A stretch of DNA of 64,000 nucleotides from Chiloscyllium plagiosum (taxonomy: Eukaryota): NCBI RefSeq assembly GCF_004010195.1, contig NC_057718.1:48791859-48855858 (forward strand). Direction: 5' to 3'. The notes under the pieces are model-generated. The model made no database searches. It saw nothing but the letters and a program-made list of their open reading frames with translations, and had not been told where the DNA came from. The translations under genes and the position numbers were made by a program. This document shows positions 1 through 64,000 of this stretch, piece after piece. Each line of letters begins with the position of its first letter. The first letter of the stretch is position 1.

Positions 1-868
1 GACATTTAGAAAATTGTGATGTTTTCTTGGCTAAATTTGTAAAATGTTCTCCCAAATCTCCTCATTACAGTCCCTCTATAGCATACACGTATGTCTTTTG
101 GGCTGCTAAAATCATTTAGAAAATATAATTCTTCCCACAGGAATGAAAAATGAGTGGAAAGAAATTATGAAGATTGGTCCCACCATTTCCTGCTGTGGAT
201 ATATTTACAGCAAATTTTTTCATCTGTCAAAATGAAAGTTGCACAAACCCATTTATTTTTGCTCGTTGGATATTTGCCATTAAAGAGATTTTAAATGCAA
301 CTGGATCAAATGATAACAAACTTGTTCTGATTACTGGATAAGTCCAATAAAAAGTTTTATGGCCATTGTTTTGACCTTATTTATTCTTGGTTTTGAAAGT
401 TAGGGCATGTTAGTAACTCCCTCTCTCATCTCGCCAGATTGCCAGAAACTCTAATGGATCTCTGAGTTGCACTCAGACAGACACAAATAAACTACAAGAG
501 AAACTAAATGTAAATCATGGATTTTGTCAGTGCACTGCATTAAAGCAAAATACATTTGGGAACTGTTCATTTTTAAGATATGAAGTTTCAATGAATGTGC
601 ATACTAATAATAATTTGTATTAATTTAGCACTTTAATGGAATAAGTTGCATCACATTACTTCACAGAACTACCATAGAACAAAATTTAATAATAAGCCAA
701 ACAAGTCAGCATTGGGCCAGGTGACCAGAAGTAGGATCATTTATATAGATTTTAAGGACCATTTTAAATGAGGGAAAGAGTGGTAGAGTTGAGATAATTA
801 GGGGAAATTTCCAGAGTTGAATCTTTTGACAATTTCAGGTATGGCCGCTGACAGTGATTTGATTAAAA

Positions 869-1031
869 TTTTTATGAGAAAGTCTTTGATAAGAACTGTT
901 AAGGTTCTGTGGCAGAGGTGAAAACCTGATTAGAGAGATTCAGACAAAGATTTCCAAGAGAGATTTGGGAGATGGCAAGAACCAGTAAGTTTGAAGAAGA
1001 GTGTCAACACCCAAGTACAGAGAATTGTTAA
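869..1031 (+). repeat. 163-bp direct repeat, copy 1 (copy 2 at 1981-2143)
   Basis: tttttatgagaaagtctttg...cagagaattgttaa occurs twice, 1112 bp apart, with a single mismatch (ggcagagGtg vs ggcagagAtg). Confidence 0.95.
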
Positions 1032-1980
1032 GGCCAGATTTGGATTGCACAGATATCTCAGAGGATTGCGAGACTGGAAGAGATTGGAAGGGGCAAGGCT
1101 TTGGAGGTGTTTGAAAACAAGGAAGAGAAGTTTAGAATTGAGGCATTGCTTAACTGGGTGTCAGTGCAGGTCTGCAAGTAAAAATGGAATAGTTGAATAA
1201 GACTTGCTGCAATTTCGGTCACAAACAATAGAGTTTTGGATGATGATGTTTACGGAAAGATCAGATTATGGGAGGCTAGTTAGGATTACATTGAAATTGT
1301 CAAATCCAGTGTAGAGAAAAATTCATGGCTAAGGGTTTCTGCAGCAGATGAACTGGTATGTGACAGGGCTGGGCGATGTAAAGTAGATAGAAATTGGCAC
1401 TTTGAGTGATCTTAGGGATTTAGACTTGGATTTTATGGTTAAGTGTGACACCGAGGTGTCTTTCAAACAGTTGATAGGGAGATGGACAGAGCTGATAGCT
1501 AGGGATGGTTGTTCTAGTGGGGACTAAAAGCAATGGTTTCAGTCTTCCAAATAATTATTTGGAAGGTAATTTTTTCTAGCCAGCATTGGACATCAGAGAA
1601 GTAGTTTGACAACTTAGAGACAATAGAGGGGCTAAATGAAGTGATAGTGAGGTAAAGTTGGATGTTGTCAGTGTATCTGGATTATGTCGCTGAGGCACAG
1701 AGTGTAGATAAGAAATAAGACAATATCAAAGATAGATCCTTATGTCTTTTGAAGTAGCAGTGCAGATTTGGGAAGGAAACACATTACAGGTGACTCACTG
1801 GCTTGACTATGTAGTGAGGTATAGAATATGTGAGAGCAGTCTCACCAGCTAGACAGCAATGGGAGAGGTGTTGGAAGAGAATGGTTTGCTCAACTGTATC
1901 AAAGGCGGTAGACAGATCAAATTAGATGGAGAAAGATATTTTGCCTTTTCACAATCTTTTAGAAAAATGACATTCTACTC

Positions 1981-2143
1981 TTTTTATGAGAAAGTCTTTG
2001 ATAAGAACTGTTAAGGTTCTGTGGCAGAGATGAAAACCTGATTAGAGAGATTCAGACAAAGATTTCCAAGAGAGATTTGGGAGATGGCAAGAACCAGTAA
2101 GTTTGAAGAAGAGTGTCAACACCCAAGTACAGAGAATTGTTAA
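1981..2143 (+). repeat. 163-bp direct repeat, copy 2
   Basis: Near-identical to 869-1031. Confidence 0.95.
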
Positions 2144-3631
2144 CAATATATCTTAACAGGAGAGTCAGCATGGGAAAGTGGCTGGCCAACAATTAAGATG
2201 AAATACAGTTTGGGGGGATAAGTAATGGGTCCCATTGACAATGCAAAAAGACATGAGAGCAGATTAGAGAAATTGAGAAAGTTGAGAAATATGAAGTGGT
2301 AATATTAGGTGCGTTTTTGCTCAGTGAAAAAATATAATGGGATTAACACCAGAAGTATGTGTGATAATGACCTAATATTAATGTCAGACCTTGCATAGCC
2401 TGACTCTAACACCTCCCTGACTAACTAGTGCTCCCATGGATCTCACTGCGATTACTCCACTATATTTTTAAAACATGTCCTCCTGCTTAATGCAGATGTC
2501 ATGTGTTTGCCGTGAGCAGTGAGCCCATGTGGTTTGGGTGCTAGAGTGAGGTGGTACACTGATATATGACAAGATGTATGCACTTTCTATTGAGAGCTGC
2601 TGCACAGGCACAGCCACATGCCTGGTTGTCTGACTGTGCCACTTGCCAATGCAAGGTGAACCAAAGCAGGACACATCAAGGAACACAGGCTGAAGACATG
2701 CCAGTAGGCACTAGGTGAATGCCTGCTGAAAGAATGAGTGAGCAGACCTGGCAGCCTGGTAAAAGACTGTAGAGCACCTATACCCAATGCAACAATATGC
2801 TGCGGGTTGCCTGTGTGCCTTCTGAGACCAATCTGGTTGTGCAGGGCACAGTGCCAGGATTGAAGGATACCAAGATGGTGTGATGCTCCATTGAAAGTGG
2901 GATGCCAATGTTCACGGTGGAAGCGTATGTATGGCTAGTTTTGACAGATCATGCTCTGCTCATCAGTTCATCTCTGGCCAACATGGATCCCCTGGAGCAA
3001 GTGCCATGTTGAACCCACCAAGAACTCACATTGGTTTCCATGTCATGTTTTCCTGAGGGCTGGTCTGTGTGGTGAGGCACTTGTAAGTGCACAAGCCATG
3101 GTGTGTTGGACTGTTAACAAGAACAAGAAATAAAGAGCATCAATTTGGAACTCAGTACTGGTGAAAATGTCACCATGCTGCATAAGCAAAGTGTGGAATT
3201 TGCAGTAAGATGTTCTCCACATCAAGATGACCGTCAGCCTGAATCTCCTATCCATCTTGTCATTTCCACTGTTCACAGCCTGGTAAGATTCTGCTCCAAG
3301 TGTGGGTTTTGATTGTTTCCAGTGCTATCTCTTTTGCACAATATGCCCTCGTGTTTTTACCCGTCTTTTAACCATATCTGCTTCAATCCAAAATTATTCT
3401 GCCTCTTTGATGGGACAGCCTGTCTTTGTGCATGTATACTTTGCTATCCCCTTCCATTTGGTCAGACATGTGTAGTGGGAAAGGACTGGCAGAGGTCTGA
3501 AAGCCATCTTCCACTTCCCGCATGGATGTTGCTATTCCAGGTGAAATCCCTAAACCAGTCACTGACCTCTGTAAACAGATACCATAACATTGCACTAAAT
3601 CTATCGATGACTTTTATCCTTCATTGCTTGA

Positions 3632-4200
3632 GAGATAGAGTTTAAAAACCGGAAGGTTATGCTGCAGCTGTATTGGGTGCTGGTGAGGTCACACCTGAGG
3701 TACTGCATACAGTTTTGGTCTCCTTACTTGAGGAAACATTTACTGGGCCCTCTAGGGGATGCACAGGAGGTTGATGCTAGTGTTGACAGAGTTACCTTAA
3801 TGAGGAGAGATTGAGTAGACTGGGACTACACTCATTGGAATTTAGAAGAATGATGGAGGGACCTTATAAAATGATTATGGGACTAGATAAGATAGAAGCA
3901 GAGAGGTTGTTTCCACTGGTGGGGGAAACTAGAACTAGGAGGCATAGCCTCATAATAAGGGGGAGCAGATTTAGGACTGAGTTGAGGAGGAACTTCCTCT
4001 CCCAAAGGGTTGTGAATCTATGGAATTCCCTGCCCAGTTGAGGCGACCCCATTGAATGTTTTTAAAACAAAGATAGATAGATTCTTGAATGGTAAAGGTT
4101 ATGGTGAGCAGTTGGGTAAGTGGATGAAAAGATCTGCCCTGATCTGGAGCAGACTCGAGGGGCCAAAGGCCGACTCCTGCTTCTATTTCTTACCCTCTTA
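3632..4200 (+). mobile_element. CR1-clade LINE 3' fragment
   Basis: ORF 3811-4041 RLGLHSLEFRR..LFPLVGETRTRRHSL..FRTELRRNFLSQRVVNLWNSLP is the CR1 ORF2 C-terminus; CR1-like 3' UTR follows. Confidence 0.9.
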
Positions 4201-4692
4201 CCTACCTCTCAGTATTGTTCTGTGTCCCAGCAATGAGTACACACATCTTGCTGACTTGATGCCACCCACAGTAGGGGTCTCCGACAGCAACACACTGCCA
4301 GCAGGTGCTGCCTCGCAGTTCACCTGTGGGAGTCAGATGGTCTCCAAGGGTGTCCCAACAAAGGGGTGTCCCTGGGCAGGAAAGAGTGAGAGAGGGTTAG
4401 CATTTTGTGCCCCGATTTGACAACATCCTGGCACCTTCTGAGTTGGCAAACGGAACACAAACAGCGATGGCAATAGTAGGACTGATGGGAGTAGTACCTT
4501 TGTGCCAATCCAGCACAGGTTTCCCAGCCCTCCTTTGTCCCCATAATGATCCCCGATGCCTTACCGAGTATCTGTTTCCTCCCCCGCCCTTTCTACTCCA
4601 TACTCTCTTCCTGAGGCACAGCGACAGGGAGGCTCCCATTCTGCACTGATCCCCAATGGGGCATTCTACTTAGATTGAATTCAACTATGAGT

Positions 4693-4929
4693 ATGTGAAT
4701 AGGAAGCATTTAGAGGGATTTGGGCCAAGCGCTGGCAAATCGGACTAGATGAATTCAGGGTATCTGGTCAGCATGGACGGGTTGAACCACAGGGTCTGTT
4801 TCAATGCTGTACATCTCTATGACTCTAAATGGGATTAGATGAATTCAGGGTATCTAGTTGGCATGGACGAGTTGGACCAAAGGGTCTGTTTCCATGCTGT
4901 ATATCTCTGTGACTCTATGACTTTATGAC
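4693..4929 (+). mobile_element. Two tandem HER1/CR1 3' tails
   Basis: gggtctgttt(c)..atgctgta.atctct.tgactct tail occurs twice (ending about 4825 and 4929). Confidence 0.85.
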
Positions 4930-4999
4930 ACTTGTCCTAAATGTATTCCCAGAAGTTTCAAACCAGCACTGGTCAAGCTTTGAAAGTTGGACCCAAATA

Positions 5000-5327
5000 G
5001 CATCGCCACAGTGTGGCCATCAAGTTCACACTGCCCCTCCAAAGAGCATCCCACCCAGATCTATCCCCCCCCCACCCTATCCCTGTAACCATACACTTCC
5101 CTTGGCTAGTCTGCCCAGCCTGCACATCCCTGGACAGTTTCGACAATTTAGCACTGTCAATCCACCTAACCTGCACATCTTTGGACTGTAGGAGGAAACC
5201 AAATTAAACCCATGCAGAATGGCAGAACATGCAAACTCCACACAGACAGTCACCTGAGGTTGGAATCAAACCTGGGTCTCTAGTGCTGTGATGCAGCTGT
5301 GCTAACCACTGAGCCACTATGCTCCCC
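5000..5327 (-). mobile_element. HE1-like tRNA-derived V-SINE
   Basis: Reverse complement has the head gtggctcagtggttagcac and the core tgtctgtgtggagtttgca...cagtccaaagatgtgcaggttagg. Confidence 0.9.
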
Positions 5328-6474
5328 ATAGTTCAACCTAGTTAGGAAGAACATTCCTGAGGGATGTTCTAACTATACTGGCTAGCTGTGGGTTTCTAAC
5401 TTTTCCTCTAAATCCCACTGAGATTGTTTGCTGCCAATGTCCTCAAGTAGAAAACATTTTCCGAAAGTGTGGAGTATGTTAAACATCAAAATATAACTGT
5501 TAGGTGTGACATTCATGATTAGTAAAATTAATGTAACAAACCGGTCCATGTAGACTTAAGAATGACCATAAGTATCCTCTGTAGTATTTTCTTCCAATAT
5601 GTTTACCACCAGGGGAATCCTTTACCAAACCCTTTGATACTACTACTGACATTAAGCCATGTTTACTTTTCATGAGTAATACAACTCATAAAAGGTCAAT
5701 TCTTATCATTTAAAATGTGTAAATTCCCTATCTAATGCATAAAGCTTTTTAACATTAATTTTAGTTTTCTTTTCCAAATAATGCATAACAGGGATGGTTA
5801 ATTTATCACAAGGTCGCCTTGATTTATATCACATCTAAATCTCTATTTATGTGATACTAACATTACAAAGAGAAATGCCAAATGTCCTTCCAGAATTCTA
5901 ATAGGGAAATGGATCCTGTTTAAATGGAATTATAGATTACTGGAGGCTGTATTTTAAGCGGTGCTACTCCAGAGTTGAATTGAATGACAGTACAATGGCC
6001 TCTAGTGGACTGTTGGTAATTGACAGATATAGTTCAATCACTTCCTCAGCTGCTGGTTTCCAGCTACAGCTGGCTTTGACATTAGTGAAGGCCCTGACTG
6101 ACAGAGGCCTCTAGTTTGGGCTGAGCTCATGAGGCCCAGTTAATACATTCAGCCCCTTTTCGGCTGTTGATTTACAGTCCCTGATGGCCAGTTGTCGATT
6201 GTGTCCCTCCTCAGTTCACTCATGGGGGAATCTGCATTCAAGTACATAGTTAATGAATCTCTGAGTCCTGAGAAAGCAGAAAAAGCAGCAGGGCTGTTCA
6301 CCTGTTACCTTGCTGTAATCATAGCAAAAGGCAAGAAGAAAGTTAAAAATGCAATCCTTCACTCTTTTGTTGAATTGGATGAAATTCATTCATAACAGAT
6401 TTTCAATATTAGCAGTGAGGTAGGTATGGGAATAGCTGCTGAAGCAGTGTCTAAGGAATTAGATGTGTCTCTGC

Positions 6475-6491
6475 ATACACACACACACACA
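6475..6491. repeat. (CA)n microsatellite
   Basis: Direct dinucleotide run. Confidence 0.7.
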
Positions 6492-7769
6492 TGCAGGCTT
6501 TAAAGGATTGGGATAGATCTGTTAACAAAACAGCCTTGTTACCAACTGAATGCAGACAATGATCACCACTTCCTCGGCTTTCCAGTTCATTGATGATTAT
6601 GTGAGTAAAAACAACGAGCTAAACGGAGACCTTCAGGGCACAAGGGACCAATTAAGGCCACATGACTTCCTTAAAGGGTTCCATGAAAATAACTGTATCA
6701 CAATGGTCTGTGATATTAATACCAGCTTTGGGAAACTTAGGCAGTAGTTCCATAGGGAGGGAAGACGAATGAGCAAATATTGAGGAATGTAACTAACATA
6801 GCGGACCATGAGAATGGATTGTAGCTCCATCTGAACCCTCATAAGATGGATGTTGCCAAGAACTGTAAATGGTTTTCCTTTCTGACCTGACTGAATAGTT
6901 AGTGGTGCTCCAAGTCAGCATTCACGGGGAAAAGTTAAAGATCATTTAATTTATCTCTCGACATTTTCTGCTTCGGCACAGTGGAAGCACTAAGGTTTAA
7001 AATGGATGAAGTGGAGAAAAGCACATTTCCTTTAGAAAACACATTACATTTCCTTCCATGTGTTGCTCTGATGTCAAAATGAAAACAGCAAATATTTATT
7101 GTCATATTTCTCATACTGCATTCCCTGCATCATTCTTGTTGATGCCAGTTCAGCTTGTTTTCACTTTGTGCTATCACCTTTCTGTATTTTTCACAGCTAA
7201 ACTGTCCACCTAATATAAATTATGTATTTTCCTTAATAATTAAAGGTGTTTCTACATCCAATTAATCTTCCAGTGTATTTTTTCTTAAGTATTTATAGAA
7301 TGAATTACAAAGATTATAGGTTGTTTTAATAAGCCAAAAGAAAATTGTTTTACTGTATTATAAATAAATTTGTTATCATTTCAATAGTAAAATGATAATA
7401 GAGCAGGCTGGTGGTCTCATGCACTGTTGCTTTAATATACTATGATACAGTAGCTAGGATATAGTTTTGATAGACACATTGAGACGAGATGGTACTTCAG
7501 GTTATAAAGTTCTAAATCTTTTTCTCTCTTTAAGAATTTTGGATTTGCTCATATTATTGCCACACTTTGGGTAATGTCAAAGATACACCAGTTAAAGTGT
7601 TTGATATTGAATAGCGCAGGGTGTGGGGAAGTGTCAATCTGCCATTGGTTTATCTTGTTAGTTCCTCATCAAGTATGAAATGGTTGGGCAAGCATTTCAG
7701 GCTTGTGTAATGCCAATGAATTTAGCAATGGTTCTGCAAGAGGAGCTAAAACAATATCAACAATGACTC

Positions 7770-8130
7770 CTATTTATATAGAGTCTTTCGCAAAGAAAAA
7801 CATCCTGAAGTGTTTTAAGGATGCACGAAAAAAACCAGGTCAAACAGTTAGGAGAAGGAGGCAAAAGCTTGCTCAAAATGGCGAGCTTTAAGATAGTCTT
7901 AATGAAGGTTTTAGGTTAAAGGGAGAAGGGGACAGAGATGAGAATTTTGTATCTGAATGCAGACAAGAAAGCATAGGCAGCTGAAACTGGAGGAAGGGAG
8001 AGTTACAGCCAGGGGATAGTGGTTGTAGGATTGTAGGATACAATATGATAGGGATGGAAAAGGACTTGTAAGGACTAAACAAAACAAAAGATATTTTTTA
8101 TTTGAGGCACTGGAAGGCTCTCTTGACTAT
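7770..8130 (-). mobile_element. L2 LINE 3' fragment
   Basis: tttatatagagtcttt...aaacatcctgaagtg...caaaagcttgctcaaa...ctttaagatagtctt resembles the L2 3' end in reverse. Confidence 0.6.
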
Positions 8131-8402
8131 CTTTAAATGGCTATCCCATCAAAAATGAGCTGGGTTTTCAAAATCCAGTCAACTACTCATTGACTGGGAA
8201 TTTGCTGCAACAGTGCTCTGGGTGACAGTCTCCCTGTGTAAGGCAGTTATTCATTCTGGTGACTTATCCGAAGCCATAGTGATGTTGATCTATGAAGCAC
8301 TGAGGCAACACCACCACTCAGAATAGGGCAGCCAGCCAGATTCATCTGACCATTATCCGTTTGTTCAGAGCTCAAAGGCAAAAAGGACACAAGGACAAGT
8401 GG

Positions 8403-8575
8403 AACAAAATCAGAGAGTGTGGAGAAACACAGCAGGTCTGGCAGCATTTGTAGAGAGAAATCAGAGTTAAGTTTTGAATTCAGTGTCCTTCATTTGAACA
8501 GCTGCTGCCAGACCTGCTCTGTTCGTCCACCAATTTCTGTATTTTTCAGATTTCCAATATCCACAGTTCTTTGTG
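8403..8575. mobile_element. Penelope-like terminal fragment, fold-back arrangement
   Basis: cagcaggtctggcagca followed by its reverse complement gctgccagacctgct, then ttcagatttccaatatccacag. Confidence 0.7.
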
Positions 8576-9134
8576 TGTGTAACAAGACAAGCACATTAAA
8601 TTGTCAAAAAGAAGAGCTTAATTGATAACAATTGTGTTCTTGGATTACTCATTGAAATGTTTTTAAGGATAGTAACAAGTACACTTGTTCCATGTATTTG
8701 AATTTGTGAAGTAAGATGTAACAAATTCATCTAATATATAAAAATTACCTTCAACGTTTCAATTACAAAAGAAGTCTCTAACTGTGAGAAACAATGAAAC
8801 AGAACACAACACAATCAGAGAAACTTAGCCTTTTATACTTTCTGCACTTTTAAAAAGATGGTTACACTTGACCAATGTCCTTAAAAAAATTGATTCCATT
8901 CTTGGAATCATAAAGTTTATAATTCAGTCAGACAACGTTAATCACAAATCCACTTTGCTCCCATGAAGAAATTATAAAATGTTTCTCCATTCTCATTCTA
9001 TCTCCCTTATTAATTCAGCATTCAGCCAAATCTATGTGACTAATATTTCATTATGCGACCCAAAGGCTCATCTCATGCCAAGTTGCTGAAATAAAATGTG
9101 TTTCAAAATATCATGACTTAATGGCAAAGATTTG

Positions 9135-9620
9135 GGGATGCAGGTGTTGGACTGGGGTGCACAAAGTTAAAAATCACACAACACCAGATTATAGTCCAAC
9201 AGGTTTAATTGGAAGCACTAGCTTTCAGAGCGACGCTTCTTCATCAGGTAGTTGTGGAGGGCACAATTGTCAGACACAGAATTTATAACACAAGCTTACA
9301 GTGTGATGTAACTGAAATTCTACATTGAATAATACCTTAATTGTTTGTTGAGGTTTTCATCTGTTAGGATACTATGATAGTTTCACTTCTTTCATGTGTA
9401 AATCACAAAACCATTTTTTTTAAAAGTTGCATTCCCCAGTTAACTGTAACAATGGATGTTACTGGACAATGTGTTGAAGGTGTTAGCCCCCTGTGTTCTC
9501 TGTCGTTGCCATAATGCTTAGACTGATTGTAAACTAAAAAGTGAGTTTTACATTAATTCATGCAGTTTTTGAGCAAAGTACAATGTAATTCTGCAAGTCA
9601 AAATTCACCCCACAAACATA
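9135..9620 (-). mobile_element. Penelope-like element terminal repeat with hammerhead core
   Basis: ggtgttggactggggtgcacaaagttaaaaatcacacaacacc terminus; the minus strand reads CTGATGAagaagcgtcgctctGAAAgctagtgc at 9215-9247. Confidence 0.75.
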
Positions 9621-9690
9621 TGTGTGTATGTATGTGTGTGCATGTGGGTCTTTGTGTGTGTGTGTGTCTGCCTGCCTGTCTGCCTGTGTG
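9621..9690. repeat. Imperfect (TG)n/(TCTG)n microsatellite
   Basis: Direct. Confidence 0.8.
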
Positions 9691-10914
9691 TCTGGCAAAG
9701 AAGTAGACAGTGCCCTCCATTGGGGGAAGCGTATGAGTAATGAACTGATTACAATAGACAGCCATTACTTTAGAAATTACTTAATTAATAGATCTGCACC
9801 AATAGAGGGACTAAAGGGTTAACATTCGTTCCTTTAAGTGTCCTGCTTGAAACAAACACAGATAGTTTAGGACCAAATTATTTGTATTGCTACATAAATG
9901 TTAAAAGTTAAAAGCCACCCAGGCATGAAGGTTTTTTTAAGCACGGACGTGCTATTGTCCGCTTATGAAGTTTATTTTATGGTGCCTTTAAATTTTATTT
10001 TTATACTGACAGTTTTGATTAATTCTAAAAATATTTTCACTATTGTTCTTTTGTTCCAAAAAGAGAATCATATAAATATGGCTAGAGCTCCTGTGGCTAT
10101 TTCCTGTGTTAGAAGCAAAAAAGTGGATAGAGGCCACTCGTCCCATCTGTGCCAGCTCTCTGAAAGAACTATTCACAATGTAGGTTTTAATTCTTCTTTT
10201 TGAAACTTCATCAGTAACAGCGTTCATTCCTGCAGACCATTATCCCAGATTGTCTCACACCTTTTGGGGGAGCAGAGCTGGCTTATAAAGTGAACATCTG
10301 TGTAGAGCATGGAAAATCTGTTTGAGAGGGCCAAATCCAGAACAATGGGCTTTGTCTGAAATGTCCCGTGTGGTAACATCCAAATCTCAGAATGAACACC
10401 AAAGGGAGGCACTATTGTTGAGAAAGAGAAGGAAAACAGAGACAGAATTAGTTCTTGATAGCATTGCAAACCTACCAGCATTTTGGCAATGGTGAGTGGT
10501 GAGAATTCGGAGAGCATGGTGGGTGGGGGGGGAGGGGGTGTTGGATGGTGCAGGCAGAAGAGAAAGCTAAACATACAACCTAAATTGATGTACAATGAGG
10601 AGAGTCTAGTGGCAAAGGAAACGTTAAGGACTTGCTTCATACATCTGTAATCTGCAGATTGGAAGATCTAACTAATGTTCCACAAAGAGATTGAAACATG
10701 CCATGGCATAAAATTTTGAGAGCCAATGGGTATAAAATGCTCACTAGTCTAGAAGACACCATGTCCAGTTGGTGTAAGTTGACAGACTTCTCTGACTATC
10801 TGCATCAAGAAGTACAATTTCCTTCCTCAGAAGGGGCCTGTACCACCTTGTGTGCTGAGAATGAACTCCTGTCTGGGTTTCCCTCACTTACACCCTCATT
10901 TGCTCCTCATCGCT

Positions 10915-11825
10915 TAATTGGGTTACCACTTTCTCTGAGATTATGCCTTTGGTCCTAAACTCTCCCACAAGTGGAAATGACACTCCCACATCTACCCTCT
11001 CAAGTCCCCTAAGACATTATATGATTCAATGAGAAGTCTCCTCCCATTCTTCTAAACTCCAGTGAATACAAGCCCAACCTACTCAACTTCTCCTGATAAG
11101 AAAATCCCTCCATATCTGGAATCTACCGAATGAACCTTCTTTCGACAGCTCCCATTATGAGTACATATTTCCTTAGACAGTGGGACCAAAACTATTCATT
11201 GTATTGCAGGTGTGGTCTGAACAGTGGCTTGCATAGTTTTAACAAGGCCTTCCTATTTTCATATTTCACACCCATTTAAATTAGATTGCAGTGATCCAAG
11301 TGCATATATTCCTAAAGGTAAGGTCTGAGGGACGGTTTACTCAGTTGGTTGGATAGATGGTATACTGATGGAGATTGCTATCAACAGTTTGGGTTCAATT
11401 GCTGCACTGGCTGAAGTTACCACAAAGGATTCCATTTTTCAGTCTCTTCCCTCACCTGGGGTGTGGTAAAGCTCAGCTTAAACCATCAGCAGTTGTCACT
11501 CACTAATAAGAAAACCGTCTTATTGTCTGGTATGACAATGGTAACTTTACCCTTTTTCTTCCAAATCTTTCATTGCTGTAACTTTCTGCAGTTGTCCTCC
11601 TCTTCAGTAATATTCAGCTCTTCTATTCTTCCTGCCAAAGTGCATAACCTCATATTTCCCCACTTTATATTCAATCTGCCACGTTTTTGCACACTCACCA
11701 TGTCCCTTGGTAGACTTAATGTGTCATCCTTACCAATTGCTTGCTCCCCTATCTTTCTGTGATTTGAAAATTTGGTGGTTGGACAGTCACTTCCAATATC
11801 CAAGTCACTACTATATATTGTAAAT
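10915..11825 (-). mobile_element. Old CR1 LINE fragment interrupted by a SINE
   Basis: cttctaaactccagtgaatacaagcccaac...gaccaaaact...aggtgtggtct; the distal part encodes RT-like RKIGEQAIGKDDTLSLPRDM. Confidence 0.75.
11329..11552 (+). mobile_element. tRNA-derived SINE (second family; related copy at 18645-19672)
   Basis: A-box-like ggtttactcagttgg, B-box gggttcaattgc; body ctggctgaagtta...ctcagcttaaaccatca and tail actttac shared with 19444-19672. Confidence 0.75.
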
Positions 11826-12557
11826 TAGGTTTTTTTGGATTGTTCAGGATTGGATGTGTATCTACAATTTGGAGTTGAAATGCAGTGAGGTCAACTATGA
11901 TGTTATGTCATGAAACTGCACCTTTGGGCTTTCAATTTACCCCACAATTCCCTTGGACACTTAAACTGTAGTTAGGAACTGATGAGCTAATGTTGTGGCA
12001 CAAACCTCCCCCAGAGGAAATATTAACCCTTTATCCACATCATTCTCATGCAGCAGCCTGGATTAAAATAAACTTTTGGCTCGCATCATTAGAATGATAT
12101 CAACATCCAGTTTGGCTAAATGGTTCATTATAAGACAAGAATTTCCATGTGATGTTGGGTGACTTTTATACTATTAGACCTATGAATAAAGATTGGCATC
12201 TACCAGTGGTCAGAAGAAGTATTTACACAAAAGTATCATGAGCCAACTCGTTTGTAATGCTTGTTGTTGTGGTGATTGGCAGAAATTCCATGTGAAACAG
12301 GTGGGAGCTGCTGGAGGAAACTGGAGAGCAGCTTTTAAAGAGTAGGTTTGACTTACAGCAGCAGACTGGGGGACAACCCGATAAAGAAAGTTCAATACCT
12401 GTATTATTTACTCAACTTGCAAATAACTTCACTGTATGTCTGATCAACCTTTGATGTTACTTTTCAAGAACACCATACTCTTTTATCCAGACGGTCAAGC
12501 AAGAATGCAGGATATGGCATCCAGCTACAATAGAGTGCAGAGATGTTCTGACACAGA

Positions 12558-13096
12558 TCACAGTTCTGGTCTCCCTGCTATAGGAAAGATGTTGTGAGAC
12601 TTGAAAGGGTTCAGAAAAGATTTACAAGGATGTTACCAGGGTTGGAGGGTTTGAGCTATAGGGAGAGGCTGAATAGGCTGGGGCTGTTTTCCCTGGAACA
12701 TTGGAGGCTGAGGGGTGACCTTACACAGGTTTATAAAATCATGAGAGGCATGGATAGGATGAATAACCAAGATCTTTTTCCTCAGGATAGGGGAGTCCAA
12801 AACTAGAAGTCATAGTTTTAAGCTGAGAGTGGAAAGATTTAAAAGGGACCTAAGGGCAACCTTTTCATGCAGAGGATGGTGCGTGAATGGAAGGAGCTGC
12901 CCGAGGAAGTGATAGAGGCTGGTAGAGTTGAAAAATTTAAAAGGCATCTGGATGGGTACGTGAATAGGAAGAGTTTAGAGGGATATGGGCCAAATGCAGC
13001 AAATGGGACTAGATTAATTTAGGATGTCTGGTTGGTAATGAGGAGTTGGACTGAAAGATCTGTTTCTGTGCTGTACATCTCTGTGACTCTATGACT
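12558..13096 (+). mobile_element. HER1/CR1 LINE 3' fragment
   Basis: ORF LERVQKRFTRMLPGLEGLSYRERLNRLGLFSLE..RLRGDL; (ctatga) tail. Confidence 0.95.
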
Positions 13097-14120
13097 TCAA
13101 GTCTCTCTTAAGGAAATGAAATAAAATAGGCATTGTCTCGCAGGGAGATGTGGCACACAATGTGTGATATCCCTTTCTCCAATGCCAGGCTTATCGGCCA
13201 GTTCTGCAGGAAATAAGCTTCCTAAGGCCAAATATATGACCACGGTAGATGCTTTCCCTTTATCCCTGAGTCCACAGTGGGCACAAGGAACCCTACAAAG
13301 CAGCACTTTCACAAGCAACACATCGCAGTGAGCTCTGGCTAGGAGCTACAAACAAAATACCATTTTGCACTACAGCTACCCAATTCCTTCGCAGCAATTA
13401 TTTATGCACAAAACTGCTTCCTGCCCTTTAGCAAGCTATTATCCTTATCCCTCCTGCTTCAGCTTTCTCAAGTAACTTGACACACAGTTGAATGCCAGAC
13501 TTCTCTTCATAACTCAATATTGTTGCAGCAGTAATTGATACACAATGGAATGGACCATAAGGAACATCCCAAGCATCAAACACTTCCTGCAATACAACTT
13601 CTGGGGAGGAAATAATTTATTGTTGTAGTTGATGGCGAATTGAGAGGTGTACTGTTGGTAACTTGTTAATGATTGGTCACTTACCCAGTTACCTTGACTT
13701 TTTTTGCCATTATCAAATGAATCCATAATCACAAAAAGCACAGGACTTTTAAGTACTAAGGTGCTTTGTAGAAGTCATACCTCTAACAAGCTATTAATAC
13801 GTAATTTTAAATGTTAATGTTTAGCAATGGTGCTAATGTAGACAAAGAGCATTATGTGAACTAGCTGTAAGAACAATATATGTATTATATGCCCCGTGCA
13901 ACTATCACTACGTGAGGAGCTTTGGGAGTTTTTCTAAACCAACTGGGTAGTCCTGTGGAAAAATGTTACTCCAATCATCAAAACATTTTCCTCAAGGCAG
14001 TCTTTAGCTGAGTTATTGAAGGCTGTATAACAACAATCCAACACAATGATGAAGTCAGAAGGAGGTTATTGCTCTGTAGAGTGTATCTACATGAGAGGTG
14101 ACATGTATAAGAAATGGAAC

Positions 14121-14805
14121 CATACAAACATAGAAGTTGGGAACATAAATAGGCCATTCAGCCTCTCAAGCTTGCTCCACCATTCAATAAGATCATGGCT
14201 GACCGGATTATTCAACACTTCCAGCCACATCCAATAACCTTTCTTCCATTTGCTTATCAAGAATCTATGGACCTCTACCTTAAAAGACCAAGATGGCAGC
14301 TGAGTAGCAGTGCAGTGTGAGGGCTCCTGCCTGGAGCTCGTTTGCTCCATTCGCTTTTACCTTTTTCCCTTCTTTCACTATTTCCTTGTCTTACTTTAAT
14401 CTTTTCAGTACCAAGTCATTTGTACCAATGTATACCATGATGTCTGGCTGTTCACCCTCCACCAGAAGAATGTCTGGCATCTGCTCTGTGACATCCTTAA
14501 TTCTGGCACCAGGGAGGCAACGTACCATCCCGGAGTCACATTTACAGCCATAGAAATGCTTATCTATTTCTGAACCAGTGCATACCCTATCATTATTGCG
14601 CTCTCTTTCTTCTTCCTCCCCTCTTTACACATTATCCATCTAACTCTAAGTCTTGGGGATCTGTCACAGTGAATCCAGCTGCTGCTCAAGTTCCAATACC
14701 CAGAGCTCAAACTTCTGCAGCTGGTAGCACTTCTTGAGCATGAATGCCAGTCAGGTCCATGAATTCCCATATATTATAGACCATACATTCCACTCAACTG
14801 CCATG
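14121..14805 (-). mobile_element. CR1 remnants: 3' tail (14121-14285) and ORF1 esterase/zinc-finger pieces (14405-14805)
   Basis: The minus strand reads DSGMVRCLPGARIKDVTEQM..GEQPDIMVYIGTND, resembling the CR1 ORF1 SGNH-esterase motif. Confidence 0.75.
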
Positions 14806-15605
14806 TCTTAACTTTATTTTCCCTATGTTAACTTTACTCTGCTTTGAACTATTTATATTGCTTCATTATATTGGGCCTGGAATTTCCTTATTATTGGTGT
14901 TCTCAGTTAAATTCAAGTATTGCCACTTCTTTAAAATTAATACACTTTTCCAATTTACAGCAATTTAAAGTCAGTTGTTATTAATAGCTTCTTACCAATC
15001 AATGAAGCTACAGAAAAATGTAAAAGGAAAAGGCACTCTCTTCTTCCTCCCCACCTTCATCAAAATTCCCACATAGCCCACTCTGCGTTTTGTAATAACC
15101 TGTACTTAAAATTTCTCCTTAACTGTCTGCATCCAATTCCCAGATATTTTCATTTGGCTTCCATCTTACTCAGGTGATGTCTACCTCACGCTGACTGCAT
15201 ATCCTTACTTTAACCTGCATTGCCGATTTCCTTTGTGAGCTTGACGTGTTCCTTTTTTTTATTTATAGTCTTCTCAGCCTGATTTCCATGCCATTCTTTG
15301 AATGATTTTCTTCTTGCCCAACAGAAATTTGCAGCTTTATTCACAAAGTTCCGATACTTTTTCCTCCTCGTCAAATCTCTAGCCAGGTATGTGCTCCTAA
15401 AGCTCTTCACATTCTGATGCTATGTGTAACTGTCAGGTGGAACTATTCTTTAATATGTTGCTTATTCTGCCTTTCCTTTTCAGGTCTGAAATAAAGACAT
15501 TAGACTGGCGTACTGTTTCTCTCTTGTTGACCTTTCCCTAAGCTCATGCTGACTACTTGTTTGTTTAAATAATTGCTGACTGCCTCTAAGAGTAGGTCTT
15601 CAAGT

Positions 15606-15885
15606 GGGGCAGCATGGTGGCTCAATAGTTAGCACTGCTACCTCACAGTACCAGGGACTCTGGTTTGATTCCAGCCTTGGGTGACTGTCTGTGTGGTGTT
15701 TGCACATTCTCCCCATGTCAGTGTGGGTTTCCTCCCACAGTCCAAAGATGTGAATTGGCCATGCTAAATTGCCATAGTGTTAGGTGCATTAGTCAGAAGG
15801 AAATGAGTCTGAGTGGGTTACTCCTCAGAGGATTGGTAGAGGACTAGTTGGGCCGAAGGGCCTGTATCCACACTAGGTAATCTAA
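15606..15885 (+). mobile_element. HE1-like V-SINE
   Basis: ggggcagcatggtggctcaatagttagcactgct...gggcctgtatccacact. Confidence 0.9.
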
Positions 15886-16350
15886 GCAAAGTTTATCTTC
15901 TGAAAATTACTTCTGCTGGGTCCAATAGAGTTTTTATTGTTATACCTAGGGGTATCAGCAACAATGTTCAGTTTTGATCACCACGTGGTATTTGTGGATG
16001 GAAGAGTATTGTCAACAATCCTTTTTACCTTGAGTGGCTCTAAGAGCTGAAATGTTGTTCAATGATAGAGGATCAACCACTACTCAGTCTTAACAAGAAG
16101 AAGCTCTTGACTTATCAAGATGTAGGTCAGTGCATTTTAACCATTGAGTTTAAGTAACATTAGTTTGTTCGATGTTATTACTAATACTATGAGGAGACCC
16201 ATGGATACAGGTCTGTATTTCATGAGGTCCTATGATATTCTACCTTTCCCCACCTAAATCTGTTTTTGATAACCTGAGTGGGTGGAGCTTAATGCAGGCT
16301 TCCAAATATTAACCGTTTCTGAATCATTACCAATGCAACAGAAACAATGT

Positions 16351-17578
16351 CATAGAGTCATCGAGATGTACTGCATGGAAACAAACCCTTCGGTCCAACC
16401 TGTCCATGTCGATCAGATATCCCAAACCAATCTAGTTCCACCTGCCAGCACCCAGCCCATATCCCTCCAAACTCTTCCTATTCATATACCCATCCAAATG
16501 CCTCTTAAATGTTGCAATTGTACCAGCCTCCACCACATCCTCTGGCAGCTCATTCCATACACGTACCACCCTCTGCANNNNNNNNNNNNNNNNNNNNNNN
16601 NNNNNNNNNNNNNNNNNNNNNNNNNNNNNNNNNNNNNNNNNNNNNNNNNNNNNNNNNNNNNNNNNNNNNNNNNNNNNNNNNNNNNNNNNNNNNNNNNNNN
16701 NNNNNNNNNNNNNNNNNNNNNNNNNNNNNNNNNNNNNNNNNNNNNNNNNNNNNNNNNNNNNNNNNNNNNNNNNNNNNNNNNNNNNNNNNNNNNNNNNNNN
16801 NNNNNNNNNNNNNNNNNNNNNNNNNNNNNNNNNNNNNNNNNNNNNNNNNNNNNNNNNNNNNNNNNNNNNNNNNNNNNNNNNNNNNNNNNNNNNNNNNNNN
16901 NNNNNNNNNNNNNNNNNNNNNNNNNNNNNNNNNNNNNNNNNNNNNNNNNNNNNNNNNNNNNNNNNNNNNNNNNNNNNNNNNNNNNNNNNNNNNNNNNNNN
17001 NNNNNNNNNNNNNNNNNNNNNNNNNNNNNNNNNNNNNNNNNNNNNNNNNNNNNNNNNNNNNNNNNNNNNNNNNNNNNNNNNNNNNNNNNNNNNNNNNNNN
17101 NNNNNNNNNNNNNNNNNNNNNNNNNNNNNNNNNNNNNNNNNNNNNNNNNNNNNNNNNNNNNNNNNNNNNNNNNNNNNNNNNNNNNNNNNNNNNNNNNNNN
17201 NNNNNNNNNNNNNNNNNNNNNNNNNNNNNNNNNNNNNNNNNNNNNNNNNNNNNNNNNNNNNNNNNNNNNNNNNNNNNNNNNNNNNNNNNNNNNNNNNNNN
17301 NNNNNNNNNNNNNNNNNNNNNNNNNNNNNNNNNNNNNNNNNNNNNNNNNNNNNNNNNNNNNNNNNNNNNNNNNNNAATCAGTCCTTGCCTTTCCAAATAC
17401 ATGTACACCCTGTCCCTCAGGATTCCGTCCAACAACTTGCCCACCACCGAGGTCAGGCTCACCAGTCTATAGTTCCCTGGCTTGTCCTTACCACCCTTCT
17501 TAAACAGTGGCACCACGTTTGCCAACCTCCAGTCTTCCAGCACCTCACCTGTGATTATCTATGATACAAATATCTCAA
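16351..17578 (-). mobile_element. HER1/CR1 LINE spanning an N gap
   Basis: EDWRLANVVPLFKKGGKDKPGNYRLVSLTSVVGKLL (RT N-terminus); 3' tail catagagtcat at 16351. Confidence 0.92.
16578..17375. other. Assembly gap (798 N)
   Basis: Run of N. Confidence 1.
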
Positions 17579-17808
17579 CCACTATTCAGCATCAGACGAG
17601 CTGTTGCAGGAGCAATGTTATTGGTAGATGTCTGTCTAGGATATTATCTAATAATTTAGAAAGACAAGGCAGGAGAAGGAGCACTGCCTGGTAGATGCCA
17701 TTTCAGAGATGGGTCAAATAGAACACAGAACGGATATCTTGGAGAAAATAGTTGTTAACATACAGATTTTTTCAAACTTTAATAAAATGATAAGTTGAAC
17801 AAATAAAT

Positions 17809-17983
17809 ATATTATCATATTTAATAGAACCTAAGCAGATAATGCCGTAAATTGCCAAACCATAAAAGGAGGCACAAACATTTCTGAAGACAATCTATAA
17901 GATTTTGACGATAATTTTAAGCCGAGAATAAATAGCATTCTTGGAAGAACAAGAATTAATGGAAGATTTCAGCATCCCGGGGC
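17809..17983 (+). repeat. 175-bp direct repeat, copy 1 (copy 2 at 18719-18893)
   Basis: atattatcatatttaatagaacc...cagcatcccggggc repeated 910 bp downstream; about 8 mismatches. Confidence 0.95.
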
Positions 17984-18644
17984 TACTTAAATAATTTAAT
18001 TAATAATAAAATTATAGGTCATCTCCAGAGTTTGTGCATAGATAGGACACAGATTAATAGCAGCAAAATCTGAAATGCCTGTTCATACAAGGATATTAAT
18101 ATAATAGACCACCAGCATTAGAAAAGATATCCAATACCAATAGCAATTGAAGTTCCAACTGACTGGAGATTGAGAGAACCTCCTTATGTCAATATCTCAT
18201 TAATTTTAAGCTGGATCTAGGAATGAGTGCCACTGTTCAATCAGATTAATTGCTATAGCTGAAAAAAAAAACAAAGTCACCATCGTAGAGATGAAAATAT
18301 ATGGCACATGTGGTATAAATCTCAAAAGTATACCACAAATCACTCACAGCACACATTGCAAAGGGGGATTTAGTGTACATATATGCTTCATAATCATTTT
18401 TGAGCCTGCACATGTCTTGAGCTCATCATCTTTAATTTAGCAGAAGTTGTTCAATTATTTGCAAGAACAGGTCAAGAGAAGCCAAGTTATGCCTAGTTGA
18501 TTCAAAGAAAATCCAGTCAGAGGACAAATGGTCCAGGAGCAAACTGTTGTTGCCTAACTAGTCGAAGGGATTTAGTAGAAGAACTCATTGATATTCCTAG
18601 GCTCAGAATACAACCCAAAAATTTATTGGCATTGCCTATGTTGA

Positions 18645-19672
18645 GGGGGTGGGTTAGCTCAGTTGATTAGCAGTCGAAAAGCGTGCTGTTGGAAAAGCAC
18701 AGCTGGTCAGGCAGGAGAATATTATCATATTTAATAGAACCTAAGCAGATAATGCCATGAATTGCCAAACCATAAAAGGAGGCACAAAAATTTTTGAAGA
18801 CAATCTATAAGCTTTTGACGATAATTTTAATCTGAGAATAAATAGCATCCTTGGAAGAACAAGAATTAATGGAAGATTTCAGCATCCCGGGGCAGGAGCA
18901 GGAGAATCAACGTTTTGGGCATGTCCTTCATCAGGAATGAGGCTAGTGGCCAAGGGGGCTGAGAGATAAATGGGACGAGTTGGGGCTGGGGGGAAAGAGC
19001 TGGGAAAGTGATAGGTAGGTGAAGGTGGAAGTGAAAATGATAGGTTGGAGAGGAGAATAGATCAGATAGGTGGGAAGGAAGATGGACAAGCAGAACCATT
19101 CAAGAGGGCGGTGCCAAGTTGGAAGGTTGTGACTAGGATATGGGAGGGGAAATGGGGAAACTGGTGAAATCCACATTGTTCCCGTGTGGTTGGAGGGATA
19201 CTCCTCTCCAACCTATCACTTTCACAACCCCCCCACCTTCATCTATCTATCACCTTCCCAGCTACCTTCCCCCCAGCCCCAATTCCTCCCCTTTCTCTCT
19301 AAGATCCCCGGCCCACAAGCCTCATCTCTGATGAAGGGCTTATGCCCAAAACATCGATTCACCTGCTCCACGGATGCTGCCTGACCTGCTGTGCTTTTCC
19401 AGCACCGCACTCTCAACTCTGATCTCCAGCAGCTGCAGTCCTCAGTTAGTTGGCAGCTAGTTTGCACTACAGTGTGAGACCAGTAATTTTTTTTTTGTGG
19501 GTCAATTGTGTGTTCAATTCCCATACTAGCTGAGGTTATCCTGAAGAGCTCTCTTTCTTAACCTTTTCCCTTGCCTGTGATGTATTGAGCCTCAGGTTAA
19601 ACCACCATAAGTTATCTCTTTCTAATGAAAGTGCAGTCTCTTGGTAAGTAGAACTAAGGCAGCTTTACTTTT
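18645..19672 (+). mobile_element. tRNA-derived SINE split by a Penelope insertion
   Basis: Head gggtgggttagctcagttg at 18647; resumes about 19444 with gttcaattccc..gctgaggtta..ctcaggttaaaccacca..gctttactt. Confidence 0.75.
18674..19440. mobile_element. Penelope-like fold-back insertion with GIY-YIG C-terminal remnant and hammerhead cores
   Basis: Two oppositely oriented copies of the terminal repeat; minus strand LQPHGNNVDFTSF; CTGATGAagggcttatgccc at 19328; degenerate TSD ctcagttgattagcag / ctcagttagttggcag. Confidence 0.8.
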
Positions 19673-20959
19673 TTTTAACCTGTGTCGATGTAGGAAAATT
19701 GTTTCATATGGTCAACAGGAATGAAATCTGTCACTATAATGGAATGGTGGAAATGTTTTCTATTCTCATCATCGCTGAGCACCCTTCAGATGACAGAAAT
19801 CTGAGGCGTTTGTGAGTAGAAGCAAATATTGACAACACGAATGAGCAGTACAATGCACTCAATGTCATTGAGGAGACATTAGCTAACATTATTTGGACAA
19901 CAACACTGTCTACAGAACAGTTGTTCTTCAGATTTGAATTTGGTGCCAGATGATGAGACAACAAACTCAACAGGAACAATTTTCAATTCTTCATCGTTGA
20001 AAGCAGAAGCAGCAATGGCAGAGATAATATTGAGTAAGCAGGCATCCTCCAGTGTAATAACTGAAGATGGGAAAATGTCTGGTACATCTGGACAGCAACC
20101 ACAGAGGGGCAATGAAGTCATACAAACTAATCGACAAATAATTAATTTACATATTTCTACACACACCTATTAGAAAATTTTGAACAAAGATTTGTTTGCA
20201 TAAAATGAAGGTTAACTATAAATGAAGGTTAACTATAAATGACTGTATGGAATCTAGACCATCATCGACAGATTCACAATGCAATCAAAAAGGAGAAAAT
20301 GCCTGGGCCAGAAATCCAGGATATTGCAAAGAAGAAAGTATTTGTTTGCAGCTGTCTTCTATGTTGGAAATTCATGAGATTAAAGGATCCTCAGATGTTG
20401 TTATGAAGAAACTTTGGCAGGGAGGAATTCCTCTGTGAAATATCCTCCAAAGGAGAGATAGTTCATAAACCAAGCAAGACCAAGATCAGAATCATGCTCA
20501 AAGGTCTTCAAGCTAAGGACCACATCTAAGTCTGAAATGAATGTGCTCTTGAGAAACAATAAAATCTCCAGACTCCAAGAAATTGTGAAGTCAGAAATTT
20601 AGCAGAGACGGGGCCGTAGTAACTAACCGTTACATGAATATACAAATGTTAATGTATGTGAAAAGTCTCAATAACAATGTCTATTAGCTAATGTAACTTG
20701 TATCTAATCACTAACATGCAATGAACCATATATTGTTAGGACAAGAGCTTCTTCTTGTTAAGACTCAATTGTGGACTCTAAACCAATTAGACATTTAGAA
20801 CCAGTCAAAGGAAAAAGGGCCGATGGCAGCATTCTTCTGGCAATGGATTTCTCTACACATGATAATTCCAATGCTTTCCTGATGATCCTGCCATTTTCCA
20901 CCCTTTGTAAATGAAACCCTACTGACTGTTTGTTAACTTGTACCAAATCACGTTCACTC

Positions 20960-21560
20960 ATCATATCAGGTCTTCACTGGCCTAATCGGCTCTCTCACCT
21001 CAAATCTGTTCATGGCCTCGCCATTTTCTACATCTGTGAGCCCCTGCTACTATAAACCTCCAAGAAATCCGTTCTCCTTTAAGTTTGACTCACCGCCCAT
21101 TCCTGATTTTCTTGGTGGCCATGCTTTTAGCCACATACTTTCAGCTACAATTAACCTCTACTCCATCCCCAACATCTCCACCTCTCTAGCTCTTTTCTCC
21201 TTTACAATGTTTCATAAAATCTCCCAATGACAAATGTTTTGCATTAATCCTAATATGCCTTTCTGTCAAATTATAAAATAAATACTTGCACTTGGACAGC
21301 TTTATACCTTTTAGGACATTCTGAAGTGTTTCAAACCAATGAAGTATTTGTGAGGCATTTTCGGTACTGTCTTTGTAAGAAACGTATGAAGTAATTTTCA
21401 CATAGTAAGATCCCACAAAGCTGCAATATGATCGTTAATGATGTTGATAATGTTCATAAAGGCATACATATTTATTAAGACACCAGAGATTACAAATTTC
21501 ATCAAAATAGTGTCATAGGACCTTATGCACCTTGAGAGGATATTTGATAACATTTCTCTG
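20960..21560. mobile_element. L2 3' fragment (+) abutting a DeuSINE-like fragment (-)
   Basis: ctcaaatctgttcatggcctcgcc (L2-like); agatcccacaaagc...gacaccagag...caaaatagtgtcatagga (Deu-domain-like). Confidence 0.5.
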
Positions 21561-22624
21561 AAAAGGTTTGGGAATTTATTACATTAAAGTAACTATAATT
21601 CAGTTGCTGTTGTTACAAGTGTAAATTGACAAGTTATTTAATAAAAATATTATGTTAATTTTTTCCTGTTGAAAATATTATGAAAGCACTAGAGGGAGCT
21701 GACAGAGCTGTAGTGCTGTGCAAAGTTAGGTGGAAAACTTCTGTCACTTCTTTGCTGTGGATACCCTGCCAAGTATGTGGGAGGAGGCTGTGGGCCAATT
21801 TAGCTTGCAGTCAGAAAGGAGGGAATTCATGTTCAATGCCAGCAGATAACCATTATTCACCTAGCTGGAGTGTAGCATCGAGTGATACAAGGGCTTGACT
21901 GGTACATTTGATTAAATAGATATTTACGGTAATGTAAACTCTTTACAGTCTGACCACATCTCATAATGTTAAGTGATTGACAGTATTAAACATATATAGT
22001 TGGCAAGGATGATATATAGTTGGCATTTTCAAATGGATAACTTCTGTAAATATTCTGCATAGTGGTGGAGGCTGTGTGCCCTTTAGTATGATAGCTTTCC
22101 ATAAAACTCCCTATTGTGATGAGGTGTTCACATCAGTGCTAAGTAGCACAAGGTAATGACGGTGAGTATTCCAGTGCACACAAACATAGAAATTAGGAGG
22201 AGAAGAAAGCTATTCAGTTTCTCAAGCCTGATCTATCATTGGGATCCAAGAGCAGAGAATTGCAGGAAACCCAGAAGCAATTCTGGACATTTCTAGCTTT
22301 AAAGACTTTGCAACTTTATGAAATACTCAAATAGCAGTCAGCATCTATTGCTGCTAAATATATGAACAGTTTGCAAACAAATGCATGGAAATATAAACAA
22401 GGGCGAAGCAGTACTTAATGGTAAATTTGCTTAAAACACAGAAAAGTGCTGATGCAAGTTTCTGTTCGAATCTAGTCACACCTGACTAGGAAAGAAGAAT
22501 TTATAGGAACAGTCTCAATTAGGTATTCAGCTCGAAAGGGAATAGGCATTGGAATTCCTACAATAAAGTGAAAAATCCCTCTTGGTGAAGGAGACAACTT
22601 GGAGTTAATTGCAAAGAATAGACT

Positions 22625-22679
22625 GAATTGAATTGAATTGAATTTATTGTCATGTGTACCGAAGCACAGTGAAAAGCTT
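22625..22679 (-). mobile_element. Tiny LINE 3' end with (AATTG)n tail (Rex/Babar-like)
   Basis: Reverse complement aagcttttcactgtgcttcggtacacatgacaataaa(ttcaa)n. Confidence 0.55.
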
Positions 22680-23589
22680 CAAATGGACTAAGAAGATTAG
22701 AAGTTAAAAACAGGAGTACAGTACTTAAAACTCATAAAAGTTGTCAACAGAAAAAAAATAAACATCACATTGTATGATTATAGTTAAAAAGTCAAGTGCA
22801 TAAAAGTAATTTAAACTGAGGTCACATAACTAAGAACATCACAAATCAGAATTAAAGTAACAAATGGGCAACTTAAAAGCATTAAAAAGTAGACTCCAGA
22901 GGGGTAAACAAATAAAACTCAGGATTAGACCTATTAGTGTCAAATTAAGATACCCAATTTCTAGATATTCTAACTTTAACACAAAATCACTCATTGAACA
23001 AGTAAGTACACTATCATATTCATTAGAATCTATGACTAATAATGTTATAACTTATCAAGGTATAAAAGAATGCACAGAAATTTTGATAAAGTTGGATGAG
23101 GTTTTGACAATGTTTAAAATCAGAGAACAAATGCTATTCTTGAAAGAGCAAGGTTTGACATTTAAGAATTCAGCATCCAGGGAATCCATGATCTCATTAG
23201 TGATCTCTGTAGATTAGTGGAAATCTATGACTATGAAGCTTTAATATCTGAATTCATATGAGACGAATTGTTGTTAGAATTTCTGCTGAGTCATTTATGT
23301 AAAAAGGATAGTTGTGCATTATAATGGGGAGAACTCAGGGCATTGACATTAACTGAAATGTTAACTCAGATTGCCAGTGAGACATGATGGGCTGAATAGC
23401 CTCCTTCTGTGCTGTAATAACTTGATTAAATTCTGAATAATATGATTTCATACCCTGACCATTGATAAAAAAGTGTTTTTTTTTAAAATATGCTGAATGA
23501 AGCCCCTAGAACATATTCAAAAAGGAAGGCATGTTCAAATGTGCAGGAAGAACAGATCAACCTTTTGGGTAGGCCACTATAAGTTTTAG

Positions 23590-23614
23590 GATTAGTGGTG
23601 CTGGAAGAGCACAG
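23590..23614. mobile_element. 25-bp Penelope-like micro-insertion with 15-bp TSD
   Basis: gattagtggtgctggaagagcacag flanked by cactataagttttag and cactataggttttag. Confidence 0.75.
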
Positions 23615-25499
23615 CACTATAGGTTTTAGATGTTGCAAAAATGCAGTTGAAAATTTGCCCTAGTCTGAATAATTTCATCCATTATAAATTACTTAACATT
23701 TTTATTCATTCCAAAATAATTTATTTCTTAAGTGCATTAAATAGATTTAAATGACCTAAAATTTGGAGGTTCATTGCCAAGGTTGTTGACATCAAATTAA
23801 TCATGAATTTCCTTCAAATTAAAATTTAGGGAGTTAATGGATTGGAACTCTGTCCTTTCACCTCTTACATCTGGATACTAATCCAGCCCATAGGGAATAC
23901 CACAGAATGCTTCTTTCTCAAATACTGTTAATATTTCTGAATTTAAAAAAGGGTTTGGTATGCTTCATTTCATGTCAATTAATCACTGCTGGCAGTTATT
24001 CAGCAATCCCATTTAAACATACCATAATATGGCCAGTGAGGAAAAGTGTTAAGTTACAATATTGCAGTAGGACAGACCGAAAATAGCCTGGGAAGTCATT
24101 CAGACACATTGCTACAGTATGACTGAAATCAAGAAGTGAGCCAATGTCAGAAGAATTTTCAAAGCTCTTTATCAAGTTGACCCTTTGATCTTTGGCACCA
24201 AGTTGATATGGCTCCATATATTGTGGAAAACTGTGTCACACAATTTAAAGTGTAGACCCAGGTTAATTCAGGAAAGACGCAAATGTGAGAGAAAGATGAT
24301 CATCAGGTTGGAAGAAACTCTTGGAGGTTTTGGATGTAAAGAACTTTATACAGTTCTGTAATTGTAATGCATCAGTTTTATAATTGTACAGTATCACTTG
24401 CAATTTATTTGTTAATGCCATTTCTTCAAATTTGCATTATCATAACACCATTAGTAAGTGAAAATGCTCACTGACCACATACGTTTGAACATTTGTACAC
24501 TCTACTTAATCAATAAGGTTTGATATTTCATATAAGACCTACAAGACCCGAAACAGTCTTTGTCGAGAATCAAATCATTTTCTTTCTTTTCCATATAGGA
24601 GTTTATCCTACATTTCGAACAGCATTATATTTGTTGCCAAGGATGAGAATGTCTGGTATTGACAATGATGTCCTGATGAAAAATATGCTACTTTTCTTAT
24701 GTTAATTAGAAGTGGCTTCTCTCATTTAATTCACCAATGTTAAACATCTCTTAAACCACAGTGGAGCAAATTGAACTTTGAGCTGCAGAAATTGAACTTT
24801 TTTTTCAAGTTGAACTCTTTCCTCCACTAATTAGATGATGTAATTTTCTCTGTCTCCATTCTCTTGTGAGAATAATAACATTTTGATCATTGATGGCTAC
24901 ATCTTTAGCCTAGGCTAATTCCTCATTCTACCCGTTGCTTGTAAGTGGGTGAAAGTGTTGAGCTCCACTGAGCTTCAATGGACAGGAAGTGGATGTTGCT
25001 GGCAAACAGACATGCCCACCAATTGCATTAATATTTATGCTTGCCTGCCTCCTATACAATGTTCACTGGGAGGAAAGGGATGTCCAAAATCCTGGGCTCA
25101 TGTACTGGGAGACAGATCATATTAAAATGTACGAGGGCAGTATTTAAGGAAAAGGGTGATCCAAATGTCAGAATCATATTGAGTGTCGCAGAACAATTTT
25201 TAAAAGGTCCCCAGAAACCTGAACAAGCATTGACAATCAGCATCATCTCTCAAAAACAACATAATAGTACAGCAGCCATTAAGTCAAGCTGCTCATGGCA
25301 CATAACCAATATGGCTAGCACTCTATTGCACATACAACCCCATTCTCTCACCCTAGTCTCTATTTCAATGCCAGGGAACACAGTTTACATGTCCTTAACT
25401 ACATCCCATCAAAACACCATCTCTGGTTCACTGGTACTCAGCACCTGTGCCCAGAGTCTGTCATAGTACAGATGGGGATCGTCACACACAGGCAAGCCA

Positions 25500-26100
25500 T
25501 TTGGTCAATTCTAAACATGAGCTTTAATTCAGTCAGCAAATGTGACCACAACAAAATGAGTAGAGGCTGCAGTTCACTCCCACAATATAAACCAAATGCT
25601 GGCATCATGATCAACAACTAGTTAACAAACTATTTTTCCCTGCTTCAACGATCTCTCTTCTACTAAAACCAGGTGTCACACAGGTCCTGTTTGTAGTCTG
25701 TAGTGCCTGATGTAACCGAGCTCTGTTATGCGCAATGAGAGTTTCTTCCTCCTCAGACAAATGCTCTTGTTCACTAAGTTCCTCAGCACCTATATACTGA
25801 CCCCTATCATCACTTCATGGCCTGCTCCAAATTTGCAGACCACAACACTCCAGGATGATGCTGCACTCTCAGTCCAGACCTTGCCCCCAGACCAGTCCAA
25901 GCAGCGGAACCACATTTTTATTGTCCCTGACATCTGCCTCACCACGGCCCTGGTTTCAGTGTGTACACCTACCGGGTGAAGGTGCCACAATAGTTGATAT
26001 AATATTACAGCAAAAAGGAGTGTCTGCTGTGCTCCAAAGCCCTCTAACCCCAAACCAATAATTTGTTTTAATGTATTCAGTAGAGCTCACCATCATATTT
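25500..26100 (-). pseudogene. PIF/Harbinger transposase remnant
   Basis: HTETRAVVRQMSGTIKMWFRCLDWSGG matches the Harbinger DDE C-terminal motif H..TR..IE..FG.LK.RFRCLD.SGG. Confidence 0.7.
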
Positions 26101-26744
26101 ACATTATGTATGATGAAGCAATGTTCCCTCATCCCACAGCACCCTTGGATATTTCACAAGTGGTAAGATGCTTTTGACCAGCATTGACTTAATTTTAAGT
26201 CATTGTGCCTAATATCAATGTGAGGGCAATATTAGATTAGGAGAATGGTTGGAGCCAAGGTAACATGAAAATTAACCCGCTCAGAATCATTACTTGATGC
26301 AACATCTCTTTCCAATATTTTCTACACGTAACCTATTACACAATCATGTATATTGCTGCAATAAATTTACTACTATATCACCCCCCAAAGTCTCTGACTT
26401 CATGAGTGCTGGTGGTCTAGGTGTTTCATACTTTTCTTAAAATGTACACTTTTTGGACTTGTAAAATGCTAATTGTCTTGTTTGAGGGCTTTTGACCTTC
26501 ATTCTGCAGCTGCTCTGTTGAATTAAAACTCTCTTCCTTGTAGTGTCCTGAAATTCTGGATCATGCAATTGTTTTCTATTTGGAAGAAGTAGCGTCTTTC
26601 CAGCAGCATATTGGTCTTCTTCAACCAGGCAGTTTCTTCTTTTTGACTATGTCCTGGATCTGGTGACATTGATCTATCTCTCATGGAGCCATATGCAGTT
26701 TATCTCCCTTGAGATGTTGATCATGCTGGATGTGTTCAGTCATT

Positions 26745-27220
26745 CATAGAATCATAGTCATAGAGATGTACAGCAAAGAAACAGACCCTTCAGTCCAACT
26801 CATCCATGTCAAACAGATATCCCAACCTAAACTAGTCCCACCTGCTAGCACCCGGCCAATATCCCTCCAAACCCTTCTTATTCATATACCCATCCAGATG
26901 CCTTTTAAATGGTGCAATAGTACTAGCCTCCACCACTTCCTCTGGCAGTTCATTCCATACATGTATCACCCTCTGCGTGAAAATTTGCTCCTTAGAACTC
27001 TTTTATATCTTTCCCCTCTCACCCTAAACTTATGCCCTCTAGTTCTGGACTCCCCCACCCTAGGGAAAAGACTTTGTCTATTTATCCTATCCATGCCCCG
27101 CATTATTTTGTAAACTTCTGTAAGGTCACCCCTCAGCTTCCAACGGTCCAGGAAAAACAGCCCCAGCCTGTTCAGCCTCTCCCTGTAGCTCAAATCCTCC
27201 AACCCTGACAACATCCTTGG
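26745..27220 (-). mobile_element. HER1/CR1 3' fragment
   Basis: RMLSGLEDLSYRERLNRLGLF..LRGDLTEVYKIMRG. Confidence 0.93.
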
Positions 27221-27564
27221 AGTGTTTGATGGGGACACTGAAAGGGAAGTTTTGTTTTCAGTTTAAAAGAGTTGAGAATGCTTTACTTACAGTTTAAGAG
27301 CAAAGGAAATTTTGCTCTGTATCTAACTCCGTGCTGCACCTCTGGAAATCTCTGGTCCAGATGGTTCATTGAGGTTTGTTTGACTGGTGAAGAACATTTT
27401 TCAGAGTCTCAATCATACTGGTGAAAGTTTGCTGCTCATTCAGCACTCTGTCTGTCAGTGGCATTGACTGTTTTGTTTTCGAAGATAGAGGAGTTCTACC
27501 AATCCTGTACAATCTGTACATTAACAATGCTAAGTACCTATCTTAAGCCATTGTAAGTCCAGAA

Positions 27565-27915
27565 GCTCAGTGGGTTAGCACTGCCGCCTCACAGCAGTGA
27601 GGACATGGGTTTGATTTCGCCCTCGGACAACTGTCTGTGTGGAGTTTGCACATTTTCCCTGTGTCTGCGTGGGTTTCCTCTCAGTACTCTGGTTTCTTCC
27701 CACAATCCAAAGATGTGCAGGACAGGTGGATTGGCCATGCTCAATTGTCCATAATGGCCAGGGATGTGCTGGATTAGCCATGGGAAATGCAGGGCTGGGG
27801 GAAAGGGTGGTGGGGTGGGGAGGTGGGAGATTGGTCTGGATGGGACATTCTTCAGAGGGTCAGTGTGCTCTCGATATGCCAAAATACCTGATACCACACT
27901 GTAAGGACTCTATGA
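27565..27915 (+). mobile_element. HE1-like V-SINE
   Basis: gctcagtgggttagcactgccgcctcacagc...tgtctgtgtggagtttgcacatt. Confidence 0.88.
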
Positions 27916-28608
27916 TTGTATATTCCACTATGAATTAACAAAAAAGTAATCTTACCTGGTTATTTCTTCTCTTTGGGTTCTGATAATGAATCTAGGAGGC
28001 CCAATACAGTCTTCTATTGGTTGGTCCTTGATGTTTGGATAGCTGTTCGTTTTAGGACCAGTCTTTCTCTGAGATATTGTTCGTGTCCTCCAACTCTTTC
28101 AATGACATTGAGGTTAAGGCATATAAACAGGCTCAATAGTGAGCCTTAATTAGTGGAAGGCATTGTACTTCCATGTTAATTTCTGATTGAATTGACATAC
28201 CATTGCACCTTCTGTGCAAAGGTGACACTGGGCTCCCAATAGGTCTCCAACTGGGACCCTTATCATAGCAACTAAGTTCCGCTCACTATTCATAATGCTC
28301 CTGAAACCGCATCCCAAATCCTCCTTTGTCCCACAGCATCCACTTCCTCTCAGAACATAATTGTTGCTGTATTATATCAACAAAATATATCACTTCATTT
28401 GCATTGATACTGAACTCTATCTGCCTTTTCATCTTCCACTAAATTAACTGCAATTCTAATGTTGTTATCACTACTTCATAAAATGTTAACATAATTCCAT
28501 CAGGGTATATCTTCAAAGAATTGATGAATACATAGAACAGAACTGACCTCAGAACTGAATCTATGAGGCACTACTAGTCATTCACAACTGCTTGCAAAGA
28601 CTGCCCTT

Positions 28609-29245
28609 AACATAAGAACATAAAAATTCGGAGGCCTTCGAATCTGCTCCATCATTCAGTCAGATCATGGCTGATCTTTTGTAGCCTCTGGTCCACTTAC
28701 CCGCCTTCTCACCATAACTCCTAATTCCTTTATCGTTCAAAACAAAATCTATCTTAGTTTTAAAAACATTTACTGAAGTAGCATCATCTACTTCACTGGG
28801 CAGGGAATTTCACAGATTCACAACGCTATGGGTGAAGAAGTTCCTTCAGAATTCAGTCCTAAATTTGCTCCTCCTAAGTTTGAGGCTATTGCCTCTTGTT
28901 CTAGTTTCACCAGGCAGTGGAAACATCTTCTCTGCTTCTATCTTATCTATTCCCTTCATAATTTTATATGTCTCTATAAGATCTCCCTCATTCTTCTAAA
29001 TTCCAATGAATACAATCCCAGTCTACTCAGTCTATTCTCATGATCCAACCTCCTCAACTCCAGAATCAACCTGGTGAACCTCCTCTGCACAACCTCTAGT
29101 GCCAGTACATCCTTTCTCAAGTAAGGAGACCAAAACTACATACAGCACTCCAGATGTGGCCTCACCAGCACTCTGTACAGCTGTAACATGACCTCTCCAC
29201 TTTTAAACTCAATCGCTTTAGCAATGAAGGACAAAATTCCACTTA
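28609..29245 (-). mobile_element. CR1 3' fragment
   Basis: aacataagaacata tail; ggagaccaaaact..cactccagatgtggcctcacc. Confidence 0.9.
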
Positions 29246-29728
29246 ACTCCCATTCAATGCTTTCTCATTTCTAACTAGTCAAATCATTACTACTGTTTAT
29301 TGCAAAATCTCACAAAAAGGCATATGTTCAGCATTTTGTCCCTGAAAGCTTGCTAGTTGGCTTCAGATTACCCTGAAAAGGAAGGTTTCTCAAATATCTG
29401 AACAATATGTGAAACTAGCTGTTTCAGACTGCTGATTTGTCGTAAATTCATGAGTGTTTTTCTTCTTTAAGAGAATGCTATCTTTAAGCCAAAAAAAATG
29501 TTTTGTCTAGAACATAATGTGTATTGTGATATGTGACTTTCAGTGCCAGTGTGATGCAGTCTGTACATCTGAATGACTGGTAAACTGTACCAAAAAAACA
29601 CATCCCATTTATTATTCACACTGTGCAGTATGTTGATCGTATTCAACCAGCCCATACTTGCAAGCCTCAGAGCACTTTGTTCACATTAGATGTGATTTTG
29701 CTACAGAATTTTTTTTATCAAATAATTT

Positions 29729-30042
29729 GGGGCGGCACGGTGGCTCAGTGGTTAGCACTGCTGCCTCACAGCACCAGGGACCCGGGTTCAATTCCTGCCT
29801 CGGGCAACTGTCTGTGTGGAGTTTGCACATTCTCCCCATGTCTGTGTGGGTTTCTTCTAGGTGCTCCGGTTTCCTCCCACAGTCCAAAGATGTGCAGGTT
29901 AGGTGAATTGGCCATGCTAAATTGCCCATAGTGTTAGGGATAAATGTAGGGGAATGTGTCTGGGTGGGTTGCTCTTCGGAGGGTTGGTGAGGACTGGTTG
30001 GGCCGAAGGGCCTGTTTCCACACTGTAGGGAATCTAATCTAA
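29729..30042 (+). mobile_element. HE1-like V-SINE, near full length
   Basis: gggcggcacggtggctcagtggttagcactgctgcctcacagcaccagggacccgggttcaattcc ... gggcctgtttccacactgtagggaatctaatctaa. Confidence 0.95.
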
Positions 30043-30334
30043 TTCACACTGTGCTAAAAATTACAGTGAGAGCCAGTTTAAGATCAATAGTTGGGTCTGC
30101 AGAGTGATGCATTTGTGTATCCTAGAAGCTACATGCATCAACCCACAGGACTTTACGTTATACCAGCAAAAATAATTTATACACACAAAGCACTTTTTCA
30201 TTGATAAAAGCAGTCATGGGTTTGTCAATCTCAGCTACATTCCTATAATAATAGTCTGCCCAATTAGTGTCTATCTGTCAAGCTTCAGAAGTAAAGTTGA
30301 AGATTAATTGTTTGTCCTTCATCTCCATGCCAAT

Positions 30335-30470
30335 AATAATCTAATCAATCAGTACCTTCCTCCCATGCTGTATCAATTGGTGTACCTTTGTTTCAGTCTG
30401 TTTCTTGATTTCTAGTCCTGATGAGTGCAAGATGAAAATATTCAACTATTTCTTCTTTTACCAACTTCTA
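30335..30470 (+). mobile_element. Penelope-like terminal fragment (second family) with hammerhead-like core
   Basis: cctgatgagtgcaagatgaaa shared with 61588-61607. Confidence 0.55.
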
Positions 30471-31857
30471 ATTTCAAACCAAACATAAAATTGATTTGTT
30501 ATCCTGCCAAAATGCAATACTCTCTGGTATTACCACGTGCACTCCAACCATTATTACCCCATTTGTCTGTTATTGGCTCAATGATGTCTAGGTTTGTCTG
30601 AGATGATTGTCCATTTTGTCATCTCTACTTGCTATTTTAACTACTTTCCCTTTATTTGCATAAATATGAAGCCAACCAATGGTACCAAGGTTACCTTTGA
30701 TGTTGTAAAGCTGTTGGACCCATTGGTTTACCTTTCTACCAATAAAATGCCACTGACCAGGTAATGCTTTAGTCTCATTTGGATACTCGCTCATTTGCAG
30801 AAATTGATCATTTTTCACTTGATGCTGGACCTTAATATCAAAGTTTGAAATCCCAAATAAGTTTAGCTTTGTTCTTATCTATTGTACATTCAGAGTTACA
30901 TTTGATGATGTGCTTACTTTATCTTGGATGCCACAGTTAATAATAAAATAGATTTTGCTATTAGCTAAAAATCATTTGAATACATCACAAACATAGGGAA
31001 AAATAACAGTTTACGGGAAGGTGATACTAAAAACACAATTTAGGAAGAATAGTTTACAGAGTTTCATTTGAATAAATGGATTTTGCTAAATTAATTTAAT
31101 ACCATCAAAAAATGTACCTGCTTTTGAATTTTTCTACAATAAATAAAGATAATAAAATATTTTTATTGATTAGAATTACAGCAGGCATACATATTTTGCT
31201 ACTGTAAATAGAGGTGAATTCTTAAATGGAACAAAAATACTTGGCTATATTTATTGTAACATCTTTAACATAAAGAAATAGTCAAAGTCAAAATGTCTAG
31301 CTCGAGGAGCTTATGCAACAAGAGTAGAGCACAGCAAATATGATATTCACTGACATAACAACCTCTCAACACAAGGTCAGTCCCAAACAGGCTTACTCGA
31401 ACACTTACTCACTACACATGTGACCTACTAATAGATCTCAGTGTTATCCCAAATTTAATGTAGTTGCCAAGATAAGGCTGTCCCTTAATGTTAGAGTTTG
31501 TATGACAACACAACAGGTAACATAAGGGGAAAGACTTTCTCCCACTTTAAGTGTTGGTGGTCAGCCACTGCTGAATATAATCAGACTTTCTACAAAGCCA
31601 AGAAACTCAAAATCAAATATTCAACGTCAATGTTACTGGTACTGCAACAGCTGTAACACTTAACTGACTGCTGTTCACGAGCAACTCAGAGACTAAGTCG
31701 TACATCTTATTATTGAAACTATTTTCTTTTTAGACAGTTCTTGTGGCTAATCCATATGTTTATGTGTTACATTACTATTTCTTGTTGCATTGAGTAACTG
31801 ATAAACGCACACACTTTTGTCAATTTAAGAACACCTAGTTAAATTGGCTCCTTTTAA

Positions 31858-32932
31858 AACATAGAACATAGAACATTACAGCGCAGTACAGGCCCTTCGG
31901 CCCTCGATATTGCGCCGATCTGTCATACCAATCTGAAGCCCATCTAACCTACACTATTCCATGTACGTCCATATGCTTGTCCAATGACAACTTAAATGTA
32001 CTTAAAGTTGGCGAATCTACTACCATTGCAGGCAAAGCACTCCATGCCCTTACTACTCTCTGAGTAAAGAAACTACCTCTGACATCTGTCCTATATCTAT
32101 CACCCCTCAAGTTAAAGCTATGCCCCCTCATGCTCGCCGTCACCATACTTGGAAAAAGGCTCTCCCTGTCCACCCTTTCTAACCCTCTGATTATCTTATA
32201 TGTCTCCATTAAGTCACCTCTCAATCTTCTTCTCTCCAACGAAAACAGTCTCAAGTCCCTCAGCCTTTCCTCATAAGACCTTCCCTCCATACCAGGCAAC
32301 ATCCTAGTAAATCTCCTCTGCACCCTTTCCAAAGCTTCCACATCCTTCTTATAATGTGGTGATCGGAACTGTACACAATATTCCAAGTGCGGCCGCACCA
32401 GAGTTTTGTACTGATGCAGCATAACCTCATGGTTCCAGAACTTGATCCCTCTATTACTAAAAGCTAAAACACTGTATGCCTTCTTAACAACCCTGTCAAC
32501 CTGGATAGCAACTTTCAAGGATCTGTGTACATGGCCACCGAGATCTCTCTGCTCATCTACACTACCAAGAATCTTACCATTAGCCCAGTACTTTGCATTC
32601 CGGTCACTCCGAACAAAGTGAATCATCTCACACTTGTCCGCATTAAACTCCATTTGCAACCTCTCAGCCCAGCTCTGCAGCTTATCTATGTCTCTCTGTA
32701 ACCTACAACATCCTTCATCACTATCCACAACTCCACCGACCTTAGTGTCGTCTGCAAATTTACTAACTCACCCTTCTTACGCCCTCATCCAGGTCGTTTA
32801 TAAAAATGATGAACAGCAGTGGACCCAACACTGACCCTTGCGTTACACCACTAGTAACTGGACTCCAGGATGAACATTTCCCATCAACCACCACCCTCTG
32901 TCTTCTTTCAGCAAGCCAATTACTGATCCAAA
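31858..32932 (-). mobile_element. Relatively young 5'-truncated CR1 LINE (RT C-terminal half)
   Basis: ORFs 32763-33071 ([24 protein letters not shown]) and 31949-32728 (259 aa; RPHLEYCVQF..ALERVQRRFTRMLPG); (catagaa)n tail. Confidence 0.95.
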
Positions 32933-33769
32933 CAGAAGTGCATTTGGCTACAGATGAAAGATCTCCAGATAGAAGGGAATCATTTAAAATTAACCTTGAT
33001 GGAACCAACCAAGGGGCAATGAATAACCAAGGGGAATCAGTTCCTTCCCTTCCCCCTGCCACGCCCCTCACACAGGGAGCTTAACTACTTAACTACAGAA
33101 CTGTAATAAATTGGGAACTTCATCAAGGCCCAAACACTGCAATTTATGAGAATAATCAAATGCCCTTCAATGTGGAAATCAAGGGGCATGTGTGTAGGGA
33201 TCAAAAAGGCAATAGGTTTACCAACAAGGAAAACAGATTCATTGGAACAAAGTTATTGCAGCTCATTTCTGACTGCAATAAACATTTGGAGAGATGGTGG
33301 AACACTATCTCGAATTGTACACTGAGGGGGACATGGTCACCACGGTCTAGGCACCATGGGAAGCCTGTTTGTCATGGCAGTGCTGGGTATCATCTCCATG
33401 CTGGATGAGCTTAACAAACTGACTCACATCTCATGGGCTAAGTTCCAGGTCATCAGGGTATGTTGCCTGAACTCATCAGACAGGGAAAACCAGCAGTTTT
33501 GTTGCATCTATACAAAATCCTCTGTCTCTGCTAAAGGGAGGGAGTGGTGCAGTGCCCCAAATCTCTGTGATGCAGTTAAAGATTGGGACATTGTACAAGA
33601 CAAGTGTGACTGCAGACAGAAATTCCTATGCATCTCCCTACTGAGTATTCTGGGGATAGTATTTGCCTGTGTTGCCCTTGTCAACCTGTAGATGCTGAAT
33701 GACCATATCTATCCCAGAACCGGAAGATATACTCAATGAGATCTACATGGCCCTCGTTCTTACCACTGC

Positions 33770-34040
33770 ATTTTGGCATCTTTTGGTGGGACAAGGTCAT
33801 AAGCTGAGTGGTCCTGGAGCATGCTAATTCCCTCCACATACATCCATTGCTAAACCAACAATACCTGCACATTCATTGGAAGGCTGATGGTTGTATACCC
33901 AAAGGCATCAGTATAGTGAGTGACCTGGCCACTGGAGTATGGTCTGCTGGGCATTCCTATCTCACCTGCAAGATATGAAGAAGCTGAACGTTGCTACAAG
34001 AAACTGGGAAACTCTCACCAGCAGCTGTGATCTTTGGAGT
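33770..34040 (+). mobile_element. RTE-clade LINE ORF2 C-terminal fragment
   Basis: WDKV..VLEHANSL..DGCIPK..LATG..KKLNVATRNWETLTSSCDLW resembles the RTE C-terminus. Confidence 0.65.
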
Positions 34041-34550
34041 TGGCCCTGGTCTGTTCAGCCTCTCCCTGTGACTCGGGCCCTCCGACCCTGGCGGCATCCC
34101 AGTGGATCTTTTGTAGACCCTTTCAAGTTTCAGGATATCCTTCCTATAGGAGTAAGACCGGGGGGTGGGGGGGTTAACCTTACGGAGGTTTGTGAAGTCA
34201 AGAGGGGCATGGGTGGGATAAATTGGATGGGGTCTTTTCCCTAGGGTGGGGGAGTCCAGAAGTGGAGGGCATGGATTTGGGACGAGAGGGGAAAGATGTC
34301 GAGGGGACCTGGAGGGAAGCTTTTTTGCACGGAGGGTGGTGTGTGTATGGATTGGGCTGCTGGGGGAGGTGGTGGAGGCTGGTACAATTGCAGCATTTGA
34401 GGGGCATCTGGATGGGTGTATGAGTGGGAGGGGTTTGGAGGGATGTGGGCCAGGTGCTGGCAAATGACTCCAAATTAAGTTGGGATGCCTAGTCCGCAAG
34501 GACGATTTGGACTGAGGGGTCTGTTTCCATGCTGTACATCTCTATGACTC
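34041..34550 (+). mobile_element. HER1/CR1 3' fragment with 5' inversion (34041-34160 antisense, 34161-34550 sense), A-to-G hypermutated
   Basis: Alignable to CR1 copies at 12558-13096 and 57521-58110; differences dominated by A>G. Confidence 0.9.
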
Positions 34551-34834
34551 ATTTGGAAGAGCATCAGAATGGGGAAGCAGAAATAAAAAGCTCATTCGAT
34601 TGAGAAGTGTGTTCAGCGAAAACCAAAAGCCTGAAGATCCTGCATCTTCTCAGATCATTGTCTTCCTCTGCAACAAAATATGGCATGGTCTGCCTTACCA
34701 GAGTGGGGCTCTGGAGCCACAACAGGAAATAACAGTGCGGATTTGACCACGATGGTGCAAGCCAACATCTTCATCACATTCCTTTCTGTTCATCTTTCTC
34801 CATGTACAGTCTGCTCTCTGTGAGTATGTAGAGT

Positions 34835-35176
34835 CCCTACAGTGTGGAAGCAGGCCACTTGGCTCATTGTATCCACACTGACCCTTCAAAGAGCATCTGA
34901 ATCAGACCCACCCCCGACCCTATCACTGCACCCCTGTGTGTCCCATGGCTAATTCACTTGGCCTGCACACCCCTAGACAAGGCAATTTAGCATGGCCAAT
35001 CCACCTAGCCTACTCATGTTTGGATTGTGCGAGGAAACCAGAGCACCTCAAGGAAACCCACCCAGACACGGGGAGAATGTTCAAACTCCACACAGACAGT
35101 CACCTGAGGGTGGAATTGAACCAAGGTCCCTGGCACAGAGGCAGCAGTGCTAACCACTGAGCCACCGTGCCACCCC
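34835..35176 (-). mobile_element. HE1-like V-SINE
   Basis: ...caaactccacacagacagtcacc...gtgctaaccactgagccaccgtgccacccc. Confidence 0.9.
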
Positions 35177-35439
35177 AAAACCAAAGTCTTAACCTCCTTT
35201 TATAACACAGATCATATCACCTGCTTGATCACATGCACTGATGTATAAGGCAAGTACTACCCTAAACATGTATTTCTGAGCTGAAATCTTGAAGTCAGCT
35301 CCTAATGTGCATAGTTTCCTGAAATAATATTGAAAAGATTGGTGACAAATAATATCTTGAGTATAGGCCTAAACACACATTTGACACTGAAAAAAATGAC
35401 TTGCCTTAAACACAGGGTTGATTTAGACGCTGTGATCTA

Positions 35440-36090
35440 ACATAATAAGGTGGTTCAGAAGGTGTTTAATATACTTGCCTTCATTGCTCAGACCTTTGTG
35501 TATAGGAGTTGGGACATTATGTTGAGGTTATTCAAGATGTTGATGAGGCTTTTTCTGGAGTACTTTTGTATCCAGTTCTAGTCGTCCTGTTATAGAAAGG
35601 ATATTATTAAGCTGGAGAGGATTCAGAAGATATTTACCAGGATGTTGCTGGGAAGGGAGAGTTTGAGTTATAAGGAGAGGCTGGGACCTTTTTCACTAGA
35701 GTGCAGGAGGTGGAGGGGTCACCTTATAGAGGCTTATAAAACCATGAGGGGCATAGGTAAGGCGAACGGGAGATGACTTTGCCGAGGGTGTTACATTTCA
35801 AGACCAGGAGGCGTAGATTTAAGGTGAGAGGAGAAAGATTTATAAAAGACATGAGGGGCAATTGTTTTACACAGAGAGTGGTTCATGTATAGAATGAACT
35901 TCCAGACAAAGTGGTGGAATGTGGGTACAGTTACAATGGTTAAAAGATATTTGGGTAAGTACACAAATAAGAAATATTTGGAGAGATGGGGGCCTAGTGT
36001 AGGCAGGTGGGAGTAGTTTAGTTTGGGATTATGGTCAGTGTGGACTGGTTGGACTGAAGGGTCTGTTTCTGTGCTGTATAACTCTCTGAC
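35440..36090 (+). mobile_element. CR1 3' fragment
   Basis: aagctggagaggattcagaagatatttaccaggatgttg...gggtctgtttctgtgctgtataactctctgact. Confidence 0.88.
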
Positions 36091-38974
36091 TTTATAATAA
36101 TAAAATTGACATTTAACTTTGTTGGGAGTCCTAATGATGTTGAAAATCTGACAATTAAAATGGCAGTGGGAATGCAGTGGAAATACCTGATTTCCACTGT
36201 AACTTCTGACTTACATTGTTCCTGATGGGCAGGTTGGAATAAATTTGACCCTGATATGTAATAAAACTTTGTAGCTTTAAATCTTTGAATTAATGCAAAA
36301 TGAAATGAATTCATAAATCGTATTGCTTTGGTGAGTAATGCAGATGTATCAAATTAATTGGTTGATTTGAACTGCATTGTGCTGCACTTGGCAGATTAAA
36401 TGTAAGGGAAAATGTTGCTGCTAAAAGAAAAATACATCGATATACCAGGCCATTAATCTGATATTTCTGCAAATGTTGTTTAAGACCTTCTCAACTCTTT
36501 GTGAAACTTAACACCTTGAAAGATAGTTACACGCTTTTTATGAGGTAATAAAATCTACTTTATTATAAAATTCATTACAAGACATTAAAACTGCTGTCGA
36601 CTTGCCAGATTGATTATAAATACTTTCTTCTTAGATGTTATTGCTTTAATATAAGAACAAACAAATGACAAAAGAATTTAAGGTAACTACCCTCTTCTTG
36701 TACCTCAGACAGCTGTGAAGGTAGCATGTCAAGGACATTTGGTCAGATCTTTAACCTGAAGACCTTAACCAGAGCTGTAGGGGTTCAGTCTGTTCCTTCC
36801 TAACAGGACTCAGAGGTGCATACCACTAGACCACAGGGAGGAGAGAACCTGTAGTGCACTGAACTTAAGTTATGTCATATCCATTCCTTTCTTCCTGCCT
36901 TCTTTCCTCATTTGCAATACAACCACCATCCCCATGGGGTAAAGAACATTACTGGCTATTCACCCAGTATGAATAGACACGAACAGGCTTTTTCACCATT
37001 CTAATATTGCTACATTCGCAGACACATCCTGTAGGTCATCAGCAACAGCCTTAATTTCAATTTAGTGTCTCCCAGTGGAACAACCTGCTCGAGTGTCAGT
37101 ACAAACTTAACAGTTATTTTCTTTCAGGTCACAGAATTAAACAGGAGTTTTATCTGACATGATTAATGTTTCCTGAACAACTTGTATATAACAAAAAGCA
37201 CCCTTAATGAAACATGTAGATCTGAGGATTATAAAGAGGCCAGACTTAATGCATCCAAATAGTCAAGCATAGATCTGTAGTTCAAATGAAACCGATTTAT
37301 TTACAAGTGGAAGAAAATACTGCGCTGTTACCATTTAAATTTCAATTAGTCAGCAGAGAAGAAGTGTGGATGACTAGAGATAATTATCCTGCTCTCTCTG
37401 ACAGTCTTTTCCTGTATTCACAACCCTTGCAGGTGATTTTGAAACACAATCTACCAACAGCTGCAAAATAGGCAGTTAGTTTAGAGGTTGGAGTCTTTCA
37501 CCCTTGTGGCACTCTGAGCAAGTTCCAGTTTATTGTTTGCAGCCTCTTTGGACTGCCAGCCACCCCTGAAGAACACTACAATGTGTCTTGTACAATTATT
37601 AGTAGTGTTTTAAATCCTGATGTCTGGCTTTGAAATTCATTTCTGTTAAAGTTTGCAAAGTTCATTACCTTCAACAATTGTGAAGGATTTGTCATTGCCT
37701 CAATTTCAGTTTTTCAGTAAGACTCGATTTTGTGATCTTGTCTTTATATGACTTATCAATTCTAGGAAAGGCTACCTTAATGTGTAGGAGTGAGGGTTAA
37801 GACCAGTGAAGCTACCAGCTTCAGTCCCCAGTTTGTACAGTCAGCATATTAGAACTTGAGAAGTAGTAAGCTCATTTACATAGGATATTTCGCAAAAGAG
37901 CAGGCCTTTCAGCCCATCCAGCCATGCCTATATTAGGATAAAAGTAACCATGGTTCTTGCTGTTGATTATTTTCTCTTAATCCCTTTTGGAACATACAGC
38001 TCTATGTATTTTGGCTGAGGATAGATTCAGGCTCAATGAGATGCCTTTGCAATCATATAATGTGCTACAGCAGACCCAAATATTCCAGAGGCTTGCAAGA
38101 CTTCCACAATCACTGTGAACAAAAACACTTCCAACTAAAACACTCTGACCTCATTGGGATATATAGGATCAGAAATTTTGCAGAAAGCACAACACTGGAA
38201 TATCCAAACATATAAAGCTGACGAGGACAAAGCTAACAGCCTAACTCAAATGTTTGGACTTAACAGTCCATTTGAAAGAGCTTGGTTGAGGAACCACTAA
38301 CCCACTACCAGAAAGCTACTTTCCTTGCAGCAGGTGATCAGCCTGTACCCAACAATGATGAAAACCGAACATTCCTAATTTATATATCATGCTTCTGTCA
38401 CTTGTCAAGTATCATACACGTGCTTTCGAGGCAGATGCAGAATTTGCAATCCTTCACTGTTGGCCTTATCCCACCATTCTGACATTTGTTTTTGCACAGT
38501 GGGGGAATTATACAACTGAACAATGGAATTATGCTAAGCTATTGAATTTTGTGACTGGACTATAGAACTGTACAACTGGACTGTGGATTGTACTGCAGGG
38601 CTCTGAAATCCAAGCAAGTATTGTATATGAAAGTAAAACATGGCTAATCATAGAAATAAAGGCAGAAATCCCTGGAAATGCAGAGTAATATTTTGGCCCA
38701 GTATAGGTGAAAGAAGAGCTATATATATCCACACAACGAACTTGGAAGTGGAAACCCTAATGCTCTTGTCATTCTAAGTGATGCAATTCATGGGTATGGG
38801 AGATACTGTTGAAGTAGATTTGGTGATTGAACAATGTCACTTTCAAATTTCTGATTAATCAGATAATTTTAACTGTGACATATGTTATTCCTCTTTCACC
38901 CCAGTGGATTAAAATTCTGAAAACTTCTGCTTAACATTCCCTAGAATGAATACACACTTTTAAAGTTCATAAAT

Positions 38975-39065
38975 GGGTGAGGCAGAGCAATTCAGGCAGC
39001 GTCTGTGGAGAGACACAGAGTTAACATTTCAGGTTAATGGTTTTTCATCAAAACTGGAAGAAGTT
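38975..39065 (-). mobile_element. Penelope-like terminal fragment
   Basis: caggcagcgtctgtggagagacacagagttaacatttcagg. Confidence 0.55.
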
Positions 39066-40129
39066 AGATACATATATGTGGTGGGTTGAACAGAGAGGAA
39101 GTGAAACTGGAAAAGTGAAATATTATGTTCCAAATATCGCAATTAAATGAATGTTTTCACATGGCAGGGGTTTACCAAATAGTATGCTAACTAGTTCAGT
39201 GACAACATTGCTGTTGAAACAAAAGTTTTAAGAAGTAAGAAATAAACAGCTGGAGAGCTGAGTTATGAAAATTAGGAAAATTGAGTGCACTATCTCAGTG
39301 AAATTATTTTGATGCCAAAATACAATATTATCTAGAACTTCAATGCAAGATCTATCAATTTATTCTTATTGCTTTTACCAAACATTGACAAATCAGACAC
39401 AAACTATGAAGGCTGCCTTAAAATATCATATTAATTACTCATTTTATATTTATTTATATTGACTCATAGCTTTAAAAATGCTGTCATAATAACTTAGTTC
39501 TAGAATATACTATACTTTTTAATGTTTGTGGAAAGGCTCAGTTGTGATTTAAAATGTGCCAATGCTTTGATCACACATATTAAATGGACGAGCAAAAAGG
39601 TTGACAAGTCATGTCTTTCCCTTTTTGACTCAAAGAAATGTGTCACATAAATTTGATTTTTAAAAATGTTTTGTTATGTACAATATCTATGTTTGGAATT
39701 TTTTTCAATTTTAAAGTAAACACACATTGAAAAGTATTGCTGCTGATCTAAGTCCTTATTTGGTCCTGACCATAATCCAAAAGATGAACCTAAGTTCTTT
39801 AGTGGTCTTCTGGAGGTTAAATTGAACTAACCCATATATTATAACTGCTGCTAACAGTACAAGTTATGATCTAGGTCTATTTTAACAAAAAGTTATGACC
39901 AGTAAAATTAACAGGAAAAATATTTAAATCACAGCTTGAACCTTTAAGACTTGTTAGCTATAAAAGCTCATAAATCTGATCTATCTTAAAAAAAAAACTG
40001 ATGCCTCACCCGTTTAAGGACTTTAAAAGTGTGTATTCATTTGTAAGATGTTAGGCAGAAAGTTCCAGAATTTTAATCCACTGGATTGAAAGAAGATTGA
40101 AAGAAGTATGTCGCAATTAAAATGATCTG

Positions 40130-40750
40130 ACTTGATCGGAAACTTGAAGGTGATCAACAGCAGCTCCCATACTCATGAACTGCAACATTTAGAAGGACAA
40201 GAGCAGCTGGAACTATCAATTCCAAATGCCTTATGTGGTAATATATATAGCTATTATGTCACCTGTACTGGGCCATATTTTCAGCACAATGGAAATACCT
40301 TCACCACACAGAGTTCAGTGTAACAATATAGCAGGCTACCCACTACCCGCTCACCACCTGCCCAAGGGCAGTTTGGAAATGAGCAAATAATGCTGACTTT
40401 GCCAGCGATGTTCACATCCCATGCCTGAACAAGTTAATGAAAAGATATTGTGGTGGTGGCGGTGATTGAAGTTCAGGAGGTGCTGCAAAAACATCTCAGT
40501 GACCTCTGCAATGTATCCTGAAAATTGTGCACACTGCAGCCAACATGTGCCAATGATGTCTAGAGTAGATGGAATTTCATTCAAGAAAATTACTCTGCTC
40601 TGATGGGTTGACCCTCTTGTTATTATAGTTGCATCCATTGAAGCAGGTAGAGAGTATTCCATCACACTCCTAACTTCTAACTTGTAGGTGATGATGAGGC
40701 AATGGGGAGTCAGGAGATGACCCACTCACCGTAGAAAACCCAACCTTTGT
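40130..40750. mobile_element. Old LINE fragments (Crack/L2-CR1 group)
   Basis: Minus ORF HLLTPHCLIITYKLEVRSVMEYSLPA resembles the RT C-terminal HLLTP..YKAQVRSVMEYSP motif. Confidence 0.65.
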
Positions 40751-43020
40751 CCTGCTCCATTTGCCATGGCATTTATGTAGCTACTTCTGTGGAGTTTCTC
40801 GTTATTGGCAATGTGCCAAGATGTAGCAGATTCTTTGATGGTAAAGCTGTCCAACGGTGTGAATGGTCTTTGTTATGTATCAACCGAAGTCTAAATATTG
40901 TCCTGGCCTTGAATAACTTGATTCCGGGAAGAATTGGAATTTGAAATGAACAATCTGTGTTCATCAGTAAACAGCTGAGAGAGATTAAATGCTCCTCTGG
41001 ATTTCACAAGAATAACATGGGCTGCTGCCATTCTGAATCGACCCATAATTCATAAGACTTCATTAGTGGTTTGTTAATCTTAACAATGATTTCACCCAAT
41101 TTTTCACAAAATTGGAGAAGTGTCCCATTTTGGAAAACAGTTATTGCCAACAAATTCTCTTTCATTTCCAACACTAGGGATCAAAAATTTCAAACATATT
41201 GACATTCAGAGTTTTGTATTCGTCTATTTTTCTTTTTGATTAAATTGATTTGAACCACTGATCACACATCAGCTTCGCAGATTCACAATTGATTGTTCTG
41301 TAGAAACAAATACTTTTTTGTGCTTTGATTATTCTTCGTGTACCATTTTGTAGCTTGCCTTGAACTTAGAGCGATGAGCTGACTGTGTCCTTCATCCAGC
41401 TTCCTCCTGCCATCAGAATGCACTTGGAATCCTTACTCTAACATCCTAATTAAGAGCTTTCTGTATTCCTTTGAGACTTAGTAGTTAATGAGCACCATCC
41501 GGTAGGTCAGCTACAAGCTATTTGCCCTGAGATAAGGGGCAAACTGTTGAAAATTCCCATGGAAATAATCAGATTAACCTGTTAATGAGTAAAACATTAC
41601 AGAGAACAGGAAAAAATAGTGCAGAATAGGCTCTTTTAGTAAATAAATCTTTTAGTTTACCTCACTCTTGTGTAGTGATTTTTTGCATTATGATATATCA
41701 TTGAGTTTCATAATGGCTCTCCAAACACCCTCATTAACATTTACAATACAGCAAATGATCAGGAGAAACCAGCCATCCCACCCTTTCTTAGAAATTCAAG
41801 CTCAGTGGATTTAGTTTAACTTAAACTGTTGATGTGACGATGCCTTCGGAAACATAATTTCTCCTAATTTGGCAAGTGACTTGGGAGGTCTGTCCAAAGA
41901 CTTAAGCAGGGTAGTGTGACAGCTGGTATGAGGTGTAATCAAACACCAATAGAATGTTTCTCACTCACCATTTGTGACAATGAAAAGTACAATTATAAAC
42001 GATAATTAGCTCCCACATCTTGACAATATGACCTCGGGGTGGAATTCTAAATGCAGGTTTGGATAGCAAACTTAGGCTTTGCCATCCCAAATCTTTCCAT
42101 ACTTGGATTCTGTTTTGCATCCAAAATGGCATTAGTGACATCTCTGAACAATTCTGATGTTAGACACCATTTGGTGAAGGTGTAATCACAGGCTGGAAGT
42201 AGGCAAACTCTGATGTCAATCTGTCAATGTGTAACGTTGGTTGATACACCAGCCCTAGAGTTCTTAGGTCCAGCTGTTTCCCTCTCTTAACCTTACAAAC
42301 TGAGCTTATGGTCATCATACATAGGATCCTGACCAGCGCTCCTTCAATGCTAGTTGCTGATTGATTTTGTAGAAGTATATGGTGACCTCCAGAGCTCTGT
42401 AAAGTCGTATGGGAATGGTGCAGATGTACTCTCCTGAATTCAGGAATTGTGCACCACCACTTACAGGCATGCATCAGAGTAATTTTCATCCACATGGAAA
42501 TGTATCATGGCAGGGAAAATGAGTAAAAGTGACACAGATCTGCTCAAAAAGGAAGGAGGGGAGAAAAACTCTTGGGAGGAATTTGCATCCCCAAAGTGTT
42601 TAGACAGCAATTTCTCCAATGGAAGTTCAGTGAGGAACAATGAGTCAGGGGGTTTTGCCTCACTAAATTGGTCCTCATTGAAATCTGTGCTGAATGCAGT
42701 CACAACTGCACATTTAGAGGGTGAGGACAGTGTTATCAATAGCAGTGAAGGTGACTGTGTCCATAAACATTTATGGAATTACCCTTTCCAGGTTAGAGAA
42801 AGTAATTTGTGATAGCTGTCTTTATTGTCTTCTGCTGGATAAGAATAGTCACTGAGATTCTGTATTCCAAGTGAATATTTAATTTTTGTAGCTGTGTGAG
42901 GTTCGCAGGTTTCCCTGGTGCAGGCTGTCATTGATTGCAGACAAGATGGTTACTGAATACTGCACATCAACTCTGAGCTGTCCCAAAACCGAGAGGGATT
43001 CTGTTCTTTCGCTGTCCATA

Positions 43021-43335
43021 AGACTATAAGACCATGAGACCTAGGAGTGGTAGTAAGGCCATTCGGCCCATCGAATCCACTCCACCGTTTAATCATGGCT
43101 GATGGGCACTTCAAGTCCACTTACCTGCACTCTCCCCATAGCCCTTCATTCCTTGTGAGATCAAGAATTTATCAATCTCTGCCTTGCGCACCCTGGCAAC
43201 AAATTCCATAGGCCCACCACTCTGGCTAAAGAAATGTCTCCTTATTGCCATTCTGAATTGACCCCCTCTTATTCTAAGATGTGCCCATGGGTCCTAGTTT
43301 CCCTGTCTTATGGAAACAACTTCCCAGTGTCCACC
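43021..43335 (-). mobile_element. CR1 3' fragment
   Basis: (ccataaga) tail; ggccattcggcccatcga; ggcccaccactctggct. Confidence 0.85.
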
Positions 43336-43617
43336 CTTGTGGAGCTGTCCAGCTGATATGTACAATCAGACAGAATTTATCATGCAGTTCACTGCCCAGA
43401 ATTCGGCATCAGTCAATAGTACCTTCATTATGTGACAGGCTGCTGAGTCAATTGCATTTTAACCCCCATCACAAACTACAGGGCCACTCCTGGCTGATAA
43501 ATGTTATCCATTGAACACATGCTGCATGACTCTGCTGTCTAACTGTGGTCGATGTGACATCCTCCCAACAGCCCTTCACCCCTTCCTCCTTGTCTTTTTT
43601 TGAATAGCTTTTGGATT

Positions 43618-45520
43618 CATAGAGTCATACAGCATAGAAACAAATCCTTTGGCTCACCATGTCTATGTTGACCAACAAACACCAAACTATGCTAATCCCT
43701 TTTACCTGCACTTGGTCCACAACTTTTTATGCCCTGGCATTTTAATACTCATCCAGATGCTTCTTAAATGTTGCTGGGTACCACCTTCTCAGGCAGCATG
43801 TTCCATATATCTACCACCCTCTTTCAGAATTTTTTTTCTCTCGGATCTCCTCTCAACCACCTACTCCTCACCTTAAACTTCTGTCCTCTAGTCATGGACA
43901 CATCTGCCATGGGGAAAAGATTCTCTGTCTGTGCCTCACAATTTTGTACATCTCAATCAGAGACCCCCCTCAGCTTCTTCTGCTCCAGGGCAACCAAACC
44001 CAACCCATCCAGTCTCTTTACATAACTGAGACTTTTCATCCTAGGCAACACCCTGGTGAATCTGCTCTGCATCCTTTCCAGCGCAATCACATCCTTTCAA
44101 TAGTGTGGTAACCAGAACTGCACACAGTATTCCATCTTTGGCTTAACCAATGTTTTATAAAGTTGTGACAAGACTGTATTCTACACCCTGGCTAATGAAA
44201 TCAAGTATCCTATATGCCTTCTTCACCACTCTGTCTACCTGTGCTTAAACTTTCAGGGATATATTGCCTGTACACCAAGCTCCTATTGTTCCTCAGTCCT
44301 CCCTCAGAACCTACCAATCATTATGTATCCTTCCCTTATTAGACTTCCCACAATGCACATCAGGATTAAATTCCATCTGCCATTGCTCTGCCCAATTTAC
44401 CAGCTGATCAATATTAGACTGTAGCCTGAGATGGCCCTCTACACTACAGCAATACCACCAATTTTCATGTCATCTGCAAATTTACAAATTTAACCTTCTC
44501 CATCCACATCCAAATCATTAATGTACATATCAAAGAGCAAGCTTCCCAGCACTGATCCCTGCGCTGGTCATTGGCTTGCAGTCTTATCCTGCTCATGTCT
44601 TCTCCACCTACTGGAATGGCCTGGCCATTCTGTTTGGACTTTCTCCCAATTTTCCATCAACTTTGTGTCCCATAACCCTGCCAAATCAATTTAAAACATC
44701 CCTAACAGCACAAACAAACCTTCCAAAAGAAAATTCAGGTTCCGGTGCAATCAGTCCAGTTGGTACAGATCCTCAAAAGATGTCCCAATGATCCAAAAAT
44801 CTAAAGCCCTCCCTCCTACTCCATCCCTTTAGCCACACGTTCATCTGACCTATCTTCTTTTTCCTATACTCAGTAGTGCTTTGCACTGGAAGTCATCCAG
44901 CGATTGCAACCTCAGTAGTCTTCCTCTTTAATCCACTACCTAACTCTCTAAATTCCTGTTGCAGAACCTTGTTTCTTTTTTTTCCCAGGTTATTGGTACT
45001 GACATGTACCATGAGTGACGGTTCACCCTCCCTTTTCAGAATGCCCTGAAAGGGACATCCCTGTCCTTGGCACCAGGGGAGACAGCACACCATTCACGAG
45101 TCTCGCTTGCTGCCGCAGAACCACCTGTCTAACACGTTACCCTTACCAACAGGTTCTCTACTGGTAATCTTCCACCATTGCTGTGCAGCAGAGCCAATCA
45201 TCGAGCTACAAACTTGGCTGTTGCTGCTTTCGTCTGCCCCCACCCCCACCGTAGTATTTGAAATGGTATATGAGTCTGTGAGTGGGATGGTCACAGGAGA
45301 CTCCTGCTCTATCTGTCCATGCGTACTAGTCTTCCTGGTGGCTATCTAACACATTTCTCTCTGTGTAGCTCTGATGGTGTGACCAGCTCACTAAACATAC
45401 TATCTACAACCTCCTCAGCATCACAGATCCTCCAGCTACTCCATGCAGTGAATCAGGACCTGAAGCTGAACACATTTCCTGCATAGCTGGTCACCATGGA
45501 GACTGCCAGTGCCCCTGATT
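43618..45520 (-). mobile_element. Internally deleted CR1: RT/3' end (43618-44590) plus ORF1 esterase region (44680-45520)
   Basis: MVCCLP..EGEPSLMVHVSTNNLGKKRNKVLQQEFRELGSGLK (ORF1-like); catctgcaaa/cagcactgatccctg RT motifs. Confidence 0.8.
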
Positions 45521-45617
45521 TTCCTTATATTGCTGAGAAATTATCTTGCCATTGTAAATGTTACCAATTACAAATGTTAAACTGGGAGCAACTTACTCAT
45601 AAAATCTACTCCTTTCC

Positions 45618-45751
45618 CACTCCCGCTCCAACTGAGCTCAATCAACTCCCTCTCCTGCTCCTGCTCTGACTAAGCTTGATTCATTCTTCTCCTACTCGGA
45701 CTGAGCTCAATCCTCTCCATCCCACGCTCTGACTGAGCTCAATCCTCTCCA
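45618..45751. repeat. Short imperfect tandem repeat (about 4 x ctcNNactgagctcaatc)
   Basis: Direct; lies at the 5' end of the CR1 above. Confidence 0.7.
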
Positions 45752-46022
45752 CTTGCCTGGATGGGTGCAACTCCAACAACACTGAGGAAACTTGACACCA
45801 TTCAGGATAAAACAGCTCGCTTGATTGGGACGAGTGACCAATTATTGATGACAAAGGCCTTCACCTGGGTGAAGAGAACAGAAAGAGACCCTGAACTGGG
45901 GGAGATTGGATAGCTTCTCCTATCCAGTTCACAACTGCCCTTAACTGCTCGGATACCAATCACATAGTTGTTGGTAGGTCATCAATAATTGGTCACGAGT
46001 CCAGAGAGCAGTCAGATATTTA

Positions 46023-46200
46023 AATAAAACAAAGAATTGCAGATGCTGGAAATCTGAAAGAAAAACAGAAATTGATGCAGAAACTCAGCAGTTCTGGCAG
46101 TATCTGTGGAGAGAAAACAGAGTCAACGTTTTGTGTCTAGTGACCCGTCTTCAGAAATGAGTCACTGACCTTTCTCCACCAATCTCTGTTCGTGTTCCAG
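46023..46200. mobile_element. Penelope-like terminal fragment
   Basis: aaagaattgcagatgctggaaatctgaa...ctcagcagttctggcag; hammerhead-like ctgaagacgggtcactagacacaaaac on the minus strand. Confidence 0.7.
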
Positions 46201-46469
46201 CCTGATGCTTGTTACTGGCTGAATAACCATTTGTGCACACCCCTTGGCTCCAGTCCATCTATAAACTAAACTTCAGCTCGGTTTGAACAAGCTGCTGCCA
46301 AAAGTGCATTTACAATGAGTATCAGTCTATTGGCTTTTAAAAAGTGCAGAAATCCTTCAACTAGTTTCCATTTTAAAATAAAAATGAAACAAAGAATCAT
46401 GCTGGTGATCTGAACTATAAATAGAAATTACTGAAGAAGCTCAACAAGTCCAGCAGCATCTGTGAAAAT

Positions 46470-47392
46470 TAAGACCATAAGACATAGGATCATTCAATCA
46501 TGGCTGATGGGCATTTCAACTCCACTTACCCGCATTCTCCCTGTAGCCTTTAATTCCTTGTGACTCAAGAATTCATCAATCTCTGCCTTGAAGACATTTA
46601 GCATCCCGGCCTCCACTGCACTCTGCGGCAATGAATTCCACAGGCCCACCACTCTCTGGCTGAAGAAATGTCTCCGCATTTCTGTTCTGAATTTACCCCC
46701 TCTAATTCTAAGGCTGTGTCCACGGGTCCTAGTCTCCTCGCCTAACGGAAACAATNNNNNNNNNNNNNNNNNNNNNNNNNNNNNNNNNNNNNNNNNNNNN
46801 NNNNNNNNNNNNNNNNNNNNNNNNNNNNNNNNNNNNNNNNNNNNNNNNNNNNNNNNNNNNNNNNNNNNNNNNNNNNNNNNNNNNNNNNNNNNNNNNNNNN
46901 NNNNNNNNNNNNNNNNNNNNNNNNNNNNNNNNNNNNNNNNNNNNNNNNNNNNNNNNNNNNNNNNNNNNNNNNNNNNNNNNNNNNNNNNNNNNNNNGTCTA
47001 GATCCTTCTGCAGCCTCCCCACTTCCTCATTACTACCTGCCTGTCCACCTAACTTCGTATCATCGGCAAACTTCACTAGAATGCCCCCAATCCCTTCATC
47101 CAGATCATTAATATATAACGTGAACAGCTGCGGCCCCAACACTGAACCCTGCGGGACACCGCTTGTCATCGGCTGCCATTCCGAAAAAGAACCTTTTATC
47201 CCAACTTTCTGCCTTCTGTCAGACAGCCAATCCTCAATCCATATCAGTAGCTCACCTCGAACACCATGGGCCCTCACCTTGCTCAGCAGCCTCCCATGTG
47301 GCACCTTATCAAAGGCCTTTTGGAAGTCTAGATAGACCACATACACTGGGTTTCCCTGGTCTAACCTACTTGTCTCCTCTTCAAAGAAATTA
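46470..47392 (-). mobile_element. CR1 RT fragment spanning an N gap
   Basis: VVYLDFQKAFDKVPH..SGVPQGSVLGPQLFTLYINDLD..KFADDTKL. Confidence 0.95.
46756..46995. other. Assembly gap (240 N)
   Basis: Run of N. Confidence 1.
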
Positions 47393-48428
47393 GACAAAGT
47401 TTTGAGTCCAATGACTCTTTATCAGAACTGATATTAGGGAAATAGGTCTTTATGCTGAAGATGAGGCTGAGGTTGGTTGGATGGGGAGGGTGTGGAGAAG
47501 TAGATAGTTAGAGATAGAGCCCAGAGGCAGAGAGATATCAAAGAGGACATAATTGATTGTAGGTCAGGACAGAAGAGAAGCTGAAAACGTGATAATGAGA
47601 GTTGAGGGTAGAAGAGAATGGGTAGTCTGTGCTAAAAGCAACACGTAATCTGACAGGATCAGGGTGAGGGGGTGGGTGAAAAATATGAAAGGATAGAATC
47701 AGGTTCTAAAGTTATTGAACTCGATGTTGAGTCCTAAAGGCTGCAGGGTCCCCGAGTGGAAAATCAGATGGTGTTCTTCCAGCTTGTGCCGAGGCTTGCT
47801 GGAACATTACACCAGGCCTGAGACAGAAACGTTGACCAAGGAACACAGTGGTGTGTTGAAATGGCTGGTGACTAGAAGCTCATGATCCTTTTTATGGACA
47901 TTTAAAAAGTTTTTAACATTTTTTTAAAAAAAGGTTCTTTCCCCATTTCAGATCTCAATTAAAATACAGAAAAATATAAAGATACAGTCTTTGTATAATC
48001 AAAACTGAGACATTGGTATCAGATATTTTGTCATGTTTGGATCTGCAAATATTCTCAGAGTTGGCATCAATTTTCACGATGGTATAGCACCAATGTTCCG
48101 TACAAAACGTTGTGACTATTTGTTCCTGAACTCCTCCATGCTACTTGGGCATGTACAATAGGCATTATTATGCCTTGTGTGTGTCCATCATCCTTCTTCT
48201 TTAGACCAGTCAGTCAACCTCCTCAACTAAGCCCTCTGCAGCAGAACCCATGTGTGACCCCCACCTTGGTTCAGTGTTTTAAAAAAAACCTGTGCTGGAT
48301 GTAGACTATTGGTGGTAGGTGTCTTACCACATGCCAGTTCCATCCCTTATCGCTCATCTAAAGTATGCACATTGCCATCACCTGAGCTGGTGGCTGAGAA
48401 TATGAGCTGATTCTTGGTCATCACTATC

Positions 48429-48647
48429 GTGAGTTAGGTGCTGGAAAAGCACAGCAGGTCAGGAAGCATCTGAGGAGCAAGAGATTCAATGTTTCGGGCA
48501 TAAGCCTTTCATCAGGATTCATTTCTGATGAAGGTCTTATCCAAAACATCGATTCTCCTGCTCCTCGGATGCTGCCTGGCATGCTGCGCTTTTCTCGCAA
48601 TGCACTCTTGACTCTGATCTTCAGCATCTGCAGTCCTCACTTTCTCC
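48429..48647. mobile_element. Penelope-like fold-back insertion with 17-bp TSD
   Basis: TSD tcttggtcatcactatc at 48412-48428 and 48648-48664; two inverted terminal-repeat copies, each with CTGATGA. Confidence 0.9.
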
Positions 48648-48956
48648 TCTTGGTCATCACTATCTTCCTTCTCTTCCAGTATTTTCTCTACCATCATTGC
48701 ATGGAAGTATGCAGTTCTTTGAAATGTGACAATGACAACAGTATGGCTGTGGTGAGGGTGGGAGTTGGTGTGGTTTGGACAGTGGTGGGGACACTAAAGC
48801 CAGGCGCACACATTTGCAGATTTCAAATGAGAAGGAATTTGGAGATGCAGTGGAAGTGAAATATGGGAAGGACGCTTAGATGTAAGGGTAATGTCATCAC
48901 AATTTTTTCAGCCTTGAGGCTAGAAATCATCTCCAATGTGGTTGCTCCAATAATGG

Positions 48957-49086
48957 CAAAAGTGAGGACTGCAGATGCTGGAAATCAGAGTCTAGATTAG
49001 AGTGGTGCTGAAAAAGCACAGCAGGTCAGGCAGCATCTGAGGAGCAGGAAAATCAATGTTTCAGGCAAAAGCCCTTCATCAGGAAT
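48957..49086 (-). mobile_element. Penelope-like terminal repeat with hammerhead core
   Basis: The minus strand reads CTGATGAagggcttttgcctGAAAcattga. Confidence 0.85.
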
Positions 49087-50049
49087 GAAATCATGTCAGC
49101 TCTATCCAGGGACAGATATGAAGCCATATCCTTCCTCCATCAGTTAAGTCCTTCTGTCTCTAGTTCTCTGTCATCATGACCTGGAGTGGAAGACAAAGTA
49201 TCTCACTCAGTGTTGTGGAATGTAGCTGTCATGATTGAAAACTAGCAATGCATGCGAGCTGTGAAATGCGAATGCAATGCTTTCAGGAATATTAGATACA
49301 TGCGACAAAGGAGAGTTGATGAAATTGAACACTGCGTCATGATTGCTGTCAACAAGTGTTCAGTGAGTAATGATAGGGTGATGCATTAAAACAATGTGAG
49401 TCTAACAGAGCAGTTGGTAGGATTTGAAGATTGATTCACCACCCTTAAAGATTTGTGTAAGGTCATTGAACATTGAACATCTTATAGCACTGCACTCATA
49501 TGCAGACAGCTGTCTGGTCTTATTGTCTTCATAAAGTTTGATGGAAGGATTTTTCTCCTGGCCACCTCCCCCACCAAAGCATTTAGTACAGCATCAGAGA
49601 AACTTGGAGCATACCAGGGGTCACAATATTTTTTTGAGTGATCTCAAGATTTTTTTCTCGAGAGCTACGTTTTGGTTGTTGCATGCTGTGTTTTGGTTTT
49701 CAGCGCTACATTTTTCAATCTAATCAACTCATTTATCCAATGATGCAGTCATGTAGTAACAATGTTTTTTGTAGAGTTGTTGAAATATTGGATATTTAGG
49801 CTCATACCGAAACAGAATTAGAAGAATTCATCATTATCCTCAATAATCATGATTTGTTAACTCTTGAGCAAAGACAGACAAGGAAAGCATTAATTTCCTA
49901 AACAAATGAAATTACCAAGACAAGTTAATAGCAAAAGCATCTTTCAAAATAACTGACACAAACATTGTGACACAAATAGGTATCACCCCAAACATACTTT
50001 CCATGGATTATTGAGGTCACAGGGAATATGTTTCTGTTACATTTGCACA

Positions 50050-50290
50050 AAGTCACAAGAATTAAATTAGACAGTGATGACAATCTCAATCTCACATTTA
50101 AATTTACAATTGATTTAGCATTGTCATTGATCTAGCATCAAATACAGTTTGCAGAGGAAAATTCCAAACATCTGCCACCCTTTTTGTGTAGAACTGTGTC
50201 CTAATTTCACTCCTCAGAGATATAGTTTTTAAAATTATGTCTCTTTGATCTATCCCCCTTAAATTGATCAATAATTGACATTTCTTTCCA
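50050..50290 (-). mobile_element. Old CR1 fragment
   Basis: RSEIRTQFYTKRVADVWNFP. Confidence 0.6.
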
Positions 50291-50854
50291 ATCATAATAC
50301 ATCTCCTTTATTAAAGCAGTGACTACACTTTCAACATATTTCATTGGCTTAATTGAATATAACATCTTTGGATGTCCTAATGGGTCGAGTTCTGTTTGTA
50401 TGCAGCTCTGATGCACATCGGAATGTATCATAAGAGCAGCTGGAACACAACAGCTTATTATCAGCCCCTAAACATTCTGAACAATAATATGCTGCAATTA
50501 AGATTGTATAACTGAAGCTTCTATTTCTGTTGGCAAATCTACATTATTTCAGTTGTAGAAAGAAAAATAGATAACACAATTGTTTCATGTATTCTAGTTC
50601 AATGGAAGAAAAACAATGGTTGGTTTTTGGTGTGGCTGATAAATAAAAATAAATAAACAAGCTGCTCAAAATATTGAACAAGGTAGATAAATTGTACTGT
50701 CCATGCATTCCTTACCTTCTTAGTGAAGAATTTGGGCACAATATTTGGGAAGAATTTTGCATTTGTATATTGGGTTTGCCTATCATTGAGAATGGGGATT
50801 GTTGTGAAACCTCCCCCTCCAGTGAGTTGTTTAATTGCCCACCACCATTCATGA

Positions 50855-50980
50855 TTCCTGAAGAAGGGCTTATGCCCAAAACGTCGATTCTCCTGTTCCC
50901 TGGATGCTGCCTGACCTGCTGCACTTTTCCAGCAACACATTTTCAGCTCTGATCTCCAGCATCTGCAGTCCTCACTTTCT
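50855..50980 (+). mobile_element. Penelope-like terminal repeat with 16-bp TSD, inside an old LINE
   Basis: TSD ccaccaccattcatga at 50839-50854 and 50981-50996; CTGAAGAagggcttatgccc core. Confidence 0.9.
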
Positions 50981-51209
50981 CCACCACCATTCATGACCTG
51001 ATATGGAAGAACTAGAGAGCTTAAATCTGGTCTGTTGGTTGTTGTTAAATTCTGCCTTTCTCATTCTGCTTACTGTGCTTGGCATTGTCGTAATCCTGGG
51101 TTATATCTTCATCTGGTTGATACCTCATTTTTAACTCTGCTGGTGCTACTACATGCCCTTCTGTACTCTTTATTGATCCAGGGTTGATCACCAGAGTTGA
51201 CAAATATTA

Positions 51210-51540
51210 ATTAAATGGAGAAAAACCTCAGGATTTGAGAGTCCTTATGTATAAAATCACAAAACAGCTTCCATAAAATGTTCGGAATGTAATAAAGAAA
51301 ACAATTGGAATGTGGCCTTTATTTCAAGAGGAATAGTGTATAAAAGCTGGAATCTCTTGCTAAAACTAAACAAGGCAGTAATCAGACTACATTTGGCATA
51401 CTGTGGACATTCTGGAGCCTCTTATTTAAGGCAAGGGATACTGGCATTGGAGGCAGTACGGACAAGGTACACTGAGTTGTTCCTGGCCATAGAGGGATTG
51501 TATAATGAGAAGATGTTGAGTAAGTTGGAACTTGACTCAT
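51210..51540 (+). mobile_element. Old CR1 fragment
   Basis: AFISRGIVYKS..LLKLNKAVIRLHLAYC..ILALEAV. Confidence 0.75.
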
Positions 51541-52029
51541 GATTTTTGGTCACTTCTGCCATTTTATACACGTGTGATGGACACTGACCAAGAATCCATC
51601 CTGGCATAATGACCTTGGAACTAAGACATTCTTGCCACCCAAAAGGATTTATCAATCAAATCTCACTTGGATTTGAGGTAAAACTACTATGAACTTTACA
51701 TTTTACCTCAGAATAGAAAACATCTCATCACAAGGTGAGTGAAGAATTTAGTCAGTTAAAAATGGAAGTTATTATGGCATTGGCAGTTTATTTGCCTTCC
51801 ATTCCTATTGAAGGAGATACATTACGTATTATGTATAGAGACTGTACTTCCCAAGGGCTGGTGGATCCTATCAAAAGGCATGTTTCTTCAGCTGTTCACA
51901 ACAGGTAGTTAGGACAAAGTACTAACTTTACTGAACCAGCACGTGATTATAAAACTCAAAACTGTGTCTAATATTGAGTGCAAATCTGTGGTTGAAGAAC
52001 GTGCTAAATAGTGAGAAGATTGCAATATT

Positions 52030-52715
52030 GGTGCAGGGATGTCTTGCTGCAATTGTTACAGGGCTTTGTGAGACTACACCTGGAGTATTGATTGCAATTT
52101 TGGTATCCTTATCTGAAGAAGGATGTTCTGGCTATAGAGGGAGTACAATGAAGGTTTGCCAAATTGATTCCTGGCTTATCATAACTGGTATGAGGAGAGA
52201 TTGGGTCAGTTAGGTTATTTTCACAGGAGTTCACAAAATTGAGGGGTGATCTCAAAGAAAGCAAAACATTTTAACAACACCAGGCAGGAGTACACATAGG
52301 GAAGGATGTTCTTGATAACCAGAGAGGGCAGAACCAAGGGTGAGAGGGTAAGGATATGAGGTAGACCATTTAGGACTGAGATGAGGAGAAATTTCTTCAG
52401 CCAGAGAATGNNNNNNNNNNNNNNNNNNNNNNNNNNNNNNNNNNCTGCGAGGCAGCAGTGCTAACCACTGTGCCACCGTGCCGCCCACAGAACCACAGAA
52501 CCACACTGTGCCACCTACCACAGAAAGTGGATAACCTCAAATCATTGAATGTTTTAAAGAAGGAGTTCAATGTAGTTCTTAGGGCTAAAGTGATCAAAGG
52601 GTACAAGAGAAAAGCAGGCACAGGATACTGAGGTGGATGATCCACCATGATCATATTGAAAGGTGCAGCAGGCTTGAAGGCCAAATACCCTGCTCCCGAA
52701 ATCATTTTCTATGTT
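52030..52715 (+). mobile_element. CR1 3' fragment with nested HE1 SINE head (52445-52486, minus) beside a 34-N gap (52411-52444)
   Basis: gactacacctggagtatt...taggactgagatgaggagaaatttcttca; gtgctaaccactgtgccaccgtgccgccc. Confidence 0.8.
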
Positions 52716-52789
52716 TCCGTATGTCTCTGTTAATTATACTGTTAGCCAGTTTAGGATTGTCAGTCAGTAAGAATCCCAGTCTACAAACT

Positions 52790-52928
52790 ATATGCAGAGT
52801 CCGGCTCCACGCAGACAGAAAGATCATGCACTGTGGCTATTTCAACTTAATTAAAGAGGCCATTGCTATCCAGTAACTCATTCCTCAAGACAATGCGTTG
52901 ACCAATCAGAGTTATCCTGCTTGGTTTA
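52790..52928 (+). mobile_element. Penelope-like element, left half (right half 61440-61660)
   Basis: caatgcgttgaccaatcagag motif recurs as caatacctctaccaatcagaa at about 61502; sequence reads through if 52929-61439 is removed. Confidence 0.6.
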
Positions 52929-53024
52929 AGAAACATAGAAGACAGGAGTAGGAGGAGGCCATTCAATCCCTTGAGCCCACCCTGCCATTTATTATGATCA
53001 CAGTTGATCCTCAAGCTCAATATG
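52929..53024 (-). mobile_element. CR1 3' tail, split from its body (60060-61436) by the LTR element
   Basis: agaaacatagaagacaggagtaggaggaggccattc...ctcaa continues as ctaatcctgccc after the 3' LTR. Confidence 0.85.
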
Positions 53025-53780
53025 TATTATGAAGTTGAAGGTATGCATTGCATCTTTAAGAGAGAGTGAAGGTTGTTTTGGCAGTGAGAGTTTGCAGGCA
53101 TCTGTCATGTGACTGACAGATGTTTGAGTGGACTGGAAAATTGAAAACATGTAACAGTTGGCTGCTATGTTCACAACAGTTTGAATTGAACCAATCAGTT
53201 TAAATTATGCCCCCAGGATACTAAAACTCAATCGAATTTGAATTTTACCATTTTGACAACATTCAACAATGAGATGATCTGATATTTGAGGTATAATAAA
53301 AAGCAGACATTTTTAAAGTTAGGGAGAGTGACAACTTGCCACCAAGAGAGAGAGAAAGAGAGACTGCTATTCAAAACTCTTTCAATCAAAGGTACCTTTT
53401 TCATATGAAACACCTTTGCAGCAAAATATTGAAGACAACCCAGGGAGATCAGCACCTGAAAGAAGACAGATGCTGATGATGACGGCTGCTGTCTGGTTTT
53501 GAAAATTAAGTTGATGTAATTTTAATAGGGGCTTTTATTGGATCAGTGTATTGTTATAGAGTTGGAGGTAGATGACAGGCCTTTAAGAGAAAGGAGGCTT
53601 AGAGTTGTAAATAGTTGCTGTTAATGTTCACTTTTTGAGTTAAAGAAAAAAATTGATATTTTTCTTTAAATAGTAGAATTTGGAAAGTTGTTACTCATAC
53701 TTTAACAGATTATGAGGCAATGTGAGAGTCTCTATGTTTTTTGTTTAATTAGCAGAATGATTCACCACTGTGTCGCAACA
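53025..53780 (+). repeat. 5' LTR (756 bp)
   Basis: tattatgaagttgaagg...tgtcgcaaca; homologous to 59404-60059. Confidence 0.92.
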
Positions 53781-53783
53781 GTT

Positions 53784-53803
53784 TGGGGGCTCGAATCTGG
53801 AAT
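53784..53803 (+). promoter_or_regulatory. Primer binding site, tRNA-Pro-like
   Basis: tgggggctcg.. 3 nt after the LTR matches the start of the tRNA-Pro PBS TGGGGGCTCGTCCGGGAT. Confidence 0.8.
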
Positions 53804-53964
53804 TTGGACAGGTTTAGACAGATCCAGTCTGAGATTTGAACAGATTTGGGTACGGAAGATCCCAGCAGATTTAAACACTTGCAATTAGTGTCATAGATCT
53901 TTAGATAAAATGTAGATAAGACAATTTGGGTTATTTGTAGTTGGTTAAATTAGAAGTGAGGGAA

Positions 53965-55420
53965 ATGGCTCTTACAATTGCTAAACTCCTAGGTTCTGGG
54001 GTTTGAAGTTTATTCCTAAATTTGCCAAGAAAATTTAGAAGGACAGAAAAAGATCATACTTATAGAATTAGCAAAGAGGTTAGATTTGGGTTTAAACAAG
54101 GACAAAAGTAAAACTGAAATTGTAAGGGAGTTACTCAAGTACTTAGGTATGTCAGTGAAATATACAAGTGCAGTAGAGTTAGAAAAACTTAAATTACAAA
54201 TGAGGATAATGGAGTTAGAAGATAAACAAAGGGAGAGAGAAAGAAAGAGAGAGAAGACAGACAGAATGAGGAAAAGAAAAGAGAGAGGGGAAAAAGAAAG
54301 AGAGAGAAGTTTATTTGCTGAGCAAAGAAAGAAGAAAGGGTAAGAGAGGGAGAAGAAAGAAAAAGGCAGAGAGAAAGAGAGAGAAGAAAGGGAGAGAGAA
54401 ATAGAGAGAAAAGAAAGAGAAAAAGAGAGAGAATTTGAACTTCAGAGGTTGTGACTTAGTCAGGAAAGTCAAGTTAACAGGATGGAGATGAAGAGAGAAG
54501 GTAGTGATATATACAAATATGTTGAAACATTGCCACATTTTGATGAGAAAGATGTCAAAGCCTTCTTTATTTAATTTGAAAAATTGGCTAGGCAGATGGA
54601 GTGGTCAGAGAGTGAGGAAAAGGAAAGAGAGAGAGAGGAAAAGAAAGAGAGAGAAGGTTCTCAGCTGAGCAAAGAGAGAGAGAAGAAAGGGAAAGAGACA
54701 GAGAGAGAGAAGAAATACCCTGTAGGAATTCTATAAAGGACTTGTGGACAATGCTAGTTCAGACTAAGCTGGTAGGCAGAACTAGTGAGGTACTTACAGT
54801 GCTGAAAGATGAGGGGTCAAGAGATTATGCAGATGTCAAACAGACTATTTTGAGTGCTTAGGAATTGATAAGTGAAGCATACAGCCAATGGTTCAGAAAC
54901 ATAAGGAAGGAACCAGGTCAAACTTAAGTTGAGTTTGAAAGAATTAAACATAGTAATTTTGATAAATGAGTGTGGGCCTTAATAATAGATAAGACCTATG
55001 AGGCTCTACGAGAGATTATTCTGCTGGAGGAGTTTAAAAATGCATTTCCAGACATGATAAGAATTCATGTAGATGAACAGAAAGCTCAAGAAGTGAGAAG
55101 AGCAGCAGAGATGGCAGATGAATATGCATTGGTGCATAAGGTGAAGTTTAGCTTCAGGCAAGAATTTCATCCTGTGAAGGATAGAAATTAGGAAAAGCGG
55201 ATATCCTACACTACAAAACAAAGAATAAAACATACTGGTAATTGTTTACCAAAGGTTAAAAAAGAAGCCCAAGAGGGTGGAAAGGAGGTGAAAGGCTTCA
55301 GGTGTTTCCACTGTGGTAAAGTGGGACATGTAAAGTCACAGTGCTGGTTGTTAAAGAAAGGCACCATGGGAAAAGATGTGGTAAAAGAAGCTAAGCCAGT
55401 GGGATTAGTGAAAGTAGTAT
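53965..55420 (+). pseudogene. gag: gag remnant (E/K/R coiled-coil region, SCAN-related capsid domain, CCHC knuckle)
   Basis: LREIILLEEFKNAFP..HVDEQKAQEVRRAAEMADEY; CFHCGKVGHVKSQC at 55303-55344. Confidence 0.85.
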
Positions 55421-55499
55421 AGGAAAAGTTAAGGATCTACAGGAGAGTGCACAGCCTAGTCAGGAGCTGGGTATGGAGTTAGTGCCTGATCTCTATAAA

Positions 55500-58400
55500 G
55501 AACTCGCCTCTGTGGATTAAGTTTACTCAGAAAGAAGAGGGGCAGAAGGACAAAAAGTTACAATTTTAAGAGATACAGGATCTAACCAGACTCTAATACT
55601 AAGAGATGGAACTATTTGCATTCTTTCTGATCTGTTACCCGAGAGAATGGTAATTTGTGGGATGGATGGACAAAAATGTAGCATTCCCCGATGTAAAATC
55701 AGGTTGGAGTGCTAACTCAAGTCTGGGCAAGTAACAGTGGGAGTGATTGACAGAGTGTCAGTTCCAGGAATACAGTTTGTTCTTGGGAACAATTTACCAG
55801 GATCCAAGGTGGGAGTGACACCCCTTGTTGTGGAGAAGCCCAAGGAAGACTAGAGAACTGAGGAGTTAAAAGAAAAGTACCCTGCTGTTTTTCTAGACTG
55901 TGTAGTCACAAGATTCCACTGTCATAAATCACAGAATGAAGCAAAAACTAAAGAGAAAGATGAAGGAGTTGAAGTTCACTTAGCGGACACCCTGTTTCAC
56001 ATAATGGTGCAGGAAAAACCTGAACAGGCAGAAGGTCAGACAGAAGTGTTTAGTTCTGAAAGGCTAATGGACTTATAACAGAAAGATGAGACAATAAAAG
56101 ATATATATGTTGACACATACTCAGAAAAGGAGTCAGCGAATATTCCTGATGGTTATTTTCTGAAAGATGAAATCCTAAGATGAAAATGGAGACCATGGCA
56201 GGATAGTGTAGAGGAGAAATGGCTCAAAGTGCACCAGATTGCATTGTTGGTAGCATACAGACAGGAAGTGTTACGGGTTGCACATGAACTACCAGTAGGA
56301 GGTTACCTAGGGCTACGAAAGACTCAGGCTAAGGTATAAAAGCATTTCCATTGGCCTGAACTGCACAAGGATGTGGTTAAATTTTGCCATACATGTCATA
56401 CATGCAAATGGTAGGTAAGCCACAGGCAATAATAAAACCAGCACTTTTGTTACCAATTCCTGCAAACAAAGATCCGTTCACGCAGGTTATGATTGGTTGT
56501 ATAGGGTCCCTTCTGAGAACTAAAAGTGAGAACCAGTACTTGCTAACTATAATGCTACCAGATTTCCAGAGGCAATTCCATTTCAGAGTATTAAGGAAAC
56601 AAGGGTGGTAGAGGAGTTTATAACTTTCTTTCACATGGTATGAGCTACCCAGAGAGATTCAGTCAGACCAAGAATCTAGTTTTACTGCAAGGCTGTTTAA
56701 GGAAGTCATGGATAGCTTAGGCAGACAGCACTTTAAATCAAGTGCGTACCATCTTGAATCCAAGGGAGCTTTGGAAAGATGACATCAGATCCTGAAGACC
56801 ATTTTAAGAGTGTACTGTCATGATCACCCAAATGATTGGGATAAAGGTACCACATTCATATTGTTTGTCATTTGAGATGCCCCAAATGAGTCTACTCACT
56901 TTACTCCCTTTGAGTTAATATTTGGACTTGAAGTGAGAGGCCCTTTGAAATTAAAGAGAAACTGACCGGACTGAAGTCTGAGATCTCACATTTGGATTAT
57001 CTATTGAATGTGAGGGAGAGATTAAATCAAGTAGGTGAGTTAGCTAACCAGCACCTGAAGAGGGCACAGAATAGAATGAAGCAGGTGGTAGATAAAAACT
57101 GTGTAATGCGGAAATTTTCCCATGAGGATGATATATTGGTATTGTTACCGGTGGTATGAGACCCCTTCAAAGCCAAGTTTAGTGGTCCCTATGAAATTGA
57201 GAAAAAGTTGAGTCAAGCCAACTATCTGGTAAAAATGCCAGATAAGAAAAAAACTGTATTGGGTATGTCATGTGAATATGTTGAAACCTTATTATAATAG
57301 AGAGAAGGACTGGAGAAACAAATGTTAGTTACTGCCCCTCAAAGTGAGGAATCAAACCCAGATGTTGTGGAGTTTGATTTGCCTCAAAATATGTTAAAAA
57401 TGAGGATGTCCTTGAGGAGTAGGATAGGTAAGTGAACTATATGTCTCAGGAGCAAAGAACCCTGTTGGAAAGTTTGTTGCAGCAGTATGAGAACATATGC
57501 AGGAATAAGATGGGGAGAACTAATGCTATTGCAGCTGTACAGGACATTGGTAAGGCCACTGTTGGAATATTGCATGCAATTCTGGTTTCCTGCCTATCAG
57601 AAAGATGTTGTGATACTTGAAAGGCTTCAGAAAAGATTTACAAGGATGTTGCCAAGGTTGGATGATTTGAGATATAGGAAGAGGCTGAACAGGCTGGGAC
57701 TGTTTTCCTGGAGCATCGGAGGCTGAGGGGTGACCTTATAGAGGTTTACAAATTCATGAGGGACGTGGATAGGGTAAATAGGCAAAGTCTTTTCCCCGGG
57801 GTGAGGGGAGTCCAGAACTAGAGGACATAGGTTTAGAGTGAGAGGGGAAAGATATAAAAGAGACCTAAGGGGCAACATTTTCACACAGAGAATGGTTTGT
57901 GTATGGAATGAGCTGCCAGAGGAAATGGTGGAGGCTGGTACAATTGCAACATTTAAGAGGCAATTGGATGGATATATGAATAGGAAGGATTTGGAGGGAT
58001 GTGGGCTGGGTGCTGGCAGGTGGGACTAGATTGGGTTGGGATATCTGGTTGGCATGGACGGGTTGGACCGAAGGGTCTGTTTCCATGGCTGTACATCTCT
58101 ATGACTATGACAAGTGGATGCAATGCTCAACAAAGATACAATTGAACCGAATGAGAGCGAGTGCAGTTTGCTGATCTTGTTAGTTCCCAAACCTGATAGG
58201 ACTCAATGATTTTGGTGGACTATTGGAAGGTCAGTGCTGTAACAAAATTGGATTCAGACCCAATACCATGATTGGAGGACTGTATAGAGAAAGTTGGACA
58301 AGCCAGTTATATCACTTACTGTGTGGTTATTAGCAGGTAGCTCTTAGAGAGAAAGCAAAAAGAATTTCTGCATTTGTAACCCCAAATGGGCTACCTCAAT

Positions 58401-59280
58401 TTAAAGTGATACCCTTTGGAATGAAGAATGCTCTAACCGCATTCCAAAGACTTGTGGCTGGGTTAACAAACTGTGCACTTTATCTTGATGATGTAGTGAT
58501 CTTTAATGAGACATGGAAAGATCACTTGGTACAATTAGCAGAGCTCTTTGAACGCTTAAGAGAAGCAAAACTGGTAATACACTTAAAAAATGCAGACTTC
58601 GTGAAGGCAGAGCTGACGTTCTTGGGACATAACGTCAGTCATGGAAGGTTGACCCCAAGGAATACAAAGATTAAGGCCATCGAGGAATTTCTGCGACCAA
58701 CCTCAAAGAAAGGTGCTTTGACTTTTGGGACTAAGCTGATTCTACTGCAAGTTTGTTCCAAAATTTAACAGCGTAGTGGCACCGTTAACAGATTTGCTGA
58801 ATAAAGCACAACATTTTGATGGACAGAACAATGCCAGGAGGCATATGACAATTTAAAAGCAGTACTAGGCACCATAGCAGTTCTAGCTACACCAAATGTT
58901 TTGAAACCCTTCAAAGTTGCAATCAATGTTAGTGACATAGGAGTTGGAGGTATACTGCTACAGGAAGAGGATGAAGGAATTGAATTGCCGGTTAGCTACT
59001 TTTGAAGAAACTCAACACCCAACAGAGAAAATAATCTTCCATCAAAAAGGAATTATTGTGTTTGGTACCGACCTTACAACGTTTTAATGTATTTGTGACG
59101 AACAATGTACTGGAGACGGTTGTGTACACGGATCACAATCCTCTTACATTCTTAGAATGATTTAATGACAAGGATCTGAGACTAGTTCATTTGAGTCTTA
59201 TGTCACAGATTTTTAATTTACAAATCGTACATGTTGTGGATTGTAAGATTGTGATAGCAGATGTATTATTGCGGATTTAA
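55500..59280 (+). pseudogene. pol: pol remnant in the order protease - integrase - RT - RNase H
   Basis: ILRDTGS (55563); AHELPVGGYLG..FCHTCHTC, EIQSDQ, FSGPYEI, HVNMLKPY (56280-57292); PFGMKNA and YLDD (58481); SDIGVGGILLQ and YTDHNPL (59125). Confidence 0.9.
57521..58110 (+). mobile_element. HER1/CR1 3' fragment inserted in pol
   Basis: LQLYRTLVRPLLEYCMQFW..LERLQKRFTRMLP; tail ctctatgactatga. Confidence 0.95.
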
Positions 59281-59392
59281 CGGATAAAGTATAAATAAGA
59301 TTGAACAAATACCAATGTTATATATATGTATTTCATTGTAATGGGGTTAAGAATTAGAAAAAAAAGACATTATGATGGTCAATTTCTTTCTT

Positions 59393-59403
59393 AAGGGGGG
59401 AGG
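59393..59403 (+). promoter_or_regulatory. Polypurine tract
   Basis: aaggggggagg immediately before the TG of the 3' LTR. Confidence 0.85.
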
Positions 59404-60059
59404 TGTTATGAAGTTGAAGGCGTGTACTGTACATTTAAGAGAGAGTGAAGGCTGTTTTGGGAGTGAGCATTTGTAGGCATCTGTCATGTGACTGACAGAT
59501 GTGTCAGAGTGGATTGGAAAGTTGCAAGTATGTAACATTTGGCTGCTATGTTCACAACAGTTCGAATTTAACCAATCAGTTTAAATTATGCCCCAGGATA
59601 CTAAAACCCAATCGAATTTGAATTTTACCATTTTGACAACATCAAACCAATGAGATGATCTGATGTTTGGTGTATAAAGAAAGCAAACATTTTGAAAGTT
59701 AGGGAGTGACAAGCTGCCATCTAGAGAGAGAGAGAGAGAGAGACTGCCATTCAATCAAAGGTACCTTTTTCATATGAAACATCTTTGCAGCAAAAGATCG
59801 AAGACGACCCAGGGAGATCAGCACCTGAAAGAAGACAGATGCCGATGATGACGGCTGTTGTGTGGTTTTGAAAATTAAGTTGTAAATAGTTGTTATTTGA
59901 TGTTCACTTTTCGAGTTAAAGAAAAAAATGATATTTTTCTTTAAACAGTGGAATTTGGGGAGTTTTCTGTCACTCATACTTTAACAGATTACGAGGTGAG
60001 GTGAGATTTTCTGTGTGTTTGGTTTAATTAGCAGAAGGGTCCACCACCATGTTGTAACA
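59404..60059 (+). repeat. 3' LTR (656 bp)
   Basis: tgttatgaagttgaagg...gttgtaaca (TG...CA); lacks about 90 bp present in the 5' LTR. Confidence 0.93.
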
Positions 60060-61436
60060 TACACTAATCCTGCCCTTCTCCATATCTGTTGATCTCTTTA
60101 ACCAAAAGAACTATATCCAACTCCCTCTTTAAATCATAAAATGTTTTGGCCTCAGTCACTTTCTGTGATAGTGAGTTCCATACATTCACCACTCTGGGTA
60201 AAAAAGAATTTTCCTCATCTCAGTCTTAAAAGGTTTATCCCTTATCCTTAAACTATGACCACTGGACTCCCCCACCATCAGGAATATCCTTTGTCTGTTT
60301 GCCCTGTCTAGTCCTATTAGAATTTTAGAGGTTTCTATGAGATACCTCTTCTAAACTCCAGTGAATACAATCCTAACCAACTCAACCTCTCCTCATAACA
60401 ACAGTCCTGCCATCCTAGGAATTAACATGGTAAACCTTTGCTGCACTCCATCTACAGTAAGAACATCCTTCTTCATAAGAAGACCAAAACTACACTCATC
60501 ATTCTAGGTGTAGCCTCACCAATGTCCTGTATAATTGCAGCAAGGCATCCTTGTTCTAAGACTTGAATTCTCTTGATATGAAGTCCAACAGACAGTTTGT
60601 CTTCTTCACTGCCTGCTGCTCTTGCATGCCTACTTTCAGCGAGTGGAGCATGACGATACCTAGATCTTATTTGACATTCCCTTCCATCAATGTATATCCA
60701 TTCAAATAATATTCTGTCTTCCTTTGTTTTGTTACCATAGGGGATAACCTCACATTTATCCAATTTATTTTGCGACTGCCATGCATTTTCCTACTTCTTC
60801 AGCCTGTCCAAATGATGCTGCAATATCACTGCATCCTCCTCACAGCTCATCCTTTCACCCAGCTTTGTGTCGTCTGCAAATTTTGAGACATTATGTTTAG
60901 TTTCCTCATCTGAATGATTAACATGTATTGTGAATAGCTGCAATCCTTGCAGTACCCCATTAGTCACTGCCAGCCATTCAGAAATAAATATCCATTAATT
61001 CCTATTCTCTGTTTCCTATCTGGTGAATAACTTTCCATCTCCATATACTACCCCTAATCCCATGCACTTTAATTTTGCACATTAATCTCTTACACAGGAC
61101 TTTGTTGAAAGTCTTCAGTAAGTCCAAGTAAATCATATCCACTGACTCTCCCAGTTACACACTCAAATAATTCAATTTGATTTGTCAAGCATGATTTCCC
61201 TTTCGTAAATCCATGCTGAAAGTGTCTGATTTTAATACTGTTTTCTAACTGCTCTGCTATAAAATTATTGATAATGGACATTTTCCACACTACTGATGTC
61301 AGGCTCACAGGTCTATTATTCTCAGTTTGCTCCCTATGTCTCCTTTTAAATGGTAGGGGTAATTAGTTACCCTCTAATCTGTAGGAACTGTTCCAGAGTC
61401 TAAAGAGTCTTGAAAGTTGACCACTTATGACCACTT
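60060..61436 (-). mobile_element. CR1 LINE body (RT region, decayed)
   Basis: SLTSVVWK..QHGFTKGKSCLTN; gtcgtctgcaaa (FADD). Confidence 0.9.
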
Positions 61437-61439
61437 CCT

Positions 61440-61660
61440 TAAACCTAACAAAGCTTGGTGGTTAAATGTCAGTCATCATCTAACCAGTGGATTTTCCACA
61501 ACAATACCTCTACCAATCAGAATTAACTTGCCAACCAATCTGTGTGCTCTCCTCATATAGTAAAGAAATGTTTGAACTTTACATTATCCTGATGAGTGCA
61601 AGATGAAGAGATTCACCAAAATGTGTCTTTGTTCAGAAATACTCAATTTCTGCAAAATCA
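61440..61660 (+). mobile_element. Penelope-like element, right half, with degenerate hammerhead core
   Basis: ccaatcag repeats; cctgatgagtgcaagatgaag at 61588. Confidence 0.6.
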
Positions 61661-62710
61661 AATAAGATATATTCAGACCTATAGTATGTAAAAGTGAGAA
61701 TATGACATTTTATGATAGTTCAGTTGGTAAATGTAATTTTCCAGGTGTAACGAATGACACAGATTAGCATCATCTGGATTTGAACCATGCTCTGCTGTTT
61801 TTATTAGTTTCATGGATGTGGCAACATGAACAATACTATTAGTCTCAATTACCTTATGCTGGGGATAGGTGAGCAGAATTAATCAGGAATCCCATTATTG
61901 GCCATTATGCAACTATAACCACTGAAAACAGCATGTATGTGGTCTTTTAGCAAGTAACATTTCAGGGCCATGTTGAGTTTCCATGGGGTTGAATACCCTG
62001 TGTTGTTTATTGTCTTCTGTAACATATGTAAATGGATAGTTAGAAAGGATTAAAGTGACAAAAGTTTTCAGAGCGAGTATACAGAAAAATTGCAATTGAA
62101 AATATATTTATGTATTGTTATTTCTGTGTAGAGGAGTAAGAGGCATTTAACTGGGCAGGAGGGTGGTGCGTGAGGATTCCACCACTTACCTTCCTCCACT
62201 CTAATTAAATATTTGTCACCAATTGAGGTGACTAACCAGGCAATGAAAAACTACTTGAAGGTCACATCCCATTGCTGTCAGCATTAATCCAGCAGTAGAT
62301 AGAGGATTCCCCAGGCAGGGAGCAAATCAAGCCATGTGGTTTACTGTGGGGTCCTGAGGGAGGACAAGATTCCTCATTCAAGGACACAGAATAACTGATG
62401 AAGGGATCCCATAATGAGAAGTAGGGAACTTTCATGCCCTTACAGTCAACATACCCCACTCCCTCTCTTGTTTATCTTCCTCTTCCATTACTCATCTCTG
62501 ATCTGGGAATACAGTGATGATGACTTATTAGCAGCAGTAGCCCCCACTTGCACAATGATCCAGCTAGTCCTCCATGTTGTTGGCCTCTGATTAGCTGGCA
62601 GTTTCAGTGGACAGGATCTGCAACTCTATGATCTCTGATGGGGTGGGCTGGGGAGTGGTAAAGCCCACCTTTGTCCTCTTCCTCTTCAGTACCTGACTGG
62701 AACAATGTGT

Positions 62711-62914
62711 GCTGAAACTTTATTGCTGGAACAGCACAGCAGGTCAGGCAGCATCTAGGGAACAGAAGATTCGACGTTTCGGGCACATGCCCTTCTTCAG
62801 GCATGTGCCCGAAACGTCGAATCTTCTGTTCCCTAGATGCTGCCTGACCTGCTGTGCTGTTCCAGCAATAAAGTTTCAGCTTTGATCTCCAGCGTCTGCA
62901 GACCTCACTTTCTC
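62711..62914. mobile_element. Young Penelope-like fold-back insertion: perfect 81-bp inverted repeat, 14-bp TSD
   Basis: Arms 62711-62791 and 62800-62880 are exact reverse complements; TSD ctggaacaatgtgt at 62697-62710 and 62915-62928. Confidence 0.95.
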
Positions 62915-64000
62915 CTGGAACAATGTGTAGCAGGCCTTCTCGAAATGTGGTTTTATGGGACTCTCACTGCATCTACAGCTGGATAGCCAAGACACTTGTC
63001 ACCTCCACAAAATGTACATTATATTTATGAAAGGCTAATAGTTTTTTTCTTGTGACTTGCTGGAAGTGTCAGCAAATTGTAAAGTGTAAACCAGAATGGG
63101 GGATCTGGAGTATTAATGAGCAGTGGGGTCAAGATTAATATGGAGACAGAGGAGAGACTGATAGTAAGGTGATAGTAAGACTGATAGTAAGGTAAGTTCA
63201 ATCAGCTACAGAAGGAGAATAAAGGGAGAGAAAGTAAGATTGAATTAGGAAAGAAAAGGGAAGAAAGCCAAAAAAGAGAAGCAATTAAGTATTACTAAAA
63301 TGCAACATTGGAAGTTTTAAGATCTCTAAACATAGTTTACAACTTGAAGAATGACACCCCACAATTTAATTTTTTTCAATTTCTGGTTCACAAAGATTGG
63401 TCAGCATTACATTAGCAACAACTGCATTCATGCAACTAATTACCAGACTTAATTTTGGTGCAAATTTAATCAACATATGCAAATTCAGCAAGTTCCTCAG
63501 AAATAATGGGGGAGCTAAGTAAAAGGTATTTCAGTCCAAAGCAAGTGGCAAGACAATATAAAGAGAACAGAGATTAGTTACACATGCTATTATTCTTGAT
63601 CCTGCTAGTTAGATGCATTTCTTTTTACTGATTTGGTCTGGTATTACAATTCTGGCCCAGTTTGTCACCATTTTATGAAGCAATTGGGGAGATAATAGTC
63701 ATCACAACGTTAATGGTTACCATTGCTCTTCCCTTATTGAATGTCTTGTAGGACAGATGGTTTCACAGCGACACAGCTTTGCAGTTGAGCAATCAAACTA
63801 AAATTAAACATCTATCATGTGTATGAGTCCAAATGATCTGTGATTTTTTTTCCTGCAAGTTTATCATCATTTTTTTCTCACTTCTGAAAGCTGGACTGAT
63901 GAACATCTTCAAGTCAGACTTCATGTCCATTAAGTAAGTGGACACATATTGTCTGAGCAAAGACACAAGGAATTCAACTTTCCTCAGGGATTTATCCAGC

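What the first reader, a model, noticed from the sequence alone, without database searches (positions are those of the whole stretch)
34041..34550. A-to-G hypermutated CR1 copy: possible fossil of an ADAR-hyperedited RNA written back into the genome
Seen: compared with sibling CR1 copies in this window (12558-13096, 57521-58110), the sense arm carries roughly 35 A>G changes over about 380 bp by my hand count (gatataaaagagac>gatgtcgaggggac; ccagaggaa>ctgggggag; tatatgaatagga>tgtatgagtggga), with few changes of other kinds. The 5' 120 bp are inverted with twin-priming geometry, yet that arm also shows A>G on the + strand (ctcaaa>ctcggg; ggcaacatc>ggcggcatc; gtaaatc>gtggatc; compare 27165-27218). 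Established: clustered A>G is the signature of ADAR A-to-I hyperediting of dsRNA read by reverse transcriptase, whereas APOBEC3 gives G>A. Inference: an edited CR1 mRNA inverted during insertion would show T>C in the inverted arm. Same-strand A>G in both arms implies that a transcript of an already-inverted copy was edited and then re-retrotransposed or used as a repair template, which would be a germline record of RNA editing.
Basis: partly seen in the sequence, partly recalled or inferred. Interest (0 to 1): 0.82.

Follow-up and report, generated by a model that had tools for sequence, protein, structure and literature searches.

The report
ADAR-type hyperedited CR1 copy with inverted arm
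A dead fragment of a shark jumping gene carries dozens of A-to-G changes on one DNA strand, the mark of an RNA-editing enzyme, so it is most likely an edited RNA that was copied back into the germline, a rare but previously described kind of event.

Summary
I compared it with a majority consensus of 59 genomic copies.

- **Sense arm** (about 34160-34551): 39 A>G against 6 T>C.
- **Inverted 5' arm** (34041-34162): 20 against 3 in favour of A>G on the window + strand.
- About 4 of these 59 changes are older-subfamily states.
- 51 ordinary copies have 0-12 A>G, median 4.

The edited sites show the ADAR context. G is depleted at -1 and enriched at +1. Ordinary A>G changes in normal copies show no G depletion at -1.

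At least 8 other sense-strand hypermutated copies and one antisense-edited fragment exist in this genome.

The edited composite is present in contigs from an independent study of the same species. It is also present at the orthologous locus of a second species. It is therefore real, germline and old.

No unedited parent with the same junction was found, though these searches were not exhaustive.

Simple twin priming of an edited CR1 RNA is excluded, because it would put the edits on opposite strands in the two arms. The route remains open: re-mobilisation of an edited transcript of an older inverted copy (my pick, about 0.4), a strand switch by the reverse transcriptase on edited dsRNA, or in-situ write-back.

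ADAR fossils in retroelements are already known, and this scan noted one before on other DNA (e1-7810917).

The parts
34041..34162 (-). Inverted 5' arm. It is the antisense of CR1-like ORF2 C-terminal coding sequence (reference positions about 332 down to 216). 20 of 37 consensus T (element orientation) read C, which is A>G on the window + strand.
34159..34162 (.). Inversion junction. A 4-nt overlap 'ccgg' is shared by both arms. Edits run up to it on both sides.
   Evidence: read; coordinates
34163..34445 (+). Hyperedited part of the sense arm (consensus positions about 240-530, end of ORF2). 36 of 86 consensus A read G.
34446..34551 (+). Spared 3' end of the sense arm: last codons, 3' UTR with a predicted short stem, and the terminal ...ctctatgactc. 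Only 2 of 16 consensus A read G.
34034..34040 (.). Possible target-site duplication, left copy 'tttggag'. It is ambiguous, because 'ggag' may still belong to the inverted arm.
   Evidence: read
34553..34560 (.). Possible target-site duplication, right copy 'tttggaag'.
   Evidence: read

Best explanation
The element is the 3' 510 nt of a CR1-like LINE (end of ORF2 plus the 3' UTR), and its first ~120 nt are inverted.

An RNA strand that carried both arms in this arrangement was part of a long double-stranded RNA. An ADAR-type adenosine deaminase changed about 40-55% of its adenosines to inosine. Reverse transcriptase read the inosines as G, and the copy became fixed in the germline before two shark species split.

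The route I think most likely is this:
1. An older 5'-inverted copy, made by ordinary twin priming, was transcribed within a longer + strand transcript.
2. That transcript was hyperedited. RNA-level hyperediting of this kind is reported mainly in CR1 3' fragments in chicken, and hyper-editing is abundant in repeats in elephant shark.
3. Because the copy kept an unedited CR1 3' end, the CR1 reverse transcriptase recognised it and inserted it here.

Shown: the spectrum, the strand, the neighbour context, the geometry, that such copies recur in this genome, and that this one is old.
Inferred: ADAR as the enzyme, the dsRNA partner, and the re-mobilisation step.
For: Strand and spectrum: A>G 39 against T>C 6 in the sense arm, and 20 against 3 on the same genomic strand in the inverted arm.

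ADAR context:
- Pooled over 11 hypermutated pieces, -1 G is 16% of edited sites against 42% of unedited (p=1.5e-20), and +1 G is 41% against 31%.
- Per unique site in the 8 other copies, the edited fraction by -1 base is T 0.53, A 0.40, C 0.23, G 0.15 (Kruskal-Wallis p=3e-8).
- Control: ordinary A>G in 51 normal copies has -1 G at 42% against a 36% background.
- This matches the motif described for hyper-editing (passages).

Recurrence: 8 of the 29 closest genomic hits to c34 are A>G hypermutated on the element's sense strand, with 18-65 A>G each. Their edit sets overlap only partly, and their other divergence is low.

Editing happened away from the present loci: only 1-2 of 9 hypermutated loci hold an opposite-strand family copy within about 1.5 kb, against 17 of 78 loci overall. 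This fits editing before insertion.

3' sparing: the last ~100 nt are spared in c34 (2 of 16 A against 36 of 86) and in the 8 others (12 of 135 against 218 of 675). That is expected if only RNAs with an intact 3' recognition end can be reverse transcribed.

Other support:
- Unedited 5' inversions exist in the family (L063).
- CR1 3' fragments are the main hyperedited repeats in chicken RNA, and elephant shark brain shows 200,171 hyper-editing sites (passages).
- The edited composite lies at the orthologous locus in a second species at about 95% identity, while the best paralog reaches only 81%.
Against: - No parent was found. 0 of 39 non-self hits span the junction. All hits to the inverted arm are ordinary collinear copies. 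The upstream flank occurs once in the assembly. These searches scored only the 40 best candidates each.
- Re-mobilisation has to explain why the new copy ends within about 17 nt of where a twin-primed parent would end. Either that is a coincidence, or the flank is transduced and the parent locus has been lost.
- No dsRNA partner is identified. The element RNA has no fold of its own (z 0.22 and -0.15 against 30 mononucleotide shuffles).
- The context test in the inverted arm alone is not significant (-1 G 3 of 20 against 4 of 16).
- The other hypermutated copies were retrieved by their likeness to c34, so site sharing and 3' sparing are partly inflated by selection.
- In cell assays 5' inversions were nearly confined to human L1, and an L2-clade LINE made none (passages).
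Confidence: 0.4

Rival explanations
1. One-step strand switch. The template was a sense/antisense CR1 dsRNA edited on both strands. The CR1 reverse transcriptase copied the sense strand from its 3' end to reference position ~349. It then jumped onto the edited antisense strand at ~216 and copied it back up to ~332, where it met the fork. This would make a 5' inversion that mimics twin priming but carries A>G on one genomic strand in both arms.
For: - It explains same-strand edits, the near coincidence of positions 332 and 349, the microhomology at the junction, the unique flank and the missing parent in a single event.
- Classical 5' inversions were not seen with a short-TSD, stringent-type LINE in assays.
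- A second antisense-edited piece, L070 (T>C 22 of 32 differences, A>G 0), is followed 18 nt later by a 17-nt match to the element's 3' terminus in the other orientation. It shares 8 of its 10 edits in the common span with the c34 arm.
Against: - I know of no report of a LINE reverse transcriptase switching onto the complementary strand of a dsRNA (recalled; not searched specifically).
- None of the 8 sense-hypermutated copies has an inverted arm.
- The L070 tail match is weak: 3% of random windows score as high.
- The unedited inversion L063 shows that inversions arise without editing.
Confidence: 0.25
2. In-situ write-back. The composite is an ordinary twin-primed insertion at this locus. 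Later a + strand transcript of the locus was hyperedited. Its cDNA, or the RNA itself, then served as template for gene conversion or break repair of the same locus.
For: - The twin-priming geometry, the possible TSD, the unique flank and the absence of any parent all follow without coincidence.
- The edits stop at the element borders, as expected if the duplex was made with other family copies.
- Family copies of both orientations lie 1-1.6 kb away, at 32038-32418 (-) and 35566-36091 (+).
- L070 is an antisense-edited internal fragment without a clear CR1 3' end.
Against: - No independent evidence for such a pathway here.
- The neighbouring copies are now 26-35% diverged from the consensus and show no matching hypermutation.
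- The 3' sparing is the same as in copies that were evidently retrotransposed.
- The other hypermutated copies lack local partners.
Confidence: 0.2
3. A DNA-level, strand-asymmetric A>G mutator acting on the + strand after insertion. Candidates are deamination of dA in RNA:DNA hybrids, error-prone polymerase patches at WA, or transcription-coupled damage.
For: - Same-strand changes in both arms are what a locus-level DNA process gives.
- The -1 preference for T or A also fits a WA-type polymerase error motif (recalled).
Against: - 39-56% of A changed within about 400 bp, with sharp stops at the element borders and normal A content in the flanks.
- The same pattern occurs in dispersed copies on the element's sense strand.
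- +1 G is enriched, and the -1 order is T>A>C>G, as for ADAR.
Confidence: 0.08
4. Not a special event: a G-rich subfamily, GC-biased gene conversion, ordinary decay, or an assembly or sequencing error.
For: About 4 of the 59 changes are older-subfamily states.
Against: - Normal and older copies carry A (or T in the inverted arm) at nearly all the sites.
- The best genomic relative is 81% identical.
- T>C is not raised on the same strand.
- Contigs from another study and from another species carry the edited form.
Confidence: 0.02

Closest known systems
ADAR A-to-G hyperediting of retroviral RNA fixed in proviral DNA (RAV-1, Felder et al. 1994; avian leukosis virus, Hajjar and Linial 1995)
   Same: Clustered A>G on one strand of a reverse-transcribed element, attributed to dsRNA adenosine deaminase. 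I saw this only as a passage in the review PMC8586724. The originals are not held.
   Different: Those are exogenous retroviruses or vectors in cell culture. Here it is a non-LTR LINE fragment fixed in a shark germline, shared by two species, with an inverted arm edited on the same strand.
Hyper-edited retrotransposons in mammalian genomes (Knisbacher and Levanon 2015, Ann N Y Acad Sci 1341:115)
   Same: Genomic retroelement copies bearing clusters of editing-type mismatches and taken as edited RNAs that re-integrated. I saw only the title in reference lists and a one-line mention. The content is recalled, and the paper is not held.
   Different: Mammals, not cartilaginous fish. I know of no report of an inversion composite with same-strand edits. 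Searches found none, but subscription journals are not covered.
RNA-level hyper-editing of CR1 3' fragments (chicken) and of repeats in elephant shark (Porath et al. 2017, PMC5625713)
   Same: The same kind of substrate. Short 3' CR1 fragments pair with oppositely oriented copies and are massively edited. The ADAR motif is G depleted upstream and enriched downstream (passages).
   Different: Those are differences between RNA and DNA. Here the G's are in the DNA itself.
Twin priming 5' inversion of LINE-1 (Ostertag and Kazazian 2001, as cited in PMC4245944)
   Same: An inverted 5' segment whose outer end abuts the start of the sense segment, with junction microhomology.
   Different: Twin priming copies one RNA from two primers, so RNA edits should fall on opposite genomic strands in the two arms. 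Here they are on the same strand. In assays, inversions were nearly confined to human L1.
APOBEC3 G-to-A editing of retroelement cDNA (Knisbacher and Levanon 2016, PMC4866542)
   Same: A strand-specific, clustered deaminase scar in genomic retroelement copies (passage).
   Different: The direction is G>A on the sense strand. c34 has 17 G>A among 88 differences, in line with ordinary copies.

Membership tests
Genomic fossil of ADAR-hyperedited RNA | Strand-specific excess of A>G over T>C and over the other transitions | tested here: met
   39 against 6, and 20 against 3, on the + strand
Genomic fossil of ADAR-hyperedited RNA | High density in a bounded cluster (tens of percent of adenosines) | tested here: met
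   36 of 86 and 20 of 37 sites. The flanks have normal A content
Genomic fossil of ADAR-hyperedited RNA | Neighbour context: G depleted at -1 and enriched at +1 | tested here: met
   c34 alone p=0.005 and p=0.016. Pooled p=1.5e-20. The control in normal copies is negative. The inverted arm alone is not significant.
Genomic fossil of ADAR-hyperedited RNA | A double-stranded RNA partner for the edited stretch | tested here: inconclusive
   No intramolecular fold. Opposite-strand copies lie 1-1.6 kb away but are old. The partner at the time of editing is unknown.
Genomic fossil of ADAR-hyperedited RNA | An unedited source copy, or consensus states that show the direction of change | tested here: inconclusive
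   The direction is shown by the consensus and by older copies. No parent with the same junction was found (only the 40 best candidates were scored each time).
Genomic fossil of ADAR-hyperedited RNA | An active ADAR in the organism's germline | not tested
   ADAR genes of this genome were not searched. Hyper-editing is reported in elephant shark brain.
CR1-clade LINE | Belongs to an ORF2 with endonuclease and reverse transcriptase domains | tested here: met
   The 176-aa ORF over this region in L012 matches the C-termini of proteins that carry PF03372, PF14529 and PF00078, from sharks, rays, birds and turtles. Pfam itself gave 0 families for 3 ORF pieces.
CR1-clade LINE | Variable 5' truncation with a common 3' end | tested here: met
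   Copies start at many positions and end at reference 736-748. Upstream extension ranges from 0 to more than 1370 nt.
CR1-clade LINE | 3' end without poly(A), ending in a short repeated motif (feature recalled) | tested here: met
   The ends read ...ctctatgactc or tgactctatgact, with no A tail. Loose-end consensus is TATGACTCTAT.
CR1-clade LINE | Placement in the CR1 clade by RT phylogeny | not tested
   No tree was made. The label rests on relatives in bird and turtle genomes and on recalled motifs.
Twin-primed 5' inversion | Inverted 5' segment whose outer end abuts the start of the sense segment | tested here: met
   Reference 332 down to 216, then 349-737
Twin-primed 5' inversion | Target-site duplication around the whole composite | tested here: inconclusive
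   tttggag and tttggaag at the borders. The 5' border is uncertain by about 4 nt.
Twin-primed 5' inversion | Both arms are copies of one RNA, so RNA-borne changes lie on opposite genomic strands | tested here: not met
   A>G lies on the + strand in both arms. If twin priming made the inversion, the editing came later or on another RNA.
APOBEC-edited retroelement | Clustered G>A on the sense strand | tested here: not met
   G>A is 17 of 88 and 4 of 38, as in ordinary copies

The most novel reading that the evidence does not exclude
RNA editing was written back in place. An ordinary twin-primed CR1 insertion at this locus was transcribed and ADAR-hyperedited across both arms. The edited transcript, or its cDNA, then replaced the DNA of the same locus by RNA-templated repair or gene conversion in the germline of a vertebrate. 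This reading needs no lost parent and no coincidence in the 5' end, and nothing I ran excludes it.
Probability: 0.2. Interest if true: 0.85.

Novelty: new member of a known kind. Interest (0 to 1): 0.55.

Why it matters
It shows that in a shark genome, RNA edited by an ADAR-type enzyme has been copied back into heritable DNA repeatedly. At least ten pieces of one LINE family were seen here. ADAR editing is therefore a source of bursts of 20-65 substitutions in new repeat copies. Such bursts distort age estimates based on divergence and can found G-rich variants.

The sparing of the last ~100 nt suggests a filter: only RNAs with an intact 3' recognition end are reverse transcribed. That would map the part of the RNA that this reverse transcriptase needs.

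The copy in the window adds a natural strand marker to a 5' inversion. The edits show which RNA strand each arm was copied from, and the answer does not fit plain twin priming. A census of such marked inversions could tell apart three things: re-mobilisation of embedded copies, strand switching on dsRNA, and in-situ RNA-templated conversion. The last would be a significant finding for vertebrate germlines.

Tried and rejected
Explanations tested and rejected:
- **G-rich subfamily.** Rejected. Normal and older copies carry A at nearly all the sites, and the best relative is 81% identical.
- **GC-biased conversion or a symmetric transition spectrum.** Rejected.
- **APOBEC.** Rejected.
- **Intramolecular hairpin as the ADAR substrate.** No fold beyond shuffles (only 30 mononucleotide shuffles).

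Searches for a parent or relatives:
- Parent with the same junction: none among the scored hits.
- Upstream flank elsewhere in the genome: none.
- The downstream flank is an old low-copy repeat, with 13 non-self hits at 69-85%.
- Looking for more antisense-edited copies with the inverted arm gave one (L070) among 19 loci.
- The same search with the L070 arm returned only hits at 86-88%, the identity expected of unedited copies. No sequences were fetched.
- Neighbouring repeats of L070 could not be scored, because there were too few copies among the held loci.
- The sense tail after L070 is weak.

Limits on data:
An unbiased sample of copies, and so the frequency of hypermutated copies, could not be obtained.

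Family naming: Pfam gave nothing for three ORF pieces, and the ESM Atlas gave no named family.

Sequencing runs:
- No RNA holder is listed for this stretch.
- For organism C only the 3' junction contig was listed. Bins 33881-34004 have no cover.

Literature and earlier notes:
- Knisbacher and Levanon 2015 and Hajjar and Linial 1995 are not held.
- PMC5974252 had nothing relevant.
- Earlier notes of this scan had nothing for this genome.

Full report
**What is there.**
Window 34041-34551 is a 3' fragment of a LINE that is very abundant in this 3.56-Gb genome. There were 13,456 first-look candidates for one copy, which is a lower bound.

Copies share a 3' end and are truncated at many different 5' positions. 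A 176-aa open frame over this region in a longer copy matches the C-termini of proteins that carry endonuclease and reverse-transcriptase domains. These come from sharks, rays, birds and turtles. Pfam itself recognised nothing in three ORF pieces, and the Atlas gave no name.

The ends read ...ctctatgactc without a poly(A) tail. I accept "CR1-like". The clade label itself rests on recalled motifs and on the host range of the relatives, not on a tree.

**Structure.**
BLAST within the window and against a natural 706-nt reference copy (L002) gives two pieces. One is an inverted piece, 34043-34159, running from reference 332 down to 216. The other is a forward piece, 34159-34550, reference 349-737.

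The outer end of the inverted arm lies 17 nt from the start of the sense arm. By eye the homology may run a few nt further. The arms meet in a 4-nt overlap. This is the geometry of a twin-primed 5' inversion.

A possible 7-8-nt target duplication (tttggag / tttggaag) brackets the composite. It is uncertain because the last four letters of the left copy may belong to the arm.

Among 139 family hits in 81 held sources, only this copy and one other have such an inversion. The other is L063, which is unedited and has a 66-nt overlap of the arms.

**The substitution spectrum.**
I aligned 59 genomic copies. These were the 29 closest to copy 57521-58110, that copy itself as L001, and the 29 closest to c34. 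L031, which is c34 itself, was left out. I took the majority base per column and counted differences.

| Piece | Differences / aligned | A>G | T>C | G>A | C>T |
|---|---|---|---|---|---|
| Sense arm | 88 / 398 | 39 | 6 | 17 | 6 |
| Inverted arm (element orientation) | 38 / 130 | 3 | 20 | 4 | 3 |

In the inverted arm the excess is therefore again A>G on the window + strand.

- Per available site, 39 of 103 A against 6 of 96 T, and 20 of 37 T against 3 of 34 A.
- The 51 copies I call normal have 0-12 A>G, median 4.
- Three of the 39 sites and one of the 20 carry the same base in older copies, so they are subfamily states.
- At the remaining sites normal and older copies have A (or T) almost throughout.
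- The flanks have 25-36% A against 15.6% and 19.1% in the edited parts.

**Is it ADAR-like?**
- For c34 alone, G precedes 11 of 59 edited but 32 of 76 unedited adenosines (p=0.005). G follows 26 of 59 against 18 of 76 (p=0.016).
- Pooled over c34, eight other hypermutated copies and L070, -1 G is 16% against 42% (p=1.5e-20), -1 T is 37% against 16%, and +1 G is 41% against 31%. These pooled sites are not independent.
- I therefore also took each consensus A once. In the eight other copies the mean edited fraction is 0.53 after T, 0.40 after A, 0.23 after C and 0.15 after G (Kruskal-Wallis p=3e-8).
- Ordinary A>G changes in the 51 normal copies show no such bias (-1 G 42% against 36%).
- G depleted upstream and enriched downstream is the motif reported for hyper-editing (passages). 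Excess 5' A/U with depleted 5' G is quoted as ADAR specificity in a review (passage).
- The inverted arm alone is too small to test.

**It is not unique.**
Of the 29 genomic loci most like c34, eight are hypermutated A>G on the element's sense strand:

| Locus | A>G count |
|---|---|
| L032 | 34 |
| L033 | 22 |
| L035 | 48 |
| L036 | 55 |
| L041 | 19 |
| L043 | 65 |
| L050 | 41 |
| L059 | 18 |

Their T>C counts are 3-6.

Their edit sets overlap about 1.5-2 times more than chance, but each is a different subset. This fits hot spots, not common descent. Retrieval by likeness to c34 inflates the overlap.

Their remaining divergence is about 4-6% for the most heavily edited ones (L032, L035, L036, L043), computed. 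These are therefore fairly young.

With the inverted arm as query, one of 19 loci is hypermutated the other way. This is L070, with T>C 22 of 32 differences and A>G 0, covering reference 211-472.

Only 1-2 of these nine loci hold an opposite-strand family copy within about 1.5 kb, against 17 of 78 loci overall. The present surroundings therefore do not explain the editing.

In all of them the last ~100 nt are spared. The figures are 12 of 135 A against 218 of 675 in consensus 230-530, and in c34 2 of 16 against 36 of 86.

My reading, which is an inference, is a filter. A stringent-type reverse transcriptase must recognise the 3' end, so only RNAs whose 3' end escaped editing get copied.

**It is real and old.**
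The runs were laid as contigs, not raw reads.
- A run of the same species from another study has a contig over 33850-34166 with 2 other letters. This covers the flank, the whole inverted arm and the junction. Another contig covers 34528-34750 with 2.
- Two runs labelled as a second species have single contigs from the unique flank through the junction. One reaches 34260 (20 other letters, 12 gap letters). The other reaches 34394 (26 other letters, 12 gap letters). That is about 95% identity.
- No paralog exceeds 81%.
- An unedited ortholog would differ at 40 or more further sites in that span.

The hyperedited composite therefore predates the split of the two species. A third species shows only the 3' junction.

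**What the two arms say about mechanism.**
If a CR1 RNA had been edited and then inserted with twin priming, both arms would carry A>G in element orientation. The inverted arm would then show T>C on the + strand. The opposite is seen (20 against 3).

The same argument excludes reverse-transcriptase error, deamination of cDNA in the insertion intermediates, and a DNA inversion after insertion of an edited copy.

What remains is that one RNA (or DNA) strand containing both arms in the present arrangement was edited, or that the inverted arm was copied from an edited antisense RNA.

The element RNA has no fold of its own. The duplex partner must therefore have been another RNA or another copy in the same transcript.

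RNA-level hyper-editing of exactly this kind of substrate is documented. CR1 3' fragments are the main edited repeats in chicken, and elephant shark brain has 200,171 hyper-editing sites (passages).

**Three routes fit.**

*(a) Re-mobilisation.* A transcript through an older inverted copy is edited and, having a CR1 3' end, is inserted here.
- For: this pathway evidently makes the other hypermutated copies, and inverted copies exist.
- Against: no parent was found. 0 of 39 non-self hits span the junction, and the arm hits are all collinear copies. The flank is unique. The 5' end of the copy would coincide with the parent's end by chance, or else the parent locus was lost. The searches scored only 40 candidates each.

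*(b) Strand switch.* The reverse transcriptase leaves the sense strand of an edited duplex at 349 and copies the antisense strand from 216 to 332.
- For: this explains everything in one event. It also fits the report that short-TSD LINEs do not make classical inversions in assays.
- Against: it is undocumented as far as I know. None of the eight sense-edited copies has an inverted arm. The hint from L070 is weak.

*(c) In-situ write-back of an edited locus transcript.*
- For: it needs no coincidence.
- Against: there is no independent support for it here.

I put these at about 0.4, 0.25 and 0.2. A DNA-level mutator is at 0.08 and trivial explanations at 0.02. The general statement, an ADAR-type edited RNA fixed through reverse transcription, I hold at about 0.8.

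**Novelty.**
Fixation of ADAR hyperediting through reverse transcription has been described for avian retroviruses. [quoted passage not shown] This scan has also noted an ADAR-edited hairpin fossil in a LINE of another genome (e1-7810917), which I did not test.

My searches found no report for cartilaginous fish or CR1, nor for an inversion composite edited on one strand. Subscription journals are largely outside that library.

I file it as a new member of a known kind. It has an informative twist: the edits act as a strand label on a 5' inversion.

Noticed in passing
L070:1359-1621 (G000 C25:36649914-36650176): An internal CR1-like fragment (reference 211-472) is hypermutated T>C in element orientation (22 of 32 differences, A>G 0). 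It has no clear CR1 3' end beside it. It is an antisense-edited piece whose way into the genome is unexplained.
   Followed up: partly
L063:1096-1737: An unedited copy with a 5' inversion. The sense arm covers reference 194-738, and the inverted arm covers 163-260 and overlaps it by 66 nt. This shows that inversions occur in this family without hypermutation.
   Followed up: partly
loci L035, L040, L044, L050, L063, L067 (5' ends at reference 193-195); L032, L070 and the c34 inner arm end at 211-216: 5' ends of copies pile up at reference positions 193-195 and about 211-225. This could be a preferred stop of reverse transcription or a short sub-element. Several of the hypermutated pieces end there.
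   Followed up: no
consensus positions 531-631 of the family (window 34446-34551 in c34): The last ~100 nt are spared from A>G in all nine sense-edited pieces (12 of 135 A against 218 of 675 further upstream in the eight other copies). This may mark the part of the RNA that the reverse transcriptase must recognise.
   Followed up: partly
window 4687-4925: Two partial 3' ends of the same family lie head to tail (4692-4824 and 4830-4914), forming a tandem of element tails.
   Followed up: no
window 16578-17375, 46756-46995, 52411-52444: Runs of N (1072 in all). The first abuts a family copy at 16356-16575.
   Followed up: no
proteins P0001, P0005, P0008, P0058: Several close relatives of this shark LINE ORF2 are filed in public databases under bacterial names (Proteus, Carnobacterium, Klebsiella, Sedimenticola) on short contigs. 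This is probably contamination of those assemblies by fish or other vertebrate DNA.
   Followed up: no
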